DNA of 64,000 nucleotides from Macrostomum lignano (Eukaryota), in NCBI GenBank assembly GCA_002269645.1, contig NIVC01001274.1:62001-126000 (forward strand), in the 5' to 3' direction. A program made the position numbers and the translations under genes. Shown one piece after another: positions 1 through 64,000 of this stretch; position 1 is the stretch's first letter, and every line of letters starts with the position of its first letter. The notes below the pieces were generated by a model. That model ran no database searches and was not told the origin of the DNA. It was given only the letters and a program-made list of their open reading frames with translations.

Positions 1-58
1 TCGGCTGGCAAACGTCCCGCAGGCAAACGTCGGCTGGCAAACGTCCCGCAGGCAAACG
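1..58. repeat. 29-bp tandem repeat, 2 copies visible (may continue left of window)
   Basis: TCGGCTGGCAAACGTCCCGCAGGCAAACG at 1-29 and 30-58. Confidence 0.9.
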
Positions 59-174
59 TCGTAGACCCGTCCTCAACATGCCTCCGCTGCACCCGTTATC
101 CGAGCTGGGGCAATGAAAGGTGCCACGCACCTATTCAATGATAAATTTGTTATTAACTCCCCCTGACCTTGATG

Positions 175-428
175 AACAAGATCAGGTGACACGCTGCTCA
201 AGGTCAGTCATGCTGCAGACTAAGAAAGATCAGGTGACACGCTGCTCAAGGTCAGTCATGCTGCAGACTAAGAAAGATCAGGTGACACGCTACTCAAGGT
301 CAGTCATGCTGCAGACTAAACAAGATCAGGTGACACGCTGCTCAAGGTCAGTCATGCTACAGACTAAACAAGATCAGGTGACAGGCTGCTCAAGGTCAGT
401 CATGCTACACACAAAACAAGATCAGGTG
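175..428. repeat. 48-bp minisatellite, about 5 copies
   Basis: Unit GATCAGGTGACACGCTGCTCAAGGTCAGTCATGCTGCAGACTAAGAAA; explains the 16-aa periodicity of ORF 120..488. Confidence 0.95.
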
Positions 429-864
429 TGGCTGTTTCAAACGAAAGCTAATATCAGTTTAAACTCTCCCATTACAAGCTCGTATTAGCAGGGAACAAAC
501 GTTTTAGTCGCGACAGCCCCTGGATTGCCAGTTTTCTGCTAAAATTAAACCTTTAGACCAAAGTGAAACGAGGCACCTGACTGAATCACTTCCGAGTTAT
601 TTGCAAAATTTCACTAGCGTCATTGTTTGCTCAGTTATATGAGTCAAGCACTGAAGTCAAATTATCCAACCCCAGTTTATCTTAATTTGACAAATTCCCA
701 AGCCTAAAAAGCATTTTAGCCAAGCTCTAGGGCAAATATGTTTTGGTTAATTTATCAAATAAACAATCTTACCAAATGGAATATTGTCTAGAAAATAGAA
801 TAAGAGATTGAAACGGACAGACACCAACTTAACAGTTTAATGCAAACCAGATACGGTCCCGGGT

Positions 865-1154
865 GCACGCGAAGGCGTATTCAGCATGCCAGTGAAGTAT
901 GAGACAGACTAGGCCCATGGGCTAAGGTCTGCGATGCTTCACGCCTGCCCCCATCTTCAGCAGGTCAAGGCTGGTGGGAGGTCTGCACCCTCTATTTGCC
1001 TCTGGCAGCCGCAGACCCCCCCCACGCTGTCTCGCAAGTCGACCCAGGGTACTCGTCCCCGCGTGTGTTCAAGGCAGTCCCTAGGGCTGCTGGACAGACT
1101 GGGCTCCGGCGCTGGCGACCCTATCCAGTGGCTTCGGCCGAATTTGGGTATGCG
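865..1154 (+). ncRNA. HDV-like self-cleaving ribozyme (predicted) at the LINE 5' end
   Basis: P1 GCACGCG 865-871 / CGCGTGT 1060-1066 with G865.U1066; P2 ACCCA 1042-1046 / TGGGT 1145-1149; P3 GGG 1047-1049 / CCC 1057-1059; L3 TACTCGT; P1.1 AC 1051-1052 / GT 1067-1068; J4/2 C1139-GAA. Folded by hand. Confidence 0.7.
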
Positions 1155-1381
1155 GGTCTGGCTCGCCAACCTGCAGGCCGTGGTACTGCTCAACGTACTC
1201 TCTAATGCCTAAGGTGTTGACCGTGCCGATGGGCTGGAAGGCCGGGGAGTAGTCCGGTCGCAAGCGGTCCCCCTCCTGGTGTCGGGCCAGCCTTGAGGGT
1301 GCTATTGGCCTACTGCCCGGTCAGGTGGAGCGGCCGGGTGGGTACCGCGCCCCTTTGAGGGTAGCCCACCAACCTTTTATC

Positions 1382-2887
1382 ATGGCCTTCGAGCCGACTA
1401 TGGATAAACAAGCTATTTCTAGGGACGGGGACCCTTCTAAACCCCAACCTCAGTCCGAAGGACCGGCCGGCCCTGCTGGCAGATCCCAACCGACTGATTC
1501 AACTGTGGCAAAGGAAGGACCGGCTGGCTCTGCTGGCAGATCCGACCAGAGCTACCAAACTCAAAATACCCTAAGACCTGCCAGCTCCGCTGGTGGATCT
1601 AAGGGAACCGCGAGCTCTGAGCCTAAAGGACCGGCCAAATCTGGCAGATCCGATGAAGCTCAGCGGGCTCGGCTTGAGCGCAAACGCGCTAAACAACGCG
1701 CCAAAAGGCAGGCCAAGAAGGGAGCTGCGGGGGCCAAAGCGGCGGCGTCCACCATGGATGCTGAAGCGACTGGAGTCCCAAGGCAACCAGGCGGGCCGGC
1801 CGGTGGAAGCTCCAGTAGTTCAGCGGCGGCGCTCCCTGGAGCTGCTGCCGCGGCTGCTGAGGCCGAAACCACGGCGCAACAAATGGCCACTGCCAACAAG
1901 GAGGTTCCTTCGGGAGCTACCTTTGCGGCGAAGGCCAAGGCCAAAATCCCGGGAGTGATCATCCAAGGTCGCGACCAGGACTGGACCACTGATCAGCTTC
2001 AAAAAGTGTGGAGTGCTGTTGACTCCTATCTGATTGAGCTGACTGTCGAGGAGGGAATCTCCATCGGCGTTGAGCGGATGGTGCTGCGAAGCACATTCGT
2101 TCTTATTGCTCCTAGCAGCGAGGAGGACGCTCGGCGGCTGCTCCAGCGGCTACCGACGGTCTCCTTGGATGCTGACCTTGGTGGAGCTCTTTTTCTTCGC
2201 GAGGGCCAGCGTCCAAAGACGATACCCTATGTGGTTTTCGTCCCTGCTAAGAGCACCGCAGCTGGACCAGACGTTATTCGCCGGGTCCTACTGCGTCTGA
2301 ACCCCGACCTCCCTGCTAGTGGACTGGTGTATCACCGCAAAGTCCGCAGGGGGGAGACGGGCAACTCAATTGTCCTCGGCCTTTCCAGCACTTGGGCGAG
2401 TCGGTACCCTAATGGATCCTCTTTCCAGCTGGGTGCCCTCAAGCTCAAGTTGCGCCGAGGAAAGTCTGCCAAAGGGAAGGCTACTGCCAACCCCGGCATC
2501 TCCGGCAAGAGCGGGGCGCAGTCTAAGGCCCAAGGAAAGGCGCAAGCCGATCCCAAAGCCAAAGCTGCATCTCGCCCCTCTGCTAGCAGCAGTTCGGCGA
2601 CCGCGGTAACGGCTCCGGCCGAGCCCCGGGAACCAAACCTGCCAGTCGGAGAAGGAGTTGAGGACGAGGCCGGGTCTTCGGAATCCGAGCTCTCCTCGGC
2701 CACCTTGGTGGGGTCTGAAGGTAAAGATGCAGGTGAGGAAGCTTCCTCCATCCTGTCATCGGAGCCTGAGGACTCTGCTGGGGGGGCCGGTGGGGGTGAG
2801 GAGGCCATGGACGTCGACCAACTCCCATCTCCCAGTCAAGCCCCAGCGGCCTGGGACGAGGACGATCTGTTGTCCAAGTCTCCTTGA
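1382..2887 (+). CDS. LINE ORF1 (basic/acidic low-complexity ends, central DUF4780-like domain)
   Basis: Open frame 1325..2887, first ATG at 1382; lies between the 5' UTR and the APE-RT ORF; no cysteine, so no CCHC knuckle. DUF4780 resemblance is from recall. Confidence 0.85.
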   Translation: MAFEPTMDKQAISRDGDPSKPQPQSEGPAGPAGRSQPTDSTVAKEGPAGSAGRSDQSYQTQNTLRPASSAGGSKGTASSEPKGPAKSGRSDEAQRARLERKRAKQRAKRQAKKGAAGAKAAASTMDAEATGVPRQPGGPAGGSSSSSAAALPGAAAAAAEAETTAQQMATANKEVPSGATFAAKAKAKIPGVIIQGRDQDWTTDQLQKVWSAVDSYLIELTVEEGISIGVERMVLRSTFVLIAPSSEEDARRLLQRLPTVSLDADLGGALFLREGQRPKTIPYVVFVPAKSTAAGPDVIRRVLLRLNPDLPASGLVYHRKVRRGETGNSIVLGLSSTWASRYPNGSSFQLGALKLKLRRGKSAKGKATANPGISGKSGAQSKAQGKAQADPKAKAASRPSASSSSATAVTAPAEPREPNLPVGEGVEDEAGSSESELSSATLVGSEGKDAGEEASSILSSEPEDSAGGAGGGEEAMDVDQLPSPSQAPAAWDEDDLLSKSP

Positions 2888-2926
2888 TGGCCCTGGGCTC
2901 TAGCCAGATATTGCATTTAATACAGT

Positions 2927-5900
2927 ATGACTAAGCTCCACGCTGCCAAAGGAGCGACATTCTGTCTGCAAATAAATTTACAGCATTGCGTATCTGCGTC
3001 AGTAAATCTGATGAAGATTGCTGAGCTGTACAGGCCAGGCCTCATCCTGATCCAGGAACCCTGGATGCGCAACGGTAAGTTGCCCAACATTCCCTCTGGC
3101 TACTCTGATTTTTATGTGTGTGGCCCGGGGAACAGCCGCCCTAGAGCGGCTATCCTCGCTGCTAGCCATCTCCAGGCTTGGCTGAGGACTGATCTCTCTG
3201 ATGGAGACCTTTGCGTCATCCAATCTAATCATTTCTCTCCGCGTACGTGTCTTGTTGCCTCGGTTTATATCCCAGGCGACAGAGACCCTGCTCCCGAGAG
3301 TTTACTGCGCCTTGCGCAGTACTGCGAGTCCCAGAACGCTGAGCTGTGCTTAGGGGGCGACCTCAACGCGCACCACAAGCACTGGGGCAGCAAAGATACC
3401 AACACTAGAGGAGAGGAGCTTCTGGCCCTCATCTCTAACACAAACCTCATGCTCTGCAACCGCGGAGCACTCCTACCTTTAATAATGGCAGATGGACCGA
3501 GGTCCTCGACGCCACACTCGTTACCCCAAGACTCTTTGACAGAGTCAAGGAGTGGAGAGTCTGGTCTGAGGAGCCCTCCCTGTCTGACCACTGCTTTATC
3601 GCCTTTAATATCGCGGACACTAAAACCCAGTCTCCGATCACTTGGAGACGCAATATCCGCAACACTGATTGGGCGGCCTACAAGGCTGCCCTTGATCTGC
3701 ACCTGCAGGAACTCACGGACTTACGTCCGATTGAGACCTGCGAGGATGTGGATCATATGGCTGAGACGCTGACAGGTTGCATTATTGCAGCCTACGAAGC
3801 GGCTTGTCCTGCTCGCGCCTACAGAGGCAAGACCTCGGCGCCGTGGTGGAACCCGGAGCTGGGGAAACTCAGGCGGAAGGCCAAAAGCCTTCATCGCCGT
3901 GCCATGAAGACCGGAAACCCGGAGGACATGGAGCTTTTCCGGCAAGCCTCCCGCAATTTCAAATCTGAAGTGCGCAAGGCCAAGGAATGTAAGTGGCGCC
4001 AATTCTGCAATGAATTGGATCAAGACAGACCTACTTCTAGGCTTGTCAAGGCCCTTACAATGGACAAAATGTCCAAATTAGCCATGATCAAAAAAGATGA
4101 TGGCTCTCTTACTAAAGACCCTGAAGAAGTGCTTCAGCATATGCTTAGCACATTCTTCCCGAGGGTACCTACTGCTAGACCGGAGCCCAACCATTCGATG
4201 GATGGAGCCACCCTAGCGGCGGGCATTGTCACTGAAGACCTAATCGCTCGTGCGGTCAGAACCTTCAAACCCTTCAAATCTCCTGGACCTGATGGTATCT
4301 ACCCTGTTCTCCTTCGTGAAGCAGCCAAGATACCCTCGTTCCTGAGACTCACCCGCAATCTTATGCGGGCCTCTATCCAGCTGGGATACGTTCCCAAAAG
4401 CTGGACTGAAGCTCGAGTAGTCTTTATTCCCAAACCTGGGAAGGGTGACTACCAAAGCGTCAAGGCCTTCCGGCCAATTAGCTTAACGTCAGCAATGCTT
4501 AAGCTCACTGAGAGGCTTATTCTCTGGCGGCTGCTCTCCTGCGAGCTGACAGCGATGCCCCTCAGCAATAATCAGCACGCCTTCCGTACCGGGAGGTCGA
4601 CTGACAGCGCCCTGCATGCGATTGTCGAAAAGATTGAACGGGCGGTACTGGGTGACGGTTACGCCCTGGCTCTCTTTCTTGACATTGTTGGCGCCTTCGA
4701 CAACGTTATCTTTGAAGCGTTTCAGAGGGCCCTTCAAAATCGCAAAGCTCATGCTACCCTCATACGGTGGATCATGTACATGATCTCCAACCGTACGGTC
4801 ACTGCCCAACTTCTTGGGCAAACTGCCTCCACCAGAGTCTGTAAGGGTGGACCCCAAGGCGGAGTCCTCACCCCGACGCTCTGGAACCTGGTCATGGACG
4901 CTCTTCTGAGTGACTCCCGACCTGACCCCGTCTTCAAAGTCGGGTATGCTGATGACGTCACGGCCATTGTGGCAGGACCGTCTCCCAGCACGCTCAGGGA
5001 TCTGATGCAGAGCTTTATCCGCAAAGCAGAATCCTGGGCCAATGACAATGGTTTGGAACTCTCTGAGCCCAAAACCGTTGCCATTATGTTTACCAGCAGA
5101 CTACGCTGGAACATACGTCCTCTGCAGCTCTACGGCAGAGATATTGCCTTCGCGCACCAGACCAGATGTCTCGGGTCACACTTGACCACCGGCTCAACTG
5201 GTCCTTCCACGTGAAAGCAAAAGCTAAGCGTGCCTCAGCCATCCTGGCCCAGCTCCGACGAGCACTTGGCACTTCTTGGGGTCTATCCCCAAAGCGGCTT
5301 TGGTGGATCTATACTTCCGTAGTTAGACCTGCCATTACGTACGCCTCTGTTGTCTGGGTTAGCGCTACCCAGGTCAAAAGCCATGCAGACCTGCTCAACA
5401 CGATCCAAGGCAGAGCGTGTAGGCTCATCTGCAACGCCACCAGGTCCACGCCCTTTGCTGGCATGGGGGCCTTTCTTAATCTTCCGCCTCTTGACCTCTT
5501 CATCAGGGGTGAGGCGGCTAGAACGACGCGGCGTCTAATTGATGCCGGCGTCAAATTCATTTACATGAGAGCACCTGCTAAGCGGAACCTTGTCCCGCAT
5601 AGCGATCTGTGCCTCAACTTTCTCAACGAGTGTCAGGCCAATCGCGTCTTCACCGATGGCATTGCCTCAACGCTCAACCTGAGACAGCGCTACTCCGTAG
5701 CTATCGACTCGCGCGATAACATCAATGACCATTGGAACCCTGGTGAGCTTCATTGCTACACCGACGGTTCTAAGCAGTCAGCCAACACCGGCTTTGGTGT
5801 TGGAATCTTTCTGAACGGGAGGGTCATCGCTACCCACGCTCAATACACTGGGGTCAACTCCAGTGTTTTCCAAAATGAAGTTCTGGCCATCAGCTCCTGC

Positions 5901-6665
5901 ACTGCAGAGCTTCTCGCCACTGGCGTTACTGGTAAGAACATCATTTTCCATTCGGACAGCCAAGCTGCCTTGCACGCCATCAGTGGCTGCAGCACCAACT
6001 CTGCTACAGTCCTTGACTGTATCAAACTCCTCAATGTGTTGGGTTCCGCCAACAAAATTACCCTTAAGTGGGTTCCGGGGCATGTGGGGATCCGAGGAAA
6101 TGAGTTGGCTGACACCCTTGCAAAAGTTGGTGCCTCCGGCTCCTCTCTCGGCCCCGAACCTCTTGTCCCGATTCCTGGCTGTGTCATCGACTCGCGCATC
6201 AAAGCGTGGATCAGGACTCAGCACCGCTCGACTTGGGCGAACCGCACGAACTGCAGGCAATCCAGAGGCGCTGTCCCTCAGCCCTCTCACCAGCTCCGGA
6301 AGCTCCTCTTGCGCCTCTCGCGCAGAGACATCCGGGCTGCCACCATGACCCTCTCTGGTCACGGCTGCTTCTCCAGGCACCAGTACCTGCAGGGCAACGC
6401 CACCAACGCCACCTGTAGTTTCTGCAACTCAGGTGACGAAACCGCTGAGCATTTCGTCAGCATCTGTCCCGCCTTCACGCGGGCCAGACTCACTTACCTC
6501 GGGCCACACACATCTATTACTGAAGCGTGCAAACCCGAAAACTTTAATCAGCTCATGCGCTACCTTCGGGCCACCCGCAGGGCTGAACTCTCCTTTCCAG
6601 AGAGCACCATAGCTGCTGGCGACACTGGGGAACCTCCCTGGGCGGCGCCAACCCTCCGTCCATAG
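2927..6665 (+). CDS. LINE ORF2: APE endonuclease, reverse transcriptase, RNase H, CCHC finger; two single-base frameshifts
   Basis: APE (LQINLQH, IQEPW, GGDLNAHH, SDH in shifted frame), RT (PGPDGI, FRPISL, GGPQGGVLTPTLW, YADD), RNase H (YTDGS, SDSQAAL, WVPGHVGIRGNELAD), CSFC-x8-H-x4-C. Frames join at about 3464 and 5173. Confidence 0.93.
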
Positions 6666-6683
6666 CGACGCGTCGGCCGTTCA

Positions 6684-6725
6684 GGGACTAGCGGAATGGG
6701 CGCCCGCGCCTTCCCGCTGTGTCCC
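6684..6725 (+). other. LINE 3' UTR stem-loop
   Basis: GGGAC 6684-6688 / GTCCC 6721-6725; TAGCGG 6689-6694 / CCGCTG 6714-6719; GGCG 6699-6702 / CGCC 6707-6710; homologous motif on the minus strand at 60567-60635. Confidence 0.6.
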
Positions 6726-6935
6726 CTCCGGGACAGCCCTGCAGCTAAGTCAAAGTCACGGTCCCGGGTTTTAACTGCTCTTGTGCCAGAACACTTTATA
6801 TTTTTGCCTCATAAAAACTACAAATAAGGATTATATCGTTATTACTATAGCTTATCGTTAATCAAGTTTTGTTTTGATTTCTTGATTCAAAAGTTCTTCA
6901 AATCGAATCTCGTCTGATCACGACAATCTTCGCAT

Positions 6936-8440
6936 TCACTGGCAGGTGCCAGCAGCCAGCAGTCGCAGCGTCACCCATCCGTGTTCGCCAGCCGAGTTGC
7001 CTCCCGTGACGCCGGCGCAGTCGCTGCCGTTGCAGAACGAGCCGCCGCCGCCTCCGGCTTGATTGCGGCCCACACCGGCTCCGCCTCCGCTGAAGCCGCC
7101 GCCAGCTCCGGCAGCGCCCGGGGAGGTAGCGTTGCCGCCTCCGCCGCCGCCTCCACCGAAGCCGCCGTCGCCGGTGCCGCTCTCTCCGGCGCTGCCGCCG
7201 GCCCAGCCGTCGGCCAGACCGCCGCCTCTCTCGCCGTCGCAGGAGCATCGCCTTGGATTGACGGCCCTGCCAAGCCAGCCGGCGCCGCAGCCGCCGTGGC
7301 ACAGCAGTTCTTTAGTTTTGTTTGGTTCGTTGAAACCAGGCTGACCATTGATTCCTCCCAGTCCACTTTTGAGGATGTGATTACCATTCGAATCCGTACC
7401 ATTTTGGTCCCTTTTGCCGGAAACACCTGTAAAAATGTTTTATAAAAGTAGTCTGCATGAACAAGTAAAAATAGAGGCACGCTATTTTCAATTTTGTTAT
7501 CAATTAAAAACCCACCGTTTTTGCAACAGGAGCAGCCGCCGCCGCCACCAGCCGCAATCAGCAGCTGCTGATCCGCAGTCCGGTACACGAAGCTGCCTCC
7601 GCCGCCGCCAGCTCCCGATGTGTTCAAGTTAGCAGAGCCGCCCGCCTGCCCGACCACGATAGAGAGCTGAGTGCCGGCTGTCAGGTTGAAGCTGCCAGCT
7701 GTGACGGCGCCGAAACCTCCAAGACCCCCAGTGAACGGGTTGTCGCCGCCTTTGGCTCCGGCAACCACGATGCGGTAGCAGCCGGTGACGTTAATCAGAG
7801 CGAGCTGGATTGAGCCATTCTTGCCTGAGCTGCTGTCTGCGAAGTTCAGGTTCGATATTTGCTCGCTCATAGGATAAAAGCTGCCTTTAATTAAAACTAT
7901 AAGAACTCGAAAGTATCCAGCGATAGGGATTTGGATAGTCGTAGAAAACTTGAAACTTCACAAAGTATCTTCAGCAAATTTTGAACAGCTTTTCAGCAGA
8001 AGGTCTCAATAGTGCTTACTCAGAAAGGTTTGCTTCGAGTTCCTCGCAATTGTAGCAGCAAAGTCCTCAGCGACCCAGACTCTGTCTCCAGTTTCCGCTC
8101 CGAGATGCCGACTTACGTGAGCTCCTGGAGGTGCCGCAGACATCAGAGAGTCGAAGACGATGACAATTCGACAGATTTGCATCACCTTGTTGAGCACTGC
8201 CAGAACACAACGCTTTGCTTGGCACAGAGCCACGCACTCAATGCTGCTTGAAACTTCAGTCACGTTCGCGACGTCACTTTTGATGCTTGAGTTGAGCAGC
8301 ATGACTTCTGTTGAGGCGATGACGCGACCGACCTTCTGCTGGGATTCTTTGCCGGCTGTGACTGTGGAGCAGCAGTTCATGTGTGCTCTGATTTGAACAC
8401 TACTGTGTTTTGATGCTGGTTCGATTAATAAATTTGTCAC
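6936..8440 (-). CDS. PAN/apple-like plus ALK/LTK-type glycine-rich domain protein; exons 8440?-8020, 7884-7516, 7426-6936
   Basis: Two GT-AG introns (8019-7885, 7515-7427), both phase 1, join the frames. VSSSIECVALCQAKRC...ICRI (PAN-like); YRIVVAGAKGG, LSIVVGQAGG, GGGGGSFV, LLIAAGGGGG, GGFGGGGG, GGGFSGG, GGGGSFC (glycine-rich domain). Start codon uncertain. Confidence 0.8.
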
Positions 8441-9701
8441 ATTTCATAATAAAATGCAACAGCCAGCTACAAAATACTTCAAGTATGTATAGTTCATAGT
8501 AAGTGGGGTCGGTTCGGGTGCCCTGCAGTCCAAGTGCTATAAAGTAGTACAAGCAGGCGTTATGACGCTCTGGCAAAGAAGGAACTGCACTTTCTACTAG
8601 CCTAACAAGCTTAACGAAAAGAATGACTTGAAGCAGGCTGCTTACCAGAAGCTACGATAACAGTGCTCGGGTAGTACGCGCTCGAGGAACTCAATCGGTG
8701 CTGTTTCTTTCAGACTAATATTCGCTGATATCCGTCTTAATTTCTGATGTCCTTCTGACTCGTTCTGTTGGGGGTTTCCTATAGCTTTTTTACTAGCCTA
8801 ATCAAAGAAGTAGCCGAAGTTAATGGTTGCTAGGGCTGGTGGTGTAGTGATTGTAGTAAACCCCCCAACCACACTGACAAATCCGTACTTTTACATTACA
8901 TCGATGGATAACGACATCATACTTCGTCTGAACGTCGGTGCAATCGTGCAAATTTTTGAACGCATAAATTGTGAAGCTTGAAGAGTTAAACAAAGCATGA
9001 ACGGTTTTAACTGTCTTTCTTTAACAGCTGTCTTCTTTATGAAGAAAGCATTAAGCGAGCATTCATTGAAGGTGATTTGCGTTACCTTTTTAGAAGTTTT
9101 TTAGCTTGATAAATATATATTGAGCTATGATGGCTTCTTTAAATTTCTAACAAAGCTAATGAGAAATTTAGACAGCTCACCCGAACTTACCGCCACGAGC
9201 AACAAGTGAAGCTAAGCTGACCAAAACCAGCAGAGAAAACTTTGTGACCAACATTAAAGCAGAACAGTTGGGGCTCAGGTCCTGCAGGTGTGTCTGTCTG
9301 GTTCCGTCTGGGACCAAGAATTAAGCTTTCTCACGCCTGAATCGGTCGTCAATTTAAAAGCATTTTTTATTGACATCAAACAGGGGGTGGGGGGCTACGA
9401 AACCGCAGCGGATGTTCCATTAAGTCAACATCCACCAAGCTGCAGCTTCTTTATCGCATCCAGCTGCATTGCCCGTCAGTTTTGAGCTGCACCCTTTACT
9501 GTATCTTTGTGAGCAAATAGATGAGTAAAATGGTAGTTAATGGAGGGAGGACCATACCGGGAGGGAGAAGATGAAAAACAGAAATTTGTGAAAAAGCTTT
9601 AAGCAGCTAAAATATTCTGTCTCATTGCCTCCAGCGAAGCAAATAAAACACAAAAAATCATTCGGCCGAATATATTTCTTCCAACCAAAGAGATGTTCTG
9701 C

Positions 9702-9897
9702 CTGACTGACTGACTGAGTGACTGACTGACTGACTGACTGACTGACTGACTGACTGACTGACTGACTGACTGACTGACTGACTGACTGACTGACTGACTT
9801 GAGTGAGTGGGTGACTGACTGACTGACTGACTGACTGACTGACTGACTGACTGACTGACTGACTGACTGACTGACTTGAGTGAGTGGGTGACTGACT

Positions 9898-9948
<51 letters not shown>

Positions 9949-10212
9949 TGACTGACTGACTGACTGACTGACTGACTGACTGACTGACTGACTGACTGAC
10001 TGACTGACTGACTGACTGACTGACTGACTGACTGACTGACTGACTGACTGACTGACTGACTGACTGACTGACTGACAGACAGACAAACTGACTGACTGAC
10101 TGACTGACTGACTGACTGACTGACTGACTGACTGACTGACTGACTGACTGACTGACTTGAGTGAGTGGGTGACTGACTGACTGACTGATTGACTGACTGA
10201 CTGACTGACTGA
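9702..10212. repeat. (GACT)n microsatellite with TGAGTGAGTGGG interruptions
   Basis: About 510 bp of GACT units; source of the SVSQ ORFs. Confidence 0.98.
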
Positions 10213-13019
10213 GTTATAAAAGTGGGCATAATGAATCTGATTATTGTGCTATTCTAAACTATGAAAAACGGCTTATCCATGTTTTAAAAAACTAAAATAC
10301 CTGAATTCGCACAAGAGTTAATTTTAGAAAATTTTCTTTATACTACTTTGGTCTCATCACTAGTAGTCCATGGTTGCTTTCCCAAAAATTCGAGACTTCG
10401 CAACAGCTAGATCACCGCAAAAGGTACATGTATTTCAGCCACTCGCCTTTTTTGGAGACAATTGGAATGAATTTTTGTGCTAAGCCGTCTTTCACTATCT
10501 GCTGGCATCTGCACATTACCATACTGCTTGCTAGGGCTCACCTACATGTATATTGGTCACAATGAAGTTTCAAGGCGTTTAACTTAGGCTAAAAAAACTT
10601 GTAAACGGTAGCTTTCCATAGCAGGTGAAAATTTTGCCATGAAAGCGAATCCTCGGGTTCCCATGCTGTAACTTTGGCTTAACAATTTGCATTCAATTTG
10701 CACACGGCACAGCCCACCGTCTATCACTCAGATCCGACACTCAGAAGCGCATTCAAAATACTGTTACTCTAGATTCGCAGATGGTTATATCATCGTAAGG
10801 TTAATATCGTAAGGTTAAAATAGGATTCAGGCAAAATGACCTTCAAACTACTGAGTTTCCTACGGACCATTTCCTCTGGCTCACTACAGCGACTGCGCTG
10901 AACATCTGGAGTTCTGCCTGCGACGGATGGAGACTAGCAGGGACGAAAAACGAATCGACATGGAGAAGCAGGACGAAGAGAAGTTCGAAATCGTCAGTGA
11001 AAAGCTTGAACGCTTTTAGAGCAGCTTAGTAACTTTAAAGGCAATATTTTTTGTCCTGAGAAAATTTTGAGTCGCTCTATATCATTGTGTCTAGATTTCG
11101 CAGGCCACATCGCGGGCCGAAATGACGATATGTGAGGCTAGTCTATGGCCAAACTTTTGCCAGAACGATTGAGTATAACATATGTACTCGTAATTAATGT
11201 ATACTTAAAAGTTGTAACAAATAACCATTAAATGTAACTGTCACATACATTGCTAGCAAAATTCATTGTCCGTTACAGGTTCACATCTTGCTTCCATTCA
11301 CCACCTGCCTCTTTTACAAGAAGAAGCTAATTTTAGCTCCATCCTTCTCCTGAGTAGCTATTGGGTTGCGCGACGGGCCAGGCTCATTGTACTCCGTCTG
11401 GCGGTGCTCCATTGAAACCACCTTCGACATCTTCGACTCTGAATGCAATGCTTCCGTGAGACTGCGAGAAACCTGGATCTTTCTCTTCTCAGAGATGCGC
11501 TTGGTGTATCGATTGACGGATTCATCGCGGCGACGACCTACAAAAATCGGTTTCTTTAGAGTGATGCTATAATCTATAACTTAGCACACTAACTGTTACA
11601 GCCTTGATTTCATCCATAGAGTGTCAAATCCGGAGATATCTCCAGTCGCAAATTCTTGACAAATTTATCATTTTTCTCTAGCTCAGCAGGTTGACAAAAA
11701 AGGAAGTTAAATTCAGAGAAAAGAATTCTGATATCCACTACTTAACTGTAGTCAGACTCTGGTTGATTTTATCTATGGTTAAAATGTGGGGGCGAAGCCC
11801 CCCCCCCCACCTCAGTTTTTGCACTTAGCCACGCCGCGGGCAGAAACAACGATTCGGCCCGGGATTATAGTCTATGGTAAAGATAGTATATCGAAAACTG
11901 CATACTTGAAGTGATGCGGCCCGCGAAGTATGACACAATAGAAATGTCTATGCTTCCTAGGGCCGAGACGGCACAATTCTCGGGCTGCTGCGCAGCCAGT
12001 AGGGGCCTTACAATGGATTCTATGGTTGGGGCATGGGGGGACAAAGCCAAGAATTTTACATCACTAAATTAATTTGGAAATCGGTTTTTTTACATATTTT
12101 GACGCCCTGAAGCGAAGTTATTAATTTCCATAACGGGTCACGTGGTGGGCCATAGCCTCTACTGGGGGACATGTCCTCTTTGTCCCCCCCCTTGGTTGCG
12201 ACACCCCTGACACTCATAGTTTTTCTTTATTGTATCTCGAGAAAGACTCCAAGAATTCTATTAGACCATCCAAATGAAAATAAATTGCACTTGCACTTTT
12301 TGGAGAGAGTTAACAATTAAAAAGGAGACAGAGATAGGGTAAACTCAGTAATTCTGAGTAATTTCTATCAGATTCTGCTTTTAGAAATTTTAGCCTTCTG
12401 TAATTTTTTGTGCCTGCGTACAACCAAAACATCTTTGTATACTTTGCTTTTTGCATCAAAAAAACTTAGACACAAGTACGCGGCTATAAACTTGTGAATT
12501 GCTTTTGGTCTCTACAACTTTATGTTTTGTGCTTTATTTTTATCCTTTATTTTACCTTGCTGTCACGTGGTTTCTTGCTGTTTTTTAATTCCAGTCTGTA
12601 TGGTACAATAGGTACAATAATCCTAAAGGTACAATAAGAAATTTGGAAACTGCTCTGTACTTTAACAGAAACCTTAAAACTCCTTGACTGTCCCAATGCT
12701 AAAATTTATCAAGCTTGAACTACTACTAGTAGGGTAAAAGCATATCTGCTTGGCAATTTGCTAAGATCAGAAACAAAGATCTTCATAAATCATAAACACT
12801 AATCATTATCATACACTTGAATAAGCAACCGTGAGAGAATAATTCATGTGCAGCACATTCAATCCTCAGTGACTAAAGGCAGGTAAAACAAGAACTAGAT
12901 AACTTCTTAACATTAAAATATATTTAATTTGTCCTTGGTGAAAACACAGGTGACCAACAACACAAGTGCAACACGCATTAACTACTCAGTGACAAAACAC
13001 AGGTTCAGTATATACTGGT

Positions 13020-14580
13020 TCACTCCTCAGTAACCGTTGGTAGGTGCAGTACAAATGACCGCATGTTGACACTCTCGCATTTTGTCAAATCTCTGTCAGT
13101 CATTTTCAGCCAAGGCCGGCACCCAGGCTGAGCACTGTCAGTCTCGTACGTCACTTTCGGAGCAAAGTAAGCAGACGGCATCACGCAGACCCGCGTTGAC
13201 GGCCCGCCGTCTTTGAAGCTGTGCAGCGTTCGATCAACAACGCGAGCCAGCAGTCGCGGATCGGCCACGGAGACGATGCCAGCCGGCGCTGCCTGACGCT
13301 GCCAGACGATGTCGTGCATCAGCTTGAGCAGCCGCAGCCACAGCTGATGTCCCGGCTTGCTGAACAGGAAGCTGATCGCAATATTGCCATCAGCTTTTGC
13401 TGTGGCACTCAAAGCAACTCCACAGTCAGTGAGCAGGTGCTCGAAGCTTCTCAGGCACCGACTGTCCAGATCGGCGTACACCCCGCCGTGAACGTACATG
13501 TACAGGTAGCGGGACGCAACCAGACGCTCTTGAAGAGTTGCCAACCGACTGTAGGTGGACTTAAACCAGGGTGCCAAGTCTCGAACCAGACGTTCGTTGT
13601 CCTTCTCAGTCCAGAGTCGATGGCGCCAGCCGTGCATGCAGGACTGCCAACTGAGCTGCCAACTCGCTTTGAGTTGCTTCGACTGTTGAGCCATCGCTGA
13701 TGCACCCGATGGCAAAGTAACCGACTCCAGCTGCTGGTGAACTGTGCGCCAGTTCCTTGTAATTCGGTTCCACTTGTTAGCTGAGGGTAGTTGGGCCTTT
13801 TTTCCAAATCGGTTTTTCAGCTGCTGCTCAACTTTCGCTGCTTCAGGAATATCCTTGACGAAAAGGAAGTCGATGGTATTAAATTTTTCCTATGGTGCTT
13901 ACTCATAAGTAGTATAAAGCTCCTAAGTAAGTAGTATATTAAGTAGTATAGTCTAAAGAGATATTTTTGGGCTCTATTGTCATGTCCCTGGCTCCTGGCC
14001 CCTTTCGCTGGCCCCTGAAAAAGACAACACACCGCACAGAATGCATATCAGCCCTGACTTTGTCATTGTGGGTTTGGTCCAACTGGATTTTTCTCGCTAA
14101 TCAACGAAGGCACGCTATAGCTTGGTTTGCAGCTAGCATCGTAGTTTAGTATGCGCAGTGCAAACACACCCAATTCCCTGCCTCACATTCTGGGCATATA
14201 TGGACCAGCCAACATGATTATACGGTAGGCCTGGGTCTTTGAATGCACTTTCTATTCCTTAGGTACAAACCTTTATTTGCAGAGGCGCCGCAGGTCTCAT
14301 ATAGGCTCCAAGGTAATAGCACAGACCGACTACAATAGCTAGAAGAACTAGAATCCACATCGGCTGCAATGGATACAGTCTGGAGATCAGCTTTCGCTTC
14401 ATGATGCAGTACAATCGATTGGAAGTAGCGGTTGAACGGCGCAGCTGCGGGCTGCAGCGTAGACAGCTGGTTTTGAGCCGAATTTTGTTGCCAGAAGAAA
14501 CGACGCGACTTGTAGCTGGTTTCTGATGCTAATAAGGGAGACAGTTTAGAGTGCTGCCAGACTAAATAGAGTGCAAGCAT
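13020..14580 (-). CDS. GT32 DXD glycosyltransferase, SUR1/CSH1/OCH1-like; catalytic exon about 13889-13020, probable 5' exon 14580 to about 14270
   Basis: WRHRLWTEKD...PWFKSTY...RYLYMYVHGGVYADLDSRCLRSFEHLL fits the glycosyltransferase sugar-binding DXD region; frame open upstream to about 13889; hydrophobic start MLALYLVWQ at 14580. The 5' splice junction is not resolved. Confidence 0.75.
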
Positions 14581-17500
14581 TTCACTCTAGTAGAGGTTTT
14601 GAGCAACTTAAGTGAAAGATGATGTTAAATATGATGCCGGTCAGGGGAGAAACTGCATGGGGAGGAAAGGAATGCGAGAGAGTGAAGTTAGGGCTTTTTC
14701 TGAGAGGGTTTTTTACTCTCCACCAATAGCAGCGCACATGCCTCCTTCCACCGCGCTCTGGGCCGCTCCATCAGTTGGGATTGAAGGATGAAAATTGGGA
14801 TATTTTTTCCCTAGGACCGCGGAGAGTGACAATGCAGAACAAATGCCGTCACCCCCACTTACTATGCTGAGGTGCTTTGTCTCACTCCGGCTTTTACGCA
14901 ATCCTCATTCCCGCAGGCCCTCTATTGTAGCAAGCATTACGAGTGCACCTGCTCGTCAGATTTTGCCTATTGTCAATTGTCTGTCGCTATTCTGTCGTAG
15001 CCTCAGCTTGATTCAGAGTATTCTCAGCTCAAAGTGCAGCATATTTTCGAAACACAGCTGCTTTTGTAGCTTTTGACACAGGTTGCAGAGGTGACAGTTC
15101 AATGTTTAAACGTATCTGACGTTTGCACAGGTAGTTTTAGGAATGTGACTCTCAAACAGGTAAATTCTTATAAACTACAGAACTAATACGTCTCTCTGGT
15201 GTAATAATTCTGAGATTGACAAACCACAATTAAAGGCATGTCTAAATTATAACATGTCGAAACGGTAAATTTACGGCTCAGCAGAAGACATCAAGCTAGG
15301 TAATGATAAAAGTACATGCGCGTGCACGCTCGCAATGCCCGTGATCCCTGTCCGTATGAGGATCGAAAACAACACAAAGTATTGTTGCCTGGGCAACGCG
15401 TTTATCAACAAATCCATATCAACTGACTGTACTCATTGAGTCGTTTTCGCTTCGCTAGCCATCTGAGCGGCCTGTCATAGCTTCTTGGTCCCATCTCGTC
15501 AATGCTTACGTTATAATATATATTTAGTGCCAATCATGCAGATTGATTTTATCGATTCATCTCTGTGTCTCAGACAGAAGTCGCTGTCACACACTGTTCC
15601 ATAGCGATTGCTAATGCATTATTTAAAAGCTCCTTCAGCATCCCCGCAGTCTTGCATCAGGACCATTACCTGCACGGCCCATTGTGTTTGATAGTTGTGC
15701 GTCAATCGACTTTGTAGACAGAATAGCTTCAGTGTGTTTGATTAACCCTGCTGTGGTGAACTTTCTGAAAAAAATTGTTGGATTAGTTTGATCCCAATTG
15801 TGACTCGAATCTCGATCGGTGAAGGATTATCTTGAGGCAGGGTCGACTGCGTAGTCGACTGTGAGCGGGGTGCTTTCACAAGGTCGAAATTTCGCAACGT
15901 CGAAAAGTTAATATAATAAGAACTACGCTCGTATGCAGTTGTTTTCGATGTTATGAAGTTTCGACCTTGTGATGTTTCGATCAATTGTGAAAGAGGGTGC
16001 TTTCGAAGTTGTGAAATTTCGAGTTTGTGAACCCCCCCCCCTGCGAGCCGCAGGAGGAGAAGAGAGGAGAGGGAATAGAGATGAGAGTTAAAAGAAAGTC
16101 TAAAAGAGAGTCAGACGCGTCTACCGCAGAGCTGCTCCGCCCCTACCGTTCTTGGAAACCTTGGCGTGTCTTATTGACTTTTTTTGAAAAATGAAGATAC
16201 GCTGTGGCAATACCAAAACACTTCATTGGCCTTGAGTTAAGCTGAGAAATCTGCAAATTGAACCTATTTTTTCCAAGGAATTAATCTAGTTTAAGCGTTG
16301 TAAGTCGTAACCTCGTCATATTGTAGACACATCCTATTTATTTTTAAATAGATTCTTTCTCTCTTATTCTTCTACTATAAGTAACTAATCTGCGTTCCAA
16401 TGATGATCATGTCCAAACTCATTTTTAAAATGTATACTTTCGATACCAAAATTTATCTCTGAGCAAATCTCTGGGACTGAGATTAAAAAAAAAGTTCAGA
16501 AACTCAGACTTGAAGATCGCCTTTTAAAGATGGTTTTGTTTAAAAAACAGTAGAAAATGATGAAAAATTAAGGTTTTGTGCTTTTCAAGTTTTAAATGCT
16601 TTGTTTCTGCTTTTACTAAATTTAACTGCATCTATCAATAAAAGACAGAGGCGTAGTTTCTCCGTGTTTTATCATACCTAGCTAGAGGAATCATTGGTAC
16701 ACGTGTAGCAGTTAAAACAAAAGGAGCCAACGAGTTCAATAACATTGTATCATTGAAATCAATCAATTGTTTTATTTAAGATTCGCGCTTGCATCAAAAA
16801 TTTGCATACCGGATAAAATAGATGAGCTCAATGATTTTCAATCAGTATCTGAGGATAGTGCATATCAGCATCAGCAGAGGTCAGCATGGCCTGAGATCTG
16901 CAGAACTTCCCTGAGCATCAATTATTAATGATGAGCGCGCGCTCATTTCAAAACGCTCCAAAGAATCTCAGAGCTTTCGATGGTTGGTAGTTTACAGTCG
17001 CCCGCCACCAAATAGAGCCTATAGAAATGAACAGGAGTTAAGCTGACGCCCAAGTCCCAATTTTTATACGTACAACCGCCGCCGCCTTAACTTTGACAGT
17101 CTTATTTGGCCAGCCAACCTCCGCAGTTGTCTGCAGTGGTGACTCATCATCAAGGCTGCAGCTCCCAGCCTCCCTTCCTAGCAGCCACCCTCCCGACACC
17201 CCCACTCGCCGTTTCCATGCATTCCTCTCCTCACGTTCCAGCTCTCTGTTTCGCTACCATCCTATCCCAGTTCCAGACCTACTGTACTAAATAGACAGTC
17301 GAGGCATATCACTTCCCATTTTTAACTTGCCAATACTGTAAACTATACATTACCAACTTGCAGTCCAAAAACTCTGTTTTATCAATTGCATATCGTCTCA
17401 AGATCGTAAGCTCAACACTAAAAAAAGACAGCCAGCCAATAAGAAGCAATATTGCCAGCTCATTTCGTTTTGCCAACGAACGTTCAAAGAAGAAAAAAAA

Positions 17501-17824
17501 TAAATGGAGTAATAGCCACTGTAGAGAAATACCTCGTCTCTACAGCATACACTCTTCACACCGTGGATGCGCCCTCATCCAGTCAAAGGCAGCACCGTCG
17601 CTCTCTTTCCGCCTCTCGCAGTGTTCCTACTTGAGCACAATTGGCACACAAAAGCGCTCAACCATATTGACTGTTCTCAAGACGATAGAAAATTAAGCGA
17701 AGAGAAGCTACAACAGAGCAAAGCCTGGAGTAGACGACTAAACAGTGAGCCATTAAATTGTCTACAGTTCGCAGTAAGCGAGTCAAAATTCGAAAGTTTT
17801 CAAAGACGATTTCGACTTTTCGAC

Positions 17825-20080
17825 ATGGCGACAACAATCAGCGTCCTGTCGAACTTCTCCAACTCTCGCTCGCCGGAGGAGTATCCAGTGGACGCGTCAA
17901 CAACTGCCAGTGACCTAGTGAAGGCGGTGCTAGCCAGGCACAGCATGCTGTCCAAGGACCCGCACCTGCTCTATGTGACGCTAGACACCCTCGGTCCGCG
18001 CGGTTTCGCCGAATCAGTTGAACTGGACGATACTTCCCGTCTATTGCAACGCCTCAGAACCGCGCGACTGACTTCCAAGCCATCGTTCAATCACGTGTTC
18101 GTCATGCACATGCGTTCAGGCGGGCTGCTGAAAATTCACGACTCGTGCATTATGCCCGGTAGCTTCTACAACTCGTTGTACGTCTCCATGGAAACAAAAA
18201 CTACTCAGGTGATAGCATTGTTATTAGCTTCGTATGGCTCGAAAGAGTTGGCTAGTAATTTTCAACTAGTTGCTAAGGACTCCAAAGGACGCGAGATTCG
18301 TCAACTGATGCCGGGCGAGTTTCCGTTGGCGGTGCAGCAGCAGCATCAGTCAAGAGCCGGGGGCGGAGAGCTCAGCATCCATTTGAAACGGGCTGGTAAA
18401 ATAGTTCGGTCGCCGACGTATCACGGACAGCCGAGTGGGCGAGAAGACTCTAACGGCCCAGATGGAGGAGGCGGCGGTGGCGACAACGGAGGCCGCAGCG
18501 GCAACGGCAGCGAAGTTCTGAGCCGTTCGGAAACCCTAGCCCGCTTACAGTCTAGCTTCAGAGAGCTGCAACGCCTGCGAGAGAAGAATCCCGACCTGTA
18601 CGACAAGCTGCTGGTGGCTGGACAACAATCCGACGGAAGCCAGACGGCACAGGCTGGCAAAACAAGCAGCAAGCAATCCGGCTCGAAGCAGACAGGAGCA
18701 GCAGCTCAGGCAAATCAGAAGCAGAAGTACGCAGTTGGTAGCAGCGGATTTCTATCAGCTCGTCAGCATTCCGTTCGGCTCGGATCTTCGTCCCGTCAGC
18801 GAATCACTGGCACCACTGGTGCAGCAGTCGGTCCTGCTACCGAGGCAACTACAGGCAGCTATTCAGCCAGAACAACGAAGAGCAGTCATGCGGACCGGCA
18901 GCGCAAGGAGAACTATACAGACTATTGGTTCACTGGCGGAACCGATTATCCAGAATTCGATCGTCATTATGAAGACGCAAACTTCCTTAATAGGCAGCTG
19001 AGACTGAATCGAAGTGCTCGAGGTGAACTGCAGCAACCACGGCAGCAGCTGATAGAGCAGATGAGACAACAGCAGCAGCAACAGCCAGCAGAGCAGGCAA
19101 AACCGCAAACGCAAAAGCAGCAGTCTTCAAAGAGGCAACTGCCGCAGGTGCCACAGCAGAGTGGCGACTCCGAGCTTCGAGTAAGGCGACTCAAGATGGA
19201 GCAGGCAGCTCAGCGCCAGCTTCTGCTGCCCTCTTCGAGCACTGGAGGCGGCGTTGACAAAGCAACGCATCGGAAGGACTTTCAATGTCAGACCAGCATT
19301 CCATCGGACGAGCCAATGCACCAACAGCAACAACAGAATTCCCATCAGCCGAGCCTTCGCGAGATACTGTCAGTCTGCGAGACTCACTCGTGTCAGCTTA
19401 CCCGAAGCTCGTTAGCTCAGCCCTGGGGCCTGCGCTGGCGAGAGGTTCAATTCGGCGACGTCAACGGTAACCATCGAGACGAAGCGTCGACGACAGGTCT
19501 GACCAAGCCCGCCATAGGTAGGCGTCAGGGCGCCTTTCAGCGTAACGAGCGTCTGTTAAAGTACATGCGAACTCTGGTTGCCATAGAGACTGCAGAGACT
19601 AAAGACGGAGTGAACAACCTCTCTGGCAACGGAGCCGACCTTCGATCCGGCGATCTTGTAATTGAGGTAAACGGTTGCCTAGCAACAGGTCTATCTCCCG
19701 AGCAGCTAGACAGCATCATAGACTCTCAATTGACTCTTGATCTATTGTTAGCCCGGCAACCGAGCAGCAGCGTTTCCATAGCAACTGGCGGTACAGCTGC
19801 AGAGCTCTCAGAGACCGAATCGGGTCTGTCCGACAGAGACGACAGCGAACAAGACTTGCGACTGCGACTGAGGCGCTTGCAGCTGCAGTGCAACGAGTTG
19901 GCTAGCCAGTGCCGCGTACACGAACTGGTAATCCAACGGTTGAGAAGCCAGCTGACCAAGACTGCCCGGGTTTGCCTGCTGCAGCACACCGAGGCCAGGC
20001 CAAGGAGCCACGCCGAGTCGGAGCGCTCGTTCCAGGTGATCAACGCTTCAAAAGAGTCTCCAGTTACTTCGGCAGTTTGA
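17825..20080 (+). CDS. Intronless protein with tandem Ras-association (RA) domains, polyQ linker, PDZ domain and C-terminal coiled coil
   Basis: Open frame 17567..20080, ATG at 17825; RA-like GGLLKIHDSCIMPGSFYNSLYVS...VIALLL...FQL; PDZ-like LTRSSLAQPWGLR...LRSGDLVIEVNG...LDLLLAR; heptad LRLRLRRLQLQCNEL. Confidence 0.75.
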   Translation: MATTISVLSNFSNSRSPEEYPVDASTTASDLVKAVLARHSMLSKDPHLLYVTLDTLGPRGFAESVELDDTSRLLQRLRTARLTSKPSFNHVFVMHMRSGGLLKIHDSCIMPGSFYNSLYVSMETKTTQVIALLLASYGSKELASNFQLVAKDSKGREIRQLMPGEFPLAVQQQHQSRAGGGELSIHLKRAGKIVRSPTYHGQPSGREDSNGPDGGGGGGDNGGRSGNGSEVLSRSETLARLQSSFRELQRLREKNPDLYDKLLVAGQQSDGSQTAQAGKTSSKQSGSKQTGAAAQANQKQKYAVGSSGFLSARQHSVRLGSSSRQRITGTTGAAVGPATEATTGSYSARTTKSSHADRQRKENYTDYWFTGGTDYPEFDRHYEDANFLNRQLRLNRSARGELQQPRQQLIEQMRQQQQQQPAEQAKPQTQKQQSSKRQLPQVPQQSGDSELRVRRLKMEQAAQRQLLLPSSSTGGGVDKATHRKDFQCQTSIPSDEPMHQQQQQNSHQPSLREILSVCETHSCQLTRSSLAQPWGLRWREVQFGDVNGNHRDEASTTGLTKPAIGRRQGAFQRNERLLKYMRTLVAIETAETKDGVNNLSGNGADLRSGDLVIEVNGCLATGLSPEQLDSIIDSQLTLDLLLARQPSSSVSIATGGTAAELSETESGLSDRDDSEQDLRLRLRRLQLQCNELASQCRVHELVIQRLRSQLTKTARVCLLQHTEARPRSHAESERSFQVINASKESPVTSAV

Positions 20081-20466
20081 ACTTTCAAATTGAAGATAAA
20101 TTTGTTTCAATTTGTACGCAATTGTCTTTCGGCGCTAGCTAAGCCAGTTATTACAGTGCATGACTGTTTTTATTAACTCCACTTCATTCCAAGTAGATAT
20201 TTTTGTCACAATAGTAGTTCATAATCTCTACATTTATTGCAAAACAGGTCGCTCATGATAAATATTGACAACATTTCGGGACGAAAAATAATGCAAATAA
20301 AACTTGGAAAGAAGTATAACAAATGTTGACTGTTTGTTTGCGACTAAAAATATTCGCGAAGCTAGAATGTTAGACATTGATTTCTGAACATAAAAATAAG
20401 CGATGTTATTCAGAATTCAGCTATTCATAAATCGATTCTCCTCACTTTAACTGCTCTCTTCAGTCT

Positions 20467-21634
20467 CCCTCACTGCCCATGATTGTCCTCTAACTGCCCA
20501 TGACTGTCCCCTCATTGCCCGTGACTGTCCCCTCATTGCCCGTGACTGTCCCCTCACTGCCCATGACTGTCCCCTCATTGCCTATAACTGTCCCCTCACT
20601 GCCCATAACTGTCCCCTCACTGCCTATAACTGTCCCCTCACTGCCCATAACTGTCCCCTCACTGCCCATAACTGTCCCCTCACTGCCCATAACTGTCCCC
20701 TCACTGCCCATAACTGTCCCCTCACTGCCCATAACTGTCCCCTCACTGCCTATAACTGTCCCCTCACTGCCCATAACTGTCCCCTCACTGCCCATAACTG
20801 TCCCCTCACTGCCCATGACTGTCCCCTCACTGCCCATGACTGTCCCCTCACAACCTATGACTGTCCCCTCACTGCCCATGACTGTCCCCTCACTGCCCAT
20901 GACTGTCCCCTCACTGCCCGTGACTGTCCCCTCATTGCCCATGATTGTCCCTCACTGCCCGTGACTGTCCTCTCACTGCCCATGACTGTCCCTTCACTGC
21001 CCATAACTGTCCCCTCACTGCCCATGACTGTCCCCTCACTGCCCGTGACTGTCCTCTCACTGCCTGTGACTGTCCCCTCACTGCCCGTGACTGTCCCCTC
21101 ACTGCCCGTGACTGTCCCCTCACTGCCTATGACTGTCCCCTCACTGCCCATGACTGTCCCCTCACTGCCCATGACTGTCCCCTCACTGCCTATGACTGTC
21201 CCCTCACTGCCCATGACTGTCCCCTCACTGCCCGTGACTGTCCCCTCACTGCCCGTGACTGTCCCCTCACTGCCTATGACTGTCCCCTCACTGCCCGTGA
21301 CTGTCCCCTCACTGCCCATGACTGTCCCCTCACTGCCCATGACTGTCTCCTCACTGCCTGTGACTGTCCCCTCACTGCCCGTGACTGTCCCCTCACTGCC
21401 TGTGACTGTCCCCTCACTGCCCGTGACTGTCCCCTCACTGCCTGTGACTGTCCCCTCACTGCCCGTGACTGTCCCCTCACTGCCCGTGACTGTCCCCTCA
21501 CTGCCCGTGACTGTCCCCTCACTGCCCATGACTGTCCCCTCACTGCCCGTGACTGTCCCCTCACTGCCCGTGACTGTCCCCTCACTGCCCATGACTGTCC
21601 CCTCACTGCCCGTGACTGTCCCCTCACTGCCTAT
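20467..21634. repeat. 21-bp minisatellite, about 55 copies
   Basis: Unit ACTGTCCCCTCACTGCCCGTG with ATG/ATA variants. Confidence 0.97.
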
Positions 21635-21646
21635 CCAATGCAAAGG

Positions 21647-24600
21647 TCAAACATAAGAAGCGGCATCCAACAACAGACTCTCGCGGTCGTCGCTGCCCAC
21701 AGTCTGCAGTGCCGTCACGGAACCGTCGCCTCGAAGAATGGTCATCAGGGGCCTTGCTTGATGGTAGTCGCTGACACTTCTTGGCAGTCGAGACTGCGAA
21801 ACAAACTGCCTGTTTTGATTACGTCTGCGATGCTGCTGCTGCTGCTGCTGCTGCTGACTTCGTGACTGATTGACAATCGTCGAGTGCTGACTTGGACGAC
21901 GACTCAAACCTGCTGAACCTCTCCAGTTCTGCTGCTGCTGTTGCAGACTCTGTCCGGCACTGTTTGCGCCAGATCGGAACCAGCTCCTGCTGTGCGACAG
22001 AATCGCTTGGGCCAGACGACTCTGCGACAGCGAGTTCGGCAAGTGCCTGCGCAGTAGGTTCAACGCTTCAACGTAGGTCGGTAGCGACTCTTCGCTGCTC
22101 GCCATCTCTTCAGGGCAGTAGCATCGGCCGTTCTGATCTGGTCGCTGATGATTACTCTGAACGGTCTCGTAGCGCATGTAGTAGAGAGGATCGCTGCAGT
22201 GTTGAATGTCAAAAGACCCTTTTCAGTTAGGCTGTCATCGTTGGGATTCTCTTCGTAGAGCCAAGGGCCAATGTAAGACAATCATTAGAAATTTTTATGC
22301 AAGGTCAAATTTCTCTTGTTTCTATGGAACCAGATTTTACCATGCGGTTGATGTGTATGTGTTATTAGATATGTTAGTAGATAATTCCATTGAAAATCAG
22401 CTCGAAGCGTACATTTAGAAATGCAGTTCGAAATATACTACTCACCAATCCTCGGCAGCGGCAGTAGTACAGCTTCGCTATAGCTTGGTAAATTCAACAA
22501 ATTCGACGCCTGCTGACTGGAGTCCGCGGCCGTTACAGCATCCGGGTCGGATAAGGACAGCAAACTGTTGCTATCCTCTCCAGCTAGACCCGATGACGTC
22601 ACTGCCGCATTGGTTGCCGTCGTTGTCCCTGACGACTCTGGCTGGAGCTGGTGACCGAACGCTTTCTGCACGTGACAGTGCACGTAGGCAATTTTGTATT
22701 GAATAAGAATACGCATCGGCCAAGACAGCAAGGTCAACGTAGCTAGAAAGTAGATCCATGGACTCAGATACCAGGGCAGCTTGTGAGGACAGGACACTGC
22801 TAACAGATAGTCGGGAGTGTTCACGTGCAGCAGTTCAAAGCCTTCCTTGGTCTCGATGTAGTCGTCAGTGTTCTCGTGAGCGTGATAGAAGGCATTGCGC
22901 TGGCTCTCGTAGATCAGTTCGGCATTCGAGCAGAGAAATGTGAAGCCCTGAGAAAATGATGACGTCATCGAATGGGTCAGTATGAGCTGGGGCGGTTATT
23001 GAGGCATTAAAGAGACAGATAGATATTCTACGCTTGTATATGTAAAACGTCCACAATACTACTAAGTCGCATTTCTCACCCTAGAGAACTCAATTTTCGT
23101 AGCCGGATACAATTCCAGGCCGCATAGCTGGAAAGTGGTGTCCCTGCAGCCGCAGACGGCGTAGTTAAATGCACCAGTGGCGGAATGGGTGTTCACCCTC
23201 TCGTAGTACAGATGGGCGCTGACTGACTCTCCCGTGCGTTGGCGTGCAGGATGTCTTGCTCGCCGAATGTAGTGATAAGAGTTGATCTTCCACCAGACTA
23301 AAGGCAGAGCTGTGCGCACTTTTTGTAGGTGCTGATAGACTGATGCCACGGAAACCTGCAAGAAATGGAGGGGTAGTTAAAGTAAGAGATGGGTTTAAAG
23401 GGGCAACCCTTAATTTTATGAGGTGACACTTTCATGACCATCCAAAGAAACCCCCATTTTATGAGGCGACTCTTTAAAATCCCTTCACCGAAATCCCTAA
23501 TTTTATGATACGGCTATTCATGACCATCCACCGAAACCCCTAATTTTATGAGGCTGCTATTTATGGCCATCAAGCGATACCCCTTATTTTATGAGGCAGC
23601 TGTTTATGACCATCCACCGAAACCCCTAATTTTATTTGGTGACTCTTTATAGCCATCCACCGAAACCCCCAATTTTATTTGGTGACTCTTTATGACCATC
23701 CACCGAAACCCCCAATTTTATTTGGTGACTCTTTATAGCCATCCACCGAAACCCCCAATTTTATTTGGTGACTCTTTATAGCCATCCACCGAAACCCCCA
23801 ATTTTATTTGGTGACTCTTTATGACCATCCACCGAAACCCCCAATTTTATTTGGTGACTCTTTTTGGCCATCCACCGAAACCCCCAATTTTATTTGGTGA
23901 CTCTTTATGGCCATCCACCGAAACCCCCAATTTTATTTGGTGACTCTTTATAGCCATCCACCGAAACCCCCAATTTTATTTGGTGACTCTTTATGGCCAT
24001 CCACCGAAACCCCCAATTTTATTTGGTGACTCTTTATGGCCATCCACCGAAACCCCTAGTCTCATTCTCTTGGTCTCGTAAAAACGTTCTCGGGCTAGCG
24101 GTGGAAATCAGACAAACGCAATTGCTAATTCTCTCGTCGACTAAAATCAATTCTTGGAATCAAGTTCTCCCGGAGAAAATAAAACTTCAAACATAATTCA
24201 GACGGAGATGACTGCAGCATTCCATTTTGTACTTATGCAGAGCGGTCGAGAAACAGTCCTTACTGGACTCCGTGATTGAAAATGACATTTATTGATTTCT
24301 CTAGTTCAGCTCCTACTCCCTTCCCAGCTCGCCAAGACTCACTCTTACTGGACAGGGACCTCTCCCAATGGTCCAGTAAAAAATCTCATTCCAGTCTTAG
24401 CGGAGAACTTCGATGAGCTCTGTCGGTGCTTCTGGTTCTACTCGAGCAGAAAATGCAAGGCTTGAGTAGGCTGGGTGATAGAAGAAAATCCTATGAAGAA
24501 AGTTGGACTCAAATTCCAAACGGGAACGTTGATTTTCTTTTCGAATTTTTTTGCCGAGCTAAGTCGCTATGAGGGGATAGGTTGCTAATTTACTAAGAAC

Positions 24601-26440
24601 TAAGAAACTAAAGGAAGGAATTATAAATGAATGGGTTGGCAACGTTAAGGGGTTGCAACATGTGGTGTCTTGGTGGGTGCCCCTGTCTCTTGGTGGGTGC
24701 CCCTGTCTCTTGGTGGGCGCTCCTGTCTCTTGGTGGGTGCCCCTGTCTCTTGGTGGGTGCCCCTGTCTCTTGGTGGGCGCCCCTGTCTCTTGGTGGGCGC
24801 CCCTGTCTCTTGGTGGGCGCTCCTGTCTCTTGGTGGGTGCCCCTGTCTCTTGGTGGGCGCCCCTGTCTCTTGGTGGGCGCTCCTGTTTCTTGGTGGCCGC
24901 CCCTGTCTCTTGGTGGCCGCCCCTGTCTCTTGGTGGGCGCTCCTGTCTCTTGGTGGGCGCCCTTGTCTTGGAAAAAATTACACTAGAACACTAGGATACT
25001 AGGACACTAGGACACTAGGATACTAGGACACACACTAGGACACTAGGATACTAAGACACTAGGACACTAGGACACTAGGACACACACTAGGACACTAGGA
25101 CACACACTAGGACACTAGGATACTAGGACACACACTAGGACACTAGGACACTAGGATACTAAGACACTAAGACACTAGGACAGTAGGATACTAGGACACT
25201 AGGACACTAGGACACTAGGACACTAGGGCACTAGGACACTAGGACACTAGGATACTAGGGCACTAGGACACTAGGACACTAGGACACTAGGACACTAGGA
25301 CACTAGGACACACACTAGGACACTAGGATACTAGGACACTAGGACACTAGGATACTAAGACACTAAGACACTAGGACAGTAGGATACTAGGACACTAGGA
25401 CACTAGGACACTAGGACACTAGGATACTAGGGCACTAGGACACTAGGACACTAGGACACTAGGACACTAGGACACTAGGACACTAGGACACTAGGACACA
25501 CACTAGGACACTAGGACACTAGGATACTAAGACACTAAGACACTAGGACAGTAGGATACTAGGACACTAGGACACTAGGACACTAGGACACTAGGGCACT
25601 AGGACACTAGGACACTAGGATACTAGGGCACTAGGACACTAGGACACTAGGACACTAGGACACTAGGACACTAGGACACACACTAGGACACTAGGACACT
25701 AGGATACTAGGACACTAGGACACTAGGATACTAGGGCACTAGGACACTAGGACACTAGGACACTAGGACACTAGGACACTAGGACACACACTAGGACACT
25801 AGGATACTAGAACACTAGGACACTAGGACACTAGGACACACACTAGGACACTAGGATACTAGGACACTAGGACACACACTAGGACACTAGGATACTAGGA
25901 CACACACTAGGACACTAGGATACTAGGATACTAGGACACTAGGACACTAGGACACTAGGATACTAGAACACACACTAGGACACTAGGACACTAGGACACA
26001 CACTAGGACACTAGGATACTAGGATACTAGGACACTAGGACACTAGGACACTAGGATACTAGAACACACACTAGGACACTAGGATACTAGGACACTAAGA
26101 ATAGGAACTAAGACACCATAACACACTAATACAGTCGACAGTCCTTCACCTTGTGCCAAATCCTCAAACTTGCATGACTATTCCAGCACTCGATCAGGTA
26201 CACCAAGTAGAACATGATGGCGAACCCAATCGGTATGTACAGGTAGCCATTGTCGCAGGGTTTCAATTCGGCATAATAAACGGTTGGCCTTCGATAATGA
26301 TCCATCAGTGGCTGGCGAGTGACTGACAGCTGGCACCAGGACACAGCGGAGAGACAGGCTGCCACGGTCAGGGTGAGCAGGAGGCATTTCCAGTGGGCCT
26401 CCCGTCGGATGGCTTGGCAGAGGTTCAAACGCGAAGGTTT
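21647..26440 (-). CDS. TMEM151: TMEM151 family membrane protein; exons 26440-26150, 23355-23080, 22947-22446, probably 22218-21647; first coding exon not found
   Basis: REAHWKCLLLTL, CDNGYLYIPIGF..FYLVYLIECW, VWWKINSYHYIRR, YYERVNTHSA, PWYLSPWIYFLATLTLLSWPMRI, QKAFG match TMEM151A/B; GT-AG junctions in phases 0, 0, 1. Last acceptor is a weaker AAG. Confidence 0.92.
23405..24057. repeat. 43-bp minisatellite in TMEM151 intron
   Basis: Unit CCATCCACCGAAACCCCCAATTTTATTTGGTGACTCTTTATAG; degenerate copies at the left end. Confidence 0.95.
24668..24969. repeat. 20-bp minisatellite (same family as 63129-64000)
   Basis: Unit CCCTGTCTCTTGGTGGGCGC. Confidence 0.95.
24980..26098. repeat. 8-bp tandem repeat (GGACACTA)n
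   Basis: About 1.1 kb with GGATACTA and ACACAC variants. Confidence 0.97.
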
Positions 26441-27370
26441 CTGCAAAATGTTTAAACCTTTGAAACTTCACAATAGCAATCCGCCCCCTCTCAAGGTTAG
26501 CGTCTCTTCCCACCTCCCTTCTTTTTCTCCTCTCCCCTATGACCTCCTCTCTCTTCTCTTCTCTTCCGTTCTCTCCTCTTCCCTCTTCTCACTCCCCTCC
26601 TCTCCCCTCTCCTTTCTTATTTCCCATCTCCCTTCTCCTATTCTTTCTCTCTCTCTCTCGTGTACATTCTGAATAAAAAGTTTCCCGACTCCTGCGAGTC
26701 TATATCCTCTAGTAGCAAGCCTCTAGTTGCAAGCAACCTTATTATCCAGACGCAGCCACAAGTAGGCAACTGTAAGATAGCAAATATTTAATTACTAGAT
26801 AGATAGCCCACTGTTTCTCACACTAATTAGATTAGCATCAACTAGCATGACTACTAATACTACATCAAGTCAAGAGCCATCATTTCTCTCTTCACTTTGA
26901 GAAAGTACATTGAGTTCTCAGAGTTCGCAGTCTAATAGCTTGTTGCTTGGACGAGAGAAGAAAAATGATGACTACTTGGGAAAGCAAAAAAGACAGGAGA
27001 TACGGCTTGCCTTCATCTCGATGTGGAAGTTTCCAAATTTTCTATTGATGTTTATAGAGAAACCCCAACCAAATGCTTGATATGTAGGAACCAAACCTCA
27101 ATAAAAGTGAGCGTCCCAGTCAGAAATTCAATCAGCCGCATGAGCGCCCAAAGAAATTGGGTGGATTATCCGTTCAGCGAGGCTGCACATCGAATCTTTG
27201 TGCGCAACAAGGAGGCCTCTCTGAACCAACATCTGAAACAGCAACTCCCCAGATAGGTTTCATTTTTAGACAACTATAGGCTGACTTAAACTTTCATAAT
27301 ATAGGAATAAATGATATTTGCAGGGGAGCTGAGTAGTCACGTTTGCACAATGCCTTTGGTGACATCGTCC

Positions 27371-27830
27371 CACTCTCTCCTCTCTCCCTCTGTCGCCTTT
27401 CCCTCTTTCTCTCTCTCTCCTCTCTCCCTCTCTCCCTCTCTCGCCTTTCCCTCTTTGTCTCTCTCTCCTCTCTCCCTCTCTCCTCTCTCCCTCTCTCCAC
27501 TCTCCCTCTCTCCTCTCTCCCTCTCTCCTCTCTCCCTCTCTCCACTCTCCCTCTCTCCTCTCTCCCTCTCTCCTCTCTCCCTCTCTCCATATCTCGCCTC
27601 TCCCTCTTTCTCTCTCTCTCTCCTCTCTCCCTCTCTCGAATGTCCCCCTCTCTCCCTCTCTCGCCTCTCTCCATCTCTGTCCCCTCTCTCTCTCCACTAT
27701 CTCTTTTCTATCCCTCTCTGCTTTGTCTCCTCTCTACCGCTCTTCTCTTTTCTCTCTCCGCTATCTCCCCTCTCTCCCCCTCTCTACTCTCCCTCTTTCT
27801 CTCCCTCTTTATCTCTCTGTCTCATCTGTC
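27371..27830. repeat. CT-rich low-complexity tract
   Basis: Near-pure C/T sequence; source of the SL/ER-rich ORFs. Confidence 0.95.
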
Positions 27831-28599
27831 GCCTTCGCAACCAGCGCTGAGGCAATTTATCCCGTTCCGCTGACTCCTGAGCACACAAAGCGCGCCAATA
27901 CTAAGCGGCCCTCATGGCTGTGAATCACCGGCCGATCTTCGGTGAACACAAGCCCCAAATGAATTTGGCCGACTTTTCCAGGTTCTCAGCTCTTGGTCTC
28001 CATGGAGACGGGCAGCGGTCACCACGAGGAGAGAAACTTCTTTCGAATATTTCACATCTCTTTCTCATTTTGGCCGTTCTTCTTTCCCTGCGTTTCTCCC
28101 TCCTCTCTGTCTCCCTCCCGCGTTTCGCGCCCGCTTCCCCTCCATTCAATTATGCAAATGAGCTGTGGCGACAGCAACAGCCGGACAGGGGGGGCACAGC
28201 TCTCTGAGAGAATCCTTCAGATAGCTCAACTCGGACTGGACTCAACTATACTCATAGCCGGCTGTATGCTTGAGCCAGAGAGGGAGGCTGGAGAATGGAG
28301 CTTCCACAGTAACGGTATGGGCAAAGACGTGCGGGGGCAACGCTGCAGGCTCCCCCATGTCTGCGTGTGTGCGTGGCTTTCTGCTTGGCACCACTGTAAA
28401 TATTAAGGCCTGATATATCGGGCTTAAATTCAATTTAGACTTTACATGTAGATTGGTATCGGATCGCTTCAAAACACTGCATTGTTAATAGCACTGGGGT
28501 TTTGACCTCACTTCTGAAAATTAATTTTGTTTATTAGCAAGTAGTACTTTTGTGCTCTGAAAGCACTAGAGAATTACTGTTATCTTGCTTTCTCACTTT

Positions 28600-29226
28600 C
28601 TGTTCTCTCTCCTCTGTGTTCTTTTCCCTCCTTCCTCAACTCTCTTCTCCCTCTCTCTCTCCTCTCTCCCTCTCTCCCTCTCTCTCCTCCCTCCCTGTCT
28701 CCCTCTCTCTCCTCTCTCCCTATTTCCCTCTCTCTCCCTCTCTCTCCTCTCTCCCTCTCTCCCTCTCTCTCTCCTCTTTCCCTCTCTCCCTCTCTCCCTC
28801 TCTCTCCTCTCTCCCTCTCTCTCTCCTCTTTCCCTCTCTCCCTCTCTCTACTTTCTCCCTCTCTCCCTTTCTCTCCTCTCTCCTCTCTCCCTCTCTCTTC
28901 TCTCTCCTCTCTCCCTCTCTCTCCCTCTCTCCCTCTCTCTCCTCTCTCCCTCTCCCTCTCTCTCCTCTCTCCCCTCCCTCTCCCTCCTCTCTCCCTCTCC
29001 CTCTCCCTCTCTCTCCTCTCTCCCCTCCCTCTCCCTCCTCTCTCCCTCTCTCTCCTCTTTCCCTCTCTCCCTCTCTCTCCTCTCTCCCTCTCTCTCCTCC
29101 CTCCCTTTCTCTCCTCCCTCCATCTCTCTCCTCCCCCCTCTCTCTCCTCTCTCCTGTCTCCCTCTTCTCTCCTCTCTCCATCTCTCTCTCCATCTCTTTC
29201 CTTCTCTCTCTCCCTCTCCTCTCTCC
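28600..29226. repeat. CT-rich low-complexity tract
   Basis: Near-pure C/T sequence. Confidence 0.95.
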
Positions 29227-29719
29227 TTTGTCAGATAAAATAGAGCTACTGGATACACACGTGCAATCGTAAGAATCTTGTTCTTAACTCCAGCTTGATT
29301 AGATTTCTTCTGAGACATTTCGACATTCGAGAGAAAAAAGTCTCTAGGCTGCCAAGTCTGTCCAGCTTCTGGGACTAAATGGGTTTCACTTTAAACCTAA
29401 TTGTGACGCCTTAGTTGCCCAAAGTGAGGCTCAAGCAAAATGAGCGAGTGATCAGCTAGAGACGCAGACTGGGAGAGAAGATCTTTGGGTTTGGAAGGTT
29501 CTGCTCCTGCTTCATTGAATCCTTTAGTGACCGAAGAAATTTAAAAAAAATCTTTTGGTTGCTTCAGAAGCTGCACTTTAGGTTCGTGTCAACCTTTAGG
29601 GGGGAGTTTAAAGAGCGGGCTTAATCCCTATAGATGGGGTGGAGGATTAATTATTGATTTTAAACTGAGTCAAAATGTCATAAAATTGACACTTAATGTC
29701 ATGTCATTCTGGTAGTGTC

Positions 29720-30510
29720 TTTGGCTTGAAGATATCTACCTTCAGTAACCTGAAGATTTCTGCCTTCATGAACCTGAATATATATACTTTCATGAACCTG
29801 AAGGTATATACTTTCATGAACCTGAAGGTATATACCTTCATGAACCTGAAGATATCTATCTACCTTCATGAACCTGAAGATATCTATCTAATTTCATTAA
29901 CCTGAAGATATCTATCTACCTTCATTAACCTGAAGTTATCTATCTACCTGCATTAACCTGAAGACATCTACCTTCATTAACCTGAAGTTATCTATCTACC
30001 TGCATTAACCTGAAGACATCTACCTTCATTAACCTGAAGTTATCTATCTACCTGCATTAACCTGAAGACATCTACCTTCATTAACCTGAAGATATCTATC
30101 TACCTTCATTAACCTGAAGATATCTATCTACCTTCATTAACCTGAAGACATCTACCTTCATTAACCTGAAGATATCTATCTACCTTCATTAACCTGAAGA
30201 TATCTATCTACCTTCATTAACCTGAAGATATCTATCTACCTGCATTAACCTGAAGATATCTATCTACCTTCATTAACCTGAAGATATCTATCTACCTTCA
30301 TTAACCTGAAGACATCTACCTTCATTAACCTGAAGAAATCTACCTTCATTAACCTGAAGAAATCTACCTTCATTAACCTGAAGATATCTATCTACCTTCA
30401 TTAACCTGAAGAAATCTACCTTCATTAACCTGAAGACATCTACCTTCATTAACCTGAAGATATCTATCTACCTTCATTAACCTGAAGAAATCTACCTTCA
30501 TTAACCTGAA
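29720..30510. repeat. 28/24-bp minisatellite
   Basis: Units AACCTGAAGATATCTATCTACCTTCATT and AACCTGAAGACATCTACCTTCATT. Confidence 0.95.
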
Positions 30511-31059
30511 ATTACAGATATATCTACCTTCATTATCCTCTAGAGAGCGAACCCTTAATTAGTTTGAAGCTGTGTAGCTGTGTGCCTTAGTAAAGCAATA
30601 TAAATGTCACTGCATATTAATTAAGCTTATTTAGAATCAGATAAGATCAGAAATCCTGCAGCTCTCATCAAGGAAGTGTAAGATTGTAAAACTTATTAAT
30701 TAAGCAAGAAAAATAGCTGAAGAAAGGGCCGAGTTCGCGCTGCACTTTTCTCCAACTCTGAGCAGGGCATTAGTACTCGACGAATAAGGCAGAGTAAATC
30801 CTGTAGAGAGAGACTCGATATTAATGATCTGGGAGTCAGAGATCGTGCTCAGAGTCGACTCTCTCTCTGCATGATGGTGACAGAGTTTTATGCCTGAGTC
30901 AGGATTTTTCACCCTGTTTCTCAAAGCCAGCTCTAAGCCTTATGGGGCCTTGCGGTATGTGTGCTGCTCGAATGTAAGTATTGGAATTGATTGAATTGAG
31001 TAGGTCCATGTGAGCTCAACCTATCTGCATACATCTATATCTGCCTGTGTGTGCCGGCG

Positions 31060-31720
31060 CCTGTCTGTCTGTCTTAGTGTACGTGTCTTGGTGTCTGTCT
31101 GTCTGCCTTAGTGTACGTGTCTTGGTGTCTGTCTGTCTGCCTTAGTGTACGTGTCTTGGTGTCTGTCTGTCTGTCTTAGTGTACGTGTCTTGGTGTCTGT
31201 CTGTCTGCCTTAGTGTACGTGTCTTGGTGTCTGTCTGTCTGCCTTAGTGTACGTGTCTTGGTGTCTGTCTGTCTGCCTTAGTGTACGTGTCTTGGTGTCT
31301 GTCTGTCTGTCTTAGTGTACGTGTCTTGGTGTCTGTCTGTCTGTCTTAGTGTACGACTGTACGTGTGTCTTGGTGTCTTAGTGTCTGTCTTAGTGTACGT
31401 GTCTTGGTGTCTGTCTGTCTGTCTTAGTGTACGTGTCTTGGTGTCTGTCTGTCTGTCTTAGTGTACGTGTGTCTTGGTGTCTCAGTGTCTGTCTTAGTGT
31501 ACGTGTCTTGGTGTCTGTCTGTCTGTCTTAGTGTCTTAGTGTCTGTCTCTCCATCTTGGTGTACGTGCATCTTGGTGTATTAGTGTCTTAATGTCTTAGT
31601 GTCCTAGTGTCTGTCTGCCTGTCTGTCTTAGTGTACGTGCGTCTTAATGTCTGTCTGTCTGTCTGTCTTCTGTCTATCTGTCCGTCTATCTGTCTGCCTA
31701 TCTTAGTGCGTGTGTCTGTC
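31060..31720. repeat. 34-bp minisatellite decaying into GTCT repeats
   Basis: Unit GTGTCTGTCTGTCTGCCTTAGTGTACGTGTCTTG. Confidence 0.93.
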
Positions 31721-32244
31721 TGTCCTTCTGGTAATGAATAGTCCCAGTAACCCACTCTCAAGCCCAGTGTGAGCAATCAATATCAAAGGTGACAATCTCT
31801 ATAAACCAATGCCTTTTATACAGGAAGCCATGGGCATAACCGCCCCAAAACTAGCGTAAATTACACGAATCAGTGGCCGGTTCTCCAGAACACGCGGCTG
31901 TCTAAAAAATGTGCAAGGTTGGGAGACTTTATCCGCCATCATCCATCAAGATTTAATGCGAAGTCGTGTGCGCACACGAATGAGGGTACATGCCGTCTGT
32001 ATCTTGCTAGGAAGATAATTAATTCGCGGCGGCAAGCAATGCACTGTCATAAGCTCAACTCTCTCGTATCCAACACAGCTTCTCCTTCATCCAGCAAAAA
32101 ATGAAATCTGAGCATGATTAATTCATTTGTACAGAGCCGCGCGGCTCACTGTGCGTGTCTGAACTGGCGGATGACATTGCAGCTGGCACGGAACTGGAGC
32201 GCGAGTGATGGAATCGGGAGTGACACACAAGTTACAGGGTGAAA

Positions 32245-33228
32245 CAAGTGGGGAGTGACACGATCGGAGTGTCATTTTAAGAGCAACAATTTATGTGACA
32301 CAATTGGAAAGTGACGCAATTGAAGAGTGACACAATTGGAAAGTGACACAATTGGGGAGTGACACAATTGGAGAGTGACACAATTGGAGAGTGACACAGT
32401 TGGAGAGTGACACAATTGGAAAGTGATACAATTAGAGAGTGACACAATTGGAAAGTGACACGATATCGAGTGACACAATTAGAGAGTGACACAGTTGGAG
32501 AGTGACACAATTGGAAAGTGATACAATTAGAGAGTGACACAATTGGAAAGTGACACGATATCGAGTGACACAATTAGAGAGTGACACAGTTGGAGAGTGA
32601 CACAATTGGAAAGTGATACAATTAGAGAGTGACACAATTGGAAAGTGACACAATATCGAGTGACACAATTGGAGAGTGACACAATTGGAGAGTGACACAA
32701 TTGGAAAGTGATACAATTAGAGAGTGACACAATTGGAAAGTGACACAATTGGAAAGTGACACAATATCGAGTGACACAATTAGAGAGTGACACAGTTGGA
32801 GAGTGACACAATTGGAAAGTGACACAATATCGAGTGACACAATTAGAGAGTGACACAATTAGAGTGACACAATTGGAGAGTGACACAATTGGAGAGTGAC
32901 ACAATTGGAGAGTGACACAATTGGAGAGTGACACAATTGGAGAGTGACACAGTTGAAGAGTGACACAATTGGAAAGTGATACAATTAGAGAGTGACACAA
33001 TTGGAGAGTGACACAGTTGGAGAGTGACACAATTGGAGAGTGACACAATTGGAGAGTGACACAGTTGGAGAGTGACACAATTGGAAAGTGATACAATTAG
33101 AGAGTGACACAGTTGGAGAGTGACACAGTTGGAGAGTGACACAATTGGAGAGTGACACAATTGGAGAGTGACACAGTTGGAGAGTGACACAATTGGAAAG
33201 TGATACAATTAGAGAGTGACACAATTGG
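32245..33228. repeat. 16-bp minisatellite
   Basis: Unit GAGTGACACAATTGGA with variants. Confidence 0.96.
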
Positions 33229-34046
33229 AATGATACAAGAGGACAAACGAGCCCGTAGACGGATCAGAGAATGACGGCAGTGTAAGAAAGCAAGGCAACC
33301 AGATACATGCATGTCAAAATAATAGTTTTTAAAAGATGACAAACTCACAATCTGCTGCAACAACATCTGCTGAGGCTGTTGATCGCACATCTCAATCTCC
33401 TGTTGAACATTGTCGCTGTCAATGTGCTGACACATTTACAGATTGATTAATTTTTAGCTAGTAGCTCTATGGTTGATAGAATTTACAGCAAATTGTGAGC
33501 AGCAACTCTTGCTTCTAGAGGAGGGCCGGTCTATCAATTTCGGCCTTTCAATTTGAAAAATCCTTCAACCAATGGCATGGAGGCACAAATTTTCCTATAG
33601 CCAAGCTGCCTCTACACTGTTTCATACATAATCGAAAAATAATCAATAAAAAATAATTACACTACTTGAAGTAGGATACTAGACATTCCGAGATATATAC
33701 AAGCCTAAAATTCCAGAATTTGACTGAATATATTTTTTACTTTTCCATTGCTCTAAAAGCCAGACTTCGGACTTTATAATCTCGATTAGGGCGGGTGACC
33801 CGAACGCCAGAGTAGAAGTTCTCTGGCCACACTCACACCACTAATAAACGAACTCAGCGCTTGCTTGTGCCAGTTCAGTTGGTTACAGATAATAACATGT
33901 CTACTAACGGGATTGGATTGAGTTTGACTTCAAAATGCCGGGCTTGGAGAACATTTTTTGGGCTTTTCAGCCTTTATTTAGGTCAACACAAGATTCCTCT
34001 ATCTAGGGTTGGTTTCCTAGAAACCTAAGAATATAGAAGAGCGGTA

Positions 34047-34785
34047 GCTCAGCAACTGAGGCTCTGGGAGGCTGGCCCAGCAACTGACACTCTGGGAGGC
34101 TGGCTCAGCAACTGAGGCTCTGGGAGGCTGGCCCAGCAACTGACACTCTGGGAGGCTGGCTCAGCAACTGAGGCTCTGGGAGGCTGGCCCAGCAACTGAC
34201 ACTCTGGGAGGCTGGCTCAGCAACTGAGGCTCTGGGAGGCTGGCCCAGCAACTGACACTCTGGGAGGCTGGCTCAGCAACTGAGGCTCTGGGAGGCTGGC
34301 CCAGCAACTGACACTCTGGGAGGCTGGCTCAGCAACTGAGGATCTGGGAGGCTGGCTCAGCAACTGAGGATCTGGGAGGCTGGCCCAGCAACTGAGGATC
34401 TGGGAGGCTGGCCCAGCAACTGAGGATCTGGGAGGCTGGCCCAGCAACTGAGGATCTGGGAGGCTGGCCCAACAACTGAGGATCTGGGAGGCTGGCCCAG
34501 CAACTGAGGATCTGGGAGGCTGGCCCAACAACTGAGGCTCTGGGAGGCTGGCCCAGCAACTGAGGCTCTGGGAGGCTGGCCCAGCAACTGAGGATCTGGG
34601 AGGCTAGCCCAGAAACTAAGGCTCTGGGAGACTGGCCCAGCAACTGAGGATCTGAGAGGCTGGTGGCCCAGCAACTGAGGATCTGAGAGGCTGGTGGCCC
34701 AGCAACTGAGGATCTGAGAGGCTGGTGGCCCAGCAACTGAGGATCTGAGAGGCTGGTGGCCCAGCAACTGAGGATCTGGCAGGCT
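34047..34785. repeat. 28-bp minisatellite
   Basis: Unit CAGCAACTGAGGATCTGGGAGGCTGGCC. Confidence 0.96.
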
Positions 34786-35398
34786 GGTAACTACAGGAAA
34801 AAAGTAAAAGCGCAAAAATTGCAGCAACAAACGAGTTTGTCGATACAAAAGAAACGTATCAAAATCTTCAATAAAGATGAGCCGTGGCTCCAGTTAAACA
34901 AAAGTGCAGATATTTTATTTTTGTTACTTGTTACTACTTTAGTAAATAATGTTTCTCTGTTGCCATCAAACACAGAAAGCTTGCAAGAGAAAAAGATGAT
35001 TTCCACTAAATTAAAGGTTTACCGGACCTACAATAGTTTAGATACGATACGCTCATATCTATAATAGATTCCATACTATATTGTACCGTATTCAATCAAA
35101 CAAGCGGTCATCTGGAGTTGAGAGTTTGAGTGAAATTAAGAAATCAATCAAGCAAAACGATTTGGATTTATCGAACTAGCAATGCATAGTAAAACCAGTA
35201 AAAAAGCAGGGAGCTTGCAACATTCAATACAACAAATTATAAGTGAATTATATAAGCTACACTTTACTTTGTCTGTAGTTGCTAATGTAAACAAAGTAGG
35301 CAAACTTGAAAAAAGTAATTATCTTTCTTTTGACAGCGTAGTTCAAAACTGTTTTTGGTATTTTTCTTCATGAAAGGAAAAACAAAGGCATTTTTTCT

Positions 35399-35923
35399 GT
35401 TGCTATGGAAACCATAGTTGAAACCATAGATGCAAATTATAAAACGTAAAGTCTTAGTTATAATAGAAACCACAGTTTAAACCTTGTTGCTATGGAAACA
35501 ATGTTTCTAACCATGTTGCTATGGAAACGATATTTGTAACCTTGTCGCTATGGAAACAATATTTCTACTCTTGTTGCTATGGAAATGATATTTTTACCCC
35601 TGTTGCTATGAAAACTATATTTCTAACCTTTTTTGCTATAGAAACCACATCTTAACCCTTGTTGCTATGGGAGACGATATTTCTACCCTTTTTATTATGG
35701 AAACCGTATTTCTACCCTGGCTGCTATGGAAGCCATATTTCTACCCCTGTTGCTATGGAAACGATATAAACTTTGTGGCTATGGTATTAATAATTTGACC
35801 TTTGTAACGACATAATAGCCTTGGTTGCTACGGAACCTTTTTAATTCTATTAATGCTGTTTCAAAATAGAATTAATAGCATCATACAAGCTACCAATAAT
35901 AAAAAATCGGTTGCTATGGAAAC
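35399..35923. repeat. Degenerate 29-bp tandem array containing GTTGCTATGGAAAC (X-box-like)
   Basis: Exact motif at 35399, 35486, 35515, 35749, 35910; variants at 35544, 35573, 35602 keep the 29-bp phase. Confidence 0.85.
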
Positions 35924-35982
35924 ACACAGTCACCTTTCACACAAAAAGACACAGAATGGGAGTAAAAAAATTCGAATAAACT

Positions 35983-38900
35983 CTAAGACCCGAACTCCTC
36001 GGTGTTGTCCGTGATTGGTCCGAATTTGAATTCTCCGCGGCCGTCCATGTGCATGAAGAACTCGTGATGCTGCCAGAGGGACTTGCGGTGGCTCACGGTG
36101 AACAGGGTGATGTTGTTCTTGCGGCAGTAAGAGTACAGCTCGGCTTCAACGTCAACTGACACCGCCGAGGTGCACTCGTCCAATATGGCGAACTGGGGCG
36201 CGTGATAGAACAGCCTGGCCATGGCCATTCGCTGCTTCTCGCCGCCGCTCAGCACGTCAGCCCAGTCGGCGATGGCGTCCCAGCCGCCTTCTCGAGTGAG
36301 AATGTGGCCGAGCTGCACGTGGCCGAGTAGTTCGGACAGGCGCTCGTCTGTTAGACGCTTCCGGCGCATGTCTTCGATGGTGTCCGGGTAGATCACCTGG
36401 GTGGGCAAGGTAAAAGGAGAAAACATTATGTACTTTTTGTAAATTACAGAACGTACTTTTAGAACCAGATGTACTTTTACTATAAAATGATCAATTAGGA
36501 ATATCGGCTATGTTTTAAAGCAGTCAATGCACTGAAGGTATCAATGAGATATATTTGAGTGATTTAAAATTTGAGTGATTTCTGATTTAATCATATCACG
36601 TACTATTAGAGTTTAAGATGTACTTTCATCACTCATGTACTTTTAGGGTTCAACAAAATGTACTTTAATTATCACTCATGTACTTTTAGGGTTCAACAAA
36701 ATGTACTTTAATTATCAATCATGTACTTTTGGAGTTCAGACGTACTCTATGTATTCATCATAATTTAATAGTTTACAATGTACTTTTAAGAGTTCAAGAT
36801 GTAATTTTAGAGCTTATAATGTAAAATTCATTTTGTGTACTTTTAAAGTTCAAGTGAATATTCAAACCTGATCTCTCAGCTTTCCCAATGGCATGTAAGG
36901 CTTCTGCGGAATGTAAAACAGTTTCCCATCAGCTGGTTTAGTCAGCCTGCCGCCGCGAACCGGCCACAGGCCGCCCAGAATGCGGAATAGCGAGCTTTTG
37001 CCGCAACCGTTCGGGCCGCAAACAATGACGTTGGTACCTGAGCGAACCTCCAAATTCAGCCTGGCAACTAGCACGTCTCCCGTTGGCGTTACTAAGGGCA
37101 CGTCTTCGAATTTGATGATGTGATCGGCGACCACCACTTGACCAAATGTGTTTAGGAGCAGATTAGCGCTGCTAGAAGACACTGGGATGCCTGAAGGGGG
37201 ATTATAAGTTCACCGCTATGTGACTGCGACTGATTGTGGAAGTTTTAATTGTAAGTTTTTGTGAATTAATAACATATTGGATTGCGACTCATTGTCTACA
37301 TAATCCTGACTCACTGTCTACCCCAATTCTGACAGTCTACCCCAATCCTAACTCACTGTCTACCCCAATTCTGACTCACTGTCTACCCCAATCCTGACTC
37401 ACTGTCTACCCCAATCCTGACTCACTGTCTACCCCAATTCTGACTCACTGTCTACCCCAATCCTGACTCACTGTCTACCCCAATTCTGACTCACTGTCTA
37501 CCCCAATTCTGACAGTCTACCCCAATCCTAACTCACTGTCTACCCCGATTCTGACTCACTGTCTACCCCAATCCTGACTCACTGTCTACCCCAATCCTGA
37601 CTCACTGTCTACCCCAATTCTGACAGTCTACCTTAATCCTGACTCACTGTCTACCCCAATTCTGACAGTCTACCCCAATCCTGACTCACTGTCTACCCCA
37701 ATTCTGACTCACTGTCTACCCCAATCCTGACTCACTGTCTACCCCAATTCTGACAGTCTACCCCAATCCTGACTCACTGTCTACCCCAATTCTGACTCAC
37801 GGTCTACCCCAATCCTGACTCACTGTCTACCCCAATCCTGACTCACTGTCTACCACAATCCTGACTCACTGTCTACCACAATCCTGACTCACTGTCTACC
37901 CCAATCCTGACTCACTGTCTACCCCAATCCTGACTCACTGTCTACCCCAATCCTGACTCACTGTCTACCACAATCCTGACTCACTGTCTACCACAATCCT
38001 GACTCACTGTCTACCCCAATCCTGACTCACTGTCTACCCCAATCCTGACTCACTGTCTACCCCAATCCTGACTCACTGTCTACCCCAATCCTGACTCACT
38101 GTCTACCCCAATCCTGACTCACTGTCTACCCCAATCCTGACTCACTGTCTACCCCAATCCTGACTCACTGTCTACCTCAATCCTGACTCACTGTCTACCT
38201 CAATCCTAACTCACTGTCTACCTCAATCCTAACTCACTGTCTATCACTGCCTCACTCCAAATCCTGACTCACCAGCAGGCTTAGCTTGTTCACTCGTTGA
38301 ATCGCCATTCGCCGAGGCTGCGGCAGCGGCGGCGGCAGCAACAGAGGCGACAGCAGGCGACCCGGTGCGCACCGCGGCTCTCTGGAACTGGCCCTTGGAC
38401 ACCTCGTCCAAGACTGTGTCCAACTCGTGAATTCGGGCGGTAAATCCGGCCAGACGTGTCAGCTCTCGGCCGGACAGTACAACTCGGCCAACAGCCTCGG
38501 CCATTCGGACAAGCATTCGACCGCTCTGGTAGTACTCTTCTAGCAGCTCAGCGTGGGAGCTGGTGGCGTATCTGCAGTGTTGAGGATTTAGTGAGCATTG
38601 ATTTGCGGCAAACTGACATTCCCATCTTTGCCGACTCTTGACGCAATCATACACACGCTCACACAGGGTGTACATGCCGACTCTTGACGCACTCATACAC
38701 ACGCTCACACAGGGTGTACATGCCGACTCTTGACGCACTCATACACACGCTCACACAGGACCTGTACATGCCGACTCTTGACGCACTCATACACACGCTC
38801 ACATAGGGTGTACATGCCGACTCTTGACGCACTCATACACACGCTCACACAGGGTGTACATGCCGACTCTTGACGCACTCATACACACGCTCACACAGGA

Positions 38901-40287
38901 CCTGTACATGCCGACTCTTGACGCACTCATACACACGCTCACACAGGGTGTACATGCCGACTCTTGACGCACTCATACACACGCTCACACAGGGTGTACA
39001 TGCCGACTCTTGACGCACTCATACACACGCTCACACAGGGTGTACATGCAGCGACCCTGGCATTCGCATCGTCTAGCATGTACACTTTCTGTGCCTTGGG
39101 GTTGGACCTCATGAGTGTAAATTGCACAGAAGCCTGACTTTGAACTCTTCGATCATATTTCTTCCAAATCATGGAATCCATGATCACGGAAACAGCTTAT
39201 ACAAAAAGTCCAATACTCACCTAGGATTAGCCAAGTTCAAGAAAGGCCAACTAACCACAAGATAGCCAACTACAGTAGCCACATACTTGGCTAGAATATT
39301 ATCCAGCAGACCAGTTTGGAAACGGAAATTGATGCACACACGAAGGTGATCAACCAACAGGCTGAATGCCTTCAACAGAGTACTCCGTTCGGCCGATTGG
39401 CCCCGATAGAATGCCACCTCCTCAGCTGCGGCAATCACGCGACTATTGACGTAGCGAAACTCGCCTTCAAGCTGCTGCTCTCGAACCGTCATCCGGCCCA
39501 ATGGACGGCGCAACCGTGTTAGCACTAGGCCAGTGAGCACTAAATAGCCAATCATACAAGCCGGAGCGTGGCCTCCAATAGTGCTAGTGAGCTTCAATGC
39601 GTAGATAACAATATCAAGAATAGGCTTGCTCAAGTTACTATAGAGATCTGCAACGCATTCGCACAGCTTGTCAACATCTTGAGCAATCAGCTGATCGGGA
39701 TTAGCAATACGGCTATCTAGATTGCCCAACTGATAATAGGTGAAGCCGCGCATCCACTTGTTAATTAGGTGAACAGTCAGTCGATGACGAAAGCGCAGCT
39801 TCACCTCCGATAGGCCCAACTTTAAAAAGTTATTAATAAGCGACATTGATGGCATCATTAGGATAAAACGAAATAGATAAGTTTTAAACAGAGACAAGCT
39901 CCGGCCAATAATGGCGCTCTCAATCATGGTACCATTGGCAATCATCCAAACATCAAGATAGGTCCTGGCCACTAGACAGGCAGCCACAAGCAGCAGGTAG
40001 AATGTTTCTGGGCTAAACAGCCGGGGTACAAGAATTTTCAATAGTCGACTGAGACGAGAGAAAAACTCTGCATCAACGTAGGCTTTGGCGGCTCGACCTT
40101 CAGATGCTTTGCGAGGATCGTTAGCTCCAGCTGCCAGGACGGCATCAAGTTCTTGCAAGCTCTTCTGGTTCCGCCTGCGCCTGCGAGCAGACAGGATCTG
40201 ATTGGCAAAGTACAGACCAATCATGCCTGTGCTGGCCAGAGCAGAAAATTGTGGCGAAAATAAATATTTACTGAGCGTAGCTGGCAT
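35983..40287 (-). CDS. ABCD3: Peroxisomal ABC half-transporter PMP70; exons 40287-39221, 38571-38273, 37190-36868, 36396-35983 (700 aa)
   Basis: [10 protein letters not shown] (EAA motif), RLAGFTARI, Walker [20 protein letters not shown], signature [17 protein letters not shown], Walker [12 protein letters not shown]; all three introns GT-AG with matching phases (2, 1, 0). Confidence 0.96.
37303..38243. repeat. 23-bp minisatellite (19-bp variants) filling ABCD3 intron 2, about 40 copies
   Basis: Unit AATCCTGACTCACTGTCTACCCC. Confidence 0.96.
38630..39048. repeat. 46-bp minisatellite in ABCD3 intron 1, about 9 copies
   Basis: Unit CCGACTCTTGACGCACTCATACACACGCTCACACAGGGTGTACATG. Confidence 0.96.
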
Positions 40288-40435
40288 TGTTGCTTTGATT
40301 GAATGTTATTATTATTAGGCATGCATTCAATTGTTGAAAAATTTAATAAAAGTTTCATTGAAAACACTGTCATATCTAATCTAAGCAGGTATGCTTTGCT
40401 TAAACTACAAGGGCTGTCTTAAAAGTAGGCCTAGT

Positions 40436-40862
40436 TTACTTTTCATTATATCTTTCATTCTGATAATCCAAATAACATCATTTTGCACAATTTTATAGCA
40501 GCAACTCTCTTCTTTTTATTAGCTTTAATATATTTAAAATTAGATAATGGAAACAAAAGATACAAAGCAAAATGTACAAGCATAGCAGGAGCTTGATTCT
40601 TGAACACATACTTACAGTAAGTCAACAAGCTAGCAGAAAGTAGTGAAAGTACTTTTGATTGAATGCACTCAGACTTCTTTGTTAGGCTGCTGTGACAAAG
40701 AGACATCTATGGAAAAACTTGGCATCTTTGTTCATAACTTTTGTTTCCAATGTCTGATTTTAAAGATGCTAAAGTTAATATGAAGAAGAGAGTTGTTGCT
40801 GCTATAAAATTGTGCAAAATGATACTAGTTGGATCATTAGAACGAGATATAATGAAAAGTAA
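40436..40862. repeat. Imperfect inverted repeat (arms about 130 bp) upstream of ABCD3
   Basis: 29-bp perfect core ATCATTTTGCACAATTTTATAGCAGCAAC at 40477-40505 with reverse complement at 40795-40823; flanking similarity continues on both sides. Confidence 0.85.
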
Positions 40863-42421
40863 CAGTTACTTTTAGGATATTCCTCATAATACATTTAGGT
40901 CTTATTTAAGTAGTATATTATTATACACTTGTTAGCTATATAATTCTAGGCTAAAAGACATTTCCCCTGAAGGATAATCGTTCACCTCAGGCATCTTCCT
41001 ACTAGATCTAAAAATATTAGTTAATTCTTGTCTAATTACTATATAATATGAGGAAATTCAAATTTATCTATCATTATACACATAAATATTTTTACATTTA
41101 AAGTTTAACTACAAGTTTTAAACTAAACTTATTTAGAAAATTTAAATATCAACATAAATACTGAATTGAAATTTTGACATTATTGTTAAGGACATTAGCT
41201 ATAATTAAAGTCAACAATACTACAATAATCTATTAACATAAAAAATATTGCTAATTGGTAAATGAGCAACATTTAATTTCATGCCTAACTTACCTAGCCA
41301 TGCTTTCAAGAATAGAATAGTGATCAGTTTATACAAACAACTGTGTTTAGTAGTATTCCTAATAGATTGCTATTATCTAATCATCAATTCAAAAGGGCTA
41401 ATCTAATATAATAATATTTCTAGCAATACAATCATTTACTAGGCTATTGGAACTTTTTATAGAAAATCTATGGTTAGCTGCTAGAAGACTATCTAGAAGG
41501 CCTATAGATTAGATAGGGGTAATAGATGTAGGATAGGATATATGATATTGAGATTAAGTTTAATTTTTTCCATTGTATATTATCATTAAGCTTTTTAGAT
41601 CTGGCCGTAGTATTCCAATAGTGCAGTTTATGGGTATAATATAGCAGAAACATTTTAATTTTTAATGGGTAGGCCCTAATTCAATTTTATTGATATTTTG
41701 TTCAATGATAAGATTAAAACAAAATGATACTTTTATTTGTAATGTTTAAAATGTTTAAGATAGGCCCTACTCTTAATGTTTAAATACATCATTAATAGAT
41801 AACTGCCTGCAGCTGCAGAAGACTGCAAGATCCATAACCATTAAAAAGTGGGTTCTGGTGCTAGAACTCTAGCCATTGCCCTTAATAGAATAGGTCTATA
41901 TCTAGTCCTAAGTCCTAGTCCAAGTAATTTAATGTAAACTCTATATATTTATTATCTAATTCTGTCAATTAACATTTGATTGAATCAATTGATCTATGAT
42001 CTCTAACTTCTACATTCTACTATTCTAATAACTAAGACTAAATGAAATGCAGAATTGACTACTGATTTTCACTTGTTTTTCATTCCAAACAGCATTTCAA
42101 AAATTGGTGTGGGAGTTATTCCATTAGCTTGCCTTATTTCTATTCAGTTCGATTCAATGGTGTAAATTGCTCATCTAAGTTAGGCCTAATTAGTAGGGCC
42201 TAATATGATAAAGTGAGAAACTCATAAGTGACACTGAGTGATTGACCAACATGACATGTTGGACTTACATTTAAATTATATATTATTATTATGGGAAAAT
42301 TATTTTAATTGAATCAAATTGATAATAATTTTTCTTTCTAGGTGCAATTTAAAGCCTGAAGGAGCTTTGCAAGTACTGCTGAGTGGGTATTATTAATGGA
42401 AAATAAAGTAAAAAAGGACTT

Positions 42422-42680
42422 AGGGCCTTTTCATATTGCTTGCTCTGGTTCCAGAACCAGAACCAATTTGTGAAGTATAACTTTTTGTCTCCATAACTAG
42501 ACGGAGATACGTACTACGTTTTTATTATTGAATGACAATCGCCAAGAAGAAAGTGAAAAATTGTGCTAAGTTAGGTTGTTAAGGCAGTCAAATATTAACA
42601 GAGTTTAATAGTTATACTGCTGTTTTTCTTGGAATTCCGAACCGATTCTGGTTCTGGAATTAGTAATATGAAAAGGCCCT
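42422..42680. mobile_element. MITE-like element, possibly PIF/Harbinger type
   Basis: 16-bp perfect TIR AGGGCCTTTTCATATT (42422-42437 / 42665-42680) plus subterminal TTCCAGAACCAGAA inverted match; non-coding; TSD imperfect (TTA vs TTG if the TIR starts at GGGCC). Confidence 0.65.
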
Positions 42681-43734
42681 TGGGCCTTACAATGAATTGA
42701 TATCTCGATTATCAATAAATTCATCAATTTTGCATCGCAAGTAAAAAAATAGTTAGTCAAGTAAAACAAAGGTTAAATAAATATAAAAATAGTTGCCTCA
42801 TTAATTACCCACAGCTAGATAAAAAATTTTCCTCTTTGTGGAAAAGTTGTTTGCACTGCGTATCAGGGGGACGAAAATAGACCTAAATAATATTCGAATG
42901 TCACTGTTTTAACGAAGATGGTCAACAATTATCCTAATTTAGGACTATAAAAATGGTTGGCTCATGTAATTTTTAATATACTGAATAAGATTTCAGCTAA
43001 TAAGTTAGCCCTAGTTTTATCATTAAATATCGTATCGATCTAATGTAATTAACAATTATACTCACAATGCTTGTCAAATTTATCAGAAAAAATCATGATG
43101 AGTTGTCACGACTCGGTCGTAGTTTAGGGCATGAACTTGTAACTTAAATTATCAGTACAGTTAGAATGCGAATTTTGTCAGGAGAACGAGATCGTACCCA
43201 CGCTTTAAATTTTCACGATGGAAATGTAAATCGGCCTAAAAATATTCGAAAAAGCAGCATTTCATACACACAGGCATTTGGGCAATAATTGAGTTCATAT
43301 ATCGACCCACTGTACGGTAGTCAAAAAATATTATGAAAGAATAAAATGAATTATTTCACACTACACGCAGCTATATAAAATAACATAGTACATGCGTGGT
43401 GTGCGCGCTATATTAAGTGTGAAATTGTTAATTGTTAAAGAATTGTTTTTACTATATATCTCCTGCACAGTGTATTTTTTCCAGGAAATTGGCCCTAAAA
43501 AGTTAAACGATCTCTGAGTTTTCATGCGAGTACGTGTACATGTACGTTCTGTTTTAATACAGTGGTCCTGGGCGTCGCCACCGAGGGGCGGACAGGACAG
43601 GGGGACATGCGCCCCCCCCCCCCAAAATATAAAAGCTATAGGGGACATACCAATGCTTTGACCCCCCACCCCACCTTGTCAACCGTTATGGAAATCAAAA
43701 AATTTTTCTTCAGTAGGGCGACAAAATGTAGCAC

Positions 43735-43890
43735 CTGCAGCGCCAAATGAGTGCCTTCCTGTGGCGCTAAAATGAGGGCCTGTGGCGCTAAAATGAGTGC
43801 CTGTGGCGCTAAAATGAGTGCCTGTGGCGCTAAAATGAGTGCCTGCGGCGCCAAAATGTGCATGTGCTTGCGGCGCCAAAATGAGCGCTG
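43735..43890. repeat. 21-bp minisatellite, about 7 copies
   Basis: Unit GCCTGTGGCGCTAAAATGAGT. Confidence 0.9.
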
Positions 43891-46232
43891 ACAACACCAA
43901 TTCTGTAAGTAATGCACATGTTAAATTATTCGCTTTGTCTCCCCCACACCAGAAAATACATGGCGACTCACCTGCAGTGGTCCTATAATGATTCCTAATT
44001 GCTTAGCATATAACGTTAATGCATTCAGTGTCCATAGCTTTGACATGACTTTTGTGCAGAGTAGTCCTAGCCTTGGTACATGTAACAAAGTGGCACACAG
44101 CTTTATGAAGAATATTTTCCATACATGTAAATCATATTTTGTGTCCATTGATTCTATTGCCAATAAACGCGATCGAAAAAATGCTCTCTGAACAAATCGC
44201 GCAAAGAGGATTTGTAGGATTAAATAAACCCGGCGGCATATCGTCCGCGCAAAGTTTTCTTTTAAAGAAACCACAAACTTTTTTTGTATTCTACACTGGA
44301 GCCGGAATTTCCATGGGCCATATGCCTGTTTACACTGGGTGCATGGAACCGAAGAGAGAAAGAAGGGAACAGCTAGAGGACTAGCTGGGCCGACATGCGG
44401 CCAGGAAGAAAGGCTTCATGCCTGCCTTCATCGATGCTCTTTTTTATAATCCAACTTCCTGTTTCAGCTTCCTATGGGATGAAGCAGTTTTTATTGATGA
44501 TCATCGGAAGTGCATTATGGATTCATCGCAGTAAAAAACGTTGGATAGTGTACACACATGCACTCAATGTGCAGCGATGCATGGAGCCAAACAGAACAGC
44601 TATAGATGCATGCCGTATGGCGAGAGTAGAGAGCATGAAACACCGTTGAGGTGCTGGGTGCCTGGAGTTATAGTTTATGAGCATAATTATTTGTTTAGAC
44701 CAAAAAGATTTTCTGCAATTTAATCCTGTGGGAAGCCTTCTCCCCAGAATTCTATGCAAAGTCTGATTGATACTATATTATATACTATTGTGATGCAGTG
44801 CTTGATCATTGCCATCAAACTTGCGCTCAAGCTTATTTTCTTGCTAACAAAAATCGTCAACGAGATAATGTTTCTAAAAAACTTTTTTGAATCGACGAAT
44901 TGATATTCACTAGTCGCGTCATCACGAAAAACGTTAAGTTGTGCTTTCTAAGGCTTTCTGTCATAGACTCACAAGTCTGCGTGTGGGAACTGCATTGGAG
45001 AGATGCTGCACGATAAAGCCGTGCATCGAAGTCATTGAAATAATAAATGTATTTAGCTGTTCTTCTGTTCTGTTCTTATCATCATCTGTAGTTCTTATTG
45101 TGAGACTACTAAACACCTGCGAGAGCCCCCGGAAGTTGAGACATTTTTGCCATAGACACACGCTGAAGCAAATGCAGGGGTGAAGAATCCTCCATCTCCC
45201 CTAGTGGCTTGTGGCTCGAGCGGAATGAATGAGAGGTTTCTGCCATACCATAGACAGTTGTTTTCCACACTATCTTGTGTAGGAAATTGACAATCTCATT
45301 TGGATTTAAGCGACTAATTCTAGCACCCAAAATGGCCGAAAGTCATCCGATTGGACTAACACTGACAACAGCAATATTGAATACTGATTTGTCAGTTTTT
45401 TTTTTTGGGGGGGGGTGGCTGAGAAACTACCGAAAACACACCGCGTCCTGGATGGTTGGCATAATTTTCCTGCACAAAAAACTCCAGGATTGAATCTCCT
45501 AGAGTTGTCTTTCCCTCTCTCTATATACGAGTATATGTCATTTTCTGTCTTTCGTATTCCGAATCTGCGCCTCGCCTGATCGCGAATGCCCGCCGGGCAA
45601 ATTTTTTTTTTTGGCGACAAAATTTCGGCGTCGTCAGAAGAGCGGCCGCGACGCGTGCAGGCGAGAAAATTTCTGAGACTGGCCAGCCGCGCGCCGCCGT
45701 GATCCTTGATAGATAGAATTGACTAGGGGTTGGTGGAAGTTGCGGCTGACTGCACTGGAGGGCGAACGAGCGCCAAAGCCGGAGCAATTATGCAAATCAA
45801 GTTTTGTTATCCGCGGGAGCTCCTACTCGCCCGTCCGGAGCCCAGAGGACTCTCCATTAATTACTGGCCTCGAGATCCCCAGTCGTGCAATTCATTCGAT
45901 CCCACAGTGGCCTGGTCTCGATTCCCCTTTCTAGCCTAGTCTAGTGAATAGAGTATCTCGCAGTTACCCCAGTACATGCTAGCTACTCCACCCTAAAAGT
46001 CAACTTTTTCGTTTCGTAATGTCAATCTTTGATAAATAGGTTGAAAATTCGTCTACAAGGAAACACAAGATTTATGAGTTTACTCTAAATTTAAACTTTT
46101 TTGGTTTTGTTTCTATTTATTTCCACTCTCATAATGAAGTACGTTTGATTCAATGTTCACTAATTGGCATTCGAGTATTGGTTCTAATTTAATTTCTAAG
46201 CTCTAGACTCAAGCGAAGTTTTTTTCTTCTTA

Positions 46233-46450
46233 ACATTACATCTCAATCACTGCATGGAGTTCTAAACATCACATCTCAGTCACTGCATGGACTTCTCAAC
46301 ATCACATCTCAGTCACTGCATGGACTTCTCAACATCACATCTCAGTCACTGCATGGAGTTCTAAACATCACATCTCAGTCACTGCATGGATTTCTAAACA
46401 TCACATCTCAGTCACTGCATGGAGTTCTCAACATCACATCTCAGTCACTG
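46233..46450. repeat. 33-bp minisatellite, about 6 copies
   Basis: Unit ACATCACATCTCAGTCACTGCATGGACTTCTCA. Confidence 0.93.
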
Positions 46451-48305
46451 GAGTCCCTACCAACAGCCGCTAAAAGCTCTTCACTTCAAATTTTCTTACC
46501 ATACTTTTTGCGTTTCAAACCACTGTGCAGCTTACGAGCTACTTCTGAAAAATGTCATATCAAAGCCTTAGAAATTACCGTGAAGTTTCCTAGTACAGTT
46601 GCAGGAAACCCTAGGGAGACTAGGTGACTCAAAAGAGGAAAAAGAGTGCGCCGGAAGTAAGCGAAGCTGAGATCCGAGATTTCTTTTGGCGGCGCCACCA
46701 AAAAACGTCGACATAAGGTTGCGAAGAATTTTGAAGCTGTCTTCACTTCCAAAGCCGCTCTCTCTTCAACTCCTTTTTTTATGCGGACAAGAAACGCGTC
46801 GTAAGAATCCAATTTGAATAGAAGGAAACTAAAGCTGTGGAAACCAAACAACAGCGAAGCGCATGACACTCCTTCTTTCCTTGCTCCGGTGGCCACTCTT
46901 TCGGAAGCAACTCAGCGGCAACGGAAGCAACTTTCCAGTGTGATTGAATTGGGAAACAGTTTTCAAGTTACAAGCAATCTTGAAAATCGGGACTTTATCA
47001 GTCACTTTAGAAGATCTATCAACTTGCGGACTCGTCAATAGGACAGATCTCAAAGAAAAAGTATAAGTTGCCTAGAAATGAACTGGTAAGAATGCGTGAC
47101 GAGTTCTTAGCTAGTCGATTTTATATCGGATAATTTAATTATTTAATTCTTCAATCTGCGTAGATGCCGTGACATTCAAATGTCCATCTTTATCGACTGC
47201 TTTTTAAACCTCTTTCACTGCCACTTAGTAAGAATGAGCGTACTATGTAAAATATTTAATTTGTTGCCAAAAGTACACGCAAAGGACGTAGTATTATAAA
47301 AAAATAATGTTTATTTATTCTGTCTTTAACAATCAACCGTTGAGTATTGAGTTCTCAGGGTACAGTGTATGTGAAATCCTACGCACGTGTTTCATGCTAC
47401 ATCGTTCCGCACTGCTTTGGCTACTCAATGAGGACAAGCCTCGTCAACAGGCAAGTACGTAACAAGCTTGACCAGAACAGCAAGACGAGTGTCTCGAGAA
47501 GTGTTAATGGGGTACTTGAGGCCTACGTACAAAATCAATCAGTAATATACATAGACATCGATAAATTCTTGCCCAACTAGCTTTGCAAGCGGAATAGGGA
47601 AGAGAAGAAAGAGAAGATGAAAGGCAGGTCGTATATGGGAATTAAGGAGCTGAAGTGGCGCATTTTTGTGCGAAGAAAAGTAAAGCAGAGAGGATGAGGG
47701 AGGGGCTTGAGTGCGGCTTCCGACAGCCTGCGGATGCTGCCGCGGCTGCCTCAACTTGAACTTCACAAGACTCTCCTCTTCGACAACAATCTCACTCAGC
47801 TGTGTGGCCACAGCTTCTCTTACTTTGAGCAATGGAATTGTATGATTCTCGCTCATTCATTCGCCTCTCAGAACTTCTTACACTTTATAATACAATAAGC
47901 GCTGACTTGGAGTTCAATATAAGAATCCGCGTAGAAGAAGAAAAAAAGCGCTGAATGATGAAGAATGAAAAGAGTGAGCAGTGACTAGAATGTTAAGAAG
48001 TTCCAGTCCTCCGGCAAAGCGAGGGGAGTTTTGCCGGCCCATTGGAAACAGAGAGCTGGGAGTTGGGCAGCGTCAAGTCTAATTGGTTGCGACAGTCAGA
48101 GAGTAGAGATTTTGGCAGTTCAAACTGCATTGGCCAGGCTCCGGCCCCTGGGAGGTAGAGGAGACCAGCTCTAGTTGGTGCTTGGGGCAAACGGTGAAAA
48201 AGGAGGCAAAAGTATTAGCATATATTAACTGTCGACAACGTTAAAGACCTCTGAATTCAAAATCTGATTTTCAACTCTTCGATTAACGTCTGAAATAAAC
48301 CAGCA

Positions 48306-51300
48306 ATGCTTGACTACTCGAAACTGGCGGCGGCGCTTCTGCTCTCCATCGCCTGGATCGGCCTGCTAGCTCAGCCGGCTTTTGGCGAGCTCCGGCACTA
48401 TGCTAAACGTCGTGGAGAGTTTGAAACACCAGCCGATCAGCCCTACAGTCCCATCGGGTATCGCAGCGGCGGCGGCGGCGGCGTCCCTGGTGGCAGCTCG
48501 CCTCCGCAGTGTCAGCTCGAGATTGCCTGCTCCGGCGTCAGCGGCCGCACCCCTGTCCGGCTGCCTATCCAGGGTCCTCGGGGTCCGCCCGGAGAGCGAG
48601 GACCGCCCGGCGAAAAGGGCATGCGAGGCGAGCCGGGCCGCGTTGGCGAGCCAGGTACGCGGGGCGGTGATCAGTTTGAATGGATGAGTTGTTTATGCCA
48701 AAAACTACTAGTAGTTCAATGTCGGTTTGGCCAACAACTGCAAGATCTACTAATAGCAGAAACTCTTCCTGTACTTAGCTAATGCTGTTGAGGTCGAGGT
48801 GCTGTGCGTATTGAAAGTCCTCTAGTTAGCGTTCTGACTGACTGACTTGCTGACTGACTAAGCTAACTGTGCCTTGCATCTGATGATGGATGGATGTGTT
48901 GACTAAAAAAAACATGCTAGAAAAGGCCTTAGGCTATACGACCAAAACAACACGCCTCTCTATCTGGGCTCAGTGTGATTGCAGTGTGTGTCAACAACAC
49001 TTGGCAAAGTTCTCATAAAGCATGCTCGTGAGGGAAGAAAGATTGAATTACAGAACCCCCAGTCGATCTGTTCCCAACCTACAAACAAAGCACGCGCATA
49101 CATCGGTGGGCAGTGAGTTGCCGGACTCTAGCTCAATCAATAAGCTTTTTTTCTCTCTACTTCACTCCAAAGATTTTTCGTCTGTTAAGGGATGAAACGG
49201 CAAGATGCCTCTTGCCAACGTAAAGATTTTATAAAGCTGCTATATGCTTCTGATTTCTAGGATACATTGCATCGAGATAAATCGATAGAAATCTGCTGAA
49301 CTTCCTTAAATTTAACTAGACACCCTAACATTATCCACTGGGCTGAACTCATGTTTACCTGCTACATGTGGGTATGCACTATTTTCCGTTAGTAAGGTAA
49401 CTTTATAGCTTGTATTACCTGATTTGATTGCCTTTGCTCAAATGGAAGACGACTCATGCTTCAGACAACACCGGATCAAACGCTCGCTTGCTAATATTTG
49501 TTCCTGGCATTTATTTCTTTTCGATTTTTTGGTCCTCAACAGATACTGTCTTTCACTTAGGAAGCTGCAAAGCAAACAGAAATTATATCGATGGTGAATT
49601 GTTTGTACTGATAACAGAAAAAGCAAATAAGTATAAGATATTCTATGGGTTTTTCGGTCGGTATTTCACTTAAATCCCGAGAGCCTTCGGGATTCGGCCA
49701 TGGATGAATAATATAACTGGATCGCCAGAAGCTCGATTTTTTTGGTCCTAGCCATAGACAAGCACCAGCATCACAAGAAGCTCAGAATGCCGTACTTTCA
49801 CCCTGCATATATTGCGAGCATGTGCTTGGACATAAAATAAAATACTTATAAATAAAGGTTTGCAGCTTCTGCGGCGGCTATTTGTCTATGTGTGAAAGTA
49901 CGGCATTCTGAGCTTCTTGTGATGCTGGTGCTTGTCTATGGCTAGGACCAAAAAAATCGAGCTTCTGGCGATCCAGTTATATTATTCATCCATGGATTCG
50001 GCTCTCGGGATTTAATCACATACCGACCTCAAACCCATAGAATGTCTTATTTAAACTACTTTAATTTTGCGGGATGTATTCAGATAAATCCCGGAGCCAT
50101 ACTTGTATGTCTATGGTTGAAGTTGGGGATGGGGGTGTGGGGGGGCGAAGTCCCTGCTGGGGTTGTGGGGGCGAATCCCCCACATTTTTACCATAGACAA
50201 AATTTCATTAAGAAATTTCTCGAGTCACGAAGGAAGAGAAGAGAGAAGCACGCTTATTTAGATACATACAATAATCCTTGCAATATGTCCGGGAAAGTGA
50301 TCGATTAAATCCCGCAAAATAAAATCTATGTCAATAACCTCCCTGAAAGTGAGCTTTAAAGTGGTTTAAAATCTGCATAACGTGAAAAACTTGCGACACA
50401 CTGCTTGTATTTCTGGGCTTGATTTAATTGATATCTCATTGATATCTCAGGTATCATATCTATGGTAACGAAGAGAATGAAAATTCAAGGGGGGGTTAGC
50501 TGACACCTCTGCCCCTTTTCAAAAGAAGCCGAACTGCAATATGGGACGGCCATCGAAGGGAGGTCAAGGATAAGGAAGTAGCATGCAGGAAGTAACCTAT
50601 TAACCGACTAACTTAACGCACAGAACTACTGAACTCTTCTCTTAATGAACAATTTAAAGTCAACACGTGACAGAATGAGTCATAACGTGTTAGCAATTGC
50701 TAAGTGTTGTACTTACATTGACTTTGGTGCGCTAATTAGAAGTTTGGCACCGGCAACAGCTGGGACATTTTCTAAGAAACAGCAGTATTGATCATTACCA
50801 AAAAAACACAACTTGGATAGTAAAAAATAGCCAAGTTAATTAATCAATTTCCCAATAATTAAAATTGTAGGGCCCGTCCCAGCTGTTGACCGGGAAGCAG
50901 CCACTGTTGACTACGTGAACGACAATTCGTATCTAAATAATGACGCTGATAGTGATGGCGAAGAGCCTGATGACCAGATGATGTTTGCCGACGAAGCGGA
51001 CGAAAATGAGCAGCCAAGCGGGTTGGGCCAGTGCCAACTCGCTCTGGTTGAGGCCAGCACAGGTGAGGCCTGCGAGTTCGGGGGACCCGGCAGCGGCTTG
51101 GTGCAGCTCAACGCCACAGATGAACTGATTAGTCAGCTGATTGCCGCTTCTTTGGTGCACTTTCCCGATGACAGAGCTGGTCAGACCGACTTGCTGAAGC
51201 ACTTCTATGATGCTACCACTGCGGCGGCGGCGACGCCTAAGGGCTCATCGGAGTCCAAGCAGCCAGCTAAGGGCGAGTCAGGCCGTCCCAATGCGGGACC

Positions 51301-54300
51301 CGCAGCAGACGGTGTAAATCATTTAGCGACGTCGGCTAAAGTACAGGGTGGCGGCAATGGCGGCACTCGAGTTCGGGACTTTGGGGTCAGCTTGGCTATT
51401 TCCATTGCTGTACTGATGGGGAATCTGTTTTCAGTGTTCGATTGATTTTAACATTCTTTTAAATTAATCGTTTATGCTTTATTGATTGGTTGCATGTAGT
51501 TGAAGCTTAAACTCTGTTGAGTATTTTTGTAAGTCTGCTATATTAATTGTAAGAAAAATCCGCGAGAAAGCTTTTTAGTTATAAGAACTCGCAAAATTTG
51601 GCAATATTTTCGTTGTTTACTTACTGGGCGGCTCTTTAATTGATTGACAAGCAAATTGAACTGCTCAAACCCAGAATGCTATGAACAGATCCGATTGACT
51701 AAAATTAATTTGCATTTTGCCCAAACTTCACTCTTTTAAATCCGAATTTACATGTACATTATTAATTTTCTATTTAAATTAACTTTGTTATAGTGAATGA
51801 AACATGCGAGATATTTCGAACCATATTCAGTTGATCTGGGCTGCATATCGAAAACCATATATAGTACGTTTTCTTGTTGTGGATTTTTCATTCGTGTAAA
51901 TATTCTTAGAGATTTAGTTTGTTGTTGTTCGAAAGATCTAAATGGTTTAAAAGTTTGTTAAAATGTGCATAAAACGAATAATGTTATATTAAATAAACGT
52001 TCACATGGCTTCAAAATGATTTTTTAATCGTTTCAAATTGCTGTTAAAATCTCAATTCGTGGCCTCGAAGCGACACTACAAACAAATATACAATATTTTA
52101 AAGACTGACGTTCAGATTCTCTTTGGGGAGCAAGTTTTTTAGGGCGGGGCTTAAACTGCCTTTCCTCTTTTTACGATTCTTTTCCTCTCTTTGTAAGAAA
52201 AGATCGTGCCCCAATCTGATCAGGCCAATTTGTTGGCGACCGCTCAAAGGTCCAAGTAAAATGAGACGTGCATGGATTTCGCTCGGGGAGCAAAGACATT
52301 CTTCTCTCCCGTTTCAAAGGCCGCGAGTCGAGGGATGCTTAATTCATTTTTGTGAGCAATTGAGCGTGGCATCGCCGCAGTTTGCACCGGAATGGAGCTT
52401 TCACATGAATTGCTTGATTCGACCCACCCCAAAAGAAAGACAATTATCAAAATGGTTCGCAGTTTTTAAAGCGATTATTTTGCCATGCCATCATCTGCAA
52501 GCCGAGCTTTTAGATTAGAAAAGAAAGAATGGGGGAAATAAAATGGATCTGCAGTGGATCAAAATGTTTTTATTCGATCCATCTGCTACAATTTTTAAAC
52601 TTCATGAGTGCTATATCAAATCCACTGTATTTATCTTGGAAAGAATCCTTTACCATTAAAAATTGCGAAGCAAAAACCACGAGAAAGCATGAAACAGAAA
52701 AACACAAGCATAGCGGTTTAAGTGCATGGGAATAATCGCAAATGATTTATGTTGGTTCAAAGGAAACATCTATCTAGCTAATCTATCCATCTATCCTGAC
52801 GCAGGTCGAGACGCTCAGATGGTGCCCAAGGTGGCCTTCTACGCTCACCTGTATAACAACACGCACCGGGACCCGTTCACAGACGGGGCCAATAGCGAGG
52901 CCGAGCCGGTGGTGAAATTCGAAATTGTTGAATTGAACGCCGGCAGCGCGTACGACCCCGCCACCGGGATCTTCACTGCCCCAGTCGCCGGTGTGTATCA
53001 GATCTACGTAAAGATTGCGGCTCAAGGACAGCGCACGGTAGGTTTAACGGTAGGTTGGAAGGAGTTGGAGCTGCGCTTAAAAAGCTTGGAAGGAGCCGAC
53101 GATGCAATTCAAGTAAGCGAATTTGCCCCCGCGGCTCTCACCAATTCGGTCTGTGATGAGATCGATCGTCACGATCTATCGGTGAGATGAGGTGGTAATG
53201 TCGACCCAACGTCAACCCGTCAACAAAAGTTTGTTTTTCGTTTCGATGTACGTAAGTTATGCGTAAAACTCTCTGTTAATCTAGAAGCTAGATCTACTCC
53301 TCGATTTTATGAGAAAATTTCGCATGATTCAATTCGATCGATACGCACGTATCTCTGCGACAGATTCAACTAGATAGACTCCTATAGAAAATCACAAAAA
53401 CTTTATTTATCAATATACGATTTAATTCGATCAGAATAAAAACGTTACCCATTATTTTCCACCCATTTAGTTTCGAGGTCAAAATTCAGTATCAGTTTGA
53501 ATTTTTTAAACTTTTGTTTTAGCTCGTAATTATGCAAAATAATTTCCTTTTTACAGTGACGTTGACTTAAAAATCAAAGTCAACGATATTTTAATGCCAC
53601 AAAAAAATGGAAAAAAAAACGAATCAAAATTTTCTTAATAAAAAGTCATCGATAGTTTTCACTAGTACCCACATTTTACCGACCAGTCAAAACAAAATAA
53701 TTACTAACATGCATATATATCTTTTAGTGCCCGAGCGTATACAGCTTAGTATAACAAAAAAGTATAAAAAAGTTCTTAATGTTTAAGATGCTTTTGTCTG
53801 AAGCTTTAGCTTAGCACAATAGCAATTAATGCCAAGCCTTACGAGCGTAAAAAGTAGCTCTTTTATAGTTCTTAGCAAATAACAAACTAGCTCGTATGTA
53901 ATTTGTGTTTGAGGCCAGTAGACCTATAGCTAGAACTTTAGTCGCTTCCTAACCGTTGCAATTAGTATGCATCTTTCGTTGCTTATTAATAGATGAGTTT
54001 TAGTGCTTGATTTCGTCCGTAGGCACGTCCAGGGCCTCTCCACTAATTTTTGCACACCTTCCCCTTCTCCCCTTCTCTTGTGATCCGTGCGCCCCCATCA
54101 CGACTCTGCATTGGGATTATTCATCACGATGAATCATTTTATTATTATCCATCTCACTCTCCCGCGCACCAACCCCACCTCCTCACCTCCCTTCTATTGT
54201 TCGAAATCATCAATGCGTGTGACAGTTTTATGACCCCCCTATCTTATCAAGCTTTTTACCGCCTGTTACGTAATCCTCCATCATAAATCATTTTCTCATT

Positions 54301-57300
54301 TGCGCGCCACCCCAATTTCTCGTCCAATCACAGCGCAGCTGACTTGTGACATCATCAGGGCTGCCTTATAACGGAGGCCAAAGACAGGTCACGGCCTTCG
54401 ATACATGCATCAGGGCTATAAATAAGGAGCCCGTTTTGAGCCCTTTTGAGTTGTGAGTAGAGAGTGTGCCTATTGCAGAGCAAGGAATAGAAGCTGAGGA
54501 TGGAGAGTGCAAAATCACCCAGTACTCGTATGAGACGAATCCAACCAAACAATCATAGCAGCACTGACTTGACTGTCCTTTTTATGCCTCGCATAGAGTG
54601 ACTTAATCGGCCGTTTCTAGTACAGTTGGGGTCAAGAACCTTTGTCTTTTATACAGACCGGGTGTATACATTCGTCTCGTTAGTGGGAGTTTTTACCGGT
54701 TGTACTCCTGCACAGGTGACTAGTGGCGGCCACGCCTTTGGCGTGTACTTTCAAACAACCCGGGCCCGCTGTCTATATAATGGGATCTCGGCCGCAAGGT
54801 CAGCTACCGCACCATCAAGAGGTGGACAAAGTCTAGCAACAACAACAGAATACGCTTTCAGCGTCACATTGCGCGCCTCAGGGTCAGGTCGCGAATGAAC
54901 GCAAAGCCGCCAGCCGAATCCGGGGCGCCGGCGTCAGCCAGCAGGCAGTCGACGAAACGCCGAGTGCGGGCCTGCCCCCGCCGGTAGGGTGCCTGCAGCG
55001 TCAGCAGCAGCACCTCCTGCACCGGCTGTGAGCAGTACGACTCGGTGCGGATGATGTGGCCTGCCAGCTGGAGTCGCCGATGGCGCAACAGGTCGCTTGG
55101 ACGGACCCGGCCGGCGCGATGAAACAAAGCTGCGTTGGTCAATCGCTCGTAGCCGATTTTGCGCAGCAGGCCAGAGTGCGCTGCGTCAACTTGTTGCTCG
55201 AGCGATTCCGTCAGCGTCCAGGTCTCTGGATCTCCGGTTGACGTCGACTCACGCGTCGCCGCAACAGAAAGCCGTCGTCCTTTGGTAGGAAGAGCGGTCC
55301 GCAGCACCCAGTTAAGCACCAGAACGAACAGGAACGGCGCAAGCGTATCTCCTTGAAGCACCCCGGAGGATGTCTCAAAGAAGTCCGATAGGCCGTCCGG
55401 TGTTAAAACAGCAGCTTTTGTATCACGGTACATCGCCATGATGGCGGAAATCAGCTGCTCTGGCACGTTTTACGCACTGAGCACCTTTGGGAGCACAGAC
55501 CTGACGACCGAGTCGAATGCCTTCTTGAAATCTATGAAGATAACAATCAGGATCGACTGGCGTGTCCGCGCGTCCTCGATGACTCGGCGACTCGGCGAAG
55601 AGCCAGGATCTGCGTCATTGTGTCGCGATGGGGCCGGAAGCCGTTCTGCTCAGGACGCAGGTACGGATCCAACGCGGGCTGCAACCGCGATAGCAGCATC
55701 CGGTTGAACAGCTTCGCAGCGCAGGACTGAAGGCAGATGCCTCGATGCTCCTCAAGCCTCGTGGTGCTCGGCTTCTTAGGAATTGTGACAATGTGCTCCT
55801 GGTCCATTCGTTGGGTGCCTCCTCACCGATAAGCACGCGATTCATCACTCTGGCAACCTCACTGGCCACACAGTGGATGTACAGCGTCTCGATGGGGCTG
55901 CTCGTCCGGACTCAGCGCTTTCCCGCCTGGTGACTGTTGGGCGAGCCTCATAGCGTCGGCTGTGCTGACTGGTGCTAGGCTGAAGCTCTCCTCTGCCAGC
56001 AACTGCATCTCCGGCGGCAGCGTCAGACTGTCTGGCAGCGGGGTTGGCGGCGCGTTAACAATGGCGGCGAAGAACTCACGCAGCTCGTTCCTGTGCTCGT
56101 CCGCAGAGTCGCCTGCCAGGTTTAGTGGAGAGCGCCACTTTCGCCCCGTCAGAGCATTGATAGCCGACCAGTTCAACGCGGCCTCTGGCATCGGGCCCAG
56201 CGGCAGAGACGGCCCGAATGGCGTCATCAACAGCAGCCTGCTGGCGCTCTCTCGGAAACGGAGTCTCTCCAGCTCTTCCCTCGCTTGCCGAATCGCGGCC
56301 CGATTGTCTTGCCATACCGGCTTCTCCCGTTGGGCCGGTCGCATCAGCGGGACTGCTTGTTCCTCGGCGGCTCGAACAGCAGCGCACACCTCCGCGTACT
56401 CGGCACCTCCACGCTTGCCGCCGAGTGCAGTGATGAAAGCGCTAGCAAAGCGGCTGTGCGTGTTGGCGTCCCTGGGCGCGCGGTAGTATCGCCGCGGTGG
56501 CCGCTTCGGCAGACGATAGAGCGGATCGCAAAGACGAAGGTCGCAGACCGCAGAGCAAGCGGTGTGATGGCGCGGCAATTGAAAGCCTAGCTAGGAGACG
56601 AGGCCTGGTGGCTGTACTTTTCAGCGCTACAGCGGTTCAGGGTTAAACAGGTGTTCATGCAGCCCGTGTTACGAAATTTGCAGTTTTAGCCATGAAATTA
56701 AGACTTCAATTGAGTTTAACTTAATAATTTCAGCACAACATTTCTGTGGTTTAAGTTCTTTATTTTGAAGAAATAGAACATACTTAATGCGAGAGCACTC
56801 CCTGTAGTTTTGTATTAAATAATGTGGGTGTATCCGGGAGCTCCATCTATTTATATTCCAGCTTGCCCCTTCCGTCAAACCACTCTCTGTGACTTCCTTA
56901 AAGCGAAATTTAATATACTCGTATGTCATCCTTGAATTGCTACCAATTCACAATCTTTGGATTTTGAAAACGCATTTTTGACAGCATAAAATAAGTTAGC
57001 TACGACTAAATTTATTGTTGTTTCTTATCAACAAAAAAGTTGTAGATAACTCACAAATGAATGGGTTGACGCACGTTTCGTCGGCTCATTCCAGGAAAAG
57101 AAACGAATTAAATAAATATCAGGTGTTTGTTACTTCAGAAAAAATGAAAAACATCTACGAGCTCGCATGCTTCAACTCCCAGTGCCTTGTTGTAAAGTAA
57201 TTAAACTATTTATTATACAACAGTTGCATGTAGTTACGTTTTTGTTATGCATGATTTGTTTTACTGTCTGTCTTGCAATTTCGGTCTAGTAGTATTTAGA

Positions 57301-59227
57301 TCGCTTTCGATGCAATAATGTAGCTAGATTTCTTACATTTGATTGCAGTGTCTTACATATTCAGTAAAAAGTTGTGTAGATTTTTGCTTTTTCATTTAAT
57401 TTTTAACCAGCTATGCTGTTTTAAATAAGGAAGAAAATTTAATAAGACTAATTCCATATTGACCTTTTCAGTACAGCACAGTAAGTAACCATATACACGT
57501 TTGTACTGCTCATATATAAATCCAGGAAATAGCTTAAAATGAACATTTAGCTCTCCAAATAGAACCTGTTTTAAACGAGAAACCATTATTGAAGTTTTAT
57601 TTTTAATTTTCCTAACTCACATTTTAAAATGCAACATGCATAAATGGTCTCAATTTTATTAATGCGTCTTTTTGTTAAAATTTTGATCAGAGTTTGACGT
57701 ACGAACACTAGCTATAACTCTGATTCAGAGATTCATAAATTCAGAACTCACACTGAGTTCATTATTACTGGCGACTCAACGAAAAATTCGAATGCCTGCA
57801 CGTGTACTTTGATTTCCCAAAGGATTTCCCTTTCCCCCCAGAATATATTGATCAAAATGAAAGAGATGGGCGTCGATCTAGAATTGCTAGCTATAGTAAT
57901 CGATTTGGGAAGAACTAGCATGATTCAGGCGGATTATGAAATGAAAAAAAACATGTATTTTGGCAAAGTTAGTCCCTAACTCTGTAGGTAATGCATACGG
58001 CTCGTGAAAATCTGCCTTTACCCCTTTATGATATTTTTTCGTTCATATTGGAATTCAGTAATTTCCATTTATTAAGCAGGCAATCATACATAATCCCAAC
58101 ATGCGCTGTAAGAACTTCATTGCAAAAAATGATTTTCTGATTTGCATAAAGATCTGCAGTAGATCCTAGTCAAACACAAGTTAGTTTTACTGTAGGACAC
58201 TGTTTCTGGTGTTAACGGCACACTTTATCATATCATGTCGTACATGTATCAGTAGAAGATACGTACCTTACTGAATTAAGGCGAGTGACTAGTTAGACTG
58301 AGAGTGACTGAGAAAGAGTGACTGGGGAAGAGTGAATAGGGGAGAGTGACTAGGTGAGAGTGACTAGGTGAGAGTGACTGGGGGAGAGTGACTGGATGAG
58401 TGAGAGAGAGTGGCTGGGTGAGAGTGACTGAGGGAGAGTGAGAGTGACTGCATGAGTGAGAGTGAGAGTGACTGGGTGAGAGTGACTGAGGGAGAGTGAG
58501 AGTGACTGCATGAGTGAGAGTGAGAGTGACTGGGTGAGAGTGACTGAGGGAGAGTGACTGAGGGAGAGTGAGAGTTACTGCATGAGTGAGAGTGAGAGCG
58601 ACAGGGTGAGAGTGACTGAATGGGTTAGAAGGTGATAGAGTGCGATGGTGATGCAATATATACATATGGTGGGAATTTTTAAATGTACATACACACATAG
58701 ATACACGTACTGTACATGTGTAGTACGAGAGTAGTGTTTTACGATCTCACTTTATTTTTACGAATTGGCACCAGACAAATTTAGCTTGCACAATTTGCAC
58801 AATAATCTGCGTATTCATTGACTGTTGATTTGTTATCAGTAACAGCAACAGTCATTTATACGGTTGCATATGTATTTTCAGATGAATTCAGTTCATTTTT
58901 ATTCTTTTAACCACGTACATGTACACATCATCAATTCCTTAAAATTAAGATTTTCTCTGCAAAAAAACTGTTTTCTTTCAGGCCGCAGTTCACGTGATGA
59001 CTGGCTCCGGCAGTCAGAAACGGCTCCTGTTCCCGCTGTGGTGCCAGTCTGTGCCAGACTGGGGCGACACCAGCAACCAGATCCTGGTGCGGTTGCAGCG
59101 CCTCGACACTGTCTGGGTGCAGTACCGTCAGTATTGGTCTTCGGACAAGACCTACGTACCGGTCTGGTATCTGCACGGCTATTCTTATTCGGCCTTCTCC
59201 GGCCACCTCGTGTTCACTGACGAGTAG
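48306..59227 (+). CDS. Secreted collagen-C1q domain protein (C1q-like/CTRP family); exons 48306-48654, 52805-53037, 58982-59227 (275 aa)
   Basis: Signal peptide MLDYSKLAAALLLSIAWIGLLAQPAFG; G-X-Y run GPRGPPGERGPPGEKGMRGEPGRVGEPG; C1q motifs PKVAFYAHL, VKFEIVELNAGSAYDPATGIFTAPVAGVY, SNQILVRLQRLDTVWV, YSAFSGHLV; introns GT-AG phases 1 and 0; AATAAA at 59279. Confidence 0.9.
49640..50043. repeat. Foldback / long inverted repeat in C1q intron 1
   Basis: 49698-49801 is the reverse complement of 49892-49995 apart from one indel; imperfect pairing extends to 49640 and 50043; about 90-bp spacer. Confidence 0.95.
50871..51445 (+). CDS. Putative alternative terminal exon (acidic, Cys pair, GPI-signal-like C-terminus)
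   Basis: AT-rich tract then TTGTAG acceptor at 50870; phase 1 matches the donor at 48654; 191 open codons ending GVSLAISIAVLMGNLFSVFD-stop; GC-rich coding-like composition in AT-rich surroundings. Confidence 0.65.
54564..56590 (-). mobile_element. Decayed, 5'-truncated RTE-like non-LTR retrotransposon in C1q intron 2
   Basis: RT motifs across frames: TIPKK, HRGICLQSCAAKLFNRMLL, QNGFRPHR, FIDFKKAFDSV, GVLQGDTLAPFLF; several frameshifts, an in-frame stop, no YADD segment; tail AGTCAAGTCA on the minus strand at about 54574-54565. Confidence 0.85.
58281..58622. repeat. Degenerate GAGAGTGACT-type repeat
   Basis: Repeated GAGAGTGACTG and GTGAGA units. Confidence 0.9.
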
Positions 59228-60337
59228 TATAGGATCCTTGCGCTGAGGAGCTATCCTCTTGAATGATAAATCGATCAAAATAAAGTCAAAACAAAGACCA
59301 TCTTACGAGCTAGATAACACAGTTTCGGAAGTAGTCGTAACATTTTAAGATTTTAAAGTCAGAAGTGTACTCTTTTTAACACCGTATATGATTGGGGAAT
59401 GCTTGCAACCAATATTATCAACTTTAGAGTCTTTTATTACCAATTTGAAGGTCGTTAGTACATGTACCTACTATTAAGAGACTCCGATCTTATCAATCTT
59501 TAATCCACTTATTAATTTCTTTTCACCAATTTCCAGTGTCAGTAACTATCATCTTTTTACCAGTATGTTTACCATACTAACCTTTTCGTCATAATCAGTT
59601 TTTGAGCTTGTCGGTTATACTGACACAATATCGACATAATCAATTAATACATCTTACGATTTTCGCAACTTACAAAATCCTATTTATTTATTCGTATTGT
59701 AACACATCGAGCTGTAAAATGACTTTTACAATCTTCTTAAAAAGGAAAGCAATTCGATGACCATATATTTGTTTAATTCTATCAAAAATCATTTTAACAC
59801 GACTATACACGCTTCAAAATAGTTTAACAAACGTTGATTAAGGAATATTCGTTTTGCTAATCATCCATTAAAATGAAATATCTTTTTCTTCATGTAATAA
59901 TGTACGGTCTACCCTAGCATGTCAATATTAATATTTATATTTCCGCTACGTTCTCGATTTTATGTAAATTTATTGTTCATGTACATGCATTCTTACTGAT
60001 TCTAATGACGTCTGAAAGCTTGAACAATTTGATAAAAAAGCAAAAACAATTCTTTTACAATAAACCTCTGTAAGCTTCTCTTAAGAATAATAATTTAATG
60101 ATACAATCTTACCTTGCAAAAGTACAAATATACAAAAATACCATTTCGACTAAACTATTTTACGGTCACTAACACCAGCTTCTTTAAGTTCCTCATACAA
60201 AACCAGTAGTTTCTCGTGTAATTTTTCCGTTTGTCCTTACAATTCTACATAAATATTAATTCCACGTGAATCTATAATAACAATCGTAAGACAAATTGAA
60301 GCACTAGTTTTTGAAGATATGTCCCAAACTATATGCT

Positions 60338-60535
60338 GAGATGTCACTAACTAATGCAGAGACGTCACTTATACACGTGTAACTAACGTCACTTCCACAG
60401 ATGTCACTATAACTAATGCACAGACGTCACTTATACACGTGTAACTAACGTCACTTCCACAGATGTCACTATAACTATTGCACAGACGTCACTTGACAGA
60501 TGCCACTATAGCTAAATTGCACAGACGTCACTTGC
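60338..60535. repeat. 62-bp tandem repeat with GTCACT subunits
   Basis: GACGTCACTT recurs at 60361, 60423, 60485. Confidence 0.85.
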
Positions 60536-60544
60536 ACCGATCTC

Positions 60545-61704
60545 TGACTTACTTGGCTTATATAGCTAGCTGCAGATTGGTCCGTAGACACAGCGGGGAG
60601 GCGAGGGTCGCCCATTCCGGTAGCCCCTGAAGGCCCGCAGACAGGCAGAGGCGTATGGGCCGGTCAGGGGGGGTCCGCCGGTCCGTCCTGCAGCGTGATC
60701 TTCCGTGGGGAAGAAACTGGCTCGTCTTGTCGCTCGAAGGAACTGGATGAGTCGTGAGATGCTGTCAGGCTGGCAGACCTCGTCAATGGACGGGTTCGGC
60801 CCGAGGTAGCGTAGCCGGTCTCTGGTAAAGAAAGGGCAGTGACAAACAAAGTGCTGAGCATCTTCATTGTCGTACTCGCAAAAGGGGCAAAGTTTAATCT
60901 CGAGGTCGCCTCGGAGGAAGCAGTTGCCTGGCGAGGTAGCCGAGGCCGGTGAGGGTCATGACAAGGGCTCAAATATCCTTCTGATTTTGCTTCAGAAGGA
61001 CGTTTCTGAGCCTGCGAGAGGGGCACGAGATTGTCGGCAGTTTTGGGTGCCCGCCCATTTGTCCCTGTGGAGGGAGTCAGCCCAGTCATCGATCTGACGA
61101 TTTATGACTGTCGAAGGCATAGGGACCAGGGGGGGGGGGGGCAGGGCCAAAGAAAGAGCCAGAGCCGCCCCTCTTGGCGAGGGTGTCTGCCAGCTTGTTC
61201 CCCGGAAAGCCTGTGTGCCATGGGATCCACTTCAGCCTGACAGTATTATATTGCTACTGGCCAGGAGGTGTGTGAGGGAGTTCGTTGTGGTGTGGCAAAG
61301 GGCCTGTAAGGCCGCTTGGCTGTCGGAGTGGATGACAATAGTCTTTCCTCTCGTAACCTTGGCGTTCAGCTCTGCAGCGCAGGAGCTGATGGTAAAGACT
61401 TCGTTCTGGAAGACTGTGGAGAGTCTGCCAGTGTGCATGACGCGGCCGTTGATGATGATGCAGACCCCAAAGCCGGCGCGGCCGTCTTTGATGGATCCGT
61501 CCGTGCAGCAATGGACCTCCTGGAAGTTCCAGTGGTCAGTGGCAGCATCCCTAGAGGGGATGGTGACCTTGTAGCGCTGAAAGAGGTTCAGAGTGCGGGA
61601 TTCACCGTCAGATAAGACTTGGAGCCCGCCGCCGTCTCTCAAGTCTTTGAGGCAAAGGTCAGTGTGAGGCAGGAGCTTGCACTTAGCGATGGCCCTGTCA
61701 GGCA
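60545..61704 (-). mobile_element. 5'-truncated degenerate LOA-clade LINE (RNase H to 3' end), a different family from 865-6757
   Basis: HCCTDGS, STVFQNEVFTISSC, IHSDSQAALQAL, LKWIP, ADTLAK, EDAQHFVCHCPFF, LRATRRA parallel ORF2 of the first element; homologous 3' UTR motif; frameshifts and deletions. Confidence 0.88.
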
Positions 61705-63128
61705 TGCACAGACGTCACTACTATTTGTCAGTTGTCATTGACTAATTCAGAGACATGTCAATAACTAATAAATATAGATAATTCTTTATGTTTATCCAGT
61801 TCAGTGCATATATATATGAAGCTTTGTGTTGTATACATGTATTCATTAAAACTTTTACTTTCAGTAGTATGAAAAGTGGCGTTAGAGTTTTATTTCAAGA
61901 ATTGTATCAAATATTTTTGCAGCATATTTTTAGCAAGTTCGCAGTTTATGGGAATATGTCTGTAGCAAGCTAAAAGAAACTACAACTAAAAGCCAACAAG
62001 CATGGAACCATGGGGGCAACTGCAAATTATAGCCAATTACAAAGCTCCTCGGGGGATCGAAGCATCCAGGCAGACGCTGCTGCATCTCCAGCCTCGAAAT
62101 GAAATTTTGCTTTTGGCTCCTTATATTTTTGGCTATAGGCTTTATACCGCAGAGGCGCCCTGTGGCCTGTCATCGCTGAAGGGGGAGGGGTGGGTTGCAG
62201 GGGTGGGTAGTGAAAAGAACGGTTCGTCTGCAAAGAACGCGATGCTGCTGCATTTTTTTACGTGACTTTGCCGCACACAGCAGCAGCAACGCCATACCAG
62301 ACTAGCATATATGCACGCATGCATACCTACCCACACATATGGGCATCTAAAGCGCTTCGAAAGTTCCGTTGACTTTCTGTGAACGCATGCATGTAATGGT
62401 ATTTGGTTTAGCTATAATACATTTTGCTATAATGACACTAATATATAACAGCCTGTACGAATGCTTGCAGTGCAACTTAAATATTACAACAGTTGCATAT
62501 TAAAAGACCCTAAGTTTTCCTTTAAATCATGGTCCAGCTAAATTATTTTACCTCAAGGGCCTGCAAGGTAGAGAATCTAGCGCATAACTGCGGGGAGAGA
62601 GAAGAGATAATAGAGAAGAGAGATGAGATATGGGAGAAAGGAGAGGCAAGAAAATAAAGAAGGGAGAGTAGAAAGAGAAGAGGAAGAGAGGAGATTAAGA
62701 GAAAAAGGGAGCTGAGAAGGGACCACTAACTCGAATTTTAAAGTTTAAAGTGAAGTTTAAAAGAACCCGAGGACCGAATAGACAGGCTTAGCGGGCCGTA
62801 AGCGACCCACCGGTCGACCCTGCCGACCCCTGCTTTAAATAATTGGTTTGTGCATTAAGTGGGCTCCCGTATTGGACATAAGCCATAAATCACAAATATC
62901 AATGCTAATTTATAAATGTTTTTATAATCTATAACAGTTTCGCTGTGCACTTTTAAGTAAATGCGGTTTGCGGTGGGGTGGTGGGTGTGTGGCCATTTGA
63001 TCCCCCACACCCACCCTCTCCGCGGACGCGGCCGTGACCTACTTAGGGTCGGTAGGTGTGTGACCATTTTAATTGGAAGGGCCGCAACCATAAGGAGCAC
63101 CGACATTCGGTGTCTTGATAAGCACTCG

Positions 63129-64000
63129 TGGTTCTTGGTGGGCGCCCCTGTCTCTTGGTTGGCGCCCCTGCCTCTTGGTGGGCGCCCCTGTCTCCTGGTT
63201 GGCGCCCCTGTCTCTTGGTGGGCCCCCCTCCTGGTTGGCGCCCATGTCTCCTGGTTGGCGCCCCTGTCTCTTGGTTGGCGCCCCTGTCTCCTGGTTGGCG
63301 CCCCTGTCTCCTGGTTGGCGCCCCTGTCTCTTGGTTGGCGCCCCTGTCTCTTGGTTGGCGCCCCTGTCTCTTGGTTGGCACCCCTGTCTCCTGGTTGGCG
63401 CCCCTGTCTCCTGGTGGGCGCCCCTGTCTCTTGGTTGGCGCCCCTGTCTCCTGGTTGGCGCCCCTGTCTCTTGGTTGGCGCCCCTGTCTCCTGGTTGGCG
63501 CCCCTGTCTCTTGGTTGGCACCCCTGTCTCTTGGTTGGCGCCCCTGTCTCTTGGTTGGCGCCCCTGGATCTTGGTGGGCGCCCCTGTCTCCTGGTTGGCG
63601 CCCCTCCTGGTTGGCGTCCCTGTCTCCTGGTTGGCGCCCCTCCTGATTGGCGCCCCTCCTGGTTGGCGCCCCTCCTGGTTGGCGCCCCTGTCTCCTGGTG
63701 GGCGCCCCTGTCTCCTGGTGGGCGCCCCTGTCTCCTGGTTGGCGCCCCTCCTGATTGGCGCCCCTCCTGGTTGGCGCCCCTCCTGGTTGGCGCCCCTGTC
63801 TCCTGGTGGGCGCCCCTGTCTCCTGGTGGGCGCCCCTGTCTCCTGGTGGGCGCCCCTGTCTCCTGGTGGGCGCCCCTGTCTCCTGGTGGGAGCCCCTGTC
63901 TCCTGGTGGGCGCCCCTGTCTCCTGGTGGGCGCCCCTGTCTCCTGGTTGGCGCCCCTCCTGATTGGCGCCCCTCCTGGTTGGCGCCCCTCCTGGTTGGCG
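63129..64000. repeat. 20-bp minisatellite (with 15-bp variants), runs off the window
   Basis: Unit GGCGCCCCTGTCTCYTGGTK; same family as 24668-24969. Confidence 0.96.

What the first reader, a model, noticed from the sequence alone, without database searches (positions are those of the whole stretch)
865..1154. HDV-like ribozyme fold whose cleavage site is the first base of the LOA retrotransposon
Seen: the first 7 nt after the TSD (GCACGCG, 865-871) pair with CGCGTGT (1060-1066) ending in a G.U pair. That strand directly follows GGG-TACTCGT-CCC (P3/L3) and precedes GT, which pairs with the AC in L3 (P1.1 is AC/GU instead of the usual CC/GG). A branched P4 region ends in C1139-GAA, then P2 ACCCA/TGGGT. 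J1/2 is about 170 nt and holds a long hairpin (892-942). Established: HDV-like ribozymes process the 5' ends of R2, R4, R6, SART, RTE and Baggins (LOA clade) elements; the signature is G.U at +1, a 7-nt L3 and a catalytic C in J4/2, and R2 ribozymes carry large J1/2 inserts. Inference: this element cuts itself out of host co-transcripts, explaining the precise 5' end. Caveat: two extra U (1143-1144) lie between CGAA and P2; they would pair if the G run at 1047-1049 were under-called. I cannot tell whether this family is already described.
Basis: partly seen in the sequence, partly recalled or inferred. Interest (0 to 1): 0.85.

Follow-up and report, generated by a model that had tools for sequence, protein, structure and literature searches.

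The report
HDV-like ribozyme heading flatworm retrotransposon
The first ~285 bases of a 5.9-kb jumping gene (a non-LTR retrotransposon) in the flatworm Macrostomum lignano fold on paper into a well-known self-cutting RNA shape. The predicted cut falls exactly at the element's first base, so this is a good new example of a known trick rather than a new kind of thing.

Summary
The element is bounded by a perfect 12-bp target-site duplication (853-864 and 6758-6769), so G865 is its first base.

A strict HDV-like descriptor hits only this site in the window, on either strand. Anchored at base 1, the full match (core, 5-bp P2 and C-N-R-A) appeared in 0 of 200,000 dinucleotide shuffles. The core alone appeared in 30.

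The 170-nt J1/2 insert folds into a closed domain (z = -2.6). A closed P4 rod lies 1.2 kcal/mol above the local minimum-energy fold.

Limits:
- No Rfam model matches.
- I could reach no sister copies, so there is no covariation test.
- The nearest retrievable relatives (about 50% RT identity) have a different 5' UTR without this fold.
- The LOA label is consistent with a partial comparison to Baggins1 but is not established.

HDV-like ribozymes at non-LTR 5' ends are already known in R2, R4, Dong, baggins, RTE and L1Tc. This is therefore a new member of a known kind, of moderate interest.

The parts
853..864 (+). 5' copy of the target-site duplication, ACGGTCCCGGGT. The predicted scissile bond lies between T864 and G865.
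   Evidence: This 12-mer occurs only at 853 and 6758 in the window.
865..871 (+). P1 5' strand, GCACGCG. G865 is the first base of the element and forms the G.U pair with U1066.
872..1041 (+). J1/2 insert of 170 nt. It folds into a multi-branched domain closed by 875-877/1033-1035 and 882-885/1026-1029, and contains the hairpin 892-942. Linkers of 3 nt and 6 nt join it to P1 and P2.
   Evidence: -68.3 kcal/mol, z = -2.56, and 2 of 200 shuffles fold as well. The architecture matches the P1.2 'pinch' domain described in PMC4908430.
1042..1046 (+). P2 5' strand, ACCCA, lying flush against P3.
1047..1059 (+). P3 (GGG/CCC) enclosing the 7-nt L3, UACUCGU. U1050 and G1055 occupy the positions of the conserved L3 U and G. 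A1051 and C1052 form P1.1.
   Evidence: PMC3774820 section 12 describes the conserved L3 G pairing with an L3 U.
1060..1066 (+). P1 3' strand, CGCGUGU, directly following P3.
1067..1068 (+). P1.1 3' strand, GU. It pairs with C1052 and A1051.
1069..1137 (+). P4 region. It forms either one irregular rod closed by U1069.G1137 and C1070-G1136 (-21.2 kcal/mol), or two side-by-side hairpins at 1069-1094 and 1099-1137 (-22.4 kcal/mol).
1139..1144 (+). J4/2 in the favoured version: candidate catalytic C1139, then G-A-A, then two unpaired U. C1138 is a spacer or an alternative candidate.
1145..1149 (+). P2 3' strand in the favoured version, UGGGU (5 bp with 1042-1046).
1095..1103 (+). Alternative compact 3' half. 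C1095-A-G-A-C would be J4/2 directly after hairpin 1069-1094, and UGGG 1100-1103 would be a 4-bp P2 with 1043-1046.
1382..2887 (+). ORF1, 501 aa. It has no Pfam domain and no cysteine. Its central domain is weakly related to the ORF1 of relatives L001 and L002.
2927..6665 (+). ORF2, split across three reading frames. AP endonuclease lies in 2927-3772, reverse transcriptase in 3748-5214, and RNase H plus a C-terminal Cys/His motif in 5166-6665. There are two frameshifts, one in the 3748-3772 overlap and one near 5175-5184.
6666..6757 (+). 3' UTR. It has no poly(A) or microsatellite tail, and the element ends in ...AAGTCAAAGTC.
6758..6769 (+). 3' copy of the target-site duplication.

Best explanation
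Bases 865 to about 1149 encode an HDV-like (nested double-pseudoknot) self-cleaving ribozyme. It forms the 5' end of a 5.9-kb non-LTR retrotransposon of Macrostomum lignano with AP endonuclease, reverse transcriptase and RNase H domains.

Inferred mechanism: when the element is transcribed as part of a longer host or read-through transcript, the RNA folds in these steps.
1. P1 forms from the first 7 nt and 1060-1066.
2. P3/L3 and a two-pair P1.1 (C-G plus A-U) form the core.
3. P2 closes the second pseudoknot.
4. The structured 170-nt J1/2 domain holds P1 and P2 together.
5. A cytosine in J4/2 promotes attack of the 2'-OH of U864 on the 864/865 phosphate. C1139 is the most likely candidate and C1095 the alternative.

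The product is an element RNA that begins exactly at G865 with a 5'-OH. This would explain why the full-length copy starts precisely there. The sequence shows the fold and its position. Cleavage, the identity of the catalytic base and co-transcription are all inferred.
For: - Every helix sits at the stated coordinates in the canonical 5'-to-3' order P1-J1/2-P2-P3-L3-P3'-P1'-P1.1-P4-J4/2-P2'.
- It is the only strict-descriptor hit in the window on either strand.
- Anchored at the element's first base, 0 of 200,000 shuffles reach the full match and 30 of 200,000 reach the core.
- None of 102 environmental sequences with the identical core has the full set of features.
- The perfect 12-bp target-site duplication fixes G865 as base 1. 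A randomly 5'-truncated copy would not begin at P1.
- L3 carries a U at its first position and a G at its sixth, the pair described as conserved in HDV-like ribozymes.
- The J1/2 insert is significantly structured and closed near both ends. This is the arrangement shown to activate large HDV-like ribozymes.
- J1/2 length, P4 irregularity, 0-2 nt in J1/4 and a P2 of at least 5 bp all fall inside the range described for R2 ribozymes.
- A closed P4 rod that starts right after P1.1 and ends 1 nt before C1139 is only 1.2 kcal/mol above the local minimum-energy fold.
- 5' HDV-like ribozymes are established for R4, Dong, baggins, L1Tc and RTE.
Against: - No Rfam HDV-type model matches, at the gathering score or at E <= 10. 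This is expected given a 170-nt insert and unmodelled pseudoknots, but it is still a failed test.
- No covariation evidence exists. There is only one copy in the window, and I found none in the viral, metagenome or prokaryote collections or in the contig index.
- The nearest retrievable relatives, L001 and L002 (about 50% RT identity), have a different, covarying 5' UTR with no HDV fold.
- The nested part of the fold is predicted 13-17 kcal/mol less stable than the unconstrained fold. P2 recovers only about 4-6 kcal/mol of that by duplexfold, and tertiary contacts are not modelled.
- Two unpaired U lie between C-G-A-A and P2'.
- A G1130-G-C/UUCG/G-C-C1139 hairpin could sequester C1139.
- Upstream U864 and G863 could extend P1 by wobble pairs at the expense of P1.1. 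This effect is reported to reduce cleavage in the L1Tc and R2 ribozymes.
- This copy has two ORF2 frameshifts, so it may be a dead copy.
Confidence: 0.75

Rival explanations
1. The ribozyme and cleavage site are the same, but the 3' half is compact. Hairpin 1069-1094 would be a canonical P4 flush with P1.1. C1095 would be the catalytic base within a J4/2 of C-A-G-A-C. UGGG 1100-1103 would pair with CCCA 1043-1046 as a 4-bp P2. Bases 1104-1149 would then lie outside the ribozyme, and the C-G-A-A/UGGGU match would be fortuitous.
For: - The descriptor lists this P2 partner.
- Hairpin 1069-1094 is the most stable local element, and its closing pair U1069-A1094 abuts both P1.1 and C1095.
It is therefore no less unusual.
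- The nested-layer energy is slightly better, -109.5 versus -105.5 kcal/mol.
Against: - P2 has only 4 bp, while R2 ribozymes are described as having at least 5.
- There is an extra C before P2'.
Confidence: 0.2
2. The resemblance is chance, within a GC-rich, structured 5' UTR. The precise 5' end would be set by an internal promoter that initiates at base 1, or simply by complete reverse transcription. No self-cleavage would occur.
For: - No Rfam hit.
- No covariation evidence.
- Relatives at about 50% RT identity lack the fold.
- A permissive descriptor matches about 10% of shuffles.
- Chance core-plus-P1 matches are expected at roughly 2 per 128 kb by my own estimate.
- The HDV fold is not the predicted minimum-energy fold.
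Against: - A match of the observed quality, anchored at base 1, was never reached in 200,000 shuffles.
- It was not reached among 102 real sequences sharing the identical core.
- The coincidence with the boundary defined by the target-site duplication is independent of the fold itself.
- In L1Tc a promoter and a ribozyme coexist in the same 77 nt, so a promoter would not exclude a ribozyme (abstract of PMC3383444, listed).
Confidence: 0.12
3. The family has or had a working ribozyme, but this particular copy is a relic. Its ribozyme would be impaired, for example by the two extra U before P2' or by the flank extending P1. Alternatively these features could be insertion/deletion errors in the assembly.
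For: - ORF2 has two frameshifts even though the target-site duplication is perfect.
- UniRef M. lignano models carry ORF1 pieces at 87-98% identity, so other, diverged copies exist.
- The sow bug R2 is a described case of a dead element with an inactive ribozyme.
Against: Every core pairing is intact in this copy. A perfect 12/12 target-site duplication argues for a recent insertion. This reading is compatible with the best explanation rather than exclusive of it.
Confidence: 0.3

Closest known systems
R2 retrotransposon HDV-like ribozymes (Eickbush and Eickbush 2010; Eickbush et al. 2013, PMC3774820)
   Same: - Double-pseudoknot fold at the 5' end of a non-LTR element.
- P1 of 6-7 bp immediately after P3/L3.
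- Large J1/2 loops, with 23 to more than 700 nt between the P1 strands.
- A highly variable P4.
- Release of the element RNA from a co-transcript.
   Different: - R2 is a site-specific element with a restriction-like endonuclease, inserted in 28S rDNA.
- R2 often cleaves upstream, inside 28S sequence.
- This element has an AP endonuclease and RNase H and an ordinary 12-bp target-site duplication, and would cut at its own first base.
HDV-like ribozymes of baggins (LOA clade) and RTE elements (Ruminski et al. 2011, as summarised in PMC6765202 and PMC3774820)
   Same: AP-endonuclease-type non-LTR elements thought to lack their own promoter. Cleavage is at the element's 5' end. The window's RT C-terminal region is 31-32% identical to Baggins1 over 175 aa.
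   Different: I could not read the primary paper or its ribozyme sequences, so no structural comparison was made. The host here is a flatworm, not an insect. Membership of the LOA clade is not established.
L1TcRz, the HDV-like ribozyme in the first 77 nt of Trypanosoma cruzi L1Tc (PMC3185411)
   Same: - AP endonuclease-RT-RNase H element with target-site duplications of about 12 bp.
- Ribozyme starts at base +1.
- Cleavage is sensitive to upstream flanks that extend P1.
   Different: L1TcRz is compact (77 nt) with a one-pair P1.1, and it doubles as a promoter. This candidate is about 285 nt with a 170-nt J1/2 domain and a two-pair P1.1. Its RT is more distant from L1Tc, with only 53 aa aligning.
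drz-Agam-2 family ribozymes with a structured J1/2 (P1.2) domain (PMC4908430)
   Same: A stable, closed peripheral domain in J1/2 joined by short linkers. This arrangement 'pinches' P1 and P2 together and accelerates cleavage.
   Different: The Agam-2 ribozymes have a 12-bp P2, whereas P2 here is 4-5 bp. The J1/2 domain here is multi-branched rather than a single helix.

Membership tests
HDV-like self-cleaving ribozymes | Nested double-pseudoknot strand order: P1-J1/2-P2-P3-L3-P3'-P1'-P1.1'-P4-J4/2-P2' | tested here: met
   Read. It is the only strict-descriptor hit in the window.
HDV-like self-cleaving ribozymes | P1 of 6-7 bp without mismatches, with the cleavage site at its first nucleotide and a G.U pair at +1 | tested here: met
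   865-871 pairs with 1060-1066 as six Watson-Crick pairs plus G865.U1066. The literature range is given, and the mismatch intolerance.
HDV-like self-cleaving ribozymes | 3-bp P3 closing an L3 of about 7 nt that carries the conserved U...G pair, plus a P1.1 of 1-2 bp formed with the two nucleotides after P1' | tested here: met
   GGG/CCC closes UACUCGU, with U1050 and G1055 in the conserved positions. P1.1 is C1052-G1067 and A1051-U1068. The features are described.
HDV-like self-cleaving ribozymes | Catalytic C in J4/2, followed by a constrained A and then by P2' (P2 of at least 5 bp) | tested here: inconclusive
   There are two candidates. One is C1139-G-A-A + UU + UGGGU, giving a 5-bp P2. 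The other is C1095-A-G-A-C + UGGG, giving a 4-bp P2. They are about equally improbable by chance.
HDV-like self-cleaving ribozymes | Match to a curated covariance model (the Rfam HDV, CPEB3 or drz families) | tested here: not met
   No hit at the gathering score across the whole window, and none at E <= 10 on 700-1400. The 170-nt J1/2 insert and the unmodelled pseudoknots make a miss likely even for a true member.
HDV-like self-cleaving ribozymes | Compensatory base changes in P1, P2, P3 and P1.1 among homologues | not testable with these tools
   No second copy was found in the window or in any reachable collection.
HDV-like self-cleaving ribozymes | Mg2+-dependent site-specific self-scission that gives a 2',3'-cyclic phosphate and a 5'-OH | not testable with these tools
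   This needs an experiment.
LOA clade of non-LTR retrotransposons | ORF2 with AP endonuclease, reverse transcriptase and RNase H, plus a separate ORF1 | tested here: met
   Pfam matches Exo_endo_phos_2, RVT_1 and RNase_H. This architecture is shared with the I, Ingi and Tad clades and others, so it does not discriminate.
LOA clade of non-LTR retrotransposons | Reverse transcriptase groups with the LOA, Baggins, Bilbo and Lian elements in a phylogeny that includes all clades | tested here: inconclusive
   Only partial references were available, from Fig. S1 of PMC3774820. Baggins1 aligns at 31-32% over 175 aa (E = 3e-15), L1Tc over 53 aa only, and R2 not at all. No I, Jockey or R1 references were at hand.

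The most novel reading that the evidence does not exclude
The two mutually exclusive 3' halves are both real. One uses C1095 with UGGG 1100-1103, the other C1139 with UGGGU 1145-1149, and both pair with the same P2 5' strand. Together they would form a co-transcriptional switch. A compact ribozyme could fold and cut as soon as base 1103 is made. Transcribing further would shift the RNA into a second, longer form with a different rate, or into a form that serves in translation initiation or protein binding. This would be a regulated HDV-like ribozyme in a retrotransposon lineage where none has been described, namely flatworm AP-endonuclease-type LINEs.
Probability: 0.07. Interest if true: 0.6.

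Novelty: new member of a known kind. Interest (0 to 1): 0.35.

Why it matters
If it is active, this would extend 5'-terminal HDV-like ribozymes to an AP-endonuclease-type LINE of a free-living flatworm that is used as a laboratory model.

Full-text searches found no paper linking HDV-like ribozymes with Macrostomum. In the parasitic flatworm Schistosoma mansoni, non-LTR elements were only recently linked to a different ribozyme class, twister variants (abstract of PMC8501958, listed).

It would also explain how this family obtains a defined 5' end without its own promoter. It offers a natural example of a large, multi-branched J1/2 domain and of an A-U-containing P1.1. It would give annotators a marker for full-length copies.

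It does not change the general picture of how HDV-like ribozymes serve retrotransposons.

Tried and rejected
- **Rfam scans.** I scanned the window at the gathering score and 700-1400 at E <= 10. No HDV-type hit appeared. The weak sRNA and lncRNA hits are noise.
- **Sister copies.** Only one copy lies in the window. The contig look-up holds nothing for window ORF1, the window RNase H ORF or P0003. The family-specific 19-base core pattern is absent from the JGI metagenomes and the GTDB genomes. An ORF1-based locus search of the genome and viral collections found no relatives.
- **A wasted protein search.** A search with the ORF1 central domain returned nothing, even though P0002 and P0003 contain that region.
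- **More distant relatives.** L001-L006 were scanned with strict and loose descriptors. No HDV fold lies at their 5' ends. L003-L006 lack the 5' UTR or most of it.
- **Shorter core pattern.** A 16-base core pattern in the metagenome contigs, and a 15-base version in the viral contigs, returned only what look like chance matches. I used them as a false-positive control. One recurrent phage locus with a compact HDV-like layout lies inside an ORF and has no Rfam hit, so I set it aside.
- **Choosing between the two 3' halves.** Neither energies nor shuffles separate them.
- **Primary literature.** The primary paper on baggins and RTE ribozymes (Ruminski 2011) and Webb 2009 are not held.
- **Rejected reading.** I considered whether the L001/L002 5' UTR hides an HDV fold. 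The covarying 7-bp helix there encloses only about 16 nt, and I could find no P3 pairing or 7-nt L3 within them.

Full report
**What is at the coordinates**

- The first seven bases after the upstream repeat, G865-CACGCG-871, pair with C1060-GCGUGU-1066. That makes six Watson-Crick pairs plus G865.U1066.
- The 3' strand of this helix is immediately preceded by GGG (1047-1049), UACUCGU (1050-1056) and CCC (1057-1059).
- It is followed by G1067-U1068, which can pair with C1052 and A1051 in the loop.
- ACCCA (1042-1046) lies flush against the GGG and is complementary to UGGGU (1145-1149).
- UGGGU is preceded by C1139-G-A-A and two further U.

The stretch between the P1 5' strand and P2 is exactly 170 nt.

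**The element and its host**

The 12-mer ACGGTCCCGGGT occurs only at 853 and 6758 in the window (3' end read). The element is therefore 865-6757, and the base following each repeat copy differs. This fixes G865 as base 1.
- ORF1 (1382-2887) has no Pfam domain.
- ORF2 is split over three frames. They carry an AP endonuclease, a reverse transcriptase, and RNase H with a C-terminal Cys/His motif.
- There are two frameshifts, the second near 5175-5184.
- There is no poly(A) or microsatellite tail.

ORF1 is 87-98% identical to pieces of UniRef gene models from Macrostomum lignano. The window is therefore from that flatworm or a very close relative, and other diverged copies of the family exist.

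**Is it more than chance?**

A strict descriptor required:
- a 3-bp Watson-Crick P3;
- an L3 of 6-9 nt;
- a two-pair P1.1 with L3 positions 2-3;
- a 7-bp P1 with G.U at +1;
- a J1/2 of at most 300 nt.

It hits only this site in the whole window on both strands. By my own arithmetic, about two core-plus-P1 matches are expected per 128 kb. The fold alone is therefore not the argument. The argument is that it is anchored on the independently defined first base.

With P1 forced to start at base 1, 200,000 dinucleotide shuffles of 865-1424 gave these counts:

| Requirement | Shuffles matching |
|---|---|
| Core | 30 |
| Core plus a flush 5-bp P2 | 6 |
| Core plus P2 plus C-N-R-A within 3 nt of P2' | 0 |

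As an empirical control I took 102 distinct metagenomic or viral sequences carrying the identical GGGTACTCGTCCC-N6T-GT core. Four have a strict P1 partner within 320 nt, one of those also has a P2, and none has everything. A deliberately permissive descriptor matches about 10% of shuffles. Only the high quality of this match is informative.

**Peripheral parts**
- The J1/2 insert folds to -68.3 kcal/mol (z = -2.56). It is closed by helices near both ends, leaving 3-nt and 6-nt linkers. A stable, closed J1/2 domain with short linkers is what Webb et al. showed to 'pinch' P1 and P2 together and speed large HDV-like ribozymes by up to about 1000-fold.
- The P4 region (1069-1138) is not unusually stable (z = +1.9).
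- A single closed rod beginning right after P1.1 and ending one base before C1139 lies only 1.2 kcal/mol above the local minimum.
- R2 ribozymes are described as having 23 to more than 700 nt between the P1 strands, a highly variable P4, 0-2 nt in J1/4, and a P2 of at least 5 bp.

Hairpin 1069-1094 is flush with P1.1. It is followed directly by C1095-A-G-A-C and then UGGG (1100-1103), which pairs with CCCA 1043-1046. This gives a compact ribozyme with a canonical P4 but only a 4-bp P2.
- Layouts of this kind arise in 544 of 50,000 shuffles of the downstream region, against 747 of 50,000 for the C-N-R-A/UGGGU version.
- The nested-layer energies are -109.5 and -105.5 kcal/mol.

I cannot separate the two. 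I favour C1139 by roughly 60:25, because of its 5-bp P2, its C-G-A-A motif and the near-optimal closed P4.

**Evidence against**
- No Rfam family matches at the gathering score or at E <= 10.
- The pseudoknot-free part of the fold is 13-17 kcal/mol less stable than the unconstrained fold. P2 adds back only about 4-6 kcal/mol, and tertiary contacts are not modelled.
- Upstream U864 and G863 could extend P1 by wobble pairs and compete with P1.1. This effect reduces cleavage in the L1Tc and R2 ribozymes.
- A GGC-UUCG-GCC hairpin could sequester C1139.
- Most importantly, there is no covariation test, because no second copy could be reached.

**Relatives**

The closest retrievable relatives are metagenomic contigs with 46-51% RT identity.
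- L001 and L002 look nearly full length. Their ORF1 is weakly related to the window's (23% identity, E = 7e-7) and they carry (ATG)n tails.
- Their 5' UTRs align with each other and show covarying helices, but contain no HDV-like fold by strict or loose descriptors or by Rfam.
- L003-L006 lack the 5' UTR.

The ribozyme is therefore not a feature shared at that evolutionary depth, or 5' UTR modules have been exchanged.

**Clade**

Using the partial alignment in Fig. S1 of PMC3774820, the region after the YADD motif aligns to Baggins1 (LOA clade) over all 175 aa at 31-32% identity (E = 3e-15). It aligns to L1Tc over only 53 aa, and to R2 not at all. This is consistent with LOA. It is not a test against the I, Jockey or R1 clades, for which I had no references.

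**Comparison with what is known**

- Known cases are R2, R4, Dong, baggins, L1Tc and RTE.
- They are understood to release the element from co-transcripts and possibly to help translation.
- A planarian R2 was already folded into this structure.
- I found no paper combining HDV-like ribozymes with Macrostomum.

The finding is best filed as a new member of a known kind. It has two minor variations: an A-U pair in P1.1 and a multi-branched 170-nt J1/2 domain.

**Verdict**

My confidence that the family's 5' end encodes a genuine HDV-like ribozyme cutting at 864/865 is about 0.75. The identity of the catalytic cytosine, activity in this copy and the LOA label remain open. Interest is 0.35.

Noticed in passing
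window 60656-61696 (- strand): A fragment of a second, related non-LTR element. It is 43% identical at the amino-acid level to the RNase H/C-terminal part of ORF2, and only that part is detected. It is probably a 5'-truncated copy of another family.
   Followed up: partly
L001:81-330 and L002:72-320: These are metagenomic relatives at about 50% RT identity, from JGI samples 3300040778 and 3300040779. Both start with GGGG and share a structured 5' UTR with compensatory changes, for example CUGCACG/CGUGUAG versus CUGCAUG/CAUGCAG. Neither has an HDV-like fold or an Rfam hit. Their 3' ends carry (ATG)n tails, which the window element lacks. The function of this 5' module is unknown.
   Followed up: partly
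window 2927-6665: ORF2 carries two frameshifts, one in the 3748-3772 overlap and one near 5175-5184, although the target-site duplication is a perfect 12/12. Either a defective copy inserted recently, or the assembly has insertion/deletion errors. The second possibility also bears on the T run at 1143-1145.
   Followed up: no
P0001-P0004 (UniRef, Macrostomum lignano): Gene models named as UBC9, a GPCR, an endonuclease-domain protein and an RT/annexin-domain protein contain 87-98% identical pieces of this element's ORF1 or ORF2. They look like chimeric predictions that fuse transposon and host exons.
   Followed up: no
window 6971-7870 (-), 13020-13715 (-), 17567-20080 (+), 39217-40287 (-): Host-gene exons surround the element: a glycine-rich ALK/LTK-like domain, a DXD glycosyltransferase, an RA-domain protein and an ABCD-type ABC transporter membrane domain. 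The nearest one, at 6971-7870, is on the opposite strand. No obvious same-strand host transcript that could drive read-through was identified.
   Followed up: no
L016:4200-4270 (also L027, L028, L092, L127, L142): A recurrent phage or metagenome sequence has the same P3/L3/P1.1 letters, a 7-bp P1 partner immediately upstream and a 5-bp P2 partner 28 nt downstream. This is a compact HDV-like layout. However, it lies inside a 133-aa ORF on the other strand and has no Rfam hit, so it is probably chance.
   Followed up: partly
A protein search with the ORF1 central domain returned no hit, although P0002 and P0003 contain that region at 87-98% identity. The word index evidently misses some entries, so 'no hit' from that tool is weak evidence.
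   Followed up: no
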